Below are positions 1 to 64,000 of a stretch of DNA of 64,000 nt, piece by piece (within the stretch, counting starts at the first letter, position 1; every line of letters starts with the position of its first letter). The DNA lies in NCBI GenBank assembly GCA_039811145.1, contig JBDHYB010000015.1:1350-65349 (forward strand). The letters run 5' to 3'. Both the position numbers and the translations under genes were made by a program. This stretch comes from Chitinophagales bacterium (GTDB lineage: Bacteria > Bacteroidota > Bacteroidia > Chitinophagales > LD1). Under the pieces are notes generated by a model. It was given only the letters and a program-made list of their open reading frames with translations. It had not been told where the DNA came from and did no database searches.

Positions 1-1281
1 AACGTAGGCAAATCAACCCTATTCAACCGTTTAATCGGCGAGAAGAAAGCCATTACGCATGATATGAGCGGCGTAACGCGCGACCGTATTTACGGAGAGT
101 GCGAATGGGGCAAAAAGAAATTCAACGTAATTGATACGGGCGGTTTTGTGCCCCATTCAAAAGATGTGTTTGAAAAAGGCATACGCGAGCAGGTGCTTAT
201 AGCCATACAGGAAGCCAGCCTGCTGCTGTTTGTAGTAGATGCCCACACCGGTATGACTGCCCTCGACGATGAGTTTGCCAAGCTATTGCGCAAACACCAA
301 AAAAACGTTTTTGTAGTAGTAAACAAGGTGGATAATACCGAGCGCCTGCACGACGCCAACGAGTTTTACAGCCTGGGTATGGATAATGTATTCTTTATTG
401 CTTCTATGACGGGCTCAGGCACCGGTGAATTACTGGATGCCATTAATGAGCGCATACCCGATGAGGTGGAAGAAGATGATGAAAACGCCCCTCTTATTCC
501 AAAGGTATGCATTATAGGCCAGCCAAATGTAGGCAAGTCATCATTGGTAAATGCTTTGTTAGACGAAGAGCGCAACATTGTTACCGATATTGCCGGCACA
601 ACCCGCGATTCAGTACACAGCACTTACAACAAATTCGGCAAACAACTAATATTGATAGATACGGCCGGCATACGCGGTAAAGCCAAAGTGCAGGAAAACC
701 TGGAGTTTTTCTCCGTTATCCGTGCTGTGAAAGCGCTGGATGAGGCAGATATAGCCCTTGTGGTGCTTGATGCAACCAAAGGCATTACCCACCAGGACCT
801 CAGCATCTATAAAATGGCTATTAAAAAACGCCGGGGTATAGTAGTGGCGGTTAACAAATGGGATTTAATTGATAAGTCAACCAATACCGCCCGCGATTTT
901 GAAGCTCAGATAAAGTCAAAACTTGCTCCATTCAATAACGTGCCGGTTATCTTTATATCAGCGCTGGAAAAGCAGCGCATCTTCCGCATTATTGAAACCA
1001 TTGAGCAGGTTTATGCCAATAAAAACCGCAAAATACCTACCAGCCAGCTTAATGAAATTATGCTTAAGGCCATTGAACAGTACAGCCCACCGGCTACTGA
1101 TGGCAAGCTTATTAAGATAAAGTACGTTACTCAGTTGCCTACCCATACCCCCTCTTTTGCCTTTTTTACCAACCACCCTAAATACGTGAGGGAGGCCTAC
1201 CGAAACTACCTGGAGAACAAACTTCGGGAGAGTTTTGACTTTACCGGAGTGCCTGTGAATATCTTCTTTAGAGAGAAGTAA
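1..1281 (+). CDS. der: Ribosome biogenesis GTPase Der/EngA (5' end lies before the window)
   Basis: Frame 1 opens NVGKSTLFNRL; two G domains (DTGG, NKVD; GQPNVGKSS, DTAG, NKWD) and C-terminal KH-like YLENKLRESFDFTGVP. Confidence 0.97.
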   Translation, partial: NVGKSTLFNRLIGEKKAITHDMSGVTRDRIYGECEWGKKKFNVIDTGGFVPHSKDVFEKGIREQVLIAIQEASLLLFVVDAHTGMTALDDEFAKLLRKHQKNVFVVVNKVDNTERLHDANEFYSLGMDNVFFIASMTGSGTGELLDAINERIPDEVEEDDENAPLIPKVCIIGQPNVGKSSLVNALLDEERNIVTDIAGTTRDSVHSTYNKFGKQLILIDTAGIRGKAKVQENLEFFSVIRAVKALDEADIALVVLDATKGITHQDLSIYKMAIKKRRGIVVAVNKWDLIDKSTNTARDFEAQIKSKLAPFNNVPVIFISALEKQRIFRIIETIEQVYANKNRKIPTSQLNEIMLKAIEQYSPPATDGKLIKIKYVTQLPTHTPSFAFFTNHPKYVREAYRNYLENKLRESFDFTGVPVNIFFREK

Positions 1282-1362
1282 ACAGGACATCCTAAGGCTA
1301 ACGTGTTGATAACCATGAGGAAAAAATTTAAGGAAAACTTGGAAAAGCAGAATTTCGCTGCC

Positions 1363-1370
1363 TATATTTG
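1363..1370 (+). promoter_or_regulatory. Bacteroidota -7 promoter element (TAnnTTTG)
   Basis: TATATTTG about 40 nt upstream of the small lipoprotein start. Confidence 0.6.
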
Positions 1371-1411
1371 CCCGTCAATTTAATTAACCAATTAAAACTA
1401 AAACCAAGACA

Positions 1412-1615
1412 ATGAAAAAGTTATTTTTCGCTTTTGTTGCTGCTTCAGTTTTCGTTCTTGCTTCTTGCAACAACAAACCAGCTGAAGGTGGTGATGCTAC
1501 TCCTGCTGATTCAACTGCTGTAAGCTCTTCTGCTGCAAGCGTAAGCCCAGAGGCTGCTGCTCCTGCTGATTCTTCTGCAACTGCAACAACTGACACTGCT
1601 GCTGCTGCAAAGTAG
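1412..1615 (+). CDS. Small Ala-rich lipoprotein
   Basis: MKKLFF...LASC lipobox, low-complexity A/S/T/D tail, promoter upstream and terminator downstream. Confidence 0.85.
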   Translation: MKKLFFAFVAASVFVLASCNNKPAEGGDATPADSTAVSSSAASVSPEAAAPADSSATATTDTAAAAK

Positions 1616-1634
1616 TAGTAACCGTCTACGACAT

Positions 1635-1667
1635 AAAAAAGTCCCGAGCTTAGGCCGGGACTTTTTT
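1635..1667. terminator. Bidirectional intrinsic terminator
   Basis: AAAAAAGTCCCG-loop-CGGGACTTTTTT between convergent genes. Confidence 0.85.
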
Positions 1668-1670
1668 ATT

Positions 1671-2447
1671 TTAAAGCTCCCTGTTTGTAGCCGGTACGGC
1701 CGGTTTACTGCTAAACAATTCCTTAGGCTTTGCCTTTACCAGCCACGATATGCCGAATGCCTCCAGGCAAATGAATTCAATGGCAAACAAAAGCGATGGC
1801 CATGGCACATTCAGTAGATTGCAAATAATATAGAAGAGCAAAGCGCTCCAAATTACCGCACCGCAAATTCTGTAAATCAGTATACGCCTCTTTTTATCGG
1901 GGGTAAGGTTCTGTTTATTATCAGTTTTGGTAAACAGAAACAGCGAAACAAAACCCAAAATGATGAACAGCAGGGTTGCTGCGCCGTTATGTATCCAGCC
2001 AAACCACTCCCTATGGTCCAGGGCTACCAATTTTCCGCAAATCTCTACCGGTTTGTTATTTATCTCACATACATCCTTATCCATATTCATGGAAAACAGC
2101 GCTACTAACACGCATAAAGCGCCGGCAGTATTAAAAATTACATTCTCACTTATCAGCATTCCTTTTTTTGGATAGCCCTTGTAGGCAAACAAAAACAAGG
2201 AAACCATGCACAAACTACCCACAAACACATCGCGCATTATGGTATAGTAATATTCGCTAATGGCGCTAAGGGGGCTTGCCACATGCGATTCTAATATGCT
2301 GTAGAAAATCCAAACCACAGGAGGAAGTGCGAGGGCTATACCACCAACAATAAACTGCATGGTTTGGTACGAAATTACTTCGGGCTTTTCGTTGGGGATG
2401 CCCGTTTCCTGTTTAAATAGTTCCTTAATACCCTGCGCTCCTTTCAT
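1671..2447 (-). CDS. Integral membrane protein, DUF998-like
   Basis: About 6 hydrophobic segments; AISEYYYT..RDVFVGSL and H..AA..F motifs typical of this family. Confidence 0.6.
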   Translation of the reverse strand: MKGAQGIKELFKQETGIPNEKPEVISYQTMQFIVGGIALALPPVVWIFYSILESHVASPLSAISEYYYTIMRDVFVGSLCMVSLFLFAYKGYPKKGMLISENVIFNTAGALCVLVALFSMNMDKDVCEINNKPVEICGKLVALDHREWFGWIHNGAATLLFIILGFVSLFLFTKTDNKQNLTPDKKRRILIYRICGAVIWSALLFYIICNLLNVPWPSLLFAIEFICLEAFGISWLVKAKPKELFSSKPAVPATNREL

Positions 2448-2539
2448 ATTGAATGTTTGTTTATCCTAACTCTACAAACAAACATTTAAAATGGTGCAAT
2501 GTCAATACCTTAAAACGGGGACGGGTTTAAGCAGTAGCC

Positions 2540-4432
2540 CTACAACGCCCCTGCTTTAATCTGCTCAACAACGGAAGGGTCAAGCAAGGTGGTGGTGTCA
2601 CCTAAGTTATTGGTATCGCCTTCAGCTATTTTGCGCAGTATGCGGCGCATAATTTTGCCGCTGCGGGTTTTAGGCAGGCCGGGCACTACCTGTATTTTAT
2701 CGGGCCGTGCAAAAGGGCCTATTTTATCCGTTACAATTTTCTTCACTTCGTTGCGCAGCGCTTCTTCATCGGCAACCTTGCCATGGCAAATTACAAAGGC
2801 GTAAATACCCTGCCCCTTAATATCGTGCGGGTAACCTACTACTGCCGTTTCCACTACCTGTTCGTGCTCGTCAATAGCGTCTTCAATTTCGCCGGTGCCA
2901 ATACGGTGGCCGCTAACGTTTATTACATCATCCACCCGGCCCGTAATGCGGTAATAACCGTCTAAATCCCGGCGGCAACCATCGCCCGTAAAGTAGTAAC
3001 CGGCGTAAGTGCTAAAGTAGGTATGCTTAAAGCGGTTGTGGTCGCCATACACCGTGCGCGCCATACCCGGCCATGGAAATTTAATACAAAGGTTACCCTC
3101 CACCCCATTGCCGCCTATCTCCTCTCCTTTTTCGTTCAACAGCACAGGCTGCACACCCGGCATAGGCAGCGTAGCAAAGCTGGGTTTTAAGGGCGTTACA
3201 GTAGCCATGGGCGATATAAGCACGCCTCCTGTTTCCGTTTGCCACCAGGTATCTACAATATCGCAACGGCCTTTACCTACGTTGTGGTGGTACCATTCCC
3301 ATGCTTCCTCGTTTATGGGTTCGCCAACAGTGCCCAACACGCGCAGGCTGCTCAGGTCTTTTGTTTTAAACAATTCCGTGCCGTAGGTTTCCAAGGAGCG
3401 TATGGCAGTAGGCGCAGTATAAAAGATGTTTACCTTGTGCTTATCCACTACATCCCAAAAGCGGCCGGCATCAGGGTAAGTGGGTATGCCTTCAAACATT
3501 ACCGTAGTAGCGCCATTCAGCAAAGGGCCATATACCAAATAGCTATGCCCTGTAACCCAACCTACATCGGCGGTGCAAAAGAATACTTCACCTGCTTGGT
3601 AGTTGAAAACATTTAAAAACGTATAGCCCACATACACCATATAACCCGCTGTAGTATGCAATACGCCCTTTGGTTTACCGGTTGAGCCTGAGGTGTAGAG
3701 AATAAACAGAGGGTCTTCAGCATGTATGGCTGCAGGCTCGCAGCTTGTTGAAGCGTCCTGCAACAGTTCATGCCACCATAAATCGCGGCCGCCTTTCATG
3801 TTTACGGGGTTGTTGCGATGGTTATACACTACACAGCTTTTAATAGTTGGCGTATGCTGCAGGGCATCATCCACTATTTTCTTTAAATCAATTTTCTTTT
3901 CTCCGCGGTACACAGCATCGGCAGTTAACAGTATGGTGCAGCCGCTATCGTTTATCCTATCACTTAAAGATTGGCTGCTAAAACCTGCAAACACTACTGA
4001 ATGCACGGCACCAATACGGGCGCAGGCCAGCATGGCAATAGCGGCTTCAGGTACCATGGGCAGGTAAATGCAAACGCGGTCGCCTTTTTTAACGCCCAGG
4101 GTGCGCAGCACATTGGCAAAGCGGCAGACTTCAGTATGCAATTGCTTATAGGTTAAAGTGCGGCTTTTTTCTTTGGGGTCATTAGGTTCCCATATAATAG
4201 CTACTTGTTCTCCCTTTTCGGCTAAGTGGCGGTCAATACAGTTCTCACTCAGGTTAACCAAAGCATCATCAAACCAGCGCACACTTGGTTCTTCAAAGTT
4301 CCAGTTTAAAACACTATCCCACTTGCGTTGCCAGCTAAAGCTTTCGGCTACCTCTGCCCAAAACTTTTTGGGGTCTTCAATACTGGCTTTATAGGTTTCT
4401 TTATACTCCTCGAAGGTTCTGATCTGTTTCAT
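2540..4432 (-). CDS. acs: Acetyl-CoA synthetase
   Basis: YTSGSTGKPKG AMP-binding motif, DTWWQTETGG, PKTRSGKIMRRILRK. Confidence 0.97.
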   Translation of the reverse strand: MKQIRTFEEYKETYKASIEDPKKFWAEVAESFSWQRKWDSVLNWNFEEPSVRWFDDALVNLSENCIDRHLAEKGEQVAIIWEPNDPKEKSRTLTYKQLHTEVCRFANVLRTLGVKKGDRVCIYLPMVPEAAIAMLACARIGAVHSVVFAGFSSQSLSDRINDSGCTILLTADAVYRGEKKIDLKKIVDDALQHTPTIKSCVVYNHRNNPVNMKGGRDLWWHELLQDASTSCEPAAIHAEDPLFILYTSGSTGKPKGVLHTTAGYMVYVGYTFLNVFNYQAGEVFFCTADVGWVTGHSYLVYGPLLNGATTVMFEGIPTYPDAGRFWDVVDKHKVNIFYTAPTAIRSLETYGTELFKTKDLSSLRVLGTVGEPINEEAWEWYHHNVGKGRCDIVDTWWQTETGGVLISPMATVTPLKPSFATLPMPGVQPVLLNEKGEEIGGNGVEGNLCIKFPWPGMARTVYGDHNRFKHTYFSTYAGYYFTGDGCRRDLDGYYRITGRVDDVINVSGHRIGTGEIEDAIDEHEQVVETAVVGYPHDIKGQGIYAFVICHGKVADEEALRNEVKKIVTDKIGPFARPDKIQVVPGLPKTRSGKIMRRILRKIAEGDTNNLGDTTTLLDPSVVEQIKAGAL

Positions 4433-4512
4433 GCCACGCACTTTACTACATAGGTAGTAAATTTAGCAGAAGTAAATTTCAGGACTAATAGTGCTATAAA
4501 ACAAAGCGAACG

Positions 4513-5823
4513 CTACTCAAACCTGATGGCCTTAACCGGAGAGATACGCGAGATGAGCATGGAAGGCAGCAACAGCAGCACTAGTGTTGTAATGATGGTA
4601 CCTGCATTGATGGCTAAAATCCACCACCAGTTCATTTCAACCGGGGCGTAAGAGAGATAGTACGATTCCTGCGGCAAGGTTAGTAGATGAAAGTGCGATT
4701 GCACAAGACAGATGCCTATACCGGCAATGTTACCAATAAGTAGACCTACCCCGATTATAACCGCACTATAATAGAGGAATATGCGGCGCACCGATAGATT
4801 GTTGGCTCCAAGGGCTTTCATAATACCTATCATGTTGGTGCGCTCTAATATCAAAATCAGCAGGGCGGTAATCATGTTAATGGCTGCCACCACAATCATT
4901 AATATCAGAATGATCATTTCGTTCATGGTTTGTAGGTCCAGCCAATCGAAAATGCCGGGGCTAAGTGTTTTAATATTCTCTACATCCAGTTCCGGGTTAT
5001 TGATGCGGGTGTTTACCTCCTCGCCTATTTTTTCAATGGGGTCTTTTGCGGCTTCGGCTAAGGCCTCTTCATCCATGCCTCCACCAAATAAAGCCAGGTA
5101 ATATGCTTTCAACCGGCTCTTGAACAGGTTCTCATCCTTTAAAAAAATCTCAAAGCCCCCAACACTATCCGGCCCCCAGTGGTTCAAGTCCTGAATTACC
5201 GATATATCTACCAGCGCATACTTTTTATCAAAGTCCTCCAACCCCGTTTCGTAAATGCCTTTTACATAAAAGCGGCGTTCGCGTATGCGGTTGCCCATAA
5301 AGCTTACAATCAGCTTATCCTTCAATTTCAATTGCAGCCTGTCGGCAGTAGCTTTCGAAATCAGTATGTCCTTTTGCGCATCCTCTCCGCTTTCGGCGTT
5401 TATCTTCTCTCCTTGTTTCAAGTAAGGTTCAAAGTTCTTCCAATCAAAATCTTTGCCTACACCTTTAAGCACTACGCCTTCAAAATCTTCATCGGTTTTA
5501 AGCAGCCCGCCCTTTAGTGCGGTTACCTGTATGTGGCGCGCTTCGGGTATAAGGTTCTTATCCTTGTAAAAATCCTGGTAGCGGTAAACGCCCTCCTCCT
5601 GCAAACTGTTCGAAAGGCTATAGGGCACTATTTGCAGGTGGCTCCAAAAGCTTAGCACCTTATGGCGTATCTCTTTCTGAAAGCCATTTACCATGCTGGT
5701 GGCAATAATCATGGTGGCAAGGCTTAAAGTAACCGCTGTAATAGCAATAGCGATAATGAAAGAGGAAAAGCTCTTTTTACCGCTAAAGGCAATTTTGCGC
5801 ACTATGAAAAATTCCAGATTCAC
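4513..5823 (-). CDS. LolC/E (FtsX-family) ABC permease, lipoprotein release
   Basis: N-terminal TM, periplasmic domain, ILERTNMIGIMKALGA, C-terminal ISPVKAIRFE. Confidence 0.88.
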   Translation of the reverse strand: MNLEFFIVRKIAFSGKKSFSSFIIAIAITAVTLSLATMIIATSMVNGFQKEIRHKVLSFWSHLQIVPYSLSNSLQEEGVYRYQDFYKDKNLIPEARHIQVTALKGGLLKTDEDFEGVVLKGVGKDFDWKNFEPYLKQGEKINAESGEDAQKDILISKATADRLQLKLKDKLIVSFMGNRIRERRFYVKGIYETGLEDFDKKYALVDISVIQDLNHWGPDSVGGFEIFLKDENLFKSRLKAYYLALFGGGMDEEALAEAAKDPIEKIGEEVNTRINNPELDVENIKTLSPGIFDWLDLQTMNEMIILILMIVVAAINMITALLILILERTNMIGIMKALGANNLSVRRIFLYYSAVIIGVGLLIGNIAGIGICLVQSHFHLLTLPQESYYLSYAPVEMNWWWILAINAGTIITTLVLLLLPSMLISRISPVKAIRFE

Positions 5824-5929
5824 CCTTGCTTGTTGCTTGGCGCAAATATATCAGAATAAGCTACGTTGAATCCTTATTAAGTCAGGCACTTAAACCTTTG
5901 TGGACAGTGCACAGTCTTAAAACCATAGT

Positions 5930-7159
5930 ATGCCTATTTTTAGCCCATTGAAAACTATGCTGCAAAAACTAATCGCTTCCGTATTCCTTTTCGGGGTAAT
6001 ATCCTGTAACGGCCAACCGCCTATGATGAGCAAACCTGAACCCGCTTTAGGCGAAAACCAGCTTGTTACCGGTGCAGAGAACATGGAGAAGTATTTACCC
6101 TTGCTGCGCGATAAACGCGTGGCCTTGCTGGTAAACCAAACGGCACGGGTGGGCGAAACACATTTGGTTGATACACTGCTAAGCTTAGGTATAAAAATAC
6201 AGAAGGTGTTTGGGCCGGAACACGGCTTCCGTGGCGCAGCCGATGCAGGGGAGCATGTAGATAATGCAACAGATAAGAAAACAGGCCTGCCCATAGTATC
6301 GCTTTACGGCAGTAAGAAAGCGCCTTCTAAAGAAGACCTGGCGGATGTGGATGTTGTGATTTTTGATATACAGGATGTAGGCGTGCGCTTCTTTACTTTC
6401 ATTTCCTCTCTGCATTATTTAATGGAGGCTTGTGCCGATAATGACAAGGACTTGATTGTACTGGACCGCCCCAATCCTAACGGCTGGTATATTGATGGCC
6501 CTGTGCTTAAAAAGGAGTTTCAATCGTTTGTTGGCGTTGACCCCATACCCGTAGTGCACGGATTAACGGTTGGCGAATATGCCAACATGGTAAATGGCGA
6601 GGGTTGGCTTGGTGCAGGCAAGCAATGCCGCTTATCTGTTATAACCTGCACCGGCTACCGCCACAAAATGCATTATAGTTTGCCGGTAAAGCCATCGCCT
6701 AATTTACCTAATGATGCGGCTGTATATTTATACCCAAGCATCTGCTACTTTGAAGGAACTGACGTTTCCGTGGGAAGAGGAACCGATTATCCATTTCAGG
6801 TAGTGGGTTCGCCAAAGGTGTTGGACATGCCATTCAGCTTTACACCCGAAAGCAAACCGGGGGCTAAAACACCGCCTCACCTTAACGAAAAATGCTTTGG
6901 GCTTGACCTGCGCAAGGTGGATATTAAAAAGCCGGGTATAGACCTTAGTTATCTGCAAAAAATGTATGAAGCGCATACGGATAAGGAGCATTTCTTTTTA
7001 GCGAATAACTTTTTTGAAAAGCTGGCAGGTACAGCCGACCTCCGGAAACAGTTGCAAAGCAAAACCCCTGATGGCGATATAAAAGCCGGCTGGCGTAAGG
7101 ACCTTGAGGACTACAAGGCCATGAGAAGAAAATACCTGCTATACCCCGATTTTGAGTAA
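5930..7159 (+). CDS. DUF1343/NamZ-family exo-beta-N-acetylmuramidase, lipoprotein
   Basis: FGPEHGFRG, SLYG, FDIQDVGVRFFT, LDRPNPNG, PSPNLP, SVGRGT motifs; lipobox VISC. Confidence 0.9.
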   Translation: MPIFSPLKTMLQKLIASVFLFGVISCNGQPPMMSKPEPALGENQLVTGAENMEKYLPLLRDKRVALLVNQTARVGETHLVDTLLSLGIKIQKVFGPEHGFRGAADAGEHVDNATDKKTGLPIVSLYGSKKAPSKEDLADVDVVIFDIQDVGVRFFTFISSLHYLMEACADNDKDLIVLDRPNPNGWYIDGPVLKKEFQSFVGVDPIPVVHGLTVGEYANMVNGEGWLGAGKQCRLSVITCTGYRHKMHYSLPVKPSPNLPNDAAVYLYPSICYFEGTDVSVGRGTDYPFQVVGSPKVLDMPFSFTPESKPGAKTPPHLNEKCFGLDLRKVDIKKPGIDLSYLQKMYEAHTDKEHFFLANNFFEKLAGTADLRKQLQSKTPDGDIKAGWRKDLEDYKAMRRKYLLYPDFE

Positions 7160-7179
7160 TTGGTTTACGTTTGCGCCCA

Positions 7180-8094
7180 ATGAAGAAGCTGCGAATTGTA
7201 TTTATGGGCACACCCGAGTTTGCCGTTGCCATACTGGATGCTTTGCTTAACAGCACGCATGAGGTAGTTGGCGTTATTACCGCACCCGATAAACCCGCGG
7301 GCAGGGGCATGCAGTTGAACCAAAGCGAGGTTAAAAAATTTGCAGTAAGCAAAGGGCTCCACATCCTGCAGCCGGAAAAACTGAAGAACGAAAATTTTCT
7401 GACAGAACTGCGAGCCCTTAACGCTGATTTGTTTGTGGTAGTAGCGTTCCGTATGCTGCCTGAAGCGGTTTGGAACATGCCCCCTTTAGGCACTATTAAC
7501 CTTCACGCCTCCTTACTACCGCAATACCGTGGCGCAGCCCCTATTAACTGGGCGGTTATTAACGGAGAGAAAGAAACGGGGGTTACCACCTTCTTTTTAC
7601 AACATGAAATAGATACAGGTAAAATCATTTTTCAGGAGAAAGTGGAGATACGCGAAAGCGAAACTGCCGGTGAGTTATATGATGAGTTGATGGTGTTAGG
7701 CGCTAACGTTATGCGCAAAACCGTTGATGCCATTGCTGAAGGCAATTACCCGCAAATACCGCAGGACCACATACGCGATATTAAACACGCCCCCAAAATA
7801 TTTAAGGAGGATTGCGTAATTGATTGGCAGAAAGATTGCTCTTCAGTTTATAATTTTATACGTGGCCTTTGCCCCTACCCTGCTGCCTATACCTTGCTTA
7901 ACGGCAAAGTGTTTAAGATATATTCTGCCAGAAAAATAGATGGAAGCGGCTCACCCGGCACTTATAAAACTGACGGCACCACCTACCTGCATTTTTATTG
8001 CAGCACCGGGGCTATTGAAGTTTTGGATTGCCAGATGGAAGGCAAAAAGAAAATGAGTGTGGGTGAATTTCTGCGCGGTTATAAACTACTGTAA
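7180..8094 (+). CDS. fmt: Methionyl-tRNA formyltransferase
   Basis: FMGTPEFAV, NLHASLLPQYRGAAPINWA. Confidence 0.97.
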   Translation: MKKLRIVFMGTPEFAVAILDALLNSTHEVVGVITAPDKPAGRGMQLNQSEVKKFAVSKGLHILQPEKLKNENFLTELRALNADLFVVVAFRMLPEAVWNMPPLGTINLHASLLPQYRGAAPINWAVINGEKETGVTTFFLQHEIDTGKIIFQEKVEIRESETAGELYDELMVLGANVMRKTVDAIAEGNYPQIPQDHIRDIKHAPKIFKEDCVIDWQKDCSSVYNFIRGLCPYPAAYTLLNGKVFKIYSARKIDGSGSPGTYKTDGTTYLHFYCSTGAIEVLDCQMEGKKKMSVGEFLRGYKLL

Positions 8095-8391
8095 CTAGTT
8101 CAACGAGATTGACGGAATAAGCACCATGGCTGATTCGTGCAACATTAACTCGTGAATGTTGTAGGTAATGTAACGCAGTATCGGGAACTTACGGATAATG
8201 CCATCCACTTCAGCCATATTTTCGGCTGCTACTGATACCCACAGCTTGCTTCTGTCAGCAGTTAAGGAATAGCCTGTAATAGTGCCTTTATCAAACATCT
8301 GGTTTACAAACTCTCTTTGCTTAGGAATCAGGTCCATAAAATCGGGGCCCATAAACGCGGGCAACTCAATCTCCACCATATAATTATTCAT
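8095..8391 (-). CDS. Small dimeric alpha/beta-barrel protein (muconolactone isomerase/YciI-like)
   Basis: YMVEIELP...QREFVNQMF..G.I..YSL..DRSKLW pattern; start placed at MNNYM. Confidence 0.6.
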   Translation of the reverse strand: MNNYMVEIELPAFMGPDFMDLIPKQREFVNQMFDKGTITGYSLTADRSKLWVSVAAENMAEVDGIIRKFPILRYITYNIHELMLHESAMVLIPSISLN

Positions 8392-8461
8392 ACACGCATG
8401 CTTATTCTGTGAAAGTAGGGGAATTTTCCGGCCTTGCAACTGCAATTAGCTACAACAATTG

Positions 8462-9406
8462 CTAAAACCAGCGCTTACGGATAAAGAATACACCCATTAA
8501 CAGCATACTAACTATACAAATGCTGAAAACCACTACAAAAGCGTAAGGATGGCTTTCGCCGGGTAGGGTAACGTTCATGCCAAAAATGCTGGCTATCAAC
8601 ATAGGCACCGTAAGCAAGATGGTTACCGAAGTAAGGCGCTTCATTATCTCATTCAGGTTGTTTGAGATGATAGAGGCAAAGGCATCCATAGTGCCGTTCA
8701 AAATGTCGGAATACATTTCACTGGTACCAAGGGCCTGCTGGTTATCTACAATTATGTCGCGCAGGTAATCAAGGCGGTCTTCATCCTGTATTTTAAGGAA
8801 GTTGCTGCGCTGCATTTTAAGCAGCAACAGGTCATTAGCGCGCAGGTTGGTAACAAAGTAAATAAGGCTTTTTTGCACATTCAGCAACTTAAACAGGTCC
8901 TCGTTGCGCGAAGAAGTGTATAAGGCCTTTTCGTAAGAATAGCGCTTGTTATTAAGGGTACGCAGCGATTCAGAGAAGGAAGCCACATTCTTATCCAGCA
9001 TCAACAACACAAACATTTCCTGGTCGTGGGTGTAGAAGTTCTTCGGCGGATTCTTCATGAAACTTTCAATAACCGCATTTTTATGCGCGCTAACTGTAAC
9101 CATGTAATCCGGCGTGCGGATAATACCGATAGGAATGGTAATTATCATAGCCTCCGAATCGGAAAGGCCCTCGTTTTGCACCGGCGTTTGCAACACTATT
9201 AAATCCTTACCCTCGTCACTTTCGTAACGGCTGCGTTCGTCAATATCTAAGGAATCGGTAATAAAATCGATGTCAATAGCCAGCTGTTCGCTAAGCTTCT
9301 GGGTTTCTTCAGTTCCGAATGGACCGTACACATGTATCCAACAGCCCTTTTCGGGACCACTGAGCCGTTTCAGTTCTCCGTTCTCTTTTTTCAGGTAAAC
9401 TACCAT
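8462..9406 (-). CDS. corA: CorA-family Mg2+/divalent cation transporter
   Basis: SIISNNLNEIMKRLT, FGMN signature, two C-terminal TM helices. Confidence 0.92.
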   Translation of the reverse strand: MVVYLKKENGELKRLSGPEKGCWIHVYGPFGTEETQKLSEQLAIDIDFITDSLDIDERSRYESDEGKDLIVLQTPVQNEGLSDSEAMIITIPIGIIRTPDYMVTVSAHKNAVIESFMKNPPKNFYTHDQEMFVLLMLDKNVASFSESLRTLNNKRYSYEKALYTSSRNEDLFKLLNVQKSLIYFVTNLRANDLLLLKMQRSNFLKIQDEDRLDYLRDIIVDNQQALGTSEMYSDILNGTMDAFASIISNNLNEIMKRLTSVTILLTVPMLIASIFGMNVTLPGESHPYAFVVVFSICIVSMLLMGVFFIRKRWF

Positions 9407-9526
9407 CGTCCATTTATAACAGGGTGTTGGTTAAAGCGCGGCAAATTTAACCCACTATATTAAAACCAAAAAGAAAGGGGAACTTTTTTACCCTAAAAAG
9501 GAAGATTTAACCCAAAGGTAATCTGC

Positions 9527-10303
9527 TTAAATTTCAATTGTACCTTCAAATACTTTTAGGGCCGGGCCAATAAGGTAAATATCGGTAAAGCCTGCACCAT
9601 TGCGCTTAAACTTAACTTCCAGGTTTCCCCCTATGGCATTAACGCGCACGCGGCCTACTTCGCCTTCCTGCGCGCCGGCAAATACCAGTGCCGAGGCCAC
9701 CACCCCGGTACCGCAACTCAGGGTTTCGTCCTCCACTCCCCTTTCATAGGTGCGTACGAATATTTCTCCGGCTTTGGGTTCTACAAAGTTTACATTAATG
9801 CCTTCCTCCTTAAATTTTTCGGAGTAGCGAATTTCGCGGGCGGCCTGCACTATAGGCAGGGTAGCTACATCAGTTGTAATTTTTACATAATGTGGTGAGC
9901 CGGTGTTCAGCACGTAGTCGTTATTAAACCGCTCTATGCTGTCCACATCCTTCATCTTCAGCGAAATTCTGCCATCAGGAAGTATCTCACCTTCGTGCCC
10001 ACCGTCAATTGCTAAAAAAAAGCACTTTTGATTGATAACCCCAAGCTGCTGCGCAAAGCGTATCAAACAGCGCCCCCCGTTGCCACACATAGTGCTCTCG
10101 TTGCCATCGCTGTTAAAGTAAACCATCTCAAAATCATAGCCTTTGCGCTCCTGCAGGTAAATAAGCCCATCAGCCCCAATACCCATGTGGCGATTGCACA
10201 ATTTTTCTACCAGGGCACGTTCCTTGTTTAAACCTAAAGCCCGGTTATCAATCATAATAAAATCGTTGCCGGTGCCCTGGTATTTATAGAATTTAACGGT
10301 CAT
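9527..10303 (-). CDS. dapF: Diaminopimelate epimerase
   Basis: YQGTGNDF, MCGNGGRC, RTYERGVEDETLSCGTG. Confidence 0.97.
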   Translation of the reverse strand: MTVKFYKYQGTGNDFIMIDNRALGLNKERALVEKLCNRHMGIGADGLIYLQERKGYDFEMVYFNSDGNESTMCGNGGRCLIRFAQQLGVINQKCFFLAIDGGHEGEILPDGRISLKMKDVDSIERFNNDYVLNTGSPHYVKITTDVATLPIVQAAREIRYSEKFKEEGINVNFVEPKAGEIFVRTYERGVEDETLSCGTGVVASALVFAGAQEGEVGRVRVNAIGGNLEVKFKRNGAGFTDIYLIGPALKVFEGTIEI

Positions 10304-10423
10304 TTAAGCTGGATGTTAAAACAGGTTAAGCAATTGAAACTTAAGTTGTAAAATCAACTACAAAGAAAATAACTTTGGAGAGTGAATCGTTTTTACGCTA
10401 ACTAAAAAATTTGATTTAAGGTT

Positions 10424-11926
10424 ATGAATATTCGTAAAACAGCATTTACAGCAGCGGTTGCCTTTGTAAGCGCATTTGCCGCTGTTGCCGTGTTCAACCA
10501 TTTAGGTTGGAACAAGCAGGAGGTTTCATTTGTGCAGGCTAACCCAGGCGCCCAGCTAACGGCCTATTCAGGAAGCCGCTCGGAGGCCATGCCTATCGAT
10601 TTCCGCTATGCAGCCTCGGCATCTACACCGGCTGTGGTGCATATAAAATCAACCTTTAAGGCCGAAAAGACGTCCCTGCGCAGTAACGACCCCCTGCGCG
10701 ACTTGTTCGGCGATGACTATAAATACTTCTTCCACGGGCCAAGCCCTTACGGCAGCCAGCCACAGGTGGCTACCGGTTCAGGGGTAATTGTATCAACCGA
10801 TGGTTATGTGGTTACCAATAACCATGTGGTAGAGAATGCAGACGAAATTGAAGTGGTTTTAAACAATCAGAAAAGCTATAAAGCCAAACTGATAGGCCGC
10901 GATGAGGACGTAGATGTGGCACTGCTTAAAATTGAAGATACCAACCTGCCCGCCATCACCTTCGCCAATTCCGATTCAGCACTGGTGGGCGAATGGGTGT
11001 TAGCCGTAGGTAACCCTTTTAACCTTGAAAGCACCGTTACCGCAGGTATCATATCTGCCAAAGGACGTAACATTAATATACTGGGCGACCAATACGGCCA
11101 ACAAAAGAACAGCAGCACAGCTATTGAAAGCTTTATACAAACCGATGCGGCAGTTAACCCCGGCAACAGCGGTGGCGCACTGGTTAACGTAAATGGTGAG
11201 TTAATTGGCATTAATACGGCCATTGCTTCGCCTACCGGCTCCTATGCCGGTTATTCCTTTGCAGTGCCCAGTAACATTGTGAAGAAGGTAATTTTTGACC
11301 TGCAGAAGTACGGGGTAACCCAGCGCGGATTTTTAGGTGTAACTATACGCACTATGGATAACAAAACGGCGCAGGACCTTGGCTTTAGCGCACCTAAGGG
11401 TGTTTACGTAGATGGCGTTAATAAAGGCAGCGCTGCTGAAGAAGGCGGCCTGAAGAACAAGGACGTTATTACCGACATAAATGGTTTTGCGGTTAACTCA
11501 TCCCCTGAACTGCAGGAGCAGGTGGCCCAATACCGCCCCGGAGATAAGATTACCATCAACTTTATACGCGATGGTAAGCCGCAAAGCACCACTATTACGC
11601 TTAAGAACAAGTACAACACCACCGCCAGTGTAGAAACAAACGACGACATATTAAGTGCGCTTGGCGTAGAGGTGGAAAACCTTTCAGCCTCTGATTTAAG
11701 AAGCCTGGGCATTAGCGGTGGTGTGCGCATTACTAATTTAAAGGATGGCAAACTGGCCGAGTTTACGGATATACGCAAGGGCTTTGTGATAACGCAGATA
11801 GATGACGAACCTGTTAACAGCGTTAACGACTTTATAAACCTGCTAAAGAACAAGAACGGCAAGGTACTGGTGGAGGGCATTTACCCGAACAAGCCAATGA
11901 GCTACCTATACGCCTTTAGAATGTAA
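10424..11926 (+). CDS. htrA: HtrA/DegQ-family serine protease with two PDZ domains
   Basis: TNNHVV, IQTDAAVNPGNSGGAL catalytic motifs; PDZ regions. Confidence 0.93.
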   Translation: MNIRKTAFTAAVAFVSAFAAVAVFNHLGWNKQEVSFVQANPGAQLTAYSGSRSEAMPIDFRYAASASTPAVVHIKSTFKAEKTSLRSNDPLRDLFGDDYKYFFHGPSPYGSQPQVATGSGVIVSTDGYVVTNNHVVENADEIEVVLNNQKSYKAKLIGRDEDVDVALLKIEDTNLPAITFANSDSALVGEWVLAVGNPFNLESTVTAGIISAKGRNINILGDQYGQQKNSSTAIESFIQTDAAVNPGNSGGALVNVNGELIGINTAIASPTGSYAGYSFAVPSNIVKKVIFDLQKYGVTQRGFLGVTIRTMDNKTAQDLGFSAPKGVYVDGVNKGSAAEEGGLKNKDVITDINGFAVNSSPELQEQVAQYRPGDKITINFIRDGKPQSTTITLKNKYNTTASVETNDDILSALGVEVENLSASDLRSLGISGGVRITNLKDGKLAEFTDIRKGFVITQIDDEPVNSVNDFINLLKNKNGKVLVEGIYPNKPMSYLYAFRM

Positions 11927-11946
11927 AAGCTATAAACCAACAATTG

Positions 11947-11977
11947 AAAGCCGCGGGTATGCCTCGCGGCTTTTTTT
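11947..11977 (+). terminator. Intrinsic terminator after htrA
   Basis: AAAGCCGCG-loop-CGCGGCTTTTTTT. Confidence 0.85.
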
Positions 11978-12029
11978 GCAGAACCTTCCACCGCTGTTGA
12001 CTTTATTACCAATAGCTTTAATTATGACA

Positions 12030-12086
12030 CCCCACTGGTCGTAGGCTGTGCCTACGATCCATGCAGAACGTATCTTGTAGCTACAA
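12030..12086 (+). repeat. REP-like hairpin on the left of the RAYT plus TTGTAGCTACAA palindrome
   Basis: CCCCACTGG-TCGTAGGCTGTGCCTACGA-TCC (12030-12060) and TTGTAGCTACAA (12075-12086). Confidence 0.8.
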
Positions 12087-12099
12087 AGCAAAACACGCA

Positions 12100-12648
12100 C
12101 TACGCAATTTCAACATTTACCAGGCCTTTGCCTCCCGCATAATCTACTGCGCTACTGTATATATAATGTTCTGCATGTAATACCCAACCTGCGCGCACAG
12201 GGTTTTGATGTATGTAGTTGATTCGGCTCTGAAACATGCCAGGCACGGAAGGATCCATAAATACAGCGTGATTTTCATGTGTCCACAACTGCTGCAACTC
12301 ATTCCGCTTATGCTGGTTGGCATGAAACGCAAACACGTGCTTCATCCAGGTCTGCCTGCTTTCCGTATTCACCTCTACGTTCTTTAAAATCTGCCTTGCA
12401 GTATGCGCTTTAAAATCGCGAATAACATCGCTTAGATCCTTTTCTTTAGTGCGAAGAATAGCGTGCACGTGATTGGTCATTATTACATAAGCTGTTACTA
12501 CAAGGCTTTTATTAGCTATGCAATAGTTAAAAGAATCCACAACAATATCCCGGTAAATCTGCCTCGAAAAGATGTCTACCCAATCTACTGCCTGAAAAGT
12601 AAGAAAATAGGTGCCGCGTTGGTCGCGCACCTGATAACCGTGACTCAT
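12100..12648 (-). mobile_element. REP-associated tyrosine transposase (RAYT, Y1/HUH family)
   Basis: YFLTF..VDWVDIF, AYVIMTNHVH (HUH), RDFK.HTA, NYIHQNPVRAG, YSSA; flanked by inverted REP hairpins. Confidence 0.92.
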
Positions 12649-12699
12649 ATATGATAAAGCTACCAATTCTTAACGCATCTGTAAGTGTGCTGCATTGAA

Positions 12700-12802
12700 T
12701 TGTAGCTACAAGCTACTCTCTAATCAGCACGTAGGCACAGCCTACGCCCAGTTCGGGCCCATAGGAACAACATTAACACTTGGTTGGCGTCCCCGCCAAC
12801 CA
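12700..12802 (-). repeat. REP-like hairpins on the right of the RAYT
   Basis: TTGTAGCTACAA (12700-12711), AGCACGTAGGCACAGCCTACGCCCAGT (12726-12752, inverse of the left copy), GGTTGGCG-TCCC-CGCCAACC (12782-12801). Confidence 0.8.
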
Positions 12803-12869
12803 TAAGAATGCGCATTGGTTTATACATTTACAATACCAAGATACACAATACAAGTAATGACAAAGCGGA

Positions 12870-12926
12870 AGATTGCCGCGCGATGATATTTCTTATTGAT
12901 ACAAGATGAATATCGCTCGTAATGAC
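12870..12926 (-). repeat. GTCATT-type palindromic intergenic repeat
   Basis: AGATTGCCGCGCG...CGCTCGTAATGAC; reverse complement resembles GTCATTGCGAGCG...GCAATCT at 54561. Confidence 0.55.
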
Positions 12927-12954
12927 GGCTATTCTGGTTTAAATACAAATATGC

Positions 12955-13914
12955 CTATTGCACCTTCTCCACTCCCGCATCGCTCAGCTCAAAAATATCT
13001 TTATCGTATTGGGCTTTGCTGAGCTCCAGTTTATCGTTAATAACCGGTATGGTTATTTTTGTTGATTCGTTGTCATCGCCATAGTAAATGGTGAACTGTA
13101 TAGCGAAGTCTTTTATGTCGGCAGGTTTGTAGTTTTCATCCAGCTTCATCATTACCAAGCCTTTGCCATCTTCAATAACGTTGCTGTTTTCGTTAGCGGC
13201 AACAAAGGTCATTTCAGGTGTATAAGCCGGTATTTTATCGGCTACAGGGCCGCGTTTTAATTTTAAAGCTAAGCGGCTGATGGGCGCGCTGCTTGAAGAG
13301 TAGGTAATAAAGCCAATGGCGTTTTCGCCACCCGATTTTTTAATGGGGTCCGTAACCGCACTGCGGCTGGTAAAGCCTGCAAAGCGCCTTTCGCGCAGGT
13401 TAGGTATGCTTACCTTCATATCGCTATATGAGCAACTGAACACCTCTTTACCGTCTAAAAGACTAAAGCGGATTACTAAATCCTCCTCCTCTCCTGTTCC
13501 TTCGTGTATGGCTTCAATGGTATTGGTTTTATCTTTTAACTGCACATCTGTAGCTACAAACTGCGCCTGCCATTGTATGGGTTTGGTATCCATTACACTT
13601 TGCGCGCTTACCTGGTACACCTTATCCTTGTTTACAGAATCGGCATAGCATAAATCGGTACGCGTAATTTTTAGCAGCAGGGGTATTTTGTTGGTACCCT
13701 CGTAGGCATCTACCATTTCGTAATAGGTGCTGGTTTGCTGTATACAAACGCGACCGTTTTGATCGAACACCTTTACCATAGAGGAGGACGAATCCTGGTA
13801 AACCTGCTTACCGCTAACTTTAACGGGTTCATTGGTTTGGGGCTTGTTCCTTTGTTTACAGCAGGTAACCAACAGTAAACCACTAATAACCAGGTAAAAG
13901 GCTCTTTTAGTCAT
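12955..13914 (-). CDS. Hypothetical lipoprotein
   Basis: Signal peptide ending LLVTCC; 319 aa ORF directly downstream of folD. Confidence 0.75.
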   Translation of the reverse strand: MTKRAFYLVISGLLLVTCCKQRNKPQTNEPVKVSGKQVYQDSSSSMVKVFDQNGRVCIQQTSTYYEMVDAYEGTNKIPLLLKITRTDLCYADSVNKDKVYQVSAQSVMDTKPIQWQAQFVATDVQLKDKTNTIEAIHEGTGEEEDLVIRFSLLDGKEVFSCSYSDMKVSIPNLRERRFAGFTSRSAVTDPIKKSGGENAIGFITYSSSSAPISRLALKLKRGPVADKIPAYTPEMTFVAANENSNVIEDGKGLVMMKLDENYKPADIKDFAIQFTIYYGDDNESTKITIPVINDKLELSKAQYDKDIFELSDAGVEKVQ

Positions 13915-13915
13915 A

Positions 13916-14791
13916 TCAATTTCGGTTTTTGGCCGCTTTAAGCGTGTTTAGTATCAATGAAACCACCGTCATGGGGCCTACACCGCCGGGTACGGGGGTA
14001 ATAGCGCTGCATTTAGGGCTAACCTCATCAAACTTAACATCCCCTTTTAAACGCCATCCGTTTTTAGATGTTGTATCTGTTACGCGCGTAGTACCCACAT
14101 CAATAACCACGGCGCCTTCTTTTACCATATCGCCGGTTAAAAACTCGGGCTTGCCAATGGCGGCAATTATAATATCAGCCTGCAGGCATATCTCCTTCAG
14201 GTTTTTGGTTTTGCTGTGGCAAACGGTAACAGTGGCATTGCCTGTTTTGCCTTGGCCACTCATTAAAATACTCATTGGCCGGCCAACAATATTACTGCGG
14301 CCAATAACCACGCAGTGCTTACCGCTGGTTTCAATATTATAGCGCTCCAGTATTTTAGTAATGCCCAGGGGCGTTGCTGAGATATAGGCATCCAGCCCTA
14401 AGGTCACCTTGCCCACATTCACCGGGTGAAAGCCATCCACATCTTTTGAAGGGTCCACCGCCATCAGCACTTTATCCGCATCAATATGCTTAGGTAAGGG
14501 CAACTGCACTATAAAGCCGTCCACATCTTTATCGTTATTCAGTTCGTTCACTTTGTTCAGCAAAAACTCTTCGGTAACAGAATCATCGTAATGCAGCAGG
14601 GTGCTTTTAAAGCCCACCTGCTCGCAGGCTTTTACCTTGTGGCCTACGTAGGTCAGGCTGCCGCCATCATTACCCACTAAAATAGCGGCCAAATGGGGTT
14701 GCTTACCCCCGGCTGCTACCATTTGGTCTACCTCTACCTTTATTTCGCTTTTTAATTCTTCAGCCAGCTTTTTGCCATCCAGTAACACCAT
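13916..14791 (-). CDS. folD: Bifunctional methylenetetrahydrofolate dehydrogenase/cyclohydrolase
   Basis: [34 protein letters not shown]. Confidence 0.97.
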
Positions 14792-14919
14792 ATGTAAAAG
14801 TTAGGCTGCAAAGAAAAGTAACAGCAGAAAATTGCGGTAAGATTTTGTAAACAATATTGACAGAATGGGAATAGCTAAGCCGGGGTAGGGTGCTTATGCA
14901 GGTTCAACCTTGCGTAAAT

Positions 14920-14945
14920 AAAAAACGCCCCATGCGGGGCGCTTT
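14920..14945 (-). terminator. Intrinsic terminator
   Basis: AAAAAACGCCCC-ATGC-GGGGCG downstream of the minus-strand gene ending at 14967. Confidence 0.7.
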
Positions 14946-14966
14946 GTGCTGGGTAAATAGTCGAAA

Positions 14967-15248
14967 TTAGTTGATCTTAATACAGCCGTCTTTAATTTCA
15001 ATGCTGGCACCATCCTTCACTTCTACTTTACCGCAGGAAGTTTCGATAATGGCCGGGCCCGAACCACCTTGAATAGTTACTGTAGAGGTGCGGCTGTGCT
15101 CAAAGGTTACTGTTTTATCACTGCCGTCCATACGCACTTTAAACGTATAGTCTTTAGAATCTTTGTTGTAATAGCGGATTGTTACGCCGCAAAAGGCAAC
15201 CGTTGCAGTAAGCAACAACACCGTAAGGCTCAGTAGTTTCTTTTTCAT
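14967..15248 (-). CDS. Small secreted hypothetical protein
   Basis: MKKKLL signal peptide; beta-rich mature part with a Cys pair. Confidence 0.75.
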   Translation of the reverse strand: MKKKLLSLTVLLLTATVAFCGVTIRYYNKDSKDYTFKVRMDGSDKTVTFEHSRTSTVTIQGGSGPAIIETSCGKVEVKDGASIEIKDGCIKIN

Positions 15249-15360
15249 GTGGTATAATTTTTTGGTTTAAACGAATGTACGGTATTAGTTGATAGTAACC
15301 ACTTAAAAAGCAAAACGGCGAAGCCCGTGCTCCGCCGTTCGGTTTTTATGTTTTACGCTA

Positions 15361-17556
15361 TTAGCGGATGAATAACATCTCGCGGTATTTTGGCAATGGC
15401 CAGCTGCTATCATCAACTAAAGCTTCAATAGCGTCTACATTCTCGCGTATTTCATCAAAGAACGGCTTCACCTTATCGCAGTAGTTTTTAGAAGCAACAG
15501 CATTAGATTCAGCATGGTGCGCTTTTTCGCGGGCAACAGCCAGTTTATCTACCGCCGCCTTAATGTTGTTTACACGTACGGCTATTTCAGTTAATATGTC
15601 CTTCTGTGCTTTTGTTGCATTGGCAGAAACACCAACTTCTTTAAGGCCTTTAATGTTGCCGGCCAGTTTGTTCATGTATTCTACCGCAGCAGGAATAATT
15701 TGATTCAAAGCTATGTCAGCTAATATGCCTGCCTCGGTATCAATCTTCAATACATAGTTGTGGTGTAATACTTCAACACGTGCATCCAGTTCGCGGGCGC
15801 TGTAAATACCGGTATCTACCAATACTTCTTTCGCTTTTTTGCTGGTGTAGAAATCCAGAGCATAAGGAGTGGTTTTTACGTTGCTCAGGCCACGCTTCTT
15901 GGCTTCTTTAGCCCACGCTTCGCTGTAACCGTCACCTTCAAACAATATGCGCTTGCTATCGCTAATGTATTGACGCAATACACGCATAATAGCGCCTTCC
16001 TTGGTTTCGCCGCCTTTTATCAGTTTATCTACTTCTGTTTTAAACTCAATCAACTGCTTACCAACAATGGCGTTCATCACGGTCATAGGTAAAGCGCAGT
16101 TGGCAGTTGAACCTACCGCACGGAACTCGAACTTGTTACCGGTAAAGGCAAAAGGCGAAGTACGGTTACGGTCAGTATTATCCAGTAATACATCAGGTAT
16201 TTTGTTGTGGATGTCCAGTTTAAGGTTAGCATTGCTCATTTCATCGTATTTGCCTTTGGCAACACGCTTCTCCACTTCGTTCAATATATCCTGCATAAAA
16301 GTGCCTATAAACACGGAGATGATAGCAGGAGGAGCCTCGTTAGCGCCTAAGCGGTGGTCGTTATTAGCAGAGGCAATTGAAGCGCGCAATAAGTCGCTAT
16401 ACTCATTTACTGCCTTAATAACGTTAACAAAGAACGTTAAGAACTGCAAGTTGGTTTTAGGAGTTTTGCCGGGAGAAAGCAGGTTTTTGCCTGTATCGGT
16501 TCCCATACTCCAGTTGTTGTGCTTACCGCTACCGTTAATACCGGCAAATGGTTTTTCGTGCAACAATACACGCAGTTTGTGGCGGCGGGCAATACGCTCC
16601 ATTAAGTCCATTAATAAGCTGTTGTGGTCAACCGCTACGTTTACTTCTTCAAACATAGGGGCGCACTCAAACTGTGCAGGGGCCACCTCGTTATGGCGGG
16701 TGCGTAAAGGCACACCTAACTTATGGCATTCGGTTTCCAGGTCCAACATATAAGCGTAAACACGCTCAGGAATTGAACCGAAGTAGTGGTCTTCAAACTG
16801 TTGGCCTTTTTGAGGGGCAGCACCTATCAGGGTACGGCCGCTGAACATCAAATCAGGGCGTTGGAAGTATAGCGCTTCGTCAATCAGGAAGTATTCCTGT
16901 TCCCATCCTAAAGTTGCAGTAACGCGGGTTGCATCTTTATCAAACAGGTGAACAACAGGAAGAGCAGCCTGCTCTAAGTAATGCGAAGCCTTTAATAAAG
17001 GCGCTTTATAATCTAATGATTCGCCGGTGTAAGAAATGAAGATGGTAGGAATGCAAAGCGTTTTGCCCTCGCCTATTTCCATAATAAAGGCAGGTGAACC
17101 CGGGTCCCATGCCGTGTAACCGCGCGCTTCGAAAGTAGCGCGTATACCCCCGCTTGGGAAAGAAGAAGCATCCGGCTCCTGCTGCACTAAGGCATCAGCG
17201 CCGAATTTTTCAATACCTAAACCTTCGCCGGTTGGGGTAAAGAACATATCGTGCTTCTCTGCTGTTAAACCGGTTAGTGGTTGAAACCAGTGGGTATAGC
17301 TGTTAGCCCCTTTAGCCATTGCCCAGGCTTTCATACCTGCAGCAACAGTTTCAGCAATCTCACGGCTTATTTTGGTGCCATTTTTAATAGCCGACCTTAC
17401 AGCTTTGTAAGCATCGTCAGCCAAATACTGGCGCATTGGCTCATCGTTAAATATGTTTGAGCCGAAATAGTCAGAAACCTTCGTGCTCTCAATACGAGGC
17501 TTTACTACCTCGCGGTTTACTACTGTTTGAACAGCAGATTTACGTGCGTTACCCAT
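15361..17556 (-). CDS. glnA: Glutamine synthetase type III
   Basis: HWFQPLTG.TAEKHD, EPDASSFPSGG, RHNEVAP, HEKPFAGINGSGKH, DRNRTSPFAFTGNKFEFR. Confidence 0.96.
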   Translation of the reverse strand: MGNARKSAVQTVVNREVVKPRIESTKVSDYFGSNIFNDEPMRQYLADDAYKAVRSAIKNGTKISREIAETVAAGMKAWAMAKGANSYTHWFQPLTGLTAEKHDMFFTPTGEGLGIEKFGADALVQQEPDASSFPSGGIRATFEARGYTAWDPGSPAFIMEIGEGKTLCIPTIFISYTGESLDYKAPLLKASHYLEQAALPVVHLFDKDATRVTATLGWEQEYFLIDEALYFQRPDLMFSGRTLIGAAPQKGQQFEDHYFGSIPERVYAYMLDLETECHKLGVPLRTRHNEVAPAQFECAPMFEEVNVAVDHNSLLMDLMERIARRHKLRVLLHEKPFAGINGSGKHNNWSMGTDTGKNLLSPGKTPKTNLQFLTFFVNVIKAVNEYSDLLRASIASANNDHRLGANEAPPAIISVFIGTFMQDILNEVEKRVAKGKYDEMSNANLKLDIHNKIPDVLLDNTDRNRTSPFAFTGNKFEFRAVGSTANCALPMTVMNAIVGKQLIEFKTEVDKLIKGGETKEGAIMRVLRQYISDSKRILFEGDGYSEAWAKEAKKRGLSNVKTTPYALDFYTSKKAKEVLVDTGIYSARELDARVEVLHHNYVLKIDTEAGILADIALNQIIPAAVEYMNKLAGNIKGLKEVGVSANATKAQKDILTEIAVRVNNIKAAVDKLAVAREKAHHAESNAVASKNYCDKVKPFFDEIRENVDAIEALVDDSSWPLPKYREMLFIR

Positions 17557-17702
17557 GGTGGTTGTTTTTTAGACGGCCCAAATGTAGGTTTATTAAACCG
17601 CCTAAAAAAGGAAAGACGTGGAAATTATGCACAAAATAGGGGCCACAGGGGTGGAAATCCTAACGCTAAAAGGCCATAGGTTCAATTTTTCATGCAAACA
17701 GG

Positions 17703-19001
17703 CTATTTTTTTAAGCCCGGAAGCCGATTTAGATCATATTTAAATTTATGTAAATTGACAAACCCCAATGCCCCTATAATTAGAAATGGAGTAGCCAATA
17801 TGCGGTAATGCACTATGGCACCCATAATGGGCACTGTAGCCCCTACCATCCAGTAAAACACCAAAGTAAATACTAATGCAAATGCAATCAGCGGGCGCTT
17901 TTCTTTTGCAGGTAACTGAAAATAGCGCAGCAACATAACTAACAACAGCAGCCAGAGCAGGCTTTGTTCCACCGCAAAAAGCAGTTCCATTTTATTGGAT
18001 GCGCTCCACACAAAAGGCCGCAATGCGCCATCTATAAGCGCATCAGTATAAAGCATTTTAGGGGTAATGGCATCCGTCCACTTCACAAAGCGGCTGCCGG
18101 GGTTTTCAGCCAGGCCAAGGTCCATAAACTCATACCGTTTATTAATGATAGCCGAAATAACTCTGGGTTCTGCCACCATAAAAGCAAATGCATAGGCCAC
18201 AAGTAAAGCAGCGAATACCGTCCATTTTAGGGCAGGCTTTCTAATAGCGCTTAATGCGTAAATCAAAATGTAAATGGCAGACGCAGGTATAAGCGCAATA
18301 AACAAAGGCGGACGTATAAAGGCAAGCGCAGCAACGCTAAGCAATATCAATAGTATGCGGCTAAACCAGCTACGTGGAGTGAACGCATAGAACAACATAC
18401 CGAGAAAGAAGAATACAGGAGCCTCCTTTAATAAACCGCTGCCCCAAAAAACAACGGAAGGAATTAAGAACAAGGGTAAGCATAAGGCCTGGGGAAACTC
18501 TGCAAAGTAATTTTTAAGGGCATGGTATATGCCCGTTAAGCCCACAAAACTGAAAAAGGAAAAGAACAGGGTATTGATATAGATATTAGAAAACGAGAAA
18601 TAATTGCACAGCGAGATTATGCGGATAATGAGTTGGTTGTTTGTAACCGTATCCTGACTGGGATGACTGAAATACTGTGTATCGGCTATGTATTGGAAGT
18701 TGGCGGGCTCATTAAGGCCAATACCCGTAATTACACTTAACCAGGCTTTGGGGTGTTGCCAAAGCAAGGGAGATATTATTTTACTATCGTTAAAATAGCG
18801 GTAAATGTCCGCCTTGGTTTGATCGGTATAGTAAAAGGTGTAAACAAGGGTTAGTGCTACACCGGCAACTACTTTAAGCAAGAAGAAAGTCCAAAGGTTA
18901 TCGCGTTTAATACCGGTTGAGGTAAAAAAATTCAGCCTGTTGATTAGCCAAAGGAAAAGGGCGAGGTAGAGAATGTAAAGGGCAATGTGCAATACCGGCA
19001 T
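17703..19001 (-). CDS. Polytopic membrane protein (GT-C/Wzy-like, polysaccharide associated)
   Basis: About 11 TM segments; D..RYF, PS..FW.SGLLKE, C-terminal G...HYR pattern. Confidence 0.6.
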   Translation of the reverse strand: MPVLHIALYILYLALFLWLINRLNFFTSTGIKRDNLWTFFLLKVVAGVALTLVYTFYYTDQTKADIYRYFNDSKIISPLLWQHPKAWLSVITGIGLNEPANFQYIADTQYFSHPSQDTVTNNQLIIRIISLCNYFSFSNIYINTLFFSFFSFVGLTGIYHALKNYFAEFPQALCLPLFLIPSVVFWGSGLLKEAPVFFFLGMLFYAFTPRSWFSRILLILLSVAALAFIRPPLFIALIPASAIYILIYALSAIRKPALKWTVFAALLVAYAFAFMVAEPRVISAIINKRYEFMDLGLAENPGSRFVKWTDAITPKMLYTDALIDGALRPFVWSASNKMELLFAVEQSLLWLLLLVMLLRYFQLPAKEKRPLIAFALVFTLVFYWMVGATVPIMGAIVHYRILATPFLIIGALGFVNLHKFKYDLNRLPGLKK

Positions 19002-19059
19002 TAACGCTAAAGTCAGAAATTCTTTGAAAGGTTTTACTTTGCTTTGCTAACAATTCATT

Positions 19060-20328
19060 TTGCGCAAACAAATCATCAATACGGTAATAACGCGGGCGGG
19101 CTCCACCCTGCTCAACTTTCTATTGGCATTGATGATTGCGCGGCATAGCGGCCCTGAGGTAAAAGGCGAAACTACGCTCATCATTACCACTATCTTCTTT
19201 ATTGTTTTTGTAAGCAACATATTGGGCGGCCATGTGCTGGTTTACCTGCTGCCCCGCAACAAAATAGAAGCGCTGCTGCTGCCGGCCTTAATATGGAGTT
19301 TACTGGTAAGCATTGCCGCCTTTGTATTCCTTTCGGCTACTACCATCATTCCGGCGGATTGGATACCGGCCGTTGCGGTTTTAAGCTGGCTGGCAGCCGT
19401 TATAAGCATTCAGCAAACGGTGTTACTGGCGCAACAAAACATCAGGCTATCAAACCTGCTTTCCCTGGTGCCTTTGGTTTTACTGGTAGGCGGGGTAGCT
19501 GTTTGCTATCAATTCCTTAACATCCATAATGTGTATGCCTACATCTATGCCTCGCTTGTTTCCTATACCATTACCACAGGCATAGGCTTTGTGCTGTTAG
19601 CAAAGCAGGTAAACATCCGCTCCATTCATTTCTCTTTTGCTGAAATTAAATCCTCTTTTGGTTATGGCTTCTTGTTTCAGTTGGTGGAGATACTTCAACT
19701 ACTGAACCTGCGCCTGTATTTTTATCAATTGGGTTTGCAGCAGGGTTCGCGCTACCTGGGCATTTACTCCATAGGCATTTCCATACTAGAGTCGGTGTGG
19801 ATAATACCGCGCAGTATTGCTACAGTGCATTATGTTTCTACCTCTAACACGGCAGAGGTGAAGCAGGAAGCCGAACGCACGGTAAGCCTGGTTAAGCTCA
19901 GCCTTATTATAAGCGCTGCGGCCCTGCTGGTGCTTTACCTGGTGCCTAATAGTGTATTTGTATTCGTTTTCGGGCAGGGGTTTACGGATGTAAAACACAG
20001 CGTGCGCTACCTCTTTCCCGGTATATGGATTTACGGGCTGTTGTTGGTTATAAGCAGTTTTTATTATGGCGTGGCCCGTTATAAGGCGCCCTTAATAGCC
20101 AATGCAGCCGGTGTGGTTACACTGGTAATTTTCAGCGCTTTGTTAATACCGCATTATGTAATGAGCGGTGCGGGCCTTGCTGCCACCATCAGTTACGCTG
20201 TGGCAGCACTGTCGCTGCTGTTTTTCTTTATACATGATAACAAACTGAGCGTGCTACAGTTTTTCCCCGATAAAAACGACATCAAATTTTTCAACACTTT
20301 CATTAAAACTTCCTTTATAAAGAAGTGA
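19060..20328 (+). CDS. MOP/Wzx-like polysaccharide flippase
   Basis: About 12 TM segments, LGIYSIG motif, GAGLAATISY C-terminal motif. Confidence 0.75.
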   Translation: MRKQIINTVITRAGSTLLNFLLALMIARHSGPEVKGETTLIITTIFFIVFVSNILGGHVLVYLLPRNKIEALLLPALIWSLLVSIAAFVFLSATTIIPADWIPAVAVLSWLAAVISIQQTVLLAQQNIRLSNLLSLVPLVLLVGGVAVCYQFLNIHNVYAYIYASLVSYTITTGIGFVLLAKQVNIRSIHFSFAEIKSSFGYGFLFQLVEILQLLNLRLYFYQLGLQQGSRYLGIYSIGISILESVWIIPRSIATVHYVSTSNTAEVKQEAERTVSLVKLSLIISAAALLVLYLVPNSVFVFVFGQGFTDVKHSVRYLFPGIWIYGLLLVISSFYYGVARYKAPLIANAAGVVTLVIFSALLIPHYVMSGAGLAATISYAVAALSLLFFFIHDNKLSVLQFFPDKNDIKFFNTFIKTSFIKK

Positions 20329-20361
20329 TTAAGGCTATTTTTGCCCACCTAAACAGAAAAT

Positions 20362-22593
20362 ATGAGCGCAGCAGCACATTTGGAACCGACCACAGTTGAA
20401 CAGGCAAAGCAGTTAGGCCTTTTGCCCGAGGAATTTGATAAGATTAAGCAGATACTGGGCCGCGTGCCGAATTTTAACGAGTTGAGCATTTTCAGCGTAA
20501 TGTGGAGCGAGCATTGCAGCTACAAAAACAGCATTAAGTGGTTAAAAACCCTGCCCCGCAAAGGCAAGCACCTGTTGGTGGAGGCCGGCGAAGAGAATGC
20601 CGGTTTGGTTGACCTTGGCGATGGCCTGGCTTGCGCTTTCAAAATTGAATCGCACAACCACCCCAGCGCATTGGAACCTTACCAGGGGGCTGCAACGGGC
20701 GTGGGTGGCATACACCGCGATATTTTTACCATGGGCGCCCGCCCTATTTGTGCACTGAACAGCCTGCGTTTTGGCGATTTGGAAAACGACCGCACTAAAT
20801 ACTTACTAAAAGGCGTAGTAAAAGGCATAGGCGATTACGGCAACTGCTTCGGCGTGCCAACAGTAGCCGGCGAGGTTTACTTTGACCCTGTTTACCAAAC
20901 CAATCCATTGGTTAACGCCATGAGTGTTGGTATTGTAAAGACCAACGAAACCGTTAGCGCCATAAGCAAAGGCGCCGGCAACCCGGTTTACATTGTAGGT
21001 TCATCTACCGGTAAGGATGGCATACATGGTGCCGCATTTGCCTCAAAAGATATTACCGAAGACAGCGCAAAGGACCTACCTGCCGTACAGGTGGGTGACC
21101 CCTTCACTGAAAAGCTGTTGTTGGAAGCTTCGTTAGAAGTGATTAAAACAGGTGCTGTAATTGGCATGCAGGATATGGGCGCTGCCGGTATTACCTGTTC
21201 TACTTCAGAAATGAGTGCCAAGGGTAAAAGCGGCATGAAGGTGTACCTGGATAAAGTGCCTACACGCCAGCAAAACATGAAGCCCTGGGAAATACTGCTA
21301 AGCGAAAGCCAGGAGCGCATGTTGATTGTGGTAGAAAAAGGCCGCGAGAAAGATGTAGAGGCTGTGTTTGAAAAGTGGGACCTGCATTGCGAAATAATTG
21401 GCGAAGTAACCAATGGTGGAGATTTAGAATATTATGTAGGCAGCGAGTTAGTAGCCAAAGTACCTGCTGAAAGCTTAGTGCTTGGCGGCGGCGCACCGGT
21501 TTACGAGCGCGAGTACAAAGAGCCTGCTTACTTCAGCCAAAACAAAGCCTTTAAAATTGACAGCGTTGAACAGCCTGAAGACATTAAGGCGGTGGCAAAA
21601 TTCCTGACCAAGCAGTTGAACGTAGCCAGCAAACGTTGGGTATATGAGCAATACGATAGCATGGTGGGTGTAGCTAATACTTCTACTAACCGTCCGGCTG
21701 ATGCAGCCGTGGTGCGCGTATTGGGCAGCAACAAACACTTAGCCGTTACGGTTGATTGTAATGCCCGTTATGTTTGGGCCGACCCATTCGTAGGCGGACA
21801 GATTGCCGTGGCCGAAGCAGCCCGCAACATTGTGTGCAGCGGCGGCGAGCCAAGCGCTATTACCAATTGCTTAAACTTTGGTAACCCATACCTGCCTGAA
21901 GTGTACTGGCAGTTTGTAAACGCTATTAAAGGTATGGGCGAAGCCTGCACCGCTTTTGAAACACCGGTTACCGGCGGTAACGTTAGCTTCTACAACCAAA
22001 GCACGGAAGGTGGTGCGGTGTTCCCTACGCCAACTATTGGTATGATTGGTTTGGTGAATGATAAGGAAACGGCCATGACCATGGATTTCAAAAAATCGGG
22101 CGACCGTATTTATGTAATTGGCGAAATGAAGGAGGACATCAGCAGTTCAGAATACCTGGTGCGCCACCACGGTGTGCAGAACAGCCCGGCCCCTTACTTT
22201 GATTTAGCTACGGAAGTAAAGGTGCAGAACGCTATTAAGGACCTGATAAACGAACAAGTAATTGAAAGCGCACACGATATTGCTGAAGGTGGTTTGTTTA
22301 TTGCCTTAGTAGAAAGCGCCATAACCGGCAAGCGCGGTTTTGAAATTGAAACCGACCCCGATATGCGCAAGGACGCCTTTTTGTTTGGCGAAGCCCAAAG
22401 CCGCGTAGTGGTAACCGTTAAGGATACCAAGGAAGACGCCTTTTTAGAAGTGCTTGCTAAACATGATGTAGATTTTAATAATATAGGTATAGTAACCACC
22501 AGTATGATATTTGTAGACAAAGAACGCTGGGGCACCAGCAGCGACTGGAAAGACCTCTACGACCAGGCGTTGGAAAATACGCTAAACGCATAA
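20362..22593 (+). CDS. purL: Phosphoribosylformylglycinamidine synthase subunit PurL
   Basis: MWSEHCSYK, KIESHNHPS, GAATGVGG, QDMGAAG, LLSESQERM, GGNVSFYN. Confidence 0.97.
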   Translation: MSAAAHLEPTTVEQAKQLGLLPEEFDKIKQILGRVPNFNELSIFSVMWSEHCSYKNSIKWLKTLPRKGKHLLVEAGEENAGLVDLGDGLACAFKIESHNHPSALEPYQGAATGVGGIHRDIFTMGARPICALNSLRFGDLENDRTKYLLKGVVKGIGDYGNCFGVPTVAGEVYFDPVYQTNPLVNAMSVGIVKTNETVSAISKGAGNPVYIVGSSTGKDGIHGAAFASKDITEDSAKDLPAVQVGDPFTEKLLLEASLEVIKTGAVIGMQDMGAAGITCSTSEMSAKGKSGMKVYLDKVPTRQQNMKPWEILLSESQERMLIVVEKGREKDVEAVFEKWDLHCEIIGEVTNGGDLEYYVGSELVAKVPAESLVLGGGAPVYEREYKEPAYFSQNKAFKIDSVEQPEDIKAVAKFLTKQLNVASKRWVYEQYDSMVGVANTSTNRPADAAVVRVLGSNKHLAVTVDCNARYVWADPFVGGQIAVAEAARNIVCSGGEPSAITNCLNFGNPYLPEVYWQFVNAIKGMGEACTAFETPVTGGNVSFYNQSTEGGAVFPTPTIGMIGLVNDKETAMTMDFKKSGDRIYVIGEMKEDISSSEYLVRHHGVQNSPAPYFDLATEVKVQNAIKDLINEQVIESAHDIAEGGLFIALVESAITGKRGFEIETDPDMRKDAFLFGEAQSRVVVTVKDTKEDAFLEVLAKHDVDFNNIGIVTTSMIFVDKERWGTSSDWKDLYDQALENTLNA

Positions 22594-22594
22594 G

Positions 22595-22628
22595 AAAAAA
22601 ACGGCAGGTATTTTACCTGCCGTTTTTT
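22595..22628 (+). terminator. Intrinsic terminator after purL
   Basis: AAAAAAACGGCAGGTA-TTT-TACCTGCCGTTTTTT. Confidence 0.88.
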
Positions 22629-22654
22629 GTGTATATTTATTACAGATAAAACTT

Positions 22655-23704
22655 ATGAAAATTTATTGTGACGAGTCTGGATACACAGGAGCTGACTTAC
22701 TCGAAGCTGGGCAGCCATATTTTGTTTACTGCGGTGTTTCTACTGATAAAAATACAGAAAAAGAAATTTTAAACTTCATTTATGATAACTATCCAATTCA
22801 AAATAACGAAATCAAAGGAAAGTTATTAGTAAACAATTCAAAGGGCAGACAAGTAATCAGTCATATTTTTAAGAAGTATTCAAAACATGCTCGAATAGTT
22901 TTTCATGATAAAAAATATGCCCTCGCTGCTAAAATTGTTGAATATGGAGTAGAGCCCTACCTTTCTTCCAACCAACTTTTCTATGAGTCTCAATTAAATC
23001 AATTTCTAGCAACTGGGCTTTATGCATCATTTATAAGTAATGACAAATCAGCAGAAAGCTTATTTCAAGAATTCCTAATAATAGCAAGAGGCAAAAAGCA
23101 ATTTGCAAAAAGCGATCTACATTCAATGTCGAAAGGCAATGCTATCGTCGATTGGGTTATTGCAATCATCAATCATAATCCCAACATCTTTCTTAAAGAA
23201 ATAAAAACTACAAGTGGAAGTCCTGAAAAATGGATTTTGGATTTAACCATGACTTCACTTCTAGGCATACTAACAGATTGGTCAAAGGATGGAAGCGCAC
23301 TTGAAGTAATGTGTGATAATTCTAAAGTCTTCATTGACAATCCACTTGTTGACACGTTTAATCAAATGGGGCTAGTAGGTTCAAAAGCAGATTTCTTAGG
23401 TGTTAAACTGGGATTTAATTTAGTTGGTGATATAAAAAATGGTGATTCAGCAACAAATGCAGGGTTACAGATTGCCGACCTTTTTTCCTCGACTGTATTC
23501 TACTGTTTAAAAAACAAGGGTACAGACTTCAGCAACGAAATAATGAAACTAGTCTTGAAGAACTGCACCTGCAAACCTGCTTCCTTTTGCGTAATGCCAT
23601 ATTTAAAGTTTGACGCAAAAGCGTTCAAGAAAGACAAAAATTACTATTTCAGACTGATGCAAATTATTTATATAGAAATCTTAAGGCGTATACCTAAAAG
23701 ATAA
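22655..23704 (+). CDS. DUF3800-family protein (RNase H-like fold, putative nuclease)
   Basis: N-terminal IYCDESG, EIKG, later CD and GLQIADL motifs; visibly more AT-rich than purL. Confidence 0.85.
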   Translation: MKIYCDESGYTGADLLEAGQPYFVYCGVSTDKNTEKEILNFIYDNYPIQNNEIKGKLLVNNSKGRQVISHIFKKYSKHARIVFHDKKYALAAKIVEYGVEPYLSSNQLFYESQLNQFLATGLYASFISNDKSAESLFQEFLIIARGKKQFAKSDLHSMSKGNAIVDWVIAIINHNPNIFLKEIKTTSGSPEKWILDLTMTSLLGILTDWSKDGSALEVMCDNSKVFIDNPLVDTFNQMGLVGSKADFLGVKLGFNLVGDIKNGDSATNAGLQIADLFSSTVFYCLKNKGTDFSNEIMKLVLKNCTCKPASFCVMPYLKFDAKAFKKDKNYYFRLMQIIYIEILRRIPKR

Positions 23705-23740
23705 TAGCCACCACTCGTCTCAAGCGCAAGCCATTGCCCT

Positions 23741-23945
23741 AACTCGTCCTCGTCTGAAGCCAAGCCATAGCGCAGCGACGAGGATAAACAGCGCAACGGC
23801 AAATTAGACAAACTATCATCCCCACTGGCGCGAGCGTCCGCTCGTGCCAATCAATCACAAAATTAGAGATTACTCCGCTCTTGGTGGCCCGACCAACAGC
23901 CCTATGCAGCTAAACTTTGTTTGTTGATCAGGCGACCAACAAGGG
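23741..23945 (+). repeat. Cluster of REP-like hairpins
   Basis: TCCTCGTC..GACGAGGA (23747-23784), CCCACTGGCGCGAGCGTCCGCTCGTGCC (23821-23848), TTGTTGATCAGGCGACCAACAA (~23921-23942). Confidence 0.8.
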
Positions 23946-23950
23946 ATAGC

Positions 23951-24770
23951 CTCCGCCCGCGTCTGTGTCCGCACAGACGCGATGACAACAATAACCCGTC
24001 TGTGAAGACACAGACGGGGGCCTGCAGAATGACGATCTGTTAAATATAACCACCTCCGCAAACTGCGTATGCTCGTCCCACCTGAATCAGGAGGACAATT
24101 TAGTAGCCCGCAATGCTGTAGCCTGTATTTAAATTCTCCTCCTTGGTAAAGTGGAGAAAGCCAGGTAAGGTGGCAGAACTTATCAGGCAGAGGTGGTTCT
24201 CCGCCCGCGTCTGTGTCCGCACAGACGCGATGGCAACAATAACCCGTCTGTGAAAACACAGACGGGGGCCTGCAGAATGACGATCTGTTAAATATAACCA
24301 CCTCGGCAAACTGCGTATGCTCGTCCTCCTGAATCAGGAGGACAATTTGGTAGCGCGCTATCCTGTAGCTTGTGTTTAAATTCTCCTCCTTGGTAAGGAG
24401 GAGAAAGCCTGGTAAGGTTGCAGAACTTATCAGGCAGAGGTGGTTATCAGCCAGCGTCTGTGTCCGCACAGACGCGATGGCAACAATAACCCGTCTGTGA
24501 AGACACAGACGGGGGCCTGCAGAATGACGATCTGTTAAATATAACCACCTACGCAAACTGCGTATGCTCGTCCTCCTGAATCAGGAGGACAATTTGGTAG
24601 CGCGCTATCCTGTAGCTTGTGTTTAAATTCTCCCCTTTGGTAAGTAGGAGAAAGCCTGGTAAGGTGACAGAACTTATCAGGCAGAGGTGGTTTAAAGCCA
24701 GCGTCTCCGCCCGCGCCTGTGTCCGCACAGACGCGAAGATGCCGTTGGTGAAGACACAAACCGCGGCTAC
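23951..24770. repeat. Tandem array of ~248-bp mosaic palindromic units (3 full copies plus 1 partial; BIME/REPIN-like)
   Basis: Units start at 23951, 24199, 24446 and 24705 (partial); each carries four hairpins; the sequence between hairpins is near-identical across units. Confidence 0.95.
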
Positions 24771-24853
24771 AGGGCATCAAGATTTCCCACTTGGCAGATA
24801 CCGAGTTAAAAATGACAAGTTCTTCATTTAACGCAAACGCCTATCTTCACTAC

Positions 24854-25252
24854 ATGAATCCAAAACAGATATGGGGAAATTTGGGGGTTAGCGATTTAGA
24901 GCGCACCGCTAAATTTTATAATGCATTAGGTTTTAAGCAGCATAGTCCGCCTAGTAAGGACCTGGTAGCCTTTAGCTTTGGCGAGGCAGGCTTTGTTATT
25001 TGCTTCTTTTTAAAAGAAGTTTTAGCCCGGAATGTGAAGGCGGAAATGGCGGACACTACTAAAGTAAACGAGGTGGTATTTACCATCTCCTGCACCGGTA
25101 AGGCAGAAGCCGACAAATGGGCCTTAGAGGTTGAACCTGCAGGCGGTAAACTCCTCTCCCAACCCGAAACATTTGGCCCCGGTTACTACGGCTTTACCTT
25201 TGCCGACCCCGATGGCCACCGCTTTAATGTGTTTTATATGCCGGGCTTTTAA
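24854..25252 (+). CDS. VOC/glyoxalase-family protein
   Basis: IWGNLGVSDLERTAKFYNALGF, YGFTFADPDGHRFNV; start at MNPKQ. Confidence 0.9.
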   Translation: MNPKQIWGNLGVSDLERTAKFYNALGFKQHSPPSKDLVAFSFGEAGFVICFFLKEVLARNVKAEMADTTKVNEVVFTISCTGKAEADKWALEVEPAGGKLLSQPETFGPGYYGFTFADPDGHRFNVFYMPGF

Positions 25253-25359
25253 GTGTTGTATTGCGTTTAAACTGCGATTTAACATCTATCTTATTTTTAC
25301 GGAATACCAACTTTTTTTCATGGCGGTTGGCGGTTTAGCTTCGCCACAAAATTACAACT

Positions 25360-27090
25360 ATGAAACGCCTGCTTATTGCCGTTTTTGTATTGTCAGCTTT
25401 AATTGGAACAGCACAAACGTATCCGTTTGTTGATGCATTTGAAACCTACACCAACTTTACCACCTTAGGCACGCAGGGCGGTTATTCGAGCGATATGAGC
25501 GTGTATCAAACGCACGGCATGGGTAGCAGCAAAGGCCTTATATCGCAGATAAGCACTTTTAATACGCGCGACACTACGGTAAGCCCGCTTATTGGGCCAA
25601 TTACCGCTACCAGCAGGGTATCGTTCTACTACCGCATAGTGGACCAAAGCCTTTATCCCGCTACCGCTACCACACTTGGCACAAATGATAAGGTGGAGAT
25701 TTTTGCCGGTAGCCAGGCAATCAACTTTTACCAGAGCATTTACAGCATTACCAGCGCTAACCACATGTCCTCCACCACTTTTAAAAAAGTGACAATACCG
25801 GTAGGCAGCCTGGCCGGGCAATCGGGTAACTTAAAAATTGTAGTAACCAAGGGCAGCGCTACCGACTACTTTGTAGATATAGACAGCCTTGTGGTAATGG
25901 ACAGCACCACTGCCGTTGGCGCACTTGCAGTTAGTGGTGTTAAAACTGACGTTACCTGTTTTGGCCTTTGCAATGGAAACATTGGCCTGAATGTTAGCGG
26001 CGGCACACAGCCTTATACTTATAGTTGGAGCAATAGTTTGCCTGCCACAAGCACACAGTTAAACCTATGCGCCGGCACCTACCAGGTTACTGTAACTGAT
26101 AATAGCAGCGCTTCAGCCACTGCATCGTTCACCATTACACAGCCTACGCAAATAAACCTTAGCGAAACGCATACTAACGTTAGTTGCTTTGGAGGCGTAA
26201 CGGGCTGTATAAATGTAACCACAGCAGGGGGCAGTCCGGCTTATACCTATAGCTGGAACAACGGGACTACCACAGAGGATATCTGCAACATTGCCGCAGG
26301 CAGCTACACCTTAACCGTTACCGATGCCAACAACTGCACGGCTAATCTGCAGGTAACGCTTACTCAACCCTCCGCGCTTAACTTAAACATCAGTGCTACC
26401 GATGCAACTTGTTTTGGCAGCGCCAGTGGTTGTATTAGTTTATCGCTAAGTGGCGGCACACCGGCTTACCATTATGCATGGAGCAATTCAGGCCCTGATA
26501 CCAGCCAAATTTGCGGATTAGTGGCAGGCACATATTCGCTAACTGCCACTGATGCCAACCAGTGCACGATAACTTCTGCAACTACCATAAGCCAACCAAC
26601 GCAGGTAAATATTACCGCACAAGCCACCAACCCGCAAACCCCAAGCAGTAACGATGGCTCGATTGTGTTAAGCATTACAGGAGGCTCTACACCTTACGGA
26701 GTATCACTAAACGGTGCAACAGCCACTTCTGATACGGCTTACAATAGCCTTGGTGTTGGCTGCTATATTTTTAATGTGCAGGATGCGTTGGGTTGCTCCG
26801 CTGAAGTTGATACAGTTTGCTTAACGGCTCCAACCTCAGTTAATACAAACTCAAACACTTCACTTTCGGTTTTCCCTAACCCTGCCTCCGATTATTTAAC
26901 TATAATTACAGGCTTCAATTCCGCTTATGAAGTTAGCGTTTTCAATACCCGGGGTCAATTGGTAAAGCAGGCAAAAGCCAATACAGCAAGCTACATACTC
27001 GACATACGGGATCTTACCGCGGCTTCGTACATATTGCAGGTAAAAACTGATGAGGGCGTAACCCAAAGGACTTTTACGGTAACGCATTAA
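25360..27090 (+). CDS. T9SS-secreted protein with SprB-like repeats and type A sorting CTD
   Basis: Repeated C.G...G.I.L...GG..PY.Y.WSN...L.AG.Y..TVTD.N.C units; C-terminal VFPNPAS...VFNTRGQLV. Confidence 0.9.
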   Translation: MKRLLIAVFVLSALIGTAQTYPFVDAFETYTNFTTLGTQGGYSSDMSVYQTHGMGSSKGLISQISTFNTRDTTVSPLIGPITATSRVSFYYRIVDQSLYPATATTLGTNDKVEIFAGSQAINFYQSIYSITSANHMSSTTFKKVTIPVGSLAGQSGNLKIVVTKGSATDYFVDIDSLVVMDSTTAVGALAVSGVKTDVTCFGLCNGNIGLNVSGGTQPYTYSWSNSLPATSTQLNLCAGTYQVTVTDNSSASATASFTITQPTQINLSETHTNVSCFGGVTGCINVTTAGGSPAYTYSWNNGTTTEDICNIAAGSYTLTVTDANNCTANLQVTLTQPSALNLNISATDATCFGSASGCISLSLSGGTPAYHYAWSNSGPDTSQICGLVAGTYSLTATDANQCTITSATTISQPTQVNITAQATNPQTPSSNDGSIVLSITGGSTPYGVSLNGATATSDTAYNSLGVGCYIFNVQDALGCSAEVDTVCLTAPTSVNTNSNTSLSVFPNPASDYLTIITGFNSAYEVSVFNTRGQLVKQAKANTASYILDIRDLTAASYILQVKTDEGVTQRTFTVTH

Positions 27091-27507
27091 CAACGCACAG
27101 GATAATTGTTGACCTGGTAGCACTCTGAACCACCATCGCTATTTGCTTCATCCTTATTCAAGGATTCGCCCGTAAATTTAGCATGGCCATAAGCATACTA
27201 CTTACCTATGGCCGGGTATTATACTGCCCATACCCTTAATTGGCATACTGAAAATTGCCTGTAGCCATATTGAGCTCTTAAAACCTATGGTTTTCTGATT
27301 GGCGGAATACCCAAGGAGGGGCAACGCCCCCTGTGTCGCCGGTTAAGCGATTGGATATTGCAAAAGGCAAGAAAAAAAGACCGGATAGCCTGATTGCTTT
27401 TTTCATTGGACACTTTAGCCGATTAGTGGAAATTGAACAGCCTCAGCTTCCTGTATGCCCTATACTAAAGAATAACTTTGTTGCGTTATATCAATCACAC
27501 CGGGTGC

Positions 27508-30500
27508 ATGCGTAAGAAATGCGGGTTTATTGCTTTACTGTTAATGAGTGCGTTTTTTGCTGTGGCCCAGCAAACGCAAACGCATTTAGACCCCGAGCAG
27601 GCATTTAAAAACGGGCTTGAGTTATTTGATGAACGTAATTACCTGGCTGCCCGCGAAAAGTTTGAAGAAATATACAAACAACCCCATGGGGCGGCATGGC
27701 ATGGCAACACCGTGTTGATGCAGAACCTGGAGTATTACATTGCCGTTTGCGCTGCCGAAACAAATGGTAAGGATGCCGAAACCCTGCTATTGGGTTATTT
27801 TAAAAAGTACCATGAAACGGATAAGCGCCGTTTGATTTACCTGTATTTGGGCAAGTATTACTACCGCAACAAAAAGTACCAGGAAACCATTGATTACCTG
27901 GCAAAGGTTAAAACCGATGACCTTAACAACCAACAGTTGTACGATTACCGTTTTATGCTGGCGTACTCCTACTTTACCAAAAAGAAGTTTGCCGAAGCCA
28001 AACCGCTGTTTGCCTCTATTAAAGATATAAAGGACAAATACTACTACCCTTCCACCTATTACTACGCTTTCATCAGTTTTTTTACGAAGGATTATAACGA
28101 GGCACTTAAAAGTTTTAAGGATATTGAAGACTCTAAGATGTATAGCAGCGTAATACCTTATTACATCTCGCAGATATACTTTTTTAAGAAAGAATACGAC
28201 ACCCTAACCCCTTACATCAAAAGGAACCTGGATAAGCCGGAAGTGCTTTATAAAGACGAGATGAAGTTTTTGTTGGGTAAGGTGTATTTCCAAAAGAACG
28301 AGTACGCTAAAGCCCTTCCTTTACTGGAAGAATACATAAACAAAGCGTCAAAATCTACTAAAGAGGATGTTTACCAGTTGGCCTATTGCCAATACAAAAC
28401 CGGCAACTTTGCCAAGGCTATAGACAACTTTAAGCAACTGAACATATTGGATGAACCGCTTGGGCAAACCGCTACTTACGCCTTGGCAGATTGCTACCTG
28501 AAGACAAACCAAAAGGACAAAGCACGATCGGCTTTTCAAAGCGCCGCCAGCATGAATTATGACGAAACCATTAAACAAAATGCGCTTTACAATTATGGCA
28601 AGCTCTCGTTTGAAGCAGGAAACACCAGCGAAGCGATACAGAGTTTTGAGGATTACCTGGAGAAATACAGCAACGGCACTTATGTAGATGATGTGAATGA
28701 GTTGCTGGCTGCCGCACTGGTGCAAACCAAAAACTACGATAAGGCCTACCGCATAATGGAGAACCTGAAGATGAGCAGCCCTATGATCAAGGAAGCTTAT
28801 CAGCGCGTTACTTATTTCCGCGCAGTGGAGTTGTATAACGATACCAAGGCTGATGAGGCCTTAAAACTTTGCGATAAAAGCCTTAGTGGTGGAACTGACC
28901 TTGTGATTACTGCACTTGCCACCTACCTTAAAGCAGAGATACAGTACGGTAAAGGAGAGTATGATAATGCACGCCTTAACTATATGAAGTTTAGCCAACT
29001 GGCTACTGCTGACGTAGAAAAGAAGGGCGAAGCATCGAAATTCCGTGCACAATACAATACGGGGTACTGCTACTTTAAAAAGAAGAACTACGATGATGCA
29101 GCAGTTTACTTTGATGCAGCAACCAAGGAAGCCGAAACAACTATAGACCAAAAGGGTGTTAAAGCGCTACAATCTGACTTATACTTGCGTTTAGCCGATT
29201 GCAATTTTATAACCAGGAACTATACGAAAGCTATTGATGCTTACACTATGATAGTGGACAATAGCTGGAACTCGGCAGAGTATGCGCAATTTCAAAAAGG
29301 GATAATACTTGGCCTGCAGAATAAGAATGCGGAGAAGATAAGCGCCATGAATTTTCTGTTAACTAAATTTCCGGCCTCTACGTATGCCGACCGTGCCATG
29401 TATGAAATTGCCGAAACACATTTGGACGATGGCAACTATGCAGCAGCCAGAACCGCCTATCAAAGCCTTATAAGCAAATACCCACAAAGCGAGCTGGTTC
29501 CTTCTGCCTACATGAAAACGGCTATTGTAGATTACAGCCAGGGCAAAAAGGATTTAGCGCTGGAGGATTATAAAGCCGTGGTAAAAAAATACCCGGGTAG
29601 CAAAGAAGAGAAGGAAGCTATTGATGCGCTGAAAGAAATTTATGTAGAAGTAGGACGTGCCAACGAATACTTTGATTTTCTGAAGAACAATACCAACATA
29701 CAGGTTTCTACCTATGAGCAGGACTCGCTAACTTATCAATCGGCAGAGAATGTGTATAACAGCGGCGATTGCAACAGAGCAATAGCGCTGTATGCATCTT
29801 ACATCCAGCAATTTCCCGGTACATATAAAACCAGTGAGGCCCATTGGAAGAAAGCACAGTGCCACTTAAAGGTTAAAGATTATGCGTCAGCCTTCCCTGA
29901 CCTGGAAGCCGTTATTCAAAGTAAATACAACAAATACTACGAAAGCAGTTTGCTTAAGGCATCAGGCATAGCCTATTTTGAGTTGAAGAATTACGACAAA
30001 GCGCTGGACTACTACAAGCAGTTGTATGTTGCCAGCAGCAAGCAGGAGACTACTTACGGCGCCATGACCGGCATGCTGGCTTCAGCAGTTAAGCTGAACA
30101 AAAACGAGGAAGTAATTGAACTGGCCGACCAACTGATTAACAGCGGTTTTGCCAAAGAAGCTGACATACAGGATGCCTACTACCGCAAGGGCAAGGCTTA
30201 CTACGCTATGGACAACAAAGAGTTTGCGCAAAACGCCTTTAAGCGCGTAACGGAATATCCTGTAAATGAAAAGTGCGTGGAAAGCAAATACATGGTAGCC
30301 CGGATACTTTATGAGCAAGGCAGCTACAAGCAATCTTTGGATACCTGCTTTAAGTTAAAGAACAAGTATGCCAGCTATGAATACTGGGTTGTGAAAACCT
30401 TTATACTGATGGCTGACAATTATGCCGCACAGAGCAATCTATTCCAGGCTAAGTCAACGCTGGAAAGCATTGTAGCCAACTATGATGGCGACCAGGCATT

Positions 30501-30627
30501 GCTTAATGAAGCAAAAGAAAAACTTGAAAAGATAAGGGCAGAGGAGTTAAACAAATCAAAGCTAATGCTTATAGCCCCTTCAGATACTTTAATAATGGAA
30601 AGCGATTCGATAATCATTAACAAATGA
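27508..30627 (+). CDS. Large secreted tetratricopeptide repeat protein
   Basis: Signal peptide; many TPR repeats (YQLAYCQYKTGNF.KA..). Confidence 0.9.
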   Translation: MRKKCGFIALLLMSAFFAVAQQTQTHLDPEQAFKNGLELFDERNYLAAREKFEEIYKQPHGAAWHGNTVLMQNLEYYIAVCAAETNGKDAETLLLGYFKKYHETDKRRLIYLYLGKYYYRNKKYQETIDYLAKVKTDDLNNQQLYDYRFMLAYSYFTKKKFAEAKPLFASIKDIKDKYYYPSTYYYAFISFFTKDYNEALKSFKDIEDSKMYSSVIPYYISQIYFFKKEYDTLTPYIKRNLDKPEVLYKDEMKFLLGKVYFQKNEYAKALPLLEEYINKASKSTKEDVYQLAYCQYKTGNFAKAIDNFKQLNILDEPLGQTATYALADCYLKTNQKDKARSAFQSAASMNYDETIKQNALYNYGKLSFEAGNTSEAIQSFEDYLEKYSNGTYVDDVNELLAAALVQTKNYDKAYRIMENLKMSSPMIKEAYQRVTYFRAVELYNDTKADEALKLCDKSLSGGTDLVITALATYLKAEIQYGKGEYDNARLNYMKFSQLATADVEKKGEASKFRAQYNTGYCYFKKKNYDDAAVYFDAATKEAETTIDQKGVKALQSDLYLRLADCNFITRNYTKAIDAYTMIVDNSWNSAEYAQFQKGIILGLQNKNAEKISAMNFLLTKFPASTYADRAMYEIAETHLDDGNYAAARTAYQSLISKYPQSELVPSAYMKTAIVDYSQGKKDLALEDYKAVVKKYPGSKEEKEAIDALKEIYVEVGRANEYFDFLKNNTNIQVSTYEQDSLTYQSAENVYNSGDCNRAIALYASYIQQFPGTYKTSEAHWKKAQCHLKVKDYASAFPDLEAVIQSKYNKYYESSLLKASGIAYFELKNYDKALDYYKQLYVASSKQETTYGAMTGMLASAVKLNKNEEVIELADQLINSGFAKEADIQDAYYRKGKAYYAMDNKEFAQNAFKRVTEYPVNEKCVESKYMVARILYEQGSYKQSLDTCFKLKNKYASYEYWVVKTFILMADNYAAQSNLFQAKSTLESIVANYDGDQALLNEAKEKLEKIRAEELNKSKLMLIAPSDTLIMESDSIIINK

Positions 30628-32258
30628 GAACGAAAAAGCACATACAATTTCTTTTAGCCGGTGCGGCAACCCTGCTCAGCCTACTCTCCTATGCACAGGA
30701 TGATAAGGGTGTGGATAACCAGGTTGTGGTGGTTAAAGAGTTTGAAGGAAGTATACAGGACGCTCAGAAAATAAACATACAGCCCAACATACCGGAGGTG
30801 GAGGAGAAACAGCCTAAGCTGGAATACAGCGTGCCTTCTAAAGACTATAAGGAGTTTAGCTTTGAAACCAATCCACTAAAGCCAATAGCCATTAGCACAG
30901 AAAAGCTGGAGAAATACAACACCTCCTTCGTTAAACTTGGTTTTGGAACGCAGTTGATGCCATTGGCACAGCTTGCTTATAACGACAATAAAGCCAGGAA
31001 TGTAAAGTTCGGCATTTTCTATAACCACCTTTCGGCTAGAGAGTTTAAAGTAAAGAACCAACGCTTTAGCGATGATGAAGCCGGCGCTTACTTCCGGTAT
31101 TTCCCTAAAACCTTTGAGGTAGGCACAGGCTTTACCTTCCGCAACTACCGCACCCATTTTTACAGTGTTGATACCAGCTATTCCGATACATCTTTTGCTG
31201 CCAAGGATGTAAGGCAGGTATTTAGAAACTATGACGGGCTATTGTATTTCCGTAATGCGCAAAGCAACAAGGCTGATATTGATTTTAAACAGGATTTAAA
31301 CTTTAATTACCTGCAGGAGAAATTCGGTAAGGCCAATGAATGGTTTATTGCCGGTAATACAACCTTCCGGAAAGGGATTGAGAAGGTGCATAACATTCAC
31401 GCAGACTTTAACTTCGATATCTCGCGCTTAAAGAATGATTCGCTGGTATTACAGCGTAACGTATTCCGTTTAAGAGCAGGCTATGCGTTTAATAATGATG
31501 ACTGGAGAGCGCATGTTAAAGTAGGCATAGCCATTGATGGGCCTAAACCTTTCTTTTTAGCTGATGTGCACGTTGAAAAGCGCTTATACCAGCACTCTAT
31601 AATAGCGTATATCGATTATCAGCACCGCTACGAGAAGAACTCGCTTAACAGCCTTATACATACCAACAACTTTATCTGGAACTGGGCCAGTATTAAAAAT
31701 ACAACCAACGGAGATTTGGGGATAGGTTTAAAAGGTACAGCACAAAACCTTAGCTATAATCTTGCTTTCCACTTTAGCCATGTGGTTAACCTGCCGTTGT
31801 TTGTAAACGACACTTTAGATATGCGCCGCTTTAATGTGGTTTATGACAAGAGCGCATTGATTTATAACGGACATATTGAAGCCGGCTATAACCTTAAAGA
31901 ATGGTTACGCTTATCTGTATTGGCGGATATAAATCATTACCAACTTAAAACGGAGAAGCGCGCCTGGCATGAACCTAATTTTAAGCTTACGCTACGAGCC
32001 AACTATATCTGGAAAAACAAAATCAGTTTAGGTTTAGAGCTTTACGGCATCTCCGCATCATACGCAAAGTTGGCCAACGGACAGGAGGCAAAAATTAAAG
32101 GCACCGCCGACTTAAACATCAGTATTGAATACCTGTTCAATAAGCACTTTACCTTCTTCGGCACCGTAAACAACATAGCGCACATGCGCTACCAGCGCTG
32201 GTATGGCTACCCATCTTACGGCATTAATGGAATGCTGGGCGTTAAATTCTCGTTTTAG
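30624..32258 (+). CDS. Outer-membrane beta-barrel (TonB-dependent receptor-like), paired with the TPR gene
   Basis: Signal peptide, amphipathic strands, C-terminal NNI...Y...YGYPSYGIN..GVKFSF; 4-nt overlap with the TPR gene. Confidence 0.8.
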   Translation: MRTKKHIQFLLAGAATLLSLLSYAQDDKGVDNQVVVVKEFEGSIQDAQKINIQPNIPEVEEKQPKLEYSVPSKDYKEFSFETNPLKPIAISTEKLEKYNTSFVKLGFGTQLMPLAQLAYNDNKARNVKFGIFYNHLSAREFKVKNQRFSDDEAGAYFRYFPKTFEVGTGFTFRNYRTHFYSVDTSYSDTSFAAKDVRQVFRNYDGLLYFRNAQSNKADIDFKQDLNFNYLQEKFGKANEWFIAGNTTFRKGIEKVHNIHADFNFDISRLKNDSLVLQRNVFRLRAGYAFNNDDWRAHVKVGIAIDGPKPFFLADVHVEKRLYQHSIIAYIDYQHRYEKNSLNSLIHTNNFIWNWASIKNTTNGDLGIGLKGTAQNLSYNLAFHFSHVVNLPLFVNDTLDMRRFNVVYDKSALIYNGHIEAGYNLKEWLRLSVLADINHYQLKTEKRAWHEPNFKLTLRANYIWKNKISLGLELYGISASYAKLANGQEAKIKGTADLNISIEYLFNKHFTFFGTVNNIAHMRYQRWYGYPSYGINGMLGVKFSF

Positions 32259-32365
32259 AAAATGGTTTATTGGAATTATTGAGCAAGCTCTTCAGTAAAA
32301 AGATATTCCGTCACTTCTTGAGACAAGAACAATTATTAAGAAAGGTGAACGAGCCTCCGAATCTC

Positions 32366-33232
32366 TTAAGCCAAATATCCCAGCAACTTATTTATTTCCG
32401 CATGCTGCCTTTCAGGGTCGGCAAGGTTTGTTGTTTCTAAGAGGTAGGTAAGCATCTCGCGGATGATTTCCTTATTAGAGGCGGGCTGAAAATTGCGGGG
32501 ATGATGCTCGGCCTTAAGTTTATCCAGGTAATCCTTTACCTCGTTACGGCTAAAAATAGAGCCGCGATTAACCGGGTTGATGTAGAACATTACGTCCTTC
32601 TCTAAATTTTCAGCTGTAAAATCAAGCAAGGTCTTTTTGCAAAAGGCCAGTATATAATGTTGGCTAAGCGTAACTCCGTAAATAGGCAGGTTCAATTCGT
32701 TGGCCACTATCTGGTAAATAATACCCACTGCTATGGAACTGCCTTTTTTAGTTTCCAGCACATTGTTAATGCAAAGGTCCTGGTATTCGGCAGTGTTTTG
32801 CGAGCCTTGAAAATCGTGAAAGTTATAGAACACCTGGTTAAAAATCTGGATTTGCTCCAGTGGCGTTTGATTGTAGTTCAGTTCCAGCCAAATGGTTTGC
32901 TTTAGTTTTAGTATCCGTTTTTCAACTTCCTCAAACTTTAGCTCAGGATAAAAATAGCGGGCCACCAGGTAGGCGCCGGTAAGCAGTTCAGGAGCATCTG
33001 TTTCCACCCATTCAATCCATTCGTTTTCCAGGGAGGAAAACTGAATTTCGCGAATGATTTCCTCCAGCCTCTCGTGGGTAGCAGGGTTCAGTTCCGAACT
33101 CCAGGCCTGTTCCAGTTTAGGGATAACATCGGTGCCCAGGCTTATTAAGCGGTCGTGCACGTGGCGGAAAACTTCTTTGTCTTCATCATCAAGAAGTTGA
33201 ATCAACGCCTGGATCTCATTTTCATTTGCCAT
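32366..33232 (-). CDS. Transglutaminase-like/SirB1-family protein
   Basis: ALIQLLDDED, NVLETKKG..I.VGIIY, LPIYGV.L..HYILA, FYINPVNRG. Confidence 0.8.
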   Translation of the reverse strand: MANENEIQALIQLLDDEDKEVFRHVHDRLISLGTDVIPKLEQAWSSELNPATHERLEEIIREIQFSSLENEWIEWVETDAPELLTGAYLVARYFYPELKFEEVEKRILKLKQTIWLELNYNQTPLEQIQIFNQVFYNFHDFQGSQNTAEYQDLCINNVLETKKGSSIAVGIIYQIVANELNLPIYGVTLSQHYILAFCKKTLLDFTAENLEKDVMFYINPVNRGSIFSRNEVKDYLDKLKAEHHPRNFQPASNKEIIREMLTYLLETTNLADPERQHAEINKLLGYLA

Positions 33233-35569
33233 TTACTTCCGTTTACGGAAGGACTTTTTGGTAGGGCCACTTTCGCCGATGATCATCATCACATCTTCGA
33301 TAGTAAGGTATTCCGCACTCTTATCTTTAGGGATCTTGTAATTGTCTTTCCCTTTTTTGATATAAGGGCCATACCTGCCATTGAGCACCTGTATTCCTTC
33401 CTTTTCGAAGTTATGAATCACCTTGTTGGCATCCTTCTCTTGTTTTTCACGCAGGATGGCCACAGCGTCCTCAAAAGTAATCGTATAGGGGTCCTTATCC
33501 TTTGGGATAGAGGCGAAAGTTTTATCTAATTGAATGTACGGACCAAAACGGCCCACGCTGGCTTTTACATCCTTACCTTCTAACTGGCCAAGGGTGCGTG
33601 GCAGTTTAAATAAATCGAGGGCTTCCTCCAGGGTTATAGTTTCAATAGACTGTTGAGGGCGCAGCTTGGCATAGCGAGGCTTCTTTTTGCCCTCCTCACC
33701 TTCTTCAGGCGTTTTACCAATTTGCGCCATAGGGCCAAAACGCCCCATACGCACAATTATCGGCTCGCCGGTGCCTGGCTCTTCACCTAAATAGCGTTCG
33801 CCACTGGCACGCTTACCTTCCTTAGTGGTTACTTCAACCGTTTCGTGAAATGGTTTGTAGAACTTGTCTATCATTTTGTGCCACTCAATCTTGCCATCGG
33901 CAATACGGTCGAACTGGCCCTCGATATCCGCCGTAAAGTTGAAATCCATGATGTCCTTGAAATTCTCCATCAGGAAATCCGTTACCAAGGCGCCAATATC
34001 CGTAGGGAATAACTTAGATTTCTCAGCCCCTGTAATCTCCGTTTTTTCTGCCTTTTCAACCTTGCCACCCTTTAATACATACTGCACGTATTTACGCTCA
34101 ACACCATCGCGGCTTTCCTTAAGCACATAATTGCGCTTTTGTATAGTAGAAATGGTTGGCGCATAAGTAGAAGGACGCCCAATGCCCAGTTCCTCCAGCT
34201 TCTTAACCAGGCTGGCTTCAGTATATCGAGCAGCAGCTTTGGTAAAGCGCTCGGTGGCGGTCATTTCTTTCAGCTCCAACACCTGGCCTTCGCTAACCGG
34301 TGGTATAAGGGCTTCGCTCTCCTCATCACTTTCAGCATCTTCATCAACCCCTTCAGTATATACTTTCAAAAAACCATCAAACAGGATAACCTCGGCCTGT
34401 GCACGAAGGGTTTCCTTGTTCCTGTCATTTATAATATCAATAACCGTCTTTTCAATTTCAGCATCTGCCATTTGGCTGGCCAGCGTGCGCTTCCATATCA
34501 AATCGTATAAACGGGTTTCATCGTTTTCAGCCTCTATAGAAGGTACATTGGCGTTGCTGGGGCGGATAGCCTCGTGAGCCTCCTGAGCGCTGGCATTTTT
34601 AGTGTTGTACTGGCGCTTTTTGTGATACTTTTTACCGTAGCGCGAACCGATTTCTGTTTCCAGCGCATCCAAAGCAAGGTCAGATAAGTTGGTAGAATCA
34701 GTACGCATATAGGTGATATGACCGTTTTCGTACAGCTTCTGCGCAATCAACATGGTTTTACTTACTGAGAAACCCAGTTTACGGCTGGCTTCCTGCTGCA
34801 AAGTAGAGGTAGTAAACGGAGCAGCCGGTGTGCGTTTGCCGGGCTTCTTTTCAATGCTCTTTACTTTAAACTCGGCGTCAATTACTTCGTTCAAAAACTT
34901 TTCAGCATCTTTTTCAGTCTTAAAGTTTTCGGGGCGCTCTGCCTTAAAGGCTACCTTCTTTTTACCATCTTCTACAAAAAAGTAGGCTACTACTTTATAT
35001 GAGGCTACAGGCTTAAATGCGCGTATTTCTCTTTCTCTTTCTACTATTAAACGAACAGCCACACTCTGCACACGGCCTGCGCTAAGGCTGGGCTTTACTT
35101 TACGCCATAATACGGGTGAAATTTCGTAACCAACAAGGCGGTCGAGTACGCGGCGTGCCTGTTGGGCATTTACAAGGTCCATATTAATATGACGCGGATG
35201 GCTTACTGCCTCCTTGATCGCCTTTTCAGTAACCTCGGTATAAGTTATACGCTTGGCTTTTTTAGGATCAAGGCCCAAAACATCGCAAAGATGCCATGAA
35301 ATGGCCTCACCTTCGCGGTCTTCATCCGTTGCCAGAAAAATCTCCTCGGCACCCTTAGCCAGCTTTTTCAGTTCCTTTATTACGTCCTTCTTTTCGTCGT
35401 TTACCACGTAATCGGGCTCGTAATTATTCTTTACATCAATAGCAAGGCCGCTCTCGGGCAGGTCGCGAATATGCCCGTAGCAGGAAGTAACTACATAGTC
35501 CTTGCCCAGGAATTTATTAATGGTTTTTGCCTTTGCAGGCGACTCAACAATGATCAAATTTTTCGACAT
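33233..35569 (-). CDS. topA: DNA topoisomerase I
   Basis: IVESPAKAKTI, ATDEDREGEAI, SAGRVQS, ITYMRTDS, GIGRPSTY; C-terminal GRFGPY repeats. Confidence 0.97.
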   Translation of the reverse strand: MSKNLIIVESPAKAKTINKFLGKDYVVTSCYGHIRDLPESGLAIDVKNNYEPDYVVNDEKKDVIKELKKLAKGAEEIFLATDEDREGEAISWHLCDVLGLDPKKAKRITYTEVTEKAIKEAVSHPRHINMDLVNAQQARRVLDRLVGYEISPVLWRKVKPSLSAGRVQSVAVRLIVEREREIRAFKPVASYKVVAYFFVEDGKKKVAFKAERPENFKTEKDAEKFLNEVIDAEFKVKSIEKKPGKRTPAAPFTTSTLQQEASRKLGFSVSKTMLIAQKLYENGHITYMRTDSTNLSDLALDALETEIGSRYGKKYHKKRQYNTKNASAQEAHEAIRPSNANVPSIEAENDETRLYDLIWKRTLASQMADAEIEKTVIDIINDRNKETLRAQAEVILFDGFLKVYTEGVDEDAESDEESEALIPPVSEGQVLELKEMTATERFTKAAARYTEASLVKKLEELGIGRPSTYAPTISTIQKRNYVLKESRDGVERKYVQYVLKGGKVEKAEKTEITGAEKSKLFPTDIGALVTDFLMENFKDIMDFNFTADIEGQFDRIADGKIEWHKMIDKFYKPFHETVEVTTKEGKRASGERYLGEEPGTGEPIIVRMGRFGPMAQIGKTPEEGEEGKKKPRYAKLRPQQSIETITLEEALDLFKLPRTLGQLEGKDVKASVGRFGPYIQLDKTFASIPKDKDPYTITFEDAVAILREKQEKDANKVIHNFEKEGIQVLNGRYGPYIKKGKDNYKIPKDKSAEYLTIEDVMMIIGESGPTKKSFRKRK

Positions 35570-35813
35570 GCTAACCCTCGTATTGAAGCGCAAATAAAAT
35601 TCTTAACGGCTAAAAAAAAAATTCTGAGCCTTTGCCCCTATAAAACGAGGCTAAGGGCAAAAACGTTGCATTTAGCTGATTAGGGGCCAAAACAAACAAT
35701 TAAAAATCAAACTGAAGCACCACTTACCAAATGTTGCATATTGAAGCGTAGGTGTAAACTGCGGCTAACTGTAAGCTACAATTCCTATCTTTACGGCTGA
35801 ACTAACATAGAAA

Positions 35814-37163
35814 ATGAGCTTTTCTACTCTTACTGCCATATCGCCCGTAGATGGCCGTTACCGCAACAAAACCGAAGAATTAGCCGATTATTTTTCAGAA
35901 TACGCCCTTATAAAATACAGGGTGCATGTTGAGGTGGAATACTTTATTGCCCTTTGCGAGCTGCCTTTACCGCAGTTGGCGGACTTCCCCGTTAAGCACT
36001 TTAGCACCCTGCGTAACCTGGTAACCAACTTTGCCGAGGCCGATGCCCTGCAAATAAAGGATACAGAAAAGGTAACCAACCACGATGTTAAGGCGGTGGA
36101 GTATTTTCTTAAAAGCAAGTTTAATGAAGCGGGCTTAGATAAATGGAAGGAGTTCATCCATTTCGGGCTTACCTCGCAGGATATTAATAATACCTCTGTT
36201 CCTCTATCTTTTAAAGATGCCAACGATAAGGTTTACCTGCCGGCGCTGAAGCGTTTGACCGAGCGGCTTGAAGCCATGGCTGAAGAATGGAAGGAAATAC
36301 CCATGCTGGCGCATACACACGGCCAACCGGCATCTCCAACACGATTGGGTAAAGAGATAATGGTGTTTGTGGAGCGCCTGAAGAATCAGCTGCATTTGTT
36401 TGAGCAGATACCTTACAGCGCCAAGTTTGGGGGCGCTACGGGCAACTTTAATGCGCACCATGTAGCCTACCCTAAGATTAACTGGGTTGATTTTGCCAAC
36501 GACCTTGTAACACGCAAGTTGCACCTGCGCCGAAGCCGTTATACTACACAAATTGAACACTACGATAACCTTGCTGCACACTTTGATGCGTACAAACGCA
36601 TTAATACTATACTAATAGACCTGTGCCGCGATGTGTGGACCTACATTAGCATGGAATACTTTAAGCAGCGCGTGGTAAAAGGCGAAGTAGGCAGCAGCGC
36701 CATGCCCCATAAGGTTAACCCTATAGATTTTGAAAATGCTGAAGGCAACCTTGGCATAGCCAATGCCTTGTTTGAGCACCTTGCTGCCAAACTGCCCATA
36801 AGCCGCCTGCAACGCGATTTAACGGACAGCACCGTATTGCGCAATGTAGGAGTGCCCGTGGCACATACTATGATAAGCCTTGGTTCTATTGAAAAAGGAC
36901 TATCGAAGTTGTTGCTTAATGAGGATGCGCTTAAAGCTGACCTGGAAGCTAACTGGGCCGTGGTGGCAGAGGCTATACAAACCGTATTGCGCCGCGAAGG
37001 TTATCCGCAACCTTATGAAAAACTGAAAGAGCTTACCCGCGGTAACAATCGTATTACCGGCGAAAGCATTGCGGCATTCATCAATACGCTGGACGTTAGC
37101 ACCGAAATAAAACAGGAGTTGCTGAAGATTACACCGGCGAATTATACCGGTACGGTACTATAA
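35814..37163 (+). CDS. purB: Adenylosuccinate lyase
   Basis: TAISPVDGRY, TNHDVKAVEY, GSSAMPHKVNPIDFEN. Confidence 0.97.
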   Translation: MSFSTLTAISPVDGRYRNKTEELADYFSEYALIKYRVHVEVEYFIALCELPLPQLADFPVKHFSTLRNLVTNFAEADALQIKDTEKVTNHDVKAVEYFLKSKFNEAGLDKWKEFIHFGLTSQDINNTSVPLSFKDANDKVYLPALKRLTERLEAMAEEWKEIPMLAHTHGQPASPTRLGKEIMVFVERLKNQLHLFEQIPYSAKFGGATGNFNAHHVAYPKINWVDFANDLVTRKLHLRRSRYTTQIEHYDNLAAHFDAYKRINTILIDLCRDVWTYISMEYFKQRVVKGEVGSSAMPHKVNPIDFENAEGNLGIANALFEHLAAKLPISRLQRDLTDSTVLRNVGVPVAHTMISLGSIEKGLSKLLLNEDALKADLEANWAVVAEAIQTVLRREGYPQPYEKLKELTRGNNRITGESIAAFINTLDVSTEIKQELLKITPANYTGTVL

Positions 37164-37186
37164 TTGAAAGCCCCCATTTTTCTTAT

Positions 37187-37256
37187 TCATCTTTCGAAAT
37201 CCCGGAGGTTTCGGAATCATGTTTCGACATCCCGAATTGTCGGGATCAGGATGACA
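37187..37256. repeat. Degenerate GTCATCCTGAG-type repeat with nested TCCCGA-N4-TCGGGA palindrome
   Basis: TTCGACA-TCCCGAATTGTCGGGA-TCAGGATGACA. Confidence 0.55.
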
Positions 37257-37292
37257 GATAGTGATTAGAAGCAAGAGTATTATTTTTGTTTT

Positions 37293-37496
37293 ATGCTTCC
37301 CGCTAAACTAATTGAAGGCGAACATTATTACCTGGACCCTGAAAAGGGCTTTGTAGTATTTACAGCTAAGTATCATTTGTTGCGTGGCTACTGTTGCAAC
37401 AGCGGTTGCAGGCATTGCCCGTATAAAAAGAACGCAGAAAACGGACATCAGAAAACAGACAGTGAACAGCCGGATTCGGAAACAGGAGAATCTTAA
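37293..37496 (+). CDS. DUF5522-like small Cys-rich protein
   Basis: YY....G.VVFT..YHLLRGYCCNSGCRHCPY. Confidence 0.8.
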   Translation: MLPAKLIEGEHYYLDPEKGFVVFTAKYHLLRGYCCNSGCRHCPYKKNAENGHQKTDSEQPDSETGES

Positions 37497-37514
37497 AGCG
37501 AGACGATTACAACA

Positions 37515-38423
37515 CTAATCTTGAAAGTATTCCTTATAGCCACATAAGCCTTGTAAACCACCGGTATGCAAAGCAATGATTCGGCTACCGCGGGGAAATT
37601 TATCCTTACGAATCATATCGAAGAGGCCATACATCAACTTGCCGGTATAAACAGGGTCCAGTTGAATATCAAACTCCTTCTTGAAATTTTTAATAAAGCT
37701 GATTAGTTCCTCATTCACTTTAGCATAGCCGTCAAAGTGATAATCGAAATTTACAGAGAAGTTATTGAAGGTCTGCCCACAGTATTCTTCTACTAAATCA
37801 TTAACGCGTTGCGTTAGGGTATCCTTACCTTTTAAAGAGGAAAAACCAATGAGTTGCTTCTCTCCTTTTAAACCTGCAACCAGCCCGGCAAGGGTGCCGC
37901 CCGTGCCGCAAGCGGTACACAGGTAATCGAAATCAGTCACAATCTCTTCAATAATTTCCGCTACCCCTTCCAACGCAAAGCGATTGGTTCCACCTTCAGG
38001 CACATAATAAAAATCGCCAATCTGCACGCGCAGGCTTTCAATACTGGCGGGGTCATCTTTCTGCCTGTACATAGCGCGGTCCATATAGTGTAGGTCCATA
38101 CCACTTTCAGCAGCGAATTGAAGTGTGTCGCTTACAGTTTCGGGTTCCTCTCCTCTTATTATACCAATGGTTTTAAAATGGAAGAGTTTACCTGCAGCAG
38201 CGGTGGCATGAATGTGATTGCTGAATGGCCCGCCGAAGGTGAGCAGGGTTTTATAGTTATTAAGCCGCGCCTCCAGCAAATTGTATTTTAGCTTACGCCA
38301 TTTGTTGCCCTGCACATAAGGATGTATGAGGTCATCGCGCTTTAGGTAAAGGTCTATCTCTTTTTCTTTTAAAAGGGGCGATTCTATCTTCTGTAAAGGC
38401 GAATCATTAAACGTAGCATCCAC
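37515..38423 (-). CDS. ACC deaminase/D-cysteine desulfhydrase family PLP enzyme
   Basis: KRDDL, GNKWRKLKY, FGG..SNH, CGTGGTLAG, DPVYTGK, HTGGLQG. Confidence 0.92.
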   Translation of the reverse strand: MDATFNDSPLQKIESPLLKEKEIDLYLKRDDLIHPYVQGNKWRKLKYNLLEARLNNYKTLLTFGGPFSNHIHATAAAGKLFHFKTIGIIRGEEPETVSDTLQFAAESGMDLHYMDRAMYRQKDDPASIESLRVQIGDFYYVPEGGTNRFALEGVAEIIEEIVTDFDYLCTACGTGGTLAGLVAGLKGEKQLIGFSSLKGKDTLTQRVNDLVEEYCGQTFNNFSVNFDYHFDGYAKVNEELISFIKNFKKEFDIQLDPVYTGKLMYGLFDMIRKDKFPRGSRIIALHTGGLQGLCGYKEYFQD

Positions 38424-38441
38424 AAGGCAAACTTAGCTGAA

Positions 38442-39266
38442 TTACGGTTTAAACCAGTTAAAGATGGGTTTGTAGTTGTTGTTCCAACCAATGGCCCAGG
38501 CGCTTAGTTCCGAAACTTCCAACTCATTAATGTTGTAGGAAGTGCGCAGCATAATATCGTTTGGGTAAAGTTCGCGGGCACGCGCTTCGCGTTTAGCGGT
38601 TTGTTCAAAGGTTTCATACAAATCCCAGGCGCCAAACAAATGAAACGTTTCGTGTGCTATATCGCTTTCGTTCAGTTTATGGCCTTCGGGGTCGTGGCTG
38701 TAAATTACGGAACCTTCAACAAAGTAAACATCAGGATTGCAGCGTTTGGTATAGGGCATGGAATAAGAAATACCTTTTCCCTTTACGAACAGTAGAATGT
38801 AGGTTTTGGTACAGGTAGTATTGGTTAATACCCATTTATAAAAATCGCGGGGGCCATCGTAGCCAATAGAGGTAAGAACCTCACTAATAACATCAACGCG
38901 CTCATTACCGCAAGCAGTGCCATAGCCAATATCGTTATTCTTTATATCGGCAGTTTGGCCAAAGCTACCGCCCGTAAAGGTCAATGGAGCATTGTACCGC
39001 TTGGCCTGTTTCTGCAACCAGCTTTGCGATTTACTGAGGGCTGCCAGCGCTTCTTTCTTTTCATTGGCTGTCCATTGCGTGTTATCGGCCGATACAAAAC
39101 AACTAAGCACGTACATATCTCCGCTTAGTACATCGGCGCTACCGCAATTGTATTCGGCGGGCATTTTTTTACCTCCGGCCTCAGTTGCCGGTGCAGCAGC
39201 TACACAAACAAACAAAACCAATAAAACTGCACTTATCAGTTTAAAACTCTTCAAATCTCTCTTCAT
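38442..39266 (-). CDS. Secreted zincin metalloprotease (HEXXHxxGxxD)
   Basis: IAHETFHLFGAWDLY, downstream DIM Met-turn-like motif, signal peptide. Confidence 0.75.
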   Translation of the reverse strand: MKRDLKSFKLISAVLLVLFVCVAAAPATEAGGKKMPAEYNCGSADVLSGDMYVLSCFVSADNTQWTANEKKEALAALSKSQSWLQKQAKRYNAPLTFTGGSFGQTADIKNNDIGYGTACGNERVDVISEVLTSIGYDGPRDFYKWVLTNTTCTKTYILLFVKGKGISYSMPYTKRCNPDVYFVEGSVIYSHDPEGHKLNESDIAHETFHLFGAWDLYETFEQTAKREARARELYPNDIMLRTSYNINELEVSELSAWAIGWNNNYKPIFNWFKP

Positions 39267-39320
39267 TAAAGCACAAAAATAAAGCGAATAGAATGCCAGT
39301 AATTGCCTTTGTAACAATTG

Positions 39321-40892
39321 TTAGTGATTCAGCTTTTCGAAGATGGGCTTGTTTCTATTATAAATCTCTACAAAACGCTCAAAACGCTCGTCGTAAAGGG
39401 CGCGGTGAGCAGGGTTAGGGGTAAATACTTTGTTTATCTCTACGCTTTTGGCAGCTTCTTCAATACCCATGCGGCCAATAGCCATCCAGCACAACATGGC
39501 CGTGCCACGGCTGTTGGCCATTAGCGGCTCCTTTACCTGCTTAATCGGGCGATTCAATACGTCAGCCATTATCTGGCTCCAAACATCGCTATTGGCGCCG
39601 CCGCCTATAAAGTTGATACCATCGAAAGGCTTAGCCGTCATCTTTTCTACAAAGGTTAACAGCCAGCGGGCGTTAAGGCTAACCCCCTCCAGCACGGCGC
39701 GCATCATATGTTGGCGGTTATTGTTTAACGACAGGTTATAGAACCCTCCGCGCACGCTGTGGTCATCAACCGGGCTGCGTTCGCCGTACATCCAGGGCAG
39801 AAAGAAAACCCCCTCGCTACCGGCGGGTACTTGTGCCACAATTTTATCTACCAGTTTATAGAAGTCCTTAGGTGCTGTGCCGCTGTTCAGTTCATCCTGA
39901 AAATACAGCAGGTTATTTTTAAGGAAGTTTAAGCAGGCACCGGCAGTTTCCTGCTCGTTTGCTATTAGATAGCGGCCAGGCATAGCCGAAGGAATGGTGC
40001 CCATGTTATGGAACACATCGGTTTTTTTGAAGGGCACATGGCATACCAGCCAACTGCTGGTGCCTACGTACAAGTGGCCTTCGTAATCGCGTATAGCGCC
40101 TGAACCCACCGCTGCGCTTTGTACATCGGGTGTGCCGCTTACTACCTTTACATCGGGGTTTAGGCCAAACTCCTCTGCAATTTCTTTAGTAACGGTACCT
40201 AATACGCTATTGGTTGGCACCAGGTCCGGTAATTTGGCTTTATCAATACCGGTTAAGGCAATAAGGCCATCGTGGTAAGTGATGTTGTTGATGTTACGAT
40301 TATCAGTTACCCAGTGCAGGGTTATAGAATCGTAACTTGCGGCATAGCGGCCGGTAAGCCAGAAGTTGAGATAATCTTTAGGCTCTAAAAACTTATGGGT
40401 AGCAGCATAAACCTGCGGCAGGCGTTTTTGAATGTAAAGAATGTGCGCAATGGGGTCCTTACCGCTTTTGGTAGGGCCACCACCGGTTAAGCGAATCCAC
40501 TTTAATATTTTGCCAACGCCATAACCTTCAACGCGGATAGGGCCATGCGTTAGCTCTTTTACATACTCCGCACCCCGCGTGTCCATCCATATAATGGAGT
40601 TCATCAGTTCTTTGCCATCCTTTCCCAAGGCTACGGTACCGCTCCACTGTGCTGTGCAGTTAATAGCCGCAATTTTTTTGGTATCAATGCCGGTAGCGGA
40701 AATCAGCTTTTTGTAGCAGGTACGAATAGCATTAGTCCAATCCGAAGGGCGCTGTTCCGCGCCGCCACCTTCTGAAAGCAGCAAGGGCACCTCTTCAAAC
40801 TGGTGGCCTATACATTTACAGTTTTCATCAAACAGGGCCACTTTAGGGCCGCTGGTACCGAGGTCGAAGGTGAGGATATAGGATTGGCTCAT
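39321..40892 (-). CDS. FGGY-family carbohydrate kinase (xylulokinase-like)
   Basis: DLGTSGPK, WMDTR, PKDYL, GTS, GERSP, GGGANS. Confidence 0.9.
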   Translation of the reverse strand: MSQSYILTFDLGTSGPKVALFDENCKCIGHQFEEVPLLLSEGGGAEQRPSDWTNAIRTCYKKLISATGIDTKKIAAINCTAQWSGTVALGKDGKELMNSIIWMDTRGAEYVKELTHGPIRVEGYGVGKILKWIRLTGGGPTKSGKDPIAHILYIQKRLPQVYAATHKFLEPKDYLNFWLTGRYAASYDSITLHWVTDNRNINNITYHDGLIALTGIDKAKLPDLVPTNSVLGTVTKEIAEEFGLNPDVKVVSGTPDVQSAAVGSGAIRDYEGHLYVGTSSWLVCHVPFKKTDVFHNMGTIPSAMPGRYLIANEQETAGACLNFLKNNLLYFQDELNSGTAPKDFYKLVDKIVAQVPAGSEGVFFLPWMYGERSPVDDHSVRGGFYNLSLNNNRQHMMRAVLEGVSLNARWLLTFVEKMTAKPFDGINFIGGGANSDVWSQIMADVLNRPIKQVKEPLMANSRGTAMLCWMAIGRMGIEEAAKSVEINKVFTPNPAHRALYDERFERFVEIYNRNKPIFEKLNH

Positions 40893-41001
40893 AATTAAGG
40901 GTAGCTATTGCTAGACAATAATAAAATTTGGTGGCGTAAAGCGCAAAGGAGATTTATGTACAGCAACTTATTCCAAGTCTTACGGCAAGCCATGAACAAT
41001 A

Positions 41002-42048
41002 TCAGGTTAGGCTTAACCAAGTTCGCAACTCTTTATACAACTCAATGATGCTTTTAAAGTTTAAACCAAAAACAGCCTTAACAAATTCAGCAGATATATC
41101 ATAGATTGACTTATCTGGAGCCAAGAGGGCTCTTAGTAATAAAGAGAATAAAAGTAAATAAGTGACTATTTTACTTATGTGCTTGAACCAGGTAGTTATA
41201 GTATAACTTTCTAAATCCAATGCTAAATTCGTAGAAAACTTAAACAAACGCTCGGCATAGTTGGTAGCTAAAAGAAAAAAAAGTGCAACCGTAGTGAGAG
41301 TTAAATAAAGAAACCTATTTTGACAAAGTATATACAAGTTTTTGAACAATACAGGCACAAAAAAACTAAAGGTAACATAGCTTAGACTGAACAAGGCTAC
41401 ATACTTTACTTGATGTATGCTTGAAGTTTGCTTTTCAATCACTTTTTTAAGTAAGTGTATGCCATCTGAAAGTAGTTTACCCATCCAAACGATATAAAAA
41501 GTGCCAAAATAAAGCACCAAAGTAAGATAGGCAGGGCCAAATATTTGATAAATTGTTGATTCAACCGTTTCTCCATGTTCAATCAAATACGGGGGAACGC
41601 CGCCCCAACTACTTTCTAATTCTGGGAGATAAATGTACTCTACGCGATCCCCTATTTCATCTGAAAAGGAGCATTGTATTTCTTTATCTAACCCTCCTAC
41701 TTTACAATATGGGACCGGAATAGGGATAGCATCTTGCCCCATGCCGGAAGTTTCAACATTTGTGTAGCGTTCAATAATTACAGATTTAACAGGAACAGCT
41801 TTATCTATTAATTTTTGGGCAGCATAAACAAACCAAAGTATAGCAACCGTCATTGAAATAAGAAATACTTGAAGTCCTCTTTTCCCGGATTGAGGCTTTG
41901 AGAATTTTATGAGTAAAGAACCACCAATCAATGGACCTGCCATTAAAAGTCCTAAGATACAATTAAGAGTACCACCCCAGTTTATTGCATAATAGCTCAC
42001 AAGAGCTATGAATGAAGTTATAAGCAACGCTATAATATACTTTAGCAC
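41002..42048 (-). CDS. Hypothetical AT-rich membrane protein
   Basis: 348 aa ORF with about 7 hydrophobic segments; composition differs from neighbours; GTG start. Confidence 0.65.
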   Translation of the reverse strand: MLKYIIALLITSFIALVSYYAINWGGTLNCILGLLMAGPLIGGSLLIKFSKPQSGKRGLQVFLISMTVAILWFVYAAQKLIDKAVPVKSVIIERYTNVETSGMGQDAIPIPVPYCKVGGLDKEIQCSFSDEIGDRVEYIYLPELESSWGGVPPYLIEHGETVESTIYQIFGPAYLTLVLYFGTFYIVWMGKLLSDGIHLLKKVIEKQTSSIHQVKYVALFSLSYVTFSFFVPVLFKNLYILCQNRFLYLTLTTVALFFLLATNYAERLFKFSTNLALDLESYTITTWFKHISKIVTYLLLFSLLLRALLAPDKSIYDISAEFVKAVFGLNFKSIIELYKELRTWLSLT

Positions 42049-42148
42049 TGATTTCTATTCCTTAAGTTATTACATATAAAATTAAAGTTGGTCAAAAATA
42101 AACACTTCAAACTTTAAATGCTTTCAATAGTAAGATTTACACTTACCA

Positions 42149-42592
42149 TTACCCCGTGGCACGCGCCCGGAGAGCAAAATTATACCCCCCCACTATGGTT
42201 AGCCCTAGTAAGCCCACTGTTAGCCCGGCGGCAAGCACATCGGCGCTAAGCACCCATAAATCGTTATAAAAATGGCTGGAAGCATACCAGTACGTATCCG
42301 TCATTACCGCAATAAGCATACCCGTAACAGAAGAAATTAAAAAGCCCCTCACAATACTTATTTCCTTTAACAGATAGATAAGCAGAAAGGTGATAAGCGC
42401 AGCGTAGGCAGCACAGGAAACAAGCAGAAAGAAAAAGCTGAATTCATCTCCCGATTTTTTGAAGCCTGCTAGTTGGGTGGTGTGCGCTTCGGTATAGGCG
42501 CCTAAAAGCAGTTCAAAAACAATGTAGCCTACCGCAAAGTAAACCACAGTGCCTAATACAACCGTAAGGAGATATAGCCCCAATTGTTTCAT
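42149..42592 (-). CDS. Four-TM membrane protein (DUF1761-like)
   Basis: Four hydrophobic helices, 147 aa. Confidence 0.6.
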   Translation of the reverse strand: MKQLGLYLLTVVLGTVVYFAVGYIVFELLLGAYTEAHTTQLAGFKKSGDEFSFFFLLVSCAAYAALITFLLIYLLKEISIVRGFLISSVTGMLIAVMTDTYWYASSHFYNDLWVLSADVLAAGLTVGLLGLTIVGGYNFALRARATG

Positions 42593-42708
42593 ACACTTAA
42601 ATTGAAAGGCAATTTATTTATTCCTATGCGCATAACAAGCAACAAACACAATTGCTAATAAAAGTTATTACTTTAAACCGTTATTGATAAAAGGCATCAA
42701 TAGGCTAT

Positions 42709-43323
42709 ATGATTAAACATTACGCCCTGTTACTATTTACAATAACGCTTTTAGCCGGTTGCAATACGCAAACGCCCAAAACCGAGGTGGCCGCCGTGGT
42801 GCACGATACGGTGGTAGTTACCATACACGATACTATTGCGCCAAAGATTATTGATACCGCCAAAGCTGAAAACAAGGCACCGGAAAAGCAGCCGTTAAAA
42901 GTGCTTGAGGAGCCCAAAAAGAAGCCGCTTGTAAAAGCCACCGGTAGTGATACTACTTTCTACTATTATAAAGATGGTAAGGTATCAGTAAAAATTACGC
43001 CCTGGAAGGACGGCAACCGCTACCTGTTGTTTTACAACCGCAGCGGACAGCTTACTTATACCCAAAACGATAAACGCATGAGTTTTACTGAGGTAACGCA
43101 ACTGAGCTTTAAAGGGAATGGTTCGGTAGAAAAGGCTGAGATACACGAGAACCCGGGCGCCAGTATGTATTGGTACGAAACGCGCGTAACCTTTAGCGAT
43201 GATAATGAACCGGAGTGGATGGTTACGCAACGTATGCCGGTAGAATCGCTAAACGATGTGGCAGTTAGTTATTACTGGAACAAGAAAACCAGGCAATGGA
43301 CCAAGCAGGAAGCCCAGCCTTAG
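42709..43323 (+). CDS. Hypothetical lipoprotein
   Basis: LLAGC lipobox; beta-hairpin-rich C-terminal part. Confidence 0.75.
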   Translation: MIKHYALLLFTITLLAGCNTQTPKTEVAAVVHDTVVVTIHDTIAPKIIDTAKAENKAPEKQPLKVLEEPKKKPLVKATGSDTTFYYYKDGKVSVKITPWKDGNRYLLFYNRSGQLTYTQNDKRMSFTEVTQLSFKGNGSVEKAEIHENPGASMYWYETRVTFSDDNEPEWMVTQRMPVESLNDVAVSYYWNKKTRQWTKQEAQP

Positions 43324-43325
43324 CC

Positions 43326-43895
43326 TTAATATAAAAACGGCAGTAAACGCCAGGTTTTACTCTTATATTGGCGGTAAGCATCGCCAAAGTGGCTAAGCAA
43401 CAATTCCTCTTCAATGTTCATGCGGCGGTGCAGGGCTAAAAAGATGGGGAAATTGATAATAACCAGCGGATACCAGCTATTGATTAAAAGAGAGTAACCC
43501 AAAAACTCAAGCACAAGGCCTAAATAGCTTGGATGGCGGATGAAACTATATAAGCCCGTTTGCTTTAATTGATGCTCCTTCCCTATTGAAACATCTACCG
43601 TAAAGCCTTTACCCAATTGTAATATAGCGCTCCAGCGTAAGGCAAAACCAATAACAAAAACAGCAAGCCCGCTCCAGCGCAGGGCCGTGTAGGGTTCCGT
43701 GCGCGGAAACATAAACCCCACCTTAATGCCAATAACCATAGCCAGCATTATAACCACCCAAAGCAGGCGCAGGGTGTTTTTATCCTGTTGTACCTTACTT
43801 GTTTCGGCAGATGATTTGCGGATGCGGCTTAATACAATTTCGCTACCGCAGAAAAAGAGGGCAACGGATAAGGTAAGGTTACTGAGGGTTATCAT
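43326..43895 (-). CDS. Isoprenylcysteine carboxyl methyltransferase (ICMT/PEMT) family protein
   Basis: LGKGFT, TGLYSFIRHPSYLG, EEELL..FGDAY..YK..TWRLLP. Confidence 0.9.
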   Translation of the reverse strand: MITLSNLTLSVALFFCGSEIVLSRIRKSSAETSKVQQDKNTLRLLWVVIMLAMVIGIKVGFMFPRTEPYTALRWSGLAVFVIGFALRWSAILQLGKGFTVDVSIGKEHQLKQTGLYSFIRHPSYLGLVLEFLGYSLLINSWYPLVIINFPIFLALHRRMNIEEELLLSHFGDAYRQYKSKTWRLLPFLY

Positions 43896-43961
43896 GACTT
43901 GTAACTTGCCCTGCTAAGATAGCGGAAGGCCACAGAATTGCATTAAGGAAAAGCAAGCGAC

Positions 43962-44606
43962 TTACTGCTCAATAAAAATGTAACCGCCTTTAGTGGCACC
44001 CCAAACCTGTTTACCGCTTTCATCAAAGCCCTGGTCCCACGAGCGAAGCTCGCCGCTTTTTAGTGTAATTTTTGTAGTGGCATATTTAGCGCCCCTAAGG
44101 TCCGATGGGCAGTTGGCACCATTGGTGCCGCCTTCGTAAGTATTGCCCTTGCGCGTTAAGGTAACGGTGCAGCCGTCCTTTAACTCTAGTTTATCAAAGG
44201 TCAGCTTTTCCATTTTAGCCTTATCGTTTTGCAGGCCTGCCAGGGTAATCGCATCTTTAATAGTGTAAATATCGCTGGTGAAGGTGTTTTTAGAGGGATG
44301 CTGCAAATGATACACCCGTTGGCGGTAGGGTTTCTCTAACTTAGTGGCTACGGCCTGCTCTACATACAGCCATTTGCCGTCGGTGCGGTCTGCCCAAATG
44401 GGGGTCATAATAAGGCTGATGTTAAAGTAATCGGTATCGCTTTTAGCCTGTAGTTCGCTGGTAAAACGGCCCTGCATTAGTTGGGCCAGTTCGTCCAGTT
44501 CCTTATCGGCAGTTGTTGCGTTTGCGGAGTTTTTTGAAGTAGTGCAGGCTGCCAACAGCAGCAACAAAAAGCTAAAAGTGGCGGCAATTTTAAGTGTAGT
44601 CTTCAT
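43962..44606 (-). CDS. CpcT/CpeT chromophore-lyase family lipoprotein
   Basis: WLYVEQA...KPYRQRVY, GC.V, C.S.LRGA.YAT, SWDQGFD..GKQVWGA..GGY.F; lipobox LAAC. Confidence 0.85.
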   Translation of the reverse strand: MKTTLKIAATFSFLLLLLAACTTSKNSANATTADKELDELAQLMQGRFTSELQAKSDTDYFNISLIMTPIWADRTDGKWLYVEQAVATKLEKPYRQRVYHLQHPSKNTFTSDIYTIKDAITLAGLQNDKAKMEKLTFDKLELKDGCTVTLTRKGNTYEGGTNGANCPSDLRGAKYATTKITLKSGELRSWDQGFDESGKQVWGATKGGYIFIEQ

Positions 44607-44709
44607 CACATATTTTCTATTGCAACACCGAACATAAGGAAAAGATAGAAATGGGGGATTGGGTTTCCAACTAAGGGAAAATATTGCCTGTTGCATAGAG
44701 CGTATTTGC

Positions 44710-44854
44710 GGCACGAGCGGACGCTCGCACCAGGTGATGCATGTTTCATCCTCGTCGCTTAGCTAAAGGCTGGACTTATTAAGGCACATGAGACATTTAA
44801 TCAGGCACAAGAACGCTTTGCTAATGGCTGCCCGGCATTCTTGCGCCAGTGGGG
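44710..44854 (-). repeat. REP-like cluster
   Basis: GGCACGAGCGGACGCTCGCACCAG (44710-44733), ATCCTCGTCGCTTAGCTAAAGGCT (44748-44771), GGCACAAGAA...TTCTTGCGCCAGTGGGG (44804-44854). Confidence 0.8.
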
Positions 44855-44871
44855 TAACCATTAACACTCTT

Positions 44872-45243
44872 TTAGCTTCTACCCCTCTTCTTACCTTTGT
44901 TATAGGCAGGTTCATTCTTTGTTGGTTTTAGCTCAAAATCAATTAAAGTAGCTTTGTCCGGGCTTACAATAACTCCTCTGTTCAGGGCACTTTCATAGCC
45001 CTTATAGGTAACAAATAAGTTGTATTTACCGGGCGCCAATGGCCGTATTGTATAATTGCCATCAATATCACTAATAACAAAACGGCCGGTAGGTTGGCCA
45101 TCGTTATCTACAATATCAACACGCGCTTTATTTGCTCCTTCCCTTCGTTCATCGTAAATTTTACCGAAAACTTGGCCTGTTTGCGCATGGCTGATTTGCG
45201 GCGCTAACCATATAGTCAGTAATAGAGCCATAAAGACCTTCAT
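44872..45243 (-). CDS. Secreted carboxypeptidase-regulatory-like (prealbumin-fold) domain protein
   Basis: Signal peptide, G..FGKIYD, SDIDGNYTI..LAPGKYNL.V.Y.GY. Confidence 0.75.
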   Translation of the reverse strand: MKVFMALLLTIWLAPQISHAQTGQVFGKIYDERREGANKARVDIVDNDGQPTGRFVISDIDGNYTIRPLAPGKYNLFVTYKGYESALNRGVIVSPDKATLIDFELKPTKNEPAYNKGKKRGRS

Positions 45244-45343
45244 AGGTATGGATTTATGCAGCAATATAACCCTGACTTCTTGTTAAGATTAATTTCCTTT
45301 GTCATTTAACTGAAAGAATTAGGATGGTTGGCGAGAATTAATC

Positions 45344-45372
45344 GGCACGAGCGGAACGATAGAGCCAGTTGG
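45344..45372 (-). repeat. Degenerate REP
   Basis: GGCACGAGCGGAACGATAGAGCCAGTTGG. Confidence 0.7.
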
Positions 45373-45400
45373 AGAGACCCGCAATCCGAGCAGTAACAAA

Positions 45401-45922
45401 TTAAAGAGCCAATGCCCAAATAAACACTTTGCCCAAGAGCTTATCTTTATTACCCTGCGGCATAGCGCCCACTGGTACAAACCCAAAATTCATAGCCAAT
45501 TTCATGGCTGAGAGGTTTTTCTCCCCAATATAAGTTTCAAGATGCCATAATTCGCTTTTCTCGCGGGCGTATTTAACCAGGTGTTCGCCCAAAGCCATGC
45601 CTACCTTTATACTACGATATTGCCTGCTAATATAGGTACTTACCTCACCGTACTGCCTTCGAACAAATGGGCCCGGCCTGCAAGGTAAAACAGACATCCA
45701 CCCTAATAGTTCATTACCATAAAATGCACCCCATATTTTAAAAGTATCGTCCTGGGCAGCAATTGCATGCTCAAACTCCTTACGGTAATATGGTTCCCTG
45801 GTCTTGATATCAATGGCAGCATCTCCAAATACTTTGTCGTAACCCTCTTCCCAAATTCTGTAGAATGCTTCAAAATCATTCTGTGTTGTTTCTCTTATAG
45901 CAATATTCTGTTCAGTAATCAT
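45401..45922 (-). CDS. GNAT-family N-acetyltransferase
   Basis: IRETT..D, LLGW, E.STYISRQYR..KVG, N.SA......FGF..VG; start at MITEQ (the longer ORF runs into REPs). Confidence 0.8.
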   Translation of the reverse strand: MITEQNIAIRETTQNDFEAFYRIWEEGYDKVFGDAAIDIKTREPYYRKEFEHAIAAQDDTFKIWGAFYGNELLGWMSVLPCRPGPFVRRQYGEVSTYISRQYRSIKVGMALGEHLVKYAREKSELWHLETYIGEKNLSAMKLAMNFGFVPVGAMPQGNKDKLLGKVFIWALAL

Positions 45923-46044
45923 TTTTCGAAAATATACTGTAGACCAAATATGAGTCTCACTTTCACTTTTTTTATGTATAGCATTGGGCTGGTAAGTATG
46001 CCAAGCAAGGAAAAAGAGATTACCTGCTATTAAGCCCTGCATTT

Positions 46045-46169
46045 GGCACGAGCGGGACACTCGCGCCTGTTGGAACGCTTCGCTAATGGCTGCACTGCAT
46101 TCTTGCGCCAGTTGGGGCATGCTTAAATATCCGATGCATTGTTAGTTGGCGGGGACGCCAACCAAGGGG
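46045..46169 (-). repeat. REP-like cluster
   Basis: GGCACGAGCGGGACACTCGCGCCTGTTGG, GAACGCTTCGCTAATGGCTG...TTCTTGCGCCAGTTGGGG, GTTGGCGGGGACGCCAACCAAGGGG. Confidence 0.8.
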
Positions 46170-46266
46170 AAAAATGAAACAGTTGATGAAAAATTGACTA
46201 TACAAGATAAGGGTTTGAAAAACATATTGTACTTTTATGAAGATATAGTCAGGTAAATGATATTTT

Positions 46267-47499
46267 ATGAAGCCAAAGCTGTCCTTTCTTTTAGGCTCCG
46301 GATTCTCTGTTCCAGATCATTTGCCTCCTGTGGCCGAATTAAATGAGCGGTTGCGAAAGATAGACGAAAGCGAAATCTTAATTCATTCCAGTCAAACAGC
46401 TATCTTTTTAAACGGTTCCGAAGACCCGAACAGACACGTCCATTGGGATGACCGATTATTCCTTCAACGATTTCTTGAGTTTTATACTTCGGAAGTTTTA
46501 AAAGGTGAAAGCAACTTTCACTACGAAACTTTCTACGATTACTATTCAGGATATTTAAATGCCGATGAAAATAAGGAAGCAATAGAAGCTTTTTATCAAA
46601 AATTTATTGAGGAAAACCTGAAAGACACCGACCATGTGAAAAACGCATTTAATTATGTTTCCGCATTTAACCGAACCTTTAATCAGTTAATCGCCCAACA
46701 ATTACAAAAGCGACTCTATGTAAACGATGTTAGCTACAGTAACTATCCACCCTATGATAACTTCATAAATTTCTTATCAACCACTCTAGAAACGTACGAT
46801 ATAAAAGTTCATACACTCAATCACGATTTGCTTTTTGATTTTCTTGGTGGCAAAACAAGCCTATGGCAAAGCTTTGCTGATGGCTTTGATTTACGCGGTT
46901 CTCGATACTATGGCGAAGTTAGCATGGACTTTAATCATGGCAATGAACGAGTTTATAAGACGTATGTAGTAAAACTGCAACGATTTAATAATAGGTTCGA
47001 CAAACCATTATGCCTGTTTAAGCTGCACGGTAGTGTCAATAATCTTTTAGTCTATACGCCGCAAAGAGAATATATACGACTAAAGCATGATTACGGGGTA
47101 AGTCGGTTTAAAATAGAAACGGATGACGGCACTTTTGAACGATTGCACGATGAGGTAGCACCCGATTTCTTAAGTGGCACCACTAACAAGCAACGATCTT
47201 ATACCCGCGACCCATACTATATTAACTTGTTTAAACATTTTGAAACTAACCTTACCGAATCAGAATATCTAATCGTTATTGGGTATAGTTTTCAAGATCC
47301 TGGTATCAATTATTACGTAGAGAATTGTTTCTTACAACAGGGCAAGAAGATGATTGTAATTGATGTGCGCCGACCTACAGCGAATATATTGGAGAAGCAT
47401 GATTTTACTTTTGTTAAAAAGAGTATTATTGATGTTTCCTACGATGAATTTCTTCGCTTGCTTTCAATTGAAGTTCCGAAGCGCACGTTTGTTTACTAA
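46267..47499 (+). CDS. Standalone SIR2-like (SIR2_2) domain protein, putative NADase/defence
   Basis: FLLGSGFS...LP, HTLNHDLL, FKLHGSVN, IVIGYSFQDPGIN motifs; AT-rich. Confidence 0.85.
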   Translation: MKPKLSFLLGSGFSVPDHLPPVAELNERLRKIDESEILIHSSQTAIFLNGSEDPNRHVHWDDRLFLQRFLEFYTSEVLKGESNFHYETFYDYYSGYLNADENKEAIEAFYQKFIEENLKDTDHVKNAFNYVSAFNRTFNQLIAQQLQKRLYVNDVSYSNYPPYDNFINFLSTTLETYDIKVHTLNHDLLFDFLGGKTSLWQSFADGFDLRGSRYYGEVSMDFNHGNERVYKTYVVKLQRFNNRFDKPLCLFKLHGSVNNLLVYTPQREYIRLKHDYGVSRFKIETDDGTFERLHDEVAPDFLSGTTNKQRSYTRDPYYINLFKHFETNLTESEYLIVIGYSFQDPGINYYVENCFLQQGKKMIVIDVRRPTANILEKHDFTFVKKSIIDVSYDEFLRLLSIEVPKRTFVY

Positions 47500-47592
47500 A
47501 CTCTAACTAGCTTTTATTTCCAGAGCCTTTCTCTCTTAATGCATCTAATATAATTTGCAATAGTCCTTCCTTCTTCTTTTGAATCCTAGATA

Positions 47593-47730
47593 GGTATAGG
47601 CTGTGCCTACGTACCAGCAAGCATGTAGCTTTCAACTCCAAGGCAATCACAAATTTGAAGATTACGGCGCGATTATGCGCTAATTGTTGCTGTGAAATAT
47701 CTCCAACCGGCGCGAGCGTCCGCTAGTGCC
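47593..47730 (+). repeat. REP-like hairpins downstream of the SIR2 gene
   Basis: GGTATAGGCTGTGCCTACGTACC (47593-47615, RAYT-flank type) and CCAACCGGCGCGAGCGTCCGCTAGTGCC (47703-47730). Confidence 0.8.
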
Positions 47731-47825
47731 AAACTAAGGTACGGCTTTAATAATAAATAGCGCCAGTATACCCTGCCGGATGTATTGCTAATGCAACCCT
47801 GTTCTTATATTCGCTTTAAGAACTT

Positions 47826-47991
47826 ATGCTAAAACTACTACTACCTATTACCTTATTGCTGGCCCTTGCCCAGCAAAACCACAAGGGCTATAAGGCCCAG
47901 GATGATTAGGGTATTTAAGGAACGATAAGAAGATTACTTACGTGAAAATGATAAGCCGTATTGGTTGATGCGTTATACCTATGAGTATTAA
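47826..47991 (+). pseudogene. Possible relic of a secreted-protein gene
   Basis: MLKLLLPITLLLALAQQ signal-peptide-like start, stops, then a C-terminus-like EDYLRENDKPYWLMRYTYEY*. Confidence 0.35.
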
Positions 47992-48040
47992 TACCCCCTC
48001 CGAAAAATGTTTCTATTTAAGACGGGAAGCATTTTTCTCG

Positions 48041-48154
48041 TCCCCCTATTTGCTGCACGCTTTTGCTCTGCGCAGGGGGACAGTTTAAGCAGCTAATGGG
48101 GCACCTCCGTTCAGCCCGAGTAGTCGGGACGGACACCTCCGCCAGCGGAGGACA
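48041..48154. repeat. CCTCCG/CCCCCT-type palindromic repeat pair
   Basis: TCCCCCT...AGGGGGACA and CACCTCCG...CACCTCCGCCAGCGGAGGACA; inverse of the element at 54324-54369. Confidence 0.65.
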
Positions 48155-48155
48155 T

Positions 48156-48187
48156 AAAAAAAACCTCCCGATTACTCGGGAGGCTTT
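48156..48187 (-). terminator. Intrinsic terminator downstream of aceA
   Basis: AAAAAAAACCTCCCGA-TTAC-TCGGGAGG. Confidence 0.75.
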
Positions 48188-48267
48188 CATTGTTGCTAAC
48201 CAAAATCCATTAATAAAGACGTTGTGAAGGTAGTGCATATTGTGCACATTATTAAAACCCCTTTTCA

Positions 48268-48330
48268 CGTCATTCCGGCGAAAGCCGGAATCTCGTTGTA
48301 CTTAGATGCCGGATCGGGTCCGGCATGACG
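48268..48330. repeat. GTCATT-type inverted repeat doublet
   Basis: CGTCATTCCGGCGAAAGCCGGAATCT ... AGATGCCGGATCGGGTCCGGCATGACG. Confidence 0.75.
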
Positions 48331-48340
48331 AATGGGGTGA

Positions 48341-49618
48341 CTAGTGAAACTGCTCAGCCTCGGTGCTGCCGGCAAGGGCAGTGGTAGAACTTTGGCCCTG
48401 TTGCACCACGTTCTGCACAGCATCGAAGTAACCGGTGCCTACAAATGCCTGGTGCTTAATAGCCTTAAAGCCGTGTTTTTCAAGGGCAAACTCGCGCTGT
48501 TGCAGTTCGCTGAAGCCGGCCATGCCGCGCTCAACGTATGCTTTGCTCAGCTCGAACATAGCAGTGTTCAGCGCATGGAAGCCAGCCAGCGTTATAAACT
48601 GGAATTTATAACCCATTTCAGCCAGGTTCTCGCGGAAGCTTAACATAGCTTTCTCATCCATAAACTTAGCCCAGTTGAAAGATGGTGAACAGTTGTAGGC
48701 TAACATTTTGCCGGGGTATTTAGCGTGGATGCCTTGGGCAAACTCGCGGGCTAGGCTTAAATCGGGGTTGCCGGTTTCCATCCAGATTAAATCAGCATAC
48801 GGGGCGTAGCTTATGCCACGGTCAATACCCTGCTCAAGGCCGTTCTTTACATAGAAGTAACCTTCAGGGGCACGTTTGCCGGTTAAGAACTTAGTATCGC
48901 GTGGGTCAACATCAGTAGTTATAAGGTTGGCAGCCTCAGCATCAGTACGGGCAATAATTAATGAAGGCACATTGCAAACGTCGGCAGCTAAACGGGCAGC
49001 TACCAGTTTGTTGATAGCCTCCTGGGTAGGCACTAACACCTTACCGCCTAAGTGGCCGCACTTTTTAGCAGAGGCCAGTTGGTCTTCCCAATGCACGCCT
49101 GCAGCGCCGGCTTCAATCATCTGCTTCATTAATTCAAAGGCGTTCAGGTTGCCGCCAAAGCCTGCTTCGGCATCAGCTACGATAGGCACCATCCAATCAG
49201 TTGTTGGTTCGCCGTCCATGTATTCAATTTGGTCGCGGCGCATTAAAGCGTTGTTAATCCGCTTAACTACCGAAGGCACTGAGTTAGCCGGATACAATGA
49301 CTGGTCAGGATACATTTCGCCGCTAAGGTTAGCATCGCCTGCTACCTGCCAACCGCTAAGGTAAATGGCCTTCATGCCGGCAGCTACTTCCTGTATAGCC
49401 TGGTTGCCGGTAAGGGCACCTAAACCTGCTACCCAGCTATCGCTGTGTAAACGGTTCCATAGCTTGGTAGCGCCGTTACGGGCTAAGCTATATTCTAACT
49501 GCACTGAACCACTGATGTTGATTACCTCTTCAGCAGTGTAAGGACGATGAACATTTTTCCAACGCGGGTTGGTTTCCCAATCGGTGCGCAAACGCAGCGC
49601 TCTTTCCTGTTTTGTCAT
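48341..49618 (-). CDS. aceA: Isocitrate lyase
   Basis: [48 protein letters not shown]. Confidence 0.98.
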
Positions 49619-49658
49619 TGTTTTATTTATGGTTTTTAGTTTTCAATTATTCGTTTCT

Positions 49659-49728
49659 TGTCATCCTGAGCTTGTCGAAGGATACTATCAAAAGTGCTCT
49701 TATTGTCTGTCGTCCGTGGTCTATTGTC
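49659..49728. repeat. GTCATCCTGAG-type repeat plus heptamer tandem repeats
   Basis: TGTCATCCTGAGCTTGTCGAAGGA (49659-49682); TATTGTC-TGTCGTC-CGTGGTC-TATTGTC (49701-49728). Confidence 0.65.
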
Positions 49729-51326
49729 TAATTAATCTCCTCGTATGCCGGCAGCGTCAAAAACTCTTTATAATCTCCTTGCTGTATAAGGCTGTCGAAC
49801 ATGTCGATGGCGCGTTTCATGGTAGCAGTGTTATAAGCCGCTTCGCCTACATAGGCTTTAACCGATTCTAACTCGCTTGGTAATAGTTCTTTGAAAAGTT
49901 CGTAAGTAATGGTGCGGCCATCATCCAGCTTGCTACCGTTCTTAATCCACTGCCATATCTGGGTGCGGCTAATCTCGGCGGTAGCTGCATCTTCCATCAA
50001 ATTATGGATTGCCGCAGCGCCCACACCGCGCAACCAGCTTTCTATATATAGTATGCCCACGTTTATGTTCATGCGCAGTCCGGCTTCGGTAATAGTACCT
50101 GCGGGTACTTCCAACAGTTCATTTTGGGTATACACCTCTCCTTCACGCTTAATGCTGTAGTTGTTTGGGGTCGTCATGTGTTCGTTAAACACATCCATAG
50201 CTACTTGAACCAGGCCGGGGTGGGCTACCCAGGTGCCGTCGTGGCCGTTTGTGGCTTCGCGCACTTTATCTTGGCGCACCTTGTCCACCGCCGCGTTGTT
50301 AGCGGCTTCGTTTCCTTTAATAGGAATGAAAGCGCTCATGCCGCCCATGGCGTGCACCCTTCTTTTGTGGCAGGTTTGTATAACCAGCTTGCTATACGAT
50401 GCCATAAACGGTACTGCCATTGTGACCTGTCCGCGCTCAGGCAGAACGAAACCATCCAGATTGCGGAACTTCTTAATGTAGCTGAAGATGTAATCCCAAC
50501 GGCCGCAGTTTAGGCCGCACATGTGCTCGCGCAATTCGTATATAATCTCGTGCAGTTCAAAGGTGGCAGTTATGGTTTCTATCAGTACCGTTGCCTTAAT
50601 AGTGCCTTGTGGAATACCCAATTCCTGTTGGGCTAAAACAAACACCTCATTCCACAAACGGGCTTCAAGGTGGCTTTCCATTTTAGGTAAATAGAAGTAT
50701 GGCCCTGAGCCATTTGCAATTAACTGCTTAACGTTGTGGTAGAAGTATAAACCGAAGTCGAAAAGCGAGCCGCTCATCAGTTCACCATCTACTTTTACAT
50801 GCTTTTCGGGCAGGTGCCAGCCGCGCGGACGAACGAAGAGAACCGCCACCTTATCGTTCAGTTTGTAGCTCTTACCGTTTTCGGGGTTGGTATAAGTAAT
50901 GGTCGTTTTGTTGGCATCGCGCAGGTTGATTTGCCCTTCAATATTATTGCTCCAGGTGGGGCTGTTGCTATCCTCAAAATCGGCCATAAAGACCTTTGCG
51001 CCGCTATTAAGGGCGTTGATAATCATCTTGCGGTCCACAGGGCCGGTTATTTCCACACGGCGGTCCTGTATGTCGGCAGGTATGGGGGCAGCTACCCACT
51101 CTCCTTCCCTAACGGCTTTGGTTTCGGGTAAAAAGTCGGGCAGTTGGCCGGCATCAATTTGCTTTTGGCGCTCCGCGCGGACAGCCAGTAATTCCAGGCG
51201 GCGCTTGTTAAAAGTGCGCTGCAGTTTAACCACAAAGGCAAGCGCTTCAGGGGTTAAAATTTCAGCGTATTCCGGGGTAATGTTCCCCTGTATTTCCAAT
51301 CCTTCTATGTTGGTGGCAGAGCCCAT
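49728..51326 (-). CDS. aceB: Malate synthase A
   Basis: RRVEITGP, ADFEDS, VRPRGWHL, GLNCGRWDYIFS, GHDGTWVAHP, LMEDAATAEISR; start at MGSATN. Confidence 0.97.
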   Translation of the reverse strand: MGSATNIEGLEIQGNITPEYAEILTPEALAFVVKLQRTFNKRRLELLAVRAERQKQIDAGQLPDFLPETKAVREGEWVAAPIPADIQDRRVEITGPVDRKMIINALNSGAKVFMADFEDSNSPTWSNNIEGQINLRDANKTTITYTNPENGKSYKLNDKVAVLFVRPRGWHLPEKHVKVDGELMSGSLFDFGLYFYHNVKQLIANGSGPYFYLPKMESHLEARLWNEVFVLAQQELGIPQGTIKATVLIETITATFELHEIIYELREHMCGLNCGRWDYIFSYIKKFRNLDGFVLPERGQVTMAVPFMASYSKLVIQTCHKRRVHAMGGMSAFIPIKGNEAANNAAVDKVRQDKVREATNGHDGTWVAHPGLVQVAMDVFNEHMTTPNNYSIKREGEVYTQNELLEVPAGTITEAGLRMNINVGILYIESWLRGVGAAAIHNLMEDAATAEISRTQIWQWIKNGSKLDDGRTITYELFKELLPSELESVKAYVGEAAYNTATMKRAIDMFDSLIQQGDYKEFLTLPAYEEIN

Positions 51327-51329
51327 TTT

Positions 51330-51450
51330 GCGAATTTTCGCTGCAAAAATATCGCTCGTTTTTAAATATCCAAACATTTTTCGCGAAAATTCGCTTTGAA
51401 AGTAAAATTCGCTTTTTATATCTTTGTTCGCTAAACCCTATATTTTCGCC
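51330..51450. promoter_or_regulatory. Putative operator repeats in the divergent aceB/regulator intergenic region
   Basis: GCGAATTTTCGC (51330-51341), its exact reverse complement GCGAAAATTCGC (51383-51394), and half-sites AAAATTCGC, TTTTCGC. Confidence 0.6.
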
Positions 51451-51466
51451 ACACCCTAATCCAAAT

Positions 51467-52960
51467 ATGGAAACAACCACAGAAGAAAACATCCGAATCA
51501 TATTCGGATTGAAGCTGAAGAAACTAAGAACGGACAAAAAACTTTCGCTGCAGGAACTCTCCAACAAATCGGGCGTATCTGTCTCCTACCTTAACGAAAT
51601 TGAAAACGGCAAAAAGTACCCCAAGCCGGATAAGATCAATGAACTGGCCAAAGCCCTTGAAACCACTTACGATCAACTGGTTTCTTTAAAGATAAACAAG
51701 AACCTTACCCCCGTGGTGCAGGTGTTAAACCTCCGCATTATTAACGACTTCCTTTTCGAAACCTTTGGTATTGATAAAGGCCTTTTAATGAGTATGATGG
51801 CCAGCGCCCCTACGCAGCTATCGGCCCTTATTAACAGCGTATTTGAAATTGCCCGTAACTACAACCTGCAGGAAGAGCACTTTTACTTTAGTTGCCTGCG
51901 CAGTTACCAGGAAATGAACGATAACTACTTTGAGGATATTGAAACCGCAGTAGAGAACTTTAAGAAAGACAACGGTATTAACGGCAGCCAGTTGAGCGCT
52001 AAGGAATACGAGCAGATACTGAAAACCAAGTTTAACTACAGAGTAGAGCCTACTGATTTTGTGGACTTCCCCAAGCTGCGCCACTTCCGTTCGGTTTATG
52101 TGCCGGGTGAGCAACCTACATTACTATATAACACCAAGCTTACTGAGCAGCAAAAGCTTTTCCTTTTTGCTAAGGAACTGGGCTTTGCTTATATGAAGAT
52201 TGACAAGCGCCCACGCACTACCAGTTGGTTAAAGGTGGAAAGCTTTGACCATGTAATGAACAACTTTAAAGCTGCCTATTTTGCCCAGGCCCTGCACATT
52301 AACAAAGAAGCTTTGGTAGAAGACCTGGAGAGGTTTTTTGCCAATACAAGCTGGGATGGCGACTTTATAGTAAAACTGTTGGAGAAATACAACGCCAGCC
52401 CCGAAATGCTGTTTCAGCGTATAGCCAATGTGCTGCCTAAGTTTTTCGGCTTTAACGAACTTTACTTTATACGTTACAGCAGCCGCGATAGCAGCAAGCA
52501 CCTTAAGGAAATTAGTAAGGAGTTGCACCTTAGCCGCAACCAGGTGGACCTTCAGTATATCATAAGCGAGCAGAACTACCGCCGTTGGATAACCCGCACC
52601 CTGGTTAAACACATGGATAAGGAATGGGCCGAAGGCGAGCGCAAAACGCTTGTGGAAGGCCTTATAAGCAAAAATGAAGAGGGCGATGAGTACTTGACCA
52701 TGAGCATACTGCGCCCCATGCCTGAACTGAACAATAACGCCAATTCGGTTACTGTAGGCTTCGTTTTAACCGAGGCTGTTAAAAAGAAAATCAACTTCCT
52801 GGCAGACCCTGCCTTAAAATTTGATAAACTAGGCCCTGTAAACGAATTGAACTTCGAAACTCCGCTTGCTTTGCGCAAAATGAAGGACGAAGAAACCAAA
52901 CAGGCCGAATACGACCGCCTGGCAACTGAACTGCTTGCCACGGCCGGTAATACGGTATAA
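51467..52960 (+). CDS. XRE-family regulator (RamB/ScfR-like) of the glyoxylate shunt
   Basis: N-terminal HTH (GVSVSYLNEIENGKKYP), YQE...NYF..IE, A.YFA.AL, SPE....R; divergent from aceBA. Confidence 0.85.
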   Translation: METTTEENIRIIFGLKLKKLRTDKKLSLQELSNKSGVSVSYLNEIENGKKYPKPDKINELAKALETTYDQLVSLKINKNLTPVVQVLNLRIINDFLFETFGIDKGLLMSMMASAPTQLSALINSVFEIARNYNLQEEHFYFSCLRSYQEMNDNYFEDIETAVENFKKDNGINGSQLSAKEYEQILKTKFNYRVEPTDFVDFPKLRHFRSVYVPGEQPTLLYNTKLTEQQKLFLFAKELGFAYMKIDKRPRTTSWLKVESFDHVMNNFKAAYFAQALHINKEALVEDLERFFANTSWDGDFIVKLLEKYNASPEMLFQRIANVLPKFFGFNELYFIRYSSRDSSKHLKEISKELHLSRNQVDLQYIISEQNYRRWITRTLVKHMDKEWAEGERKTLVEGLISKNEEGDEYLTMSILRPMPELNNNANSVTVGFVLTEAVKKKINFLADPALKFDKLGPVNELNFETPLALRKMKDEETKQAEYDRLATELLATAGNTV

Positions 52961-52965
52961 CTATA

Positions 52966-54219
52966 ATGCAAGAAGAAGAAACCACGGCGCCCGCGCCCTC
53001 TATAACTTTCGAGAGTTTTAATTTTGAGCCTGAATTAAAGGAAGGCCTGGAAAGCATGGGCTTTAAAAAGCCTACGCCAATACAGCAACAGGCTATCCCT
53101 ATTATATTAAAGGAGCACGACCTTATTGCCTGCGCCCAAACCGGCACCGGTAAAACAGCGGCTTTCCTGCTACCCATTATTAACAAGCTTACGCGCGATA
53201 AAATACATACCACGGACACATTAATAATTGTGCCTACGCGTGAACTGGCCATACAAATTGACGAGGCCGTGCAGGGCTTTGCCTACTTTTGCCACACAAG
53301 TGCCATTGCTATATTTGGCGGTAGCGATGGCATAAGCTTTGCGCAGGAAAAACGCGCGCTTAGTGAGGGGGCCAACATTATTATAGCCACACCCGGCCGT
53401 TTAATAGCCCACCTAAACATGGGCTATGTAAACTTTAACCACATTAAGCACCTTATACTGGACGAGGCCGATCGCATGCTGGACATGGGCTTTAGCGACG
53501 ACCTGAACAAGATCATCAGCTTTTTACCCAAGGAAAGGCAAACGCTGTTGTTTAGCGCTACCATGCCGCCTAAAATACGTGAGTTAGCCAAGCGTATTTT
53601 AAAAGAACCTGAGCAGATAAATATTAGCGTTAGTAAACCCGCAGCTGGTGTGTTGCAAGGCGCTTATGTGTTATACGATAACCAGAAGATTGAACTGCTA
53701 AAGCGCCTGCTTACTGACCGTAAAATGGCCAGCATTATTGTGTTTTGCAGCCGTAAGGAAAACGTTAAGCAACTGGACCGCGAACTAAAGCGCATGAAGT
53801 TTAACGTAGCCTGCATACACAGCGACCTTGAGCAGGAAGAACGCACCGAAGTGTTGCGCAACTTTAAGAACAAGACTTTACAGATACTGGTGGCAACCGA
53901 CGTAATGAGCCGCGGTATTGATATTGATAGCATTGGCCTGGTAGTAAACTACGATGTGCCTAATGATGCGGAGGACTACGTGCACCGTGTAGGCCGTACC
54001 GCCCGTGCCGAAACCACCGGCGTAGCCCTTACCTTTATTACCCCCGAGAACCAATTTAAGTTTGGCCGAATTGAAGAGTTAATTGAAACCGAAGTAAAGA
54101 AGCTGCAATTACCTGCCGAATTAGGCCCCGGCCCTGAATACAACCCCAAGAAACGCATTGGCAAACCCCAGGGCAACCGCAGCGGCAAAGGCGGTGGGTT
54201 TAAGAAGAGAAGGAAGTAA
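52966..54219 (+). CDS. DEAD-box RNA helicase
   Basis: PTPIQ, AQTGTGKT, PTRELA, TPGRL, DEAD, SAT, RGID, HRVGRTAR. Confidence 0.96.
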   Translation: MQEEETTAPAPSITFESFNFEPELKEGLESMGFKKPTPIQQQAIPIILKEHDLIACAQTGTGKTAAFLLPIINKLTRDKIHTTDTLIIVPTRELAIQIDEAVQGFAYFCHTSAIAIFGGSDGISFAQEKRALSEGANIIIATPGRLIAHLNMGYVNFNHIKHLILDEADRMLDMGFSDDLNKIISFLPKERQTLLFSATMPPKIRELAKRILKEPEQINISVSKPAAGVLQGAYVLYDNQKIELLKRLLTDRKMASIIVFCSRKENVKQLDRELKRMKFNVACIHSDLEQEERTEVLRNFKNKTLQILVATDVMSRGIDIDSIGLVVNYDVPNDAEDYVHRVGRTARAETTGVALTFITPENQFKFGRIEELIETEVKKLQLPAELGPGPEYNPKKRIGKPQGNRSGKGGGFKKRRK

Positions 54220-54230
54220 TACAATACTAT

Positions 54231-54642
54231 TTACCACAAAGGCACACAGAACACAAAGAATACAACGATAGCTTATTAAGTTGCTCGGCATGTTCAATAA
54301 CATGCTTTCAGCAAGTGGGCTAATATCCTCCGCCGGCGGAGGTGGCCCGCAAAGCGGGTCGGAGGTGGATGTGCTTACGTGGCACGAGCGGACGCTCGCA
54401 GTAGTAGAGCCCCCCCCTGTCACTCTGAGCTTGTCGAAGACTGACCCAATCAGCGCCCTATTTGTCACCCTTCGACTAGCTCAGGATGACAGTTTAGTCA
54501 TAATACGTCATTCCGTCCCGATAGCTATCGACATGACCCGGAATCTCAATTCAATAACACCGTCATTGCGAGCGCAGCGAAGCAATCTTCAACTTTATCA
54601 TCAATAACATACCTAGCACGAGCGGACGCTGGCGTTAGTGGG
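54231..54642. repeat. Dense mosaic of several palindromic repeat families
   Basis: ACCACAAAGGCACACAGAACACAAAG; CCTCCGCCGGCGGAGG; GGCACGAGCGGACGCTCGC (54381, 54615); GTCACTCTGAGCTTGTCGAAG/CTTCGACTAGCTCAGGATGAC; GTCATTCCG...GGAATCT; GTCATTGCGAGCG...GCAATCT. Confidence 0.85.
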
Positions 54643-54777
54643 ATTTTAAAAACCGCATTTATTACACCTAACAGCGCAATAAACGGTAGATAAAGAAAGT
54701 TCTGCGCCATGCCACCGCGCTTTACTTCAATTTTTTCAGGTAAATTTTGGTATGACCCCTTCAGTAGTAGTTTCCAT
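54639..54777 (-). pseudogene. Truncated 5' fragment homologous to the gene at 57173-57634
   Basis: 54639-54749 encodes QNLPEKIEVKRGGMAQNFLYLPFIALLGVINAVFKIP (34/37 aa identical to 57512-57622); cut by a REP; upstream ATG at 54777 is out of frame by one base (GGGG run). Confidence 0.85.
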
Positions 54778-54912
54778 GCTGTTTAAGCACTCACTCAAAT
54801 CTATAAAATACCCGAAATAAGGTATTGTTTTAAGCCAGCCATTATTTCTCTTTGTCATATTAAATAACAATAACCTGAAAGCTGCTGCAAGCAAGGGATA
54901 AAAACAAGCCAT

Positions 54913-55704
54913 ATGAGCGTTGCAAAACTTTATACCGACGAATTGAAAAGAAATTTCAAGATCTTATTCGCCAATTGGGAACCCGGCACACCGCTGGAGT
55001 TAGGTGTTTACGGCCTTTTAAGTAACAACATTTTTGTTCCACTAGGAAACATCAAGCAATTGGGTGTAAATTTTGACGTAGTTACCGACCTTGTAAAAGA
55101 TGAAAAAGAATTTAAATCTGAAGGCGGCGTTGAAGTAAAATTCAACCCCAAAGCATCGGTAACGGTTACCCCAGGCGTTTCGGTTAACGCCAACCTGGAA
55201 ATTAAGTTTACCAGGGGAAAGTCGATATTTTTTCACGCAGCTGAATGCAGTACCAACAGAATTGCCGATAAAGTAAAGCTGGGCAAGGATCTGAAAAACC
55301 TTTTGAAAAAAGGCGATTGGAAGAAAAAGTATGTAGTGGTAACTGACCTCGTGGATTCAGGCAATACTATTATCGCTGTTTCCGATAGTAAAGATGCGAA
55401 CATAACTTTTCAAGCCTCAAGCCCTACCATTGAAAACATTAACCTGGCAGACGCTTCAATAGACCTGACGGTTACAACCCGTAAGGACATTGGCTATAAG
55501 GTGGAAGCGGTTAAAGGCCTTCAGATACTAATGGGTTTGTGCAAGTTTAAAAATCCCTTCCCGCTTTTAGGCGATGGCTCTATCATGCCTATAAAAATGG
55601 CCTCATCAAAAGAGCTTTCAACCTTAATTGAAGATGCGCCTGAAATAAAAACAGAACAGAGCCCGGACGATTTATACTTTGGCCAATTAGGCTACGGCGA
55701 ATAA
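54913..55704 (+). CDS. Probable bacterial gasdermin-like pore-forming protein
   Basis: 263 aa, no signal peptide. N-terminal helix then P...L.LG motif and LG.I..L; two amphipathic beta-hairpin regions (aa ~64-100, ~160-200); YVVVTDLV strand; acidic C-terminal tail ending DDLYFGQL. Order matches the bGSDM architecture (by eye, no search). Confidence 0.72.
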   Translation: MSVAKLYTDELKRNFKILFANWEPGTPLELGVYGLLSNNIFVPLGNIKQLGVNFDVVTDLVKDEKEFKSEGGVEVKFNPKASVTVTPGVSVNANLEIKFTRGKSIFFHAAECSTNRIADKVKLGKDLKNLLKKGDWKKKYVVVTDLVDSGNTIIAVSDSKDANITFQASSPTIENINLADASIDLTVTTRKDIGYKVEAVKGLQILMGLCKFKNPFPLLGDGSIMPIKMASSKELSTLIEDAPEIKTEQSPDDLYFGQLGYGE

Positions 55705-55721
55705 TATTTAAACCAAGTGTT

Positions 55722-56228
55722 ATGATAAAAATAGAGATAAAAGAAATTTCGGGTTATGCCGATAAGAATCTGGAAACGCTAAACGAAAGTTTAAAGCTTG
55801 TTGAAAAGGTGATTAACACCGAGGCCTTTAAGGATAAGGTATTGAACTTTACAATGCCCAACGGCAAGGTGACGTTTTTTTATAGGCCGTGGCATAAAAA
55901 ATACAGTAACGCGGAGGTATTGGACCTGATATATAGTGCCAGCGAAGAATACGATGGCGGTCAAAAGGGTGTAATTGATTTATACCTGCATTTAGAGCCG
56001 GGAGGCGATGGAAGCGTTGTTGGGTATGGAAACGAGGGCGATAAATGGATAAACACCTATGAAACACCCTTTGCAGGTATGTCCCGCCCTGAAATAGCGG
56101 GCCACATTTTTCATGAGTGGTTGCATAAAATTGGTTTTGTGCATGATTTTTATGATGTCCCGAAACGCAGATACTCTGTTCCCTATGCAGTAGGAGAAAT
56201 TATGGAGCAACTTGCGGGACACAGCTAA
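55722..56228 (+). CDS. Small cytoplasmic zincin metalloprotease
   Basis: HIFHEWLHKIGFVHD = HEXXHxxGxxH; VVGYG edge strand; SVPYAVG; no signal peptide; 17 nt after the gasdermin-like gene. Confidence 0.85.
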   Translation: MIKIEIKEISGYADKNLETLNESLKLVEKVINTEAFKDKVLNFTMPNGKVTFFYRPWHKKYSNAEVLDLIYSASEEYDGGQKGVIDLYLHLEPGGDGSVVGYGNEGDKWINTYETPFAGMSRPEIAGHIFHEWLHKIGFVHDFYDVPKRRYSVPYAVGEIMEQLAGHS

Positions 56229-56336
56229 AAAACAATTTTGACACGGTGCGATTGCATAAACCTGCAATCACACTATATTTCTTTTTATTTTTTAATAAAT
56301 TTAAATTATAATTTATTTTTACCGAAAACCCATAAT

Positions 56337-57083
56337 ATGAAAAGCCCGCTACTGCCCATTGATATTATCTCCATCTACAAAAACAAAGTTGGAGATTTAC
56401 TGCCTTTACCCACACGCATGGCCCAATGCACACCCGATACGTACAACGCCATTTTTAAAATAGCGGCCGATGTAAAAAAGAAAGGCGGGCGGCTAATACT
56501 AAGCGACTTGTTCAGAAGCTACGATATGCAGGCGCAAAGCCACCAGGATTATATATCAGGCAAGAAGAAAGCCTTTAGCCCTGCACCGGGCGGCAGCTTT
56601 CACGAAGCAGGCCGGGCTTTTGATATGGACTTAAGCGCTATGAAAATGCCCTTGGCCGATTTTTGGGCCATTGCCGCCAAATACGGCGTTTACCCCATTA
56701 TTGATAAACCGAAAACCAGTACCTCCGAAGCCTGGCACTTTGATTGCCGCGGCAGCCACCAGATAGTTTACCAGTATTATGCTGATGGTAAGGGCAAGAA
56801 TTTTAAGCCCTATACCGCTGCAGCAGCAAGTGGCATATTATCCATTGGCGTGCATGTTGATGCCTTTGGCAATAACCAACGCCAGGCGGCTATACAATCG
56901 TGCATTATACGCCTGGGTAAAGTTATTGGCAATATGGATGGCCTTATTGGCCGTAAAACCCAACAGGCTGTAGAAGAACTTGGCATTGCCTTTACCCCTA
57001 ACGACCTTGATGCTATGTTGGTTCAGCTAGAGAACAAAATACAACAGCAGTTTCCTGCAGAGTTTATGTTACCGCCTGCTTAG
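56337..57083 (+). CDS. M15 (VanY/endolysin-like) Zn peptidase with C-terminal PG-binding-like segment
   Basis: SDLFRSYDMQ, PGGSFHEAGRAFD (SxHxxGxAxD), EAWHFD (ExWH), MDGLIGRKTQQAV (DGxxGxxT); start at MKSPL; no signal peptide. Confidence 0.85.
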   Translation: MKSPLLPIDIISIYKNKVGDLLPLPTRMAQCTPDTYNAIFKIAADVKKKGGRLILSDLFRSYDMQAQSHQDYISGKKKAFSPAPGGSFHEAGRAFDMDLSAMKMPLADFWAIAAKYGVYPIIDKPKTSTSEAWHFDCRGSHQIVYQYYADGKGKNFKPYTAAAASGILSIGVHVDAFGNNQRQAAIQSCIIRLGKVIGNMDGLIGRKTQQAVEELGIAFTPNDLDAMLVQLENKIQQQFPAEFMLPPA

Positions 57084-57172
57084 GCCGCCATCAACTATTA
57101 CACCTTCCCTTTTGTATTCGTTTACGTTACGCCGCTGGCAGAACTAAGCGCATGTGCCCCTAATCCAATAAC

Positions 57173-57634
57173 TCACCTATACGCCCTCCAAAAACCATTC
57201 AGCGAAGTGCAAAGTTGGTGTGGGTCTGCATTTAAAAAGCTGCCCCAAAAACCGGCTTCCCGGCCGTCTTTGGCCTCAATCACTAGGTCAAAAGAAGTGG
57301 AAGTGGTATTGTTACCTGAGTTAAACGAAGTGGTTCTTTCTATTCGTATATCCTTTACTTCGTTCCACGGCACAAGGCCCAGGCTGTTTGTCCAAATGCC
57401 TTCTTTAGTGGCGCGTATCAAAACTTTGGTAAACACAAGGGCCGTTAGCCTGTTTATGCTCATTACAGCCGCAATGGCAAACACTGCTAATACAAGGTAG
57501 CTGTACGGTGCCGGTATTTTAAACACTGCATTTATTATGCCCAACAGCACAATAAACGGTAAGTAAAGGAAGTACTGCGCCATACCGCCGCGTTTTACTT
57601 CAATTTTTTCAGGTAAGTTTTGTGCTGCATCCAT
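57173..57634 (-). CDS. Hypothetical membrane protein (two TM plus PH-like domain)
   Basis: Two TM helices followed by ATKEGI....GLVPWNEVKDI. Confidence 0.7.
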   Translation of the reverse strand: MDAAQNLPEKIEVKRGGMAQYFLYLPFIVLLGIINAVFKIPAPYSYLVLAVFAIAAVMSINRLTALVFTKVLIRATKEGIWTNSLGLVPWNEVKDIRIERTTSFNSGNNTTSTSFDLVIEAKDGREAGFWGSFLNADPHQLCTSLNGFWRAYR

Positions 57635-57645
57635 GCGTACAAATT

Positions 57646-59100
57646 TTAATAGCCCGAAGGTGGTACAAAACCGGGGGTTAACTCGGCAAGCTGCCTGCCA
57701 AAAGCAATCAGCTCAGGCTCGCTCCAGTAAGGGCCAACAATTTGTACCCCTAAAGGCAGTCCTTCTTTACCCAGGCCCAGCGGTATATGCAGGCTGGGGT
57801 GGCCTGATGCATTAAAGCAGGCATTGTAAGGCCATACATAATCAATATACAGCATCTCGCGGCCGTCGTAAGTTATCTTGCTACCCAGTTTGCAGCGCTT
57901 GTATGCAGGGCCATGTGCCACAGGGCAAATCAAAAAGTCGTATTCCTTAAAAAAGTCTTCCCAGCGCTTTACCAGCAAACTACGGCTCAGTAAGGCTTCA
58001 GCATAAGCATTGGCATCCATCCTGAACGAGCGGTTCATCTCGCCCCAGTACTTCTTTTGCCCTTTCAGTAAACCAAAACGTAAATCAAGCTTAACAAGCG
58101 CGCGGATAAACCAGGGCATGCCCTGCGCTATAACATAAGGAAAGAGCGAAACAAACACGCGCAGCGAATCATCATGTATAGTAGCATCCGGTATTTTTTT
58201 CTCCGCCTTACCTCCTTCGGCCGTAAAGCTGTTCACCAATTGCTGAATGGCTTCGCTTACCTGCTTACTGGCCTCATGGCCGGGCCAGCCATCCGTAAAG
58301 GCAATTCTATACTCGCTCAGTTTTGTTTTAGCAGGCGTTTGCCAGTTAATGCGCGGTATATTCCTGTCACTTTCGTGCGGGCCCACCACCGTTTTCCATA
58401 GCACCTCAAGGTCGTTAATGTTGCGCGCCAAGGGGCCGGCCTGTGCCATGTGCACCAAAAATGTTTTGGCCTTTGGCGGCAAGGGGATGTTACCGTGCAA
58501 AGGCACTGTTTTATCAGTAGGTTTAAGGCCATACAAACCGCAAAAGTTAGAGGGCACACGAACGGAGCCGCCAAAATCGCTACCCAACTCCAGTGAGGTA
58601 AAGCCTGCTGCCAGCGCAGCTGCCCCACCTCCGGTACTGCCGCCGGGGCCATATTCAGTATTGTAGGGGTTTTTACCCTCCGGGTATAAATCGCCCGCCA
58701 CCTGGTAATCGAGCAGGTTGCGGGGCACATTGGTTTTGCCCAAAATTACTGCACCGCTGTTTTTTATGCGTTCCACCACCACACTGTCTTCCGGCGCTAT
58801 AAAGTCCTTCAGCATACTGAAGTTATTGGTGCTGGAGGTGCCCTTTAACCAAAACGACTCCTTAATAGTTACAGGCACCCCATGCAACGGCCCGCGGAAT
58901 TTGCCGGCCTGCGCCTCGGCATCGCGTTCTGCGGCAGTAGCAAGGGCTTCCTTTTCAAATACCGCAACCAGGGCATTTAAGTTGCTGTTGTGCTGCTTTA
59001 TCTGCTGCAGATGTTCCGTAACAATGGCAGTGCTGGTAGCCTTGCCCTCGCGTATTAATGCGGCCAGTTCAAGCGCTGAACGATAGAGGTATTGAGCCAT
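57646..59100 (-). CDS. Amidase signature family enzyme
   Basis: GPLHGVPVTIKE, GKTNVP, PGGSTGG.AAA, GSDFGGSVRVP..FCGLYGLKP, GLPLGVQIVG. Confidence 0.93.
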   Translation of the reverse strand: MAQYLYRSALELAALIREGKATSTAIVTEHLQQIKQHNSNLNALVAVFEKEALATAAERDAEAQAGKFRGPLHGVPVTIKESFWLKGTSSTNNFSMLKDFIAPEDSVVVERIKNSGAVILGKTNVPRNLLDYQVAGDLYPEGKNPYNTEYGPGGSTGGGAAALAAGFTSLELGSDFGGSVRVPSNFCGLYGLKPTDKTVPLHGNIPLPPKAKTFLVHMAQAGPLARNINDLEVLWKTVVGPHESDRNIPRINWQTPAKTKLSEYRIAFTDGWPGHEASKQVSEAIQQLVNSFTAEGGKAEKKIPDATIHDDSLRVFVSLFPYVIAQGMPWFIRALVKLDLRFGLLKGQKKYWGEMNRSFRMDANAYAEALLSRSLLVKRWEDFFKEYDFLICPVAHGPAYKRCKLGSKITYDGREMLYIDYVWPYNACFNASGHPSLHIPLGLGKEGLPLGVQIVGPYWSEPELIAFGRQLAELTPGFVPPSGY

Positions 59101-59367
59101 ACTATATTTCTATTAAGGGTTAAATGCACAAGCATACCTGTAAATAATCACATTGCCGCACTGCCGAACAAGGGTTTCTATCTGCTTTACCGGTTTAGCC
59201 AAATGTAGGCTTCCTTATTGTATTTATATAACAATGTTTTATCCTGCAGAAGGTAAGCGGATTCTTGAATCTTACTTACTAAAAACCACTGGTACAAACT
59301 GCGTTCACCATAAAACAAAACGGCAGGTTAAAACCCGCCGTTCGCAATTAAGTGAGTGTAATTAAGC

Positions 59368-60069
59368 TTACTTAACCTTAGCAGCTAAGTCATCGATAGT
59401 TTTAGCAACGGCTACACCGGGTAACTTAACGGGTGCACCTACCTGGGCCACAAAGCTGCCCTGCACCTCTCCTGTTTTATAAGTGGTAAAGCCTACACGG
59501 TAAAGGCCAACTACCAGCGCCTTTAAAGGGTTGCTTGGTTCGCTGGTTATGCGCATTAAGGAATTGTACTTACTGCCGCTTGGCTGAGCAGGCAATTCGC
59601 CGGAGTCATCATTTACGTCGTAGCGATTCCACTTGGCTGTTTTGCCTTTGGCAATATCAGCAGGGCTAACAACGCCTTCTGCTCTTTCAAGGGTAATCCA
59701 GGTATCAAAATAGCTGCTCTTGTCGGCAGCGTTCTCAGTATACTCAGGGGTAACAAAGTCGCTGGCTTCCGGCTTCATACCATCGGGCACCGGCGATACC
59801 ATACGCACACCAATTTCAGGTGCTACAGCAGGTATCCATACATACAGGTAATAGTATTTTTTGCCATCGCGGGTTTCGTCAGGCGCTGCACCCGGCTTAA
59901 CGTAGCCGTAGTAGCTTATAACATCAGAATACGGAATACGCATCTCTTTACCCATTACTGATTTTTTGCCTAAGTCGGCGCTGAATTTGTCCAGCCCGCC
60001 ACCCGGTGCAAAGGCACAGAAGGCGATAAAACCTGTTATGGATAATGCTTTTTGAATAAAACTTTTCAT
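59368..60069 (-). CDS. LipL32-family surface protein homolog
   Basis: SYYGYVKPG.APD, YYLYVWIPAV..E.GVRM.SP, FDTWI..ER, GLYR..FTTYK.GEV.GSFVA.VG, as recalled for Leptospira LipL32; start at MKSFIQ. Confidence 0.88.
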   Translation of the reverse strand: MKSFIQKALSITGFIAFCAFAPGGGLDKFSADLGKKSVMGKEMRIPYSDVISYYGYVKPGAAPDETRDGKKYYYLYVWIPAVAPEIGVRMVSPVPDGMKPEASDFVTPEYTENAADKSSYFDTWITLERAEGVVSPADIAKGKTAKWNRYDVNDDSGELPAQPSGSKYNSLMRITSEPSNPLKALVVGLYRVGFTTYKTGEVQGSFVAQVGAPVKLPGVAVAKTIDDLAAKVK

Positions 60070-60421
60070 ACGCTTTTGTTTTAATGTGAATAATGGTCCT
60101 GTTTCAGGATTTACCAAATATACTTATCGCTAACAGCCGCCACAGCGCAAATAGTGGGCAGTATATAGCAACCGATATGGTTCTTACAACAAGAACTCTT
60201 GAACACCTTTATATAAAAAATGCAGGCAAGCCCACTAAAATCAACCTATTCCATGTGAACGGCCAATCCTATGTGCTCGATTGGGCCGGGTAAATCATAG
60301 TTTCCGAAACAACAACATAAAAGGCTAAAGGCCTACTAGTTGGCAGCAGAAAGTAAGTAAGGCAATGCCTAGCCGCACAGCATTTCACTAAACAAAAGCT
60401 CCTTGCAATTGTTACCACTGT

Positions 60422-61117
60422 ATGAGAAACATACTGGTAATTGGAGGCTCTTCAGGTATTGGACTGCAGTTAGTTAAACAGTTAGCTGCCGATGGTAATA
60501 CAAAGGTTTATGCTACCTACAACAAAACACAAAAGAACCCAACTGATAACATAAGCTATCATCAATTAAATGTGCTGGATACTACCCCGGATATCTCCTT
60601 TTTGCCGGATACCTTGCATGGTTTTGTTTACTGCCCCGGTAGTATCAACCTAAAACCCTTCGGGCGGTTCACAGAAACAGATTTTCTGGAAGATTACCGT
60701 TTGAATGTTACAGGAGCCGTTAAAACCCTGCAGCAGGCATTACCCAAATTAAAAGCTGCGGAAAATTCCTCGGTAGTATTCTTTTCAACGGTAGCCGTAC
60801 AGTTGGGGTTAAACTTTCATACCCAGGTAGCAGCCTCTAAAGGCGCTATTGAAGGATTGACCAAAGCTCTTGCAGCTGAACTATCCCCGCGCATACGGGT
60901 TAATTGCATAGCACCCTCGCTAACTGATACACCTTTAAGTGCGCAACTGCTTTCTACGCCTGAAAAACGTGAGGCAGGCGCGGCCCGCCATGCACTAAAA
61001 AAAACCGGGACTGCACAGGACATAGCTAACGCCGCTGAGTACCTGTTAAGCGAAAAAGCCGGTTGGATTACCGGCCAAATCTTTAAAGTTGATGGAGGGA
61101 TAAGCGCAGTGAAATAG
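60422..61117 (+). CDS. Short-chain dehydrogenase/reductase
   Basis: GGSSGIG, FST, H...A.SK variant of the catalytic motif, IRVNCIAPSLT.TP, VDGG. Confidence 0.92.
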   Translation: MRNILVIGGSSGIGLQLVKQLAADGNTKVYATYNKTQKNPTDNISYHQLNVLDTTPDISFLPDTLHGFVYCPGSINLKPFGRFTETDFLEDYRLNVTGAVKTLQQALPKLKAAENSSVVFFSTVAVQLGLNFHTQVAASKGAIEGLTKALAAELSPRIRVNCIAPSLTDTPLSAQLLSTPEKREAGAARHALKKTGTAQDIANAAEYLLSEKAGWITGQIFKVDGGISAVK

Positions 61118-61130
61118 CTAATACGGTATT

Positions 61131-62360
61131 TTACTTCTTTTTAGCTGTAGCCTTCTTCTTTAAGGTGTGGCCGCCTTTGTCGCGCTTTGTTTCCAGGTAT
61201 TTTTTGTTGTAGGGGTTGGCTTCAATTTCCATTGGTACGTTGTCAACAATCTCCAAACCGTAACCAATTAAACCCACACGCTTTTTAGGGTTATTGGTCA
61301 TCAATTTCATTTTGCTAATACCGAGGTCGTTTAGTATTTGAGCGCCTACGCCATAATCGCGTGCATCCATTGGCAAGCCTAACTGCAGGTTGGCTTCGTA
61401 GGTATCATAGCCCTGTTCCTGTAGTTGGTAGGCTTTCAATTTATTCAAAAGGCCAATGCCTCTACCCTCCTGCTGCATGTATAGCACCACACCTTTACCT
61501 TCTTTTTCAATCGTTTTAAGGGCACAGGCCAGTTGGTCGCCACAATCGCAACGCATGCTGCCGATGATATCGCCCGTTAAACAACTGGAATGCACACGCA
61601 CCAGTACCGGCTCATTCGGTTTCCACGAACCTTTAATAATAGCCAGGTGCGGTTCGTTAGCGCCAATTTGCGAATAAGCCCTTACGCGGAAGTGCCCATA
61701 CTTGCTTGGCATGTCCACCTCTACCTCGCGCTTAATAAGGCTATCGTGCTTCATGCGGTACTCAATCAAATCTTTTATAGAAATGATTTTGAGCTTGTGC
61801 TTCTGCGCTATTTTAAGCAGTTGAGGCATACGCGCCATACTGCCATCTTCATTCATAATTTCTACCAGCACTCCCGCAGGTTCAAAACCTGCAAGGCGGG
61901 CAAGGTCAATAGTAGCCTCAGTATGCCCGGCGCGGCGAAGCACACCCCCCGTTTTTGCTTTTAACGGAAAGATGTGGCCGGGACGGGCAAAATCTTCAGG
62001 CCTGCCCTCTTTACTTATTAAGCGCTGCACTGTTTTAGCGCGGTCGCTTGCCGAAATGCCCGTGGTGCAACCGTGCCCAATCAAATCAACCGATATCGTA
62101 AACGCTGTTTCGTGGTGCGATGAGTTGGTGCTAACCATTAAAGGCAGGTTGAGGCGCTCGCACATTTCCTCGCTCATGGGCATACAAATAAGACCGCGGC
62201 CGTGCGTTGCCATAAAGTTTATAATGGCAGGTGTTACGTGCCTTGCCGCAGCAATAAAATCGCCCTCATTTTCGCGGTCTTCATCATCAACCACAATTAT
62301 CAGTTTACCCTTTTTAATATCATCTATTGCTTCGGGGATGGTGTTCAGTTTACTTTTCAT
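61131..62360 (-). CDS. ribBA: Bifunctional DHBP synthase/GTP cyclohydrolase II
   Basis: [55 protein letters not shown]. Confidence 0.97.
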
Positions 62361-62393
62361 ATTACTTGCTTTGCGCGGCAGTTCATGCACCGC

Positions 62394-63587
62394 TTATACA
62401 TTTCTTTTAGTCGGGCTCCAGGCGCTTGTCTGTATACCCTTAACATACATTATAAATCCGCTTACCAGCGCCATGTTCATCAGGCAGAAGTAGGATATAA
62501 AACGGAAGAGTTTCGATTCTATACCGGCCCACTTCAGCAGGTCGTCAAGCACCGGCGAGATCAAAAATACATTGAGTATAGCAAACGCTGTTAGATAAAC
62601 GGGATTATAGCCGATAAGAAACAAACTGCTGAAAAAAGCGCCCGCTATAAACACCGGCCCCAGCCAGCGCAGCACCTTGTGCGACAGGAAGTTGAATGCC
62701 ACCGCATTAAGCCTAAACAACATTGGCCAATACACACTTAAATTTTGAAAATTGCCTGCCTGTATGCGCTTTTTACGCTTGTATTCCTCCTGAACTTCGC
62801 TGCTTACATCTTCGTGGCAAATTGCTTTAGGCTCCAGTATGGCCTTTTTACCCTGTTTCAAAATATTCATGCTCAGGTAAAAGTCTTCCATTAGGTAATT
62901 AGGGGGTATGTCGCTCCAACAATCAGCTCGCATAGCGTAACAAGCGCCAAAGGCACCAATCATAGCGCCGCCATTTAAACCTTCAAGGTATTTAACACGA
63001 TTTTCGCGGCTTATGTAGCTTTTTTCGTGGTAGGCGATACCCTGCGGAGTAACCCCGCGGTTAAGAATGTTGGCTCCTACCTGGCCTATCAAGGGGTTTT
63101 TGTAATGTTTAGCCAGTTCAAAAAGCGTTTCGGGCGTAAACATTACGTTGGCATCGGTAAATACAAAAACGGTATTGGCATTATCTAAAGGACGGGCGTT
63201 GATTAAACGCACCAATTGGTTAAGGATGGCTGACTTACCCATGCGGCCGGTAAAGTTCATAAAGAAAAATTCGCTTACCTGCGCCGGAAAGGACGTAATA
63301 ATCTCATTGGTTCTATCCGTTGAATTATCGGAACCTATAAACACATGAAGCTTTTGTTTGGGATAAGTAGTATTAAAAATACTCTCCAGTTTTTCCTGTA
63401 TTACCTTCTCCTCATTATAGGCCGCAAAAATTACAAACACCTCGGGCAGGTTATTGTCGGTAGTACTGTAAACCACAGCATTTTCTTTTTTACCACTGCT
63501 GAAAAGCCATAACAAAAGAGGAAAGAAAAGATATGAGTGAATCATAGCCGCAGCGCAAAACCAGAAAATAAGCTGTAAGGCCATCAT
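62394..63587 (-). CDS. Family 2 glycosyltransferase (membrane-bound)
   Basis: AAYNEE, GSDNSTDRT, GK, FTDAN, EDF, R..RI..GN.Q. Confidence 0.9.
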   Translation of the reverse strand: MMALQLIFWFCAAAMIHSYLFFPLLLWLFSSGKKENAVVYSTTDNNLPEVFVIFAAYNEEKVIQEKLESIFNTTYPKQKLHVFIGSDNSTDRTNEIITSFPAQVSEFFFMNFTGRMGKSAILNQLVRLINARPLDNANTVFVFTDANVMFTPETLFELAKHYKNPLIGQVGANILNRGVTPQGIAYHEKSYISRENRVKYLEGLNGGAMIGAFGACYAMRADCWSDIPPNYLMEDFYLSMNILKQGKKAILEPKAICHEDVSSEVQEEYKRKKRIQAGNFQNLSVYWPMLFRLNAVAFNFLSHKVLRWLGPVFIAGAFFSSLFLIGYNPVYLTAFAILNVFLISPVLDDLLKWAGIESKLFRFISYFCLMNMALVSGFIMYVKGIQTSAWSPTKRNV

Positions 63588-64000
63588 AGTAAACTTCGGT
63601 AGTACGAAACTAACCTTTCAAAAATGCTTTTGTTGCGGTAGTTATCGTAGGCAAACTTATGTGCCTTTTCGCCAATACCCCTGCTAAAGTTCTCATCGGC
63701 GCGGCATTTTGATAACTGCGCTACAAACTGCTCGGCGTTATCTGCTATTAAGATATTCTCCCCATCCACCAGGTTAAGGCCTTCTGCAGCAATAGGTGTA
63801 GCTATTATGCACTTACCCAAAGCCATACCTTCCAGTATTTTTATGCGTATACCGCTACCGGAAATAATAGGCACTATCATTATGCCATGCTGCAGCATAA
63901 ACTCCTTGGCATCGCGCACTTCGCCCAGCGGCACCAGGTTTGGTTGCTGAAGCTTCTTTAAGCTATCGGGCATTTTTTTACCGGCAACATAAAGTTTGGC
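63584..64000 (-). CDS. Family 4 glycosyltransferase, C-terminal part (5' end outside the window)
   Basis: VPI.SGSGIRIKILEGMALGK.II.T...AEG. Confidence 0.88.
   Translation of the reverse strand, partial: AKLYVAGKKMPDSLKKLQQPNLVPLGEVRDAKEFMLQHGIMIVPIISGSGIRIKILEGMALGKCIIATPIAAEGLNLVDGENILIADNAEQFVAQLSKCRADENFSRGIGEKAHKFAYDNYRNKSIFERLVSYYRSLL

Follow-up and report, generated by a model that had tools for sequence, protein, structure and literature searches.

The window analysed here is a 64,000-nt stretch of contig JBDHYB010000015.1 from a Chitinophagales bacterium (GCA_039811145.1). It carries three co-oriented genes, encoding a gasdermin-fold protein (P0001), a zinc metallopeptidase and a cell-wall peptidase, followed by a convergent gene for a membrane protein, and copies of a ~115-nt direct repeat bracket the whole block (Table 1). 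The P0001 frame is open throughout its 263 codons plus stop, and stop codons are abundant on the opposite strand. A word-indexed search returned 70 proteins at E ≤ 1e-3, query included, and a profile search returned 2402 representatives of 50%-identity clusters at E ≤ 1e-3, with 582 at E ≤ 1e-30, indicating that the gene is real and not a chance ORF.

Table 1. Features of the P0001 locus, in window coordinates
Feature	Position	Strand	Basis
Left copy of ~115-nt direct repeat; 5′ fragment (about codons 5-42) of membrane-protein gene, minus-strand reading	54640..54757		86% identity
Gasdermin-fold protein P0001	54913..55704	+	ORF confirmed, AF2 model, fold matches, family size
Core of P0001 (aa 1-213): N-terminal helix, ANWEPG motif (aa 20-25), beta-rich body to strand 203-213	54913..55551	+	AF2 secondary structure
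Tail of P0001 (aa 214-263): conserved F216, flexible linker (aa 221-230), helix 233-241, terminal strand	55552..55701	+	AF2
Proposed docking strand L254-Y-F-G-Q-L259	55672..55689	+	DSSP strand, conservation
Leaderless 168-aa zinc metallopeptidase, candidate activator	55722..56228	+	AF2, fold matches, motif
HEWLHKIGFVH zinc-binding motif (aa 131-141)	56112..56144	+	Conservation in 24 homologues
Leaderless M15/VanY-type peptidoglycan peptidase, 248 aa	56337..57083	+	Pfam VanY, LdcB/DacB alignment
153-aa membrane protein, convergent with the cassette	57173..57634	-	ORF
Right copy of ~115-nt repeat, within intact membrane-protein gene	57513..57630		Repeat search, pairwise alignment

The metallopeptidase gene begins 17 nt past the P0001 stop codon. 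An AT-rich spacer of ~108 nt precedes the VanY-type gene if its ATG start is used, so that this gene may be transcribed separately. Promoter and terminator scans gave no gain over shuffled sequences, and an Rfam scan around the cassette found nothing above noise. The membrane protein has a single weak NCBIfam match, to the STM3941 family (E 0.01), and the left repeat copy reappears as its second protein match (87% identity) when the genome is searched with it. G760, a genome of the same genus with a 63%-identical membrane-protein gene, shows no synteny with the window flanks. The position of the repeats on either side of the block suggests that it arrived as one unit. No phage genes surround P0001; searches of 50,697 phage records and of PHROGs found nothing that matches the protein, and a plasmid search gave one match, 27% identical.

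Fold and family of P0001

Sequence searches with P0001 gave no match to Pfam or PADLOC at E ≤ 0.1, only noise in NCBIfam, and no match among PDB sequences at E ≤ 10 by phmmer or profile search. Its AlphaFold2 model (pLDDT 87.1, pTM 0.84) was compared with known structures. Seven Foldseek matches in the PDB had E ≤ 1e-3, and the best 13 overall were all gasdermins or RCD-1, as were ranks 1–14 of a VIA search over 48161 chains. The best VIA match was 8sl0 (Z 10.9, rmsd 3.9 over 152 residues), and the alignment with Runella 7n52 (Z 7.9) reached model residue 263. The preliminary description had proposed a gasdermin core and was prepared to give it up if the model lacked one; the model matches gasdermins, and its strand at aa 203–213 covers the segment LQILMGLCKF (aa ~203–212) that had been picked out as the last core strand. 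P0001 appears to share both fold and approximate size with the bacterial gasdermin (bGSDM) structures 7n52, 7n50, 7n51 and 8sl0 (Runella, Bradyrhizobium, Vitiosangium), and like them it has no large C-terminal domain; its C-terminal peptide may lie back on the core, as theirs does.

Unlike bGSDMs, P0001 is unmatched by Pfam and PADLOC models at usable thresholds. None of 42 aligned family members matched PF26164 (Bact_GSDM) at E ≤ 1, and an hhalign comparison of the family profile with 22 canonical bGSDMs was non-significant (probability 2%, E 0.021). The PADLOC bGSDM model gave weak colinear matches in 12 of 63 family representatives (E 2.7e-5 to 9e-3), and among ESM Atlas neighbours at score 0.98 are clusters with PF26164 in 13% and 33% of their members. 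Since P0001 matches neither PF26164 nor the PADLOC model PDLC02986, its membership is at the superfamily (fold) level only. Judged by its modelled fold, P0001 is a genuine bacterial gasdermin, though a highly divergent one, proof of homology at the sequence level being absent. Two other proteins were considered as its identity, Pepco (117 aa, a pre-assembled barrel) and EACC1, and both were ruled out by size and description, P0001 having a gasdermin fold.

For conservation analysis 216 relatives were gathered, of which 200 (225–330 aa) were kept and 16 fragments or fusions dropped. W22, P24, G31, G34 and W136 are invariant; C112 is near-invariant, retained in 174 of 200, and C210 is present in 78. 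F256 is the best-conserved residue of the tail (175/200), L254 is retained in 108, and the median tail length is 47 aa. Tail and cysteine pattern are thus traits of the family and not quirks of the P0001 copy.

The C-terminal tail and the cysteines

The tail of P0001 comprises 51 residues (aa 213–263), among them 5 Pro, 9 Asp/Glu and 4 Lys, and ends in DDLYFGQLGYGE; with a net charge of about -5, its earlier characterisation as a ~50-aa Pro/acidic tail is fair, if the acidity is mild. Model confidence varies along it (pLDDT 73, 53, 72, 80, 93 and 72 by ten-residue blocks), and DSSP assigns a strand to aa 255–258 at pLDDT 93 and places the linker (aa 221–230) at pLDDT 53. The proposal that LYF is the docking motif agrees with the model, in which this strand, with its conserved F256, would act as a docking element; the tail's contacts with individual core residues are inferred. 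A putative cleavage site within aa ~215–250 is plausible, because a linker of low model confidence lies there. The tail ending TE(E/Q)SP-DLYFGQL recurs in a relative (locus L009) whose neighbouring protease is papain-like, and a shared ending with a different protease partner fits core docking, not protease recognition. Conserved, and with a confidently modelled end strand that would dock on the core, the tail resembles the inhibitory peptide of studied bGSDMs, from which it differs in length: ~50 aa in P0001, ~20 aa according to a 2021 preprint.

P0001 contains C112 and C210 and no other cysteine, as had been noted, and none precedes C112. Several studied bGSDMs carry a palmitoylated N-terminal Cys (C3/C4), where P0001 has instead a near-invariant internal C112. 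A Cys within the first 10 residues occurs in only 16 of 200 relatives, at about position 6–8, and is missing from the other 184. Its absence had been taken as the mark of a non-palmitoylated clade. The observation stands, but the lipidation state cannot be read from sequence, and C112 could carry a modification. Nor is the absence distinctive: none of 36 canonical PF26164 proteins that we gathered has a Cys in its first 10 residues, and a Gillisia bGSDM lacking one was already reported in the 2021 preprint.

The two peptidases and the neighbourhoods of relatives

The 168-aa neighbour of P0001 has no Pfam match. The top fold matches of its AlphaFold2 model (pLDDT 87.3) are zinc peptidases throughout, the best being three M35 enzymes, the Grifola peptidyl-Lys metalloendopeptidase 1g12 (Z 10.6), AsaP1 2x3a (Z 10.2) and deuterolysin 1eb6 (Z 9.0), each over 132–138 residues. 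H131, E132, H135 and H141 are invariant and G138 near-invariant in 24 homologues. With an HExxH motif, a predicted zincin fold and H141 as candidate third zinc ligand, the protein is probably a zincin with an aspzincin-like (M35) fold, its clan-level placement being tentative. It has the HExxH catalytic helix in common with aspzincins, but the third ligand here seems to be a His, invariant and placed in HExxHxxGxxH spacing, and this copy has neither pro-domain nor signal peptide. HExxHxxGxxH is the metzincin pattern; aspzincins use an Asp motif.

Adjacency of such a peptidase to a gasdermin-like gene was seen in two independent cases among 33 distinct loci, the window and locus L026/L027, where the gene immediately upstream of the gasdermin-like one encodes a homologue, 33% identical and likewise leaderless; at that identity the second case is not simply inherited synteny. 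Both adjacent copies differ from most of their family, in which about 19 of 24 members have a hydrophobic leader by a crude check. Leaderless HExxH homologues also occur in three genomes without any gasdermin-like gene (G079, G444 and G519), in the first of which the domain is fused to a toxin-type Gln_deamidase_2 domain. In a sample of 401 genomes of the class, gasdermin-like genes were found in 6, HExxH homologues in 6 and both in 3, the window's own genome included. Co-occurrence was dropped as support: in the other two (G670 and G371, large genomes of 7.2–7.4 Mb) the families lie on different contigs, and the gasdermin-like genes have C14 or CHAT neighbours of their own. Complex prediction of the peptidase plus Zn with tail residues 210–263, run without controls, scored 0.03 (mark 0.32), a value that weighs in neither direction. 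The P0001 neighbour is a small zinc enzyme in place of a caspase-like protease with repeat domains, and since it has no sensor domain nothing accounts for restraint on activation. At this locus it is the most likely candidate for cutting P0001.

The third gene product has an above-cutoff match to Pfam VanY (27.3–28.5 bits, cutoff 25; profile positions 5–79 of 132) and aligns with LdcB/DacB LD-carboxypeptidases over the S-x-H-x-x-G-x-A-F-D segment (SFHEAGRAFD). This match and the zinc-binding H-x6-D segment place it with the M15/VanY (LAS) peptidases; the last His ligand was spotted by eye only. It is 248 aa from the ATG, and 281 aa from an upstream TTG at 56238. A C-terminal wall-binding domain is a very weak lead (PG_binding_3, E 0.22). 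The preliminary description was silent on both peptidases, and it is they, more than P0001, that make the locus unusual.

The neighbours of relatives are repeatedly caspase, CHAT, STAND, papain and, in type III loci, CRISPR genes, a context typical of conflict systems. In L054 the gasdermin-like gene and a caspase C14 gene overlap at the stop codon of the former; in L055 and L056 the gasdermin-like gene has CHAT and nSTAND1 genes as flanking neighbours, and on an Embleya plasmid a CHAT gene lies upstream. Papain C1 proteins adjoin it in L006, L009, L012, L019 and L029, and in one protein (P0225) the gasdermin-like domain is fused to a caspase. An adjacent protease, as in bGSDMs, is therefore present in the window as a zinc peptidase and in relatives as C14, CHAT or papain C1 proteins. 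Caspase-like C14/CHAT and STAND NTPase genes are likewise the neighbours of bGSDMs, the 2021 preprint reporting them for 43 of 50. MBL-fold and alpha/beta-hydrolase genes are found beside gasdermin-like genes in L008, L026/L027 and L006; an MBL nuclease and an alpha/beta-hydrolase, with Pepco and EACC1, are among the protease-effector defence modules described in PMC12642450. The logic proposed below for P0001 would be analogous to that of these modules, a latent lethal effector set free when its tail or linker is cut at a specific site, P0001 differing from Pepco and EACC1 as described there in its gasdermin fold.

A proposed lysis mechanism and its alternatives

We think it fairly probable that P0001 is a latent, tail-inhibited gasdermin pore former freed by the adjacent metallopeptidase, with the wall enzyme completing lysis. 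The analysis shows the ORF, the modelled fold, the gene order, the conservation of the tail and of F256, and neighbourhoods rich in proteases among relatives. Autoinhibition by the tail, pore formation, the identity of the cutting protease and the role of the wall enzyme are all things that we infer, as follows. P0001 would be cytoplasmic and latent: its ~50-aa tail would fold back, with F256 anchoring the final strand (LYFGQL) against the core, and in this docked state the protein would stay soluble and inactive. A cut in the exposed linker (aa ~215–250), most likely by the leaderless HExxHxxGxxH metallopeptidase, would release the tail, whereupon the freed core would oligomerise and, by inserting in the inner membrane, make a large and lethal beta-barrel pore. 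The leaderless M15 peptidase could then pass through the pores to the wall and complete lysis, like an endolysin after a holin. As in phage holin-endolysin pairs, the gene for a putative membrane-breaching protein stands beside that of a wall hydrolase without export signal, here and in L009, where the order is gasdermin-like, papain, CHAP+PG_binding_1; the gene order in G371 (below) also counts for the role of the wall enzyme. Phage holins are small and helical, in contrast to the gasdermin fold of P0001; the locus differs from phage lysis pairs in its non-phage surroundings, and the wall peptidase shows just a weak match (E 0.0036) to a PHROG endolysin family. Holin-endolysin mimicry has already been proposed for some bGSDM operons (PMC9612521).

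The alternative that we regard as possible, if somewhat doubtful, is that P0001 is an orphan effector, switched on in trans by a caspase-like or papain-like protease encoded elsewhere in the genome or by a cue that involves no proteolysis, and that the peptidase and the VanY-like protein are an unrelated envelope gene pair. A recognisable protease was found among the scanned neighbours in 11 of 33 distinct loci, most close relatives lacking one, and homologues of the window's peptidase or VanY-like gene are absent from all 13 loci from genome contigs. The genome itself encodes, away from the locus, three C14 proteins and one C1 protein, which might act in trans, and in G371 a homologue of the L009 CHAP protein follows an HExxH homologue, there with a leader, with no gasdermin-like gene nearby. 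The co-orientation of the three genes and the 17-nt gap between the first two argue against this reading, as do the second adjacency at 33% identity, the leaderless state of both adjacent peptidases and the flanking repeats, with the arrival as a unit that they suggest.

A different job for the fold, such as binding lipids or membranes or serving as an exported toxin like the recently described pyroptolysins, seems improbable. Fold alone does not establish function, canonical HMMs do not match, Lipase_3 fusions exist within the family, and gasdermin-fold bacterial toxins are reported in a 2026 preprint; yet P0001 has neither a signal peptide nor a cholesterol-dependent-cytolysin-type domain, its tail is conserved and probably docked like the bGSDM inhibitory peptide, and the genes beside its relatives are of conflict-system type. 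More improbable still is that P0001 has no gasdermin kinship and that its beta-rich fold has a convergent likeness, or closer ties, to MACPF/CDC-type pore formers. All VIA ranks better than those of the CDC-like and pneumolysin chains (ranks 15–17, Z 5.1–5.6) belong to gasdermins or RCD-1, and the caspase fusion and the weak colinear bGSDM matches also point to gasdermins. The TM-scores to gasdermins, at 0.25–0.38, would suit the MACPF/CDC reading, as would the non-significant hhalign result, but such low scores are expected when an inactive-state model is set against extended pore-state chains.

Pyroptosis has its prokaryotic root in bacterial gasdermins. The activators known for these proteins so far are caspase-like, trypsin-like or subtilisin-like, and the proteins are detected by HMMs that miss P0001. 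Among titles and abstracts we found no pairing of a bacterial gasdermin with a metalloprotease activator and, among titles, none with papain-like proteases; the supplementary tables of bGSDM papers might list clade members. A bolder extension of the self-lysis reading, which we advance as a doubtful one, is that the locus is a minimal three-gene self-lysis cassette, mobile as a unit, that P0001 is the first metalloprotease-activated gasdermin, and that behind it stands a large missed clade. On the same doubtful footing, that clade of 2402 clusters would be one missed by current Pfam and PADLOC models and connected with caspases, CHAT, papain-like proteases and type III CRISPR loci. If the clade is confirmed, the catalogue of gasdermin-type death effectors would grow by thousands of clusters unseen by defence-system finders, and metallopeptidase and papain-like activators would join the known set. 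The inhibitory tail would then prove able to be twice as long and to function without an N-terminal lipid anchor, and the cassette would be a compact natural test of the mimicry of holin and endolysin proposed for gasdermin operons. Relatives in type III CRISPR loci would tie gasdermin-type pores to CRISPR-triggered cell death.

Fold and family of the gasdermin-like protein

P0001, a 263-aa gasdermin-like protein, is the product of a real gene; the strand opposite its ORF is closed by stops. Seventy proteins matched at E <= 1e-3 in a word-indexed search, the query itself counted, all unnamed or 'hypothetical' and mostly from Bacteroidota metagenome bins, and an exhaustive profile search gave 2402, 1719 and 582 cluster representatives at E <= 1e-3, 1e-10 and 1e-30. 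No curated sequence model recognises P0001, which has no meaningful match in Pfam, PADLOC or NCBIfam. PDB chains gave zero matches with P0001 or with a 42-sequence family profile, and the Pfam bacterial gasdermin model (PF26164, Bact_GSDM) matched 0/42 aligned family members.

We modelled P0001 with AlphaFold2 from the family alignment (mean pLDDT 87.1, pTM 0.84). Foldseek against the PDB found 7 matches at E <= 1e-3; these, and the top 13 overall, were all gasdermins, of bacterial, mammalian, Trichoplax and fungal (RCD-1) origin. Gasdermins or RCD-1 also took places 1–14 when 48161 chains were compared independently in an all-against-all structural scan, in which 8sl0 scored Z 10.9 with an rmsd of 3.9 over 152 residues, the alignment with the inactive Runella protein 7n52 (Z 7.9) reached model residue 263, and CDC-like pore formers ranked below the gasdermins (Z 5.1–5.6). 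The model upholds the preliminary description of a gasdermin-like protein, and a gasdermin-type fold is very probable. Weaker leads agree: the PADLOC bGSDM (bacterial gasdermin) model gave colinear matches in 12 of 63 distant family representatives (E 2.7e-5 to 9e-3), the ESM Atlas placed P0001 at score 0.98 beside clusters with 13% and 33% Bact_GSDM members, and one profile-search match, P0225 (919 aa), is a natural fusion of a gasdermin-like and a caspase C14 domain. Two other matches, P0150 and P0179 (564 and 577 aa), carry the gasdermin-like domain fused to a class-3 lipase domain. Comparing the family profile with one of 22 canonical Bact_GSDM proteins of the same phylum gave a non-significant result (probability 2%, E 0.021, 115 colinear columns). 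Our assignment of P0001 to the gasdermin superfamily therefore relies on fold and context, and the protein falls outside the bGSDM sequence families as curated. Our reference for the canonical clade was a Bact_GSDM gene of genome G087 (264 aa, no N-terminal Cys), which adjoins a large ORF that runs off the locus after at least 485 aa.

Cysteines and the C-terminal tail

Positions 112 and 210 are the only cysteines of P0001, as first noted, and C112 is kept in 174/200 relatives. The stress initially laid on the missing N-terminal Cys did not hold up. That residue is absent from 184/200 relatives as well and was present in 0/36 canonical PF26164 proteins collected, and the original bGSDM work already lists a genus, Gillisia, without it (10.1101/2021.06.07.447441); its absence is not distinctive of P0001.

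The tail described earlier as ~50 aa and Pro/acidic comprises 51 residues past the last core strand, with 5 Pro, 9 acidic and 4 basic, ending DDLYFGQLGYGE. Model confidence drops to pLDDT 53 at aa 221–230, a helix spans aa 233–241, and confidence climbs to pLDDT 93 at aa 251–260, where DSSP assigns a strand to aa 255–258. A strand of four residues must have a partner; as there is no second strand in the tail, we infer pairing with the core. Conservation was scored in 200 relatives of 225–330 aa (from 216 collected, after removal of 16 fragments or fusions; median tail length, 47 aa): F256 is kept in 175 and L254 in 108, the others being mostly hydrophobic at the latter position. The ending TE(E/Q)SP-DLYFGQL recurs in the gasdermin-like protein of locus L009, whose neighbouring protease is papain-like and not a zinc enzyme, which argues that the motif would serve docking rather than protease recognition. 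In the L021/L022 protein the tail diverges past ~residue 213. Studied bGSDMs have a ~20-aa peptide lying across the core with Phe residues in contact, and the Runella protein is cleaved after L247 (10.1101/2021.06.07.447441); the arrangement predicted for P0001 is analogous, but its tail is about twice as long. Fold, conservation and context support the proposal that the LYF tail would be autoinhibitory.

Neighbourhoods of the relatives

We compared 33 distinct loci: the window itself, 12 loci of species genomes, 14 distinct metagenome loci, a plasmid locus and five loci drawn from a class-wide sample of genomes. In a Pfam scan of selected neighbour ORFs (batches of 45, 45 and 31; misses possible), a recognisable peptidase lay within ~4 kb of the gasdermin-like gene in 11/33 loci. 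Neighbours are listed in the table; the papain C1 proteins of L009, L012 and L029 are large and mutually homologous. The CRISPR, NACHT, MBL-fold, hydrolase and conjugation neighbours are typical of conflict systems. Reported bGSDMs show the same pattern, 43/50 adjoining proteases, mostly C14 or CHAT (10.1101/2021.06.07.447441). Just upstream of the gasdermin-like gene, L005 and L022 both encode a 157/158-aa protein that belongs to no known family (53% identity between loci). Beside their gasdermin-like genes, L008 and L026 share a conserved pair: a protein of 660–670 aa without Pfam match and, after it, a metallo-beta-lactamase-fold protein of ~485 aa. The pair resembles defence modules in the literature that combine a protease with an MBL nuclease (PMC12642450).

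Coordinates and loci of the features discussed
Feature	Position or locus	Strand	Remarks
P0001 ORF	window 54913-55704	+	single open frame, 263 codons
HExxH peptidase, 168 aa	window 55722-56228		starts 17 nt past P0001 stop codon
Wall enzyme gene	window, from 56337 if ATG start		an upstream TTG start (56238) would lengthen it through AT-rich stretch
Direct repeat bracketing cassette	window 54640-54757 and 57513-57630		~115 nt, ~86% identity
Intact membrane-protein gene, 153 aa	window 57173-57634	-	5' end is right repeat copy
SIR2_2-like protein, 410 aa	window 46267-47499	+	weak match, E 1e-5; ~7 kb upstream of cassette
GC-rich 30-nt repeats	window 54376-54405 and 54610-54639		83% identity
Palindromic GCGAGCGCAGCGAAGC-type element	window 54555-54590		
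Canonical Bact_GSDM gene (G087) and adjoining large ORF	L032:1390-3662		
Papain C1 neighbours	L006, L009, L012, L019, L029		
Caspase C14 gene	L054		overlaps gasdermin-like stop codon; iSTAND and AAA genes next
CHAT and nSTAND1	L055, L056		
CHAT gene	Embleya plasmid		immediately upstream
HExxH peptidase near gasdermin-like gene	window, L026/L027		
Type III CRISPR-Cas locus containing gasdermin-like gene	L005:4034-11176; L022:1987-6665 (L021 identical)		RAMPs, Cmr5, Cas6, RT-Cas1
NACHT protein	L001		
MBL-fold and alpha/beta-hydrolase genes	L008, L026/L027, L006		
Conserved pair	L008:6835-10336; L026:3482-6933 (L027 same)		
Conjugation genes	L007		
HExxH–Gln_deamidase_2 fusion	L037:1501-2994		G079
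HExxH homologue, then CHAP hydrolase	L059:5902-7293		G371

The zinc peptidase, the wall enzyme and their setting

The HExxH peptidase has no Pfam match. H131, E132, H135 and H141 (HExxHxxGxxH) are invariant in 24 homologues, and its model (pLDDT 87.3) matches M35 zinc endopeptidases (1g12, Z 10.6; 2x3a, Z 10.2; 1eb6, Z 9.0), the other structural matches listed being essentially all zinc peptidases. Judged by eye and with a crude test for hydrophobic runs, most homologues have a leader of the signal or lipoprotein type; the window copy and its two closest relatives are leaderless. In L026/L027 a leaderless homologue (33% identity) lies immediately upstream of the gasdermin-like gene, and these loci and the window are the only two independent adjacencies. 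Homologues of the peptidase or of the wall enzyme occur in 0/13 species-genome loci; both the gasdermin-like and HExxH families are present, unlinked, in G670 and G371, and G079, G444 and G519 have leaderless HExxH homologues with no gasdermin-like gene detected. Elsewhere in the window's genome (67% complete) there are genes for three caspase-like proteins and one papain-like protein, and no CHAT protein was found in it. That the adjacent peptidase activates P0001 is somewhat less likely than not; the peptidase lacks a sensor domain that would account for a trigger. In G079, of the same order as the window's genome, a leaderless HExxH domain is followed by C-terminal Gln_deamidase_2 (E 1.6e-23), a protease and toxin-type effector in one chain.

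The wall enzyme is leaderless, scores above the Pfam VanY cutoff and aligns with LdcB/DacB LD-carboxypeptidases over the zinc-binding segment; a PHROG endolysin family matches weakly (E 0.0036), and a C-terminal wall-binding domain is a mere hint (E 0.22). L009 has the order gasdermin-like, papain, CHAP+PG_binding_1. In G371 a leader-bearing HExxH homologue directly precedes an NlpC/P60-CHAP + PG_binding_1 hydrolase with 35% identity to the L009 CHAP protein. A 2022 essay already pointed to endolysin-like genes in the vicinity of some bGSDM operons and proposed holin-endolysin mimicry (PMC9612521). Joint action of the wall enzyme with the peptidase or P0001 is a tentative suggestion.

The cassette lies among housekeeping genes (isocitrate lyase, malate synthase, XRE-M78 regulator, DEAD-box helicase, amidase, riboflavin genes), with no phage genes around it. 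The left repeat copy consists of a truncated 5' piece of the membrane-protein coding sequence; truncated and intact copies in a bracketing repeat suggest that recombination brought in the cassette, and perhaps the membrane-protein gene with it. No empty site was found in the same-genus genome G760, which lacks synteny to the window flanks. The short repeats and palindromic element in the 0.7-kb helicase–cassette gap look like dispersed intergenic repeats, and the SIR2_2-like protein is possibly another defence gene.

P0001 belongs to a very large clade of gasdermins that is invisible to current models, and is likely a protease-released pore former. With the small zinc peptidase and the wall peptidase, it may constitute a compact self-lysis cassette.
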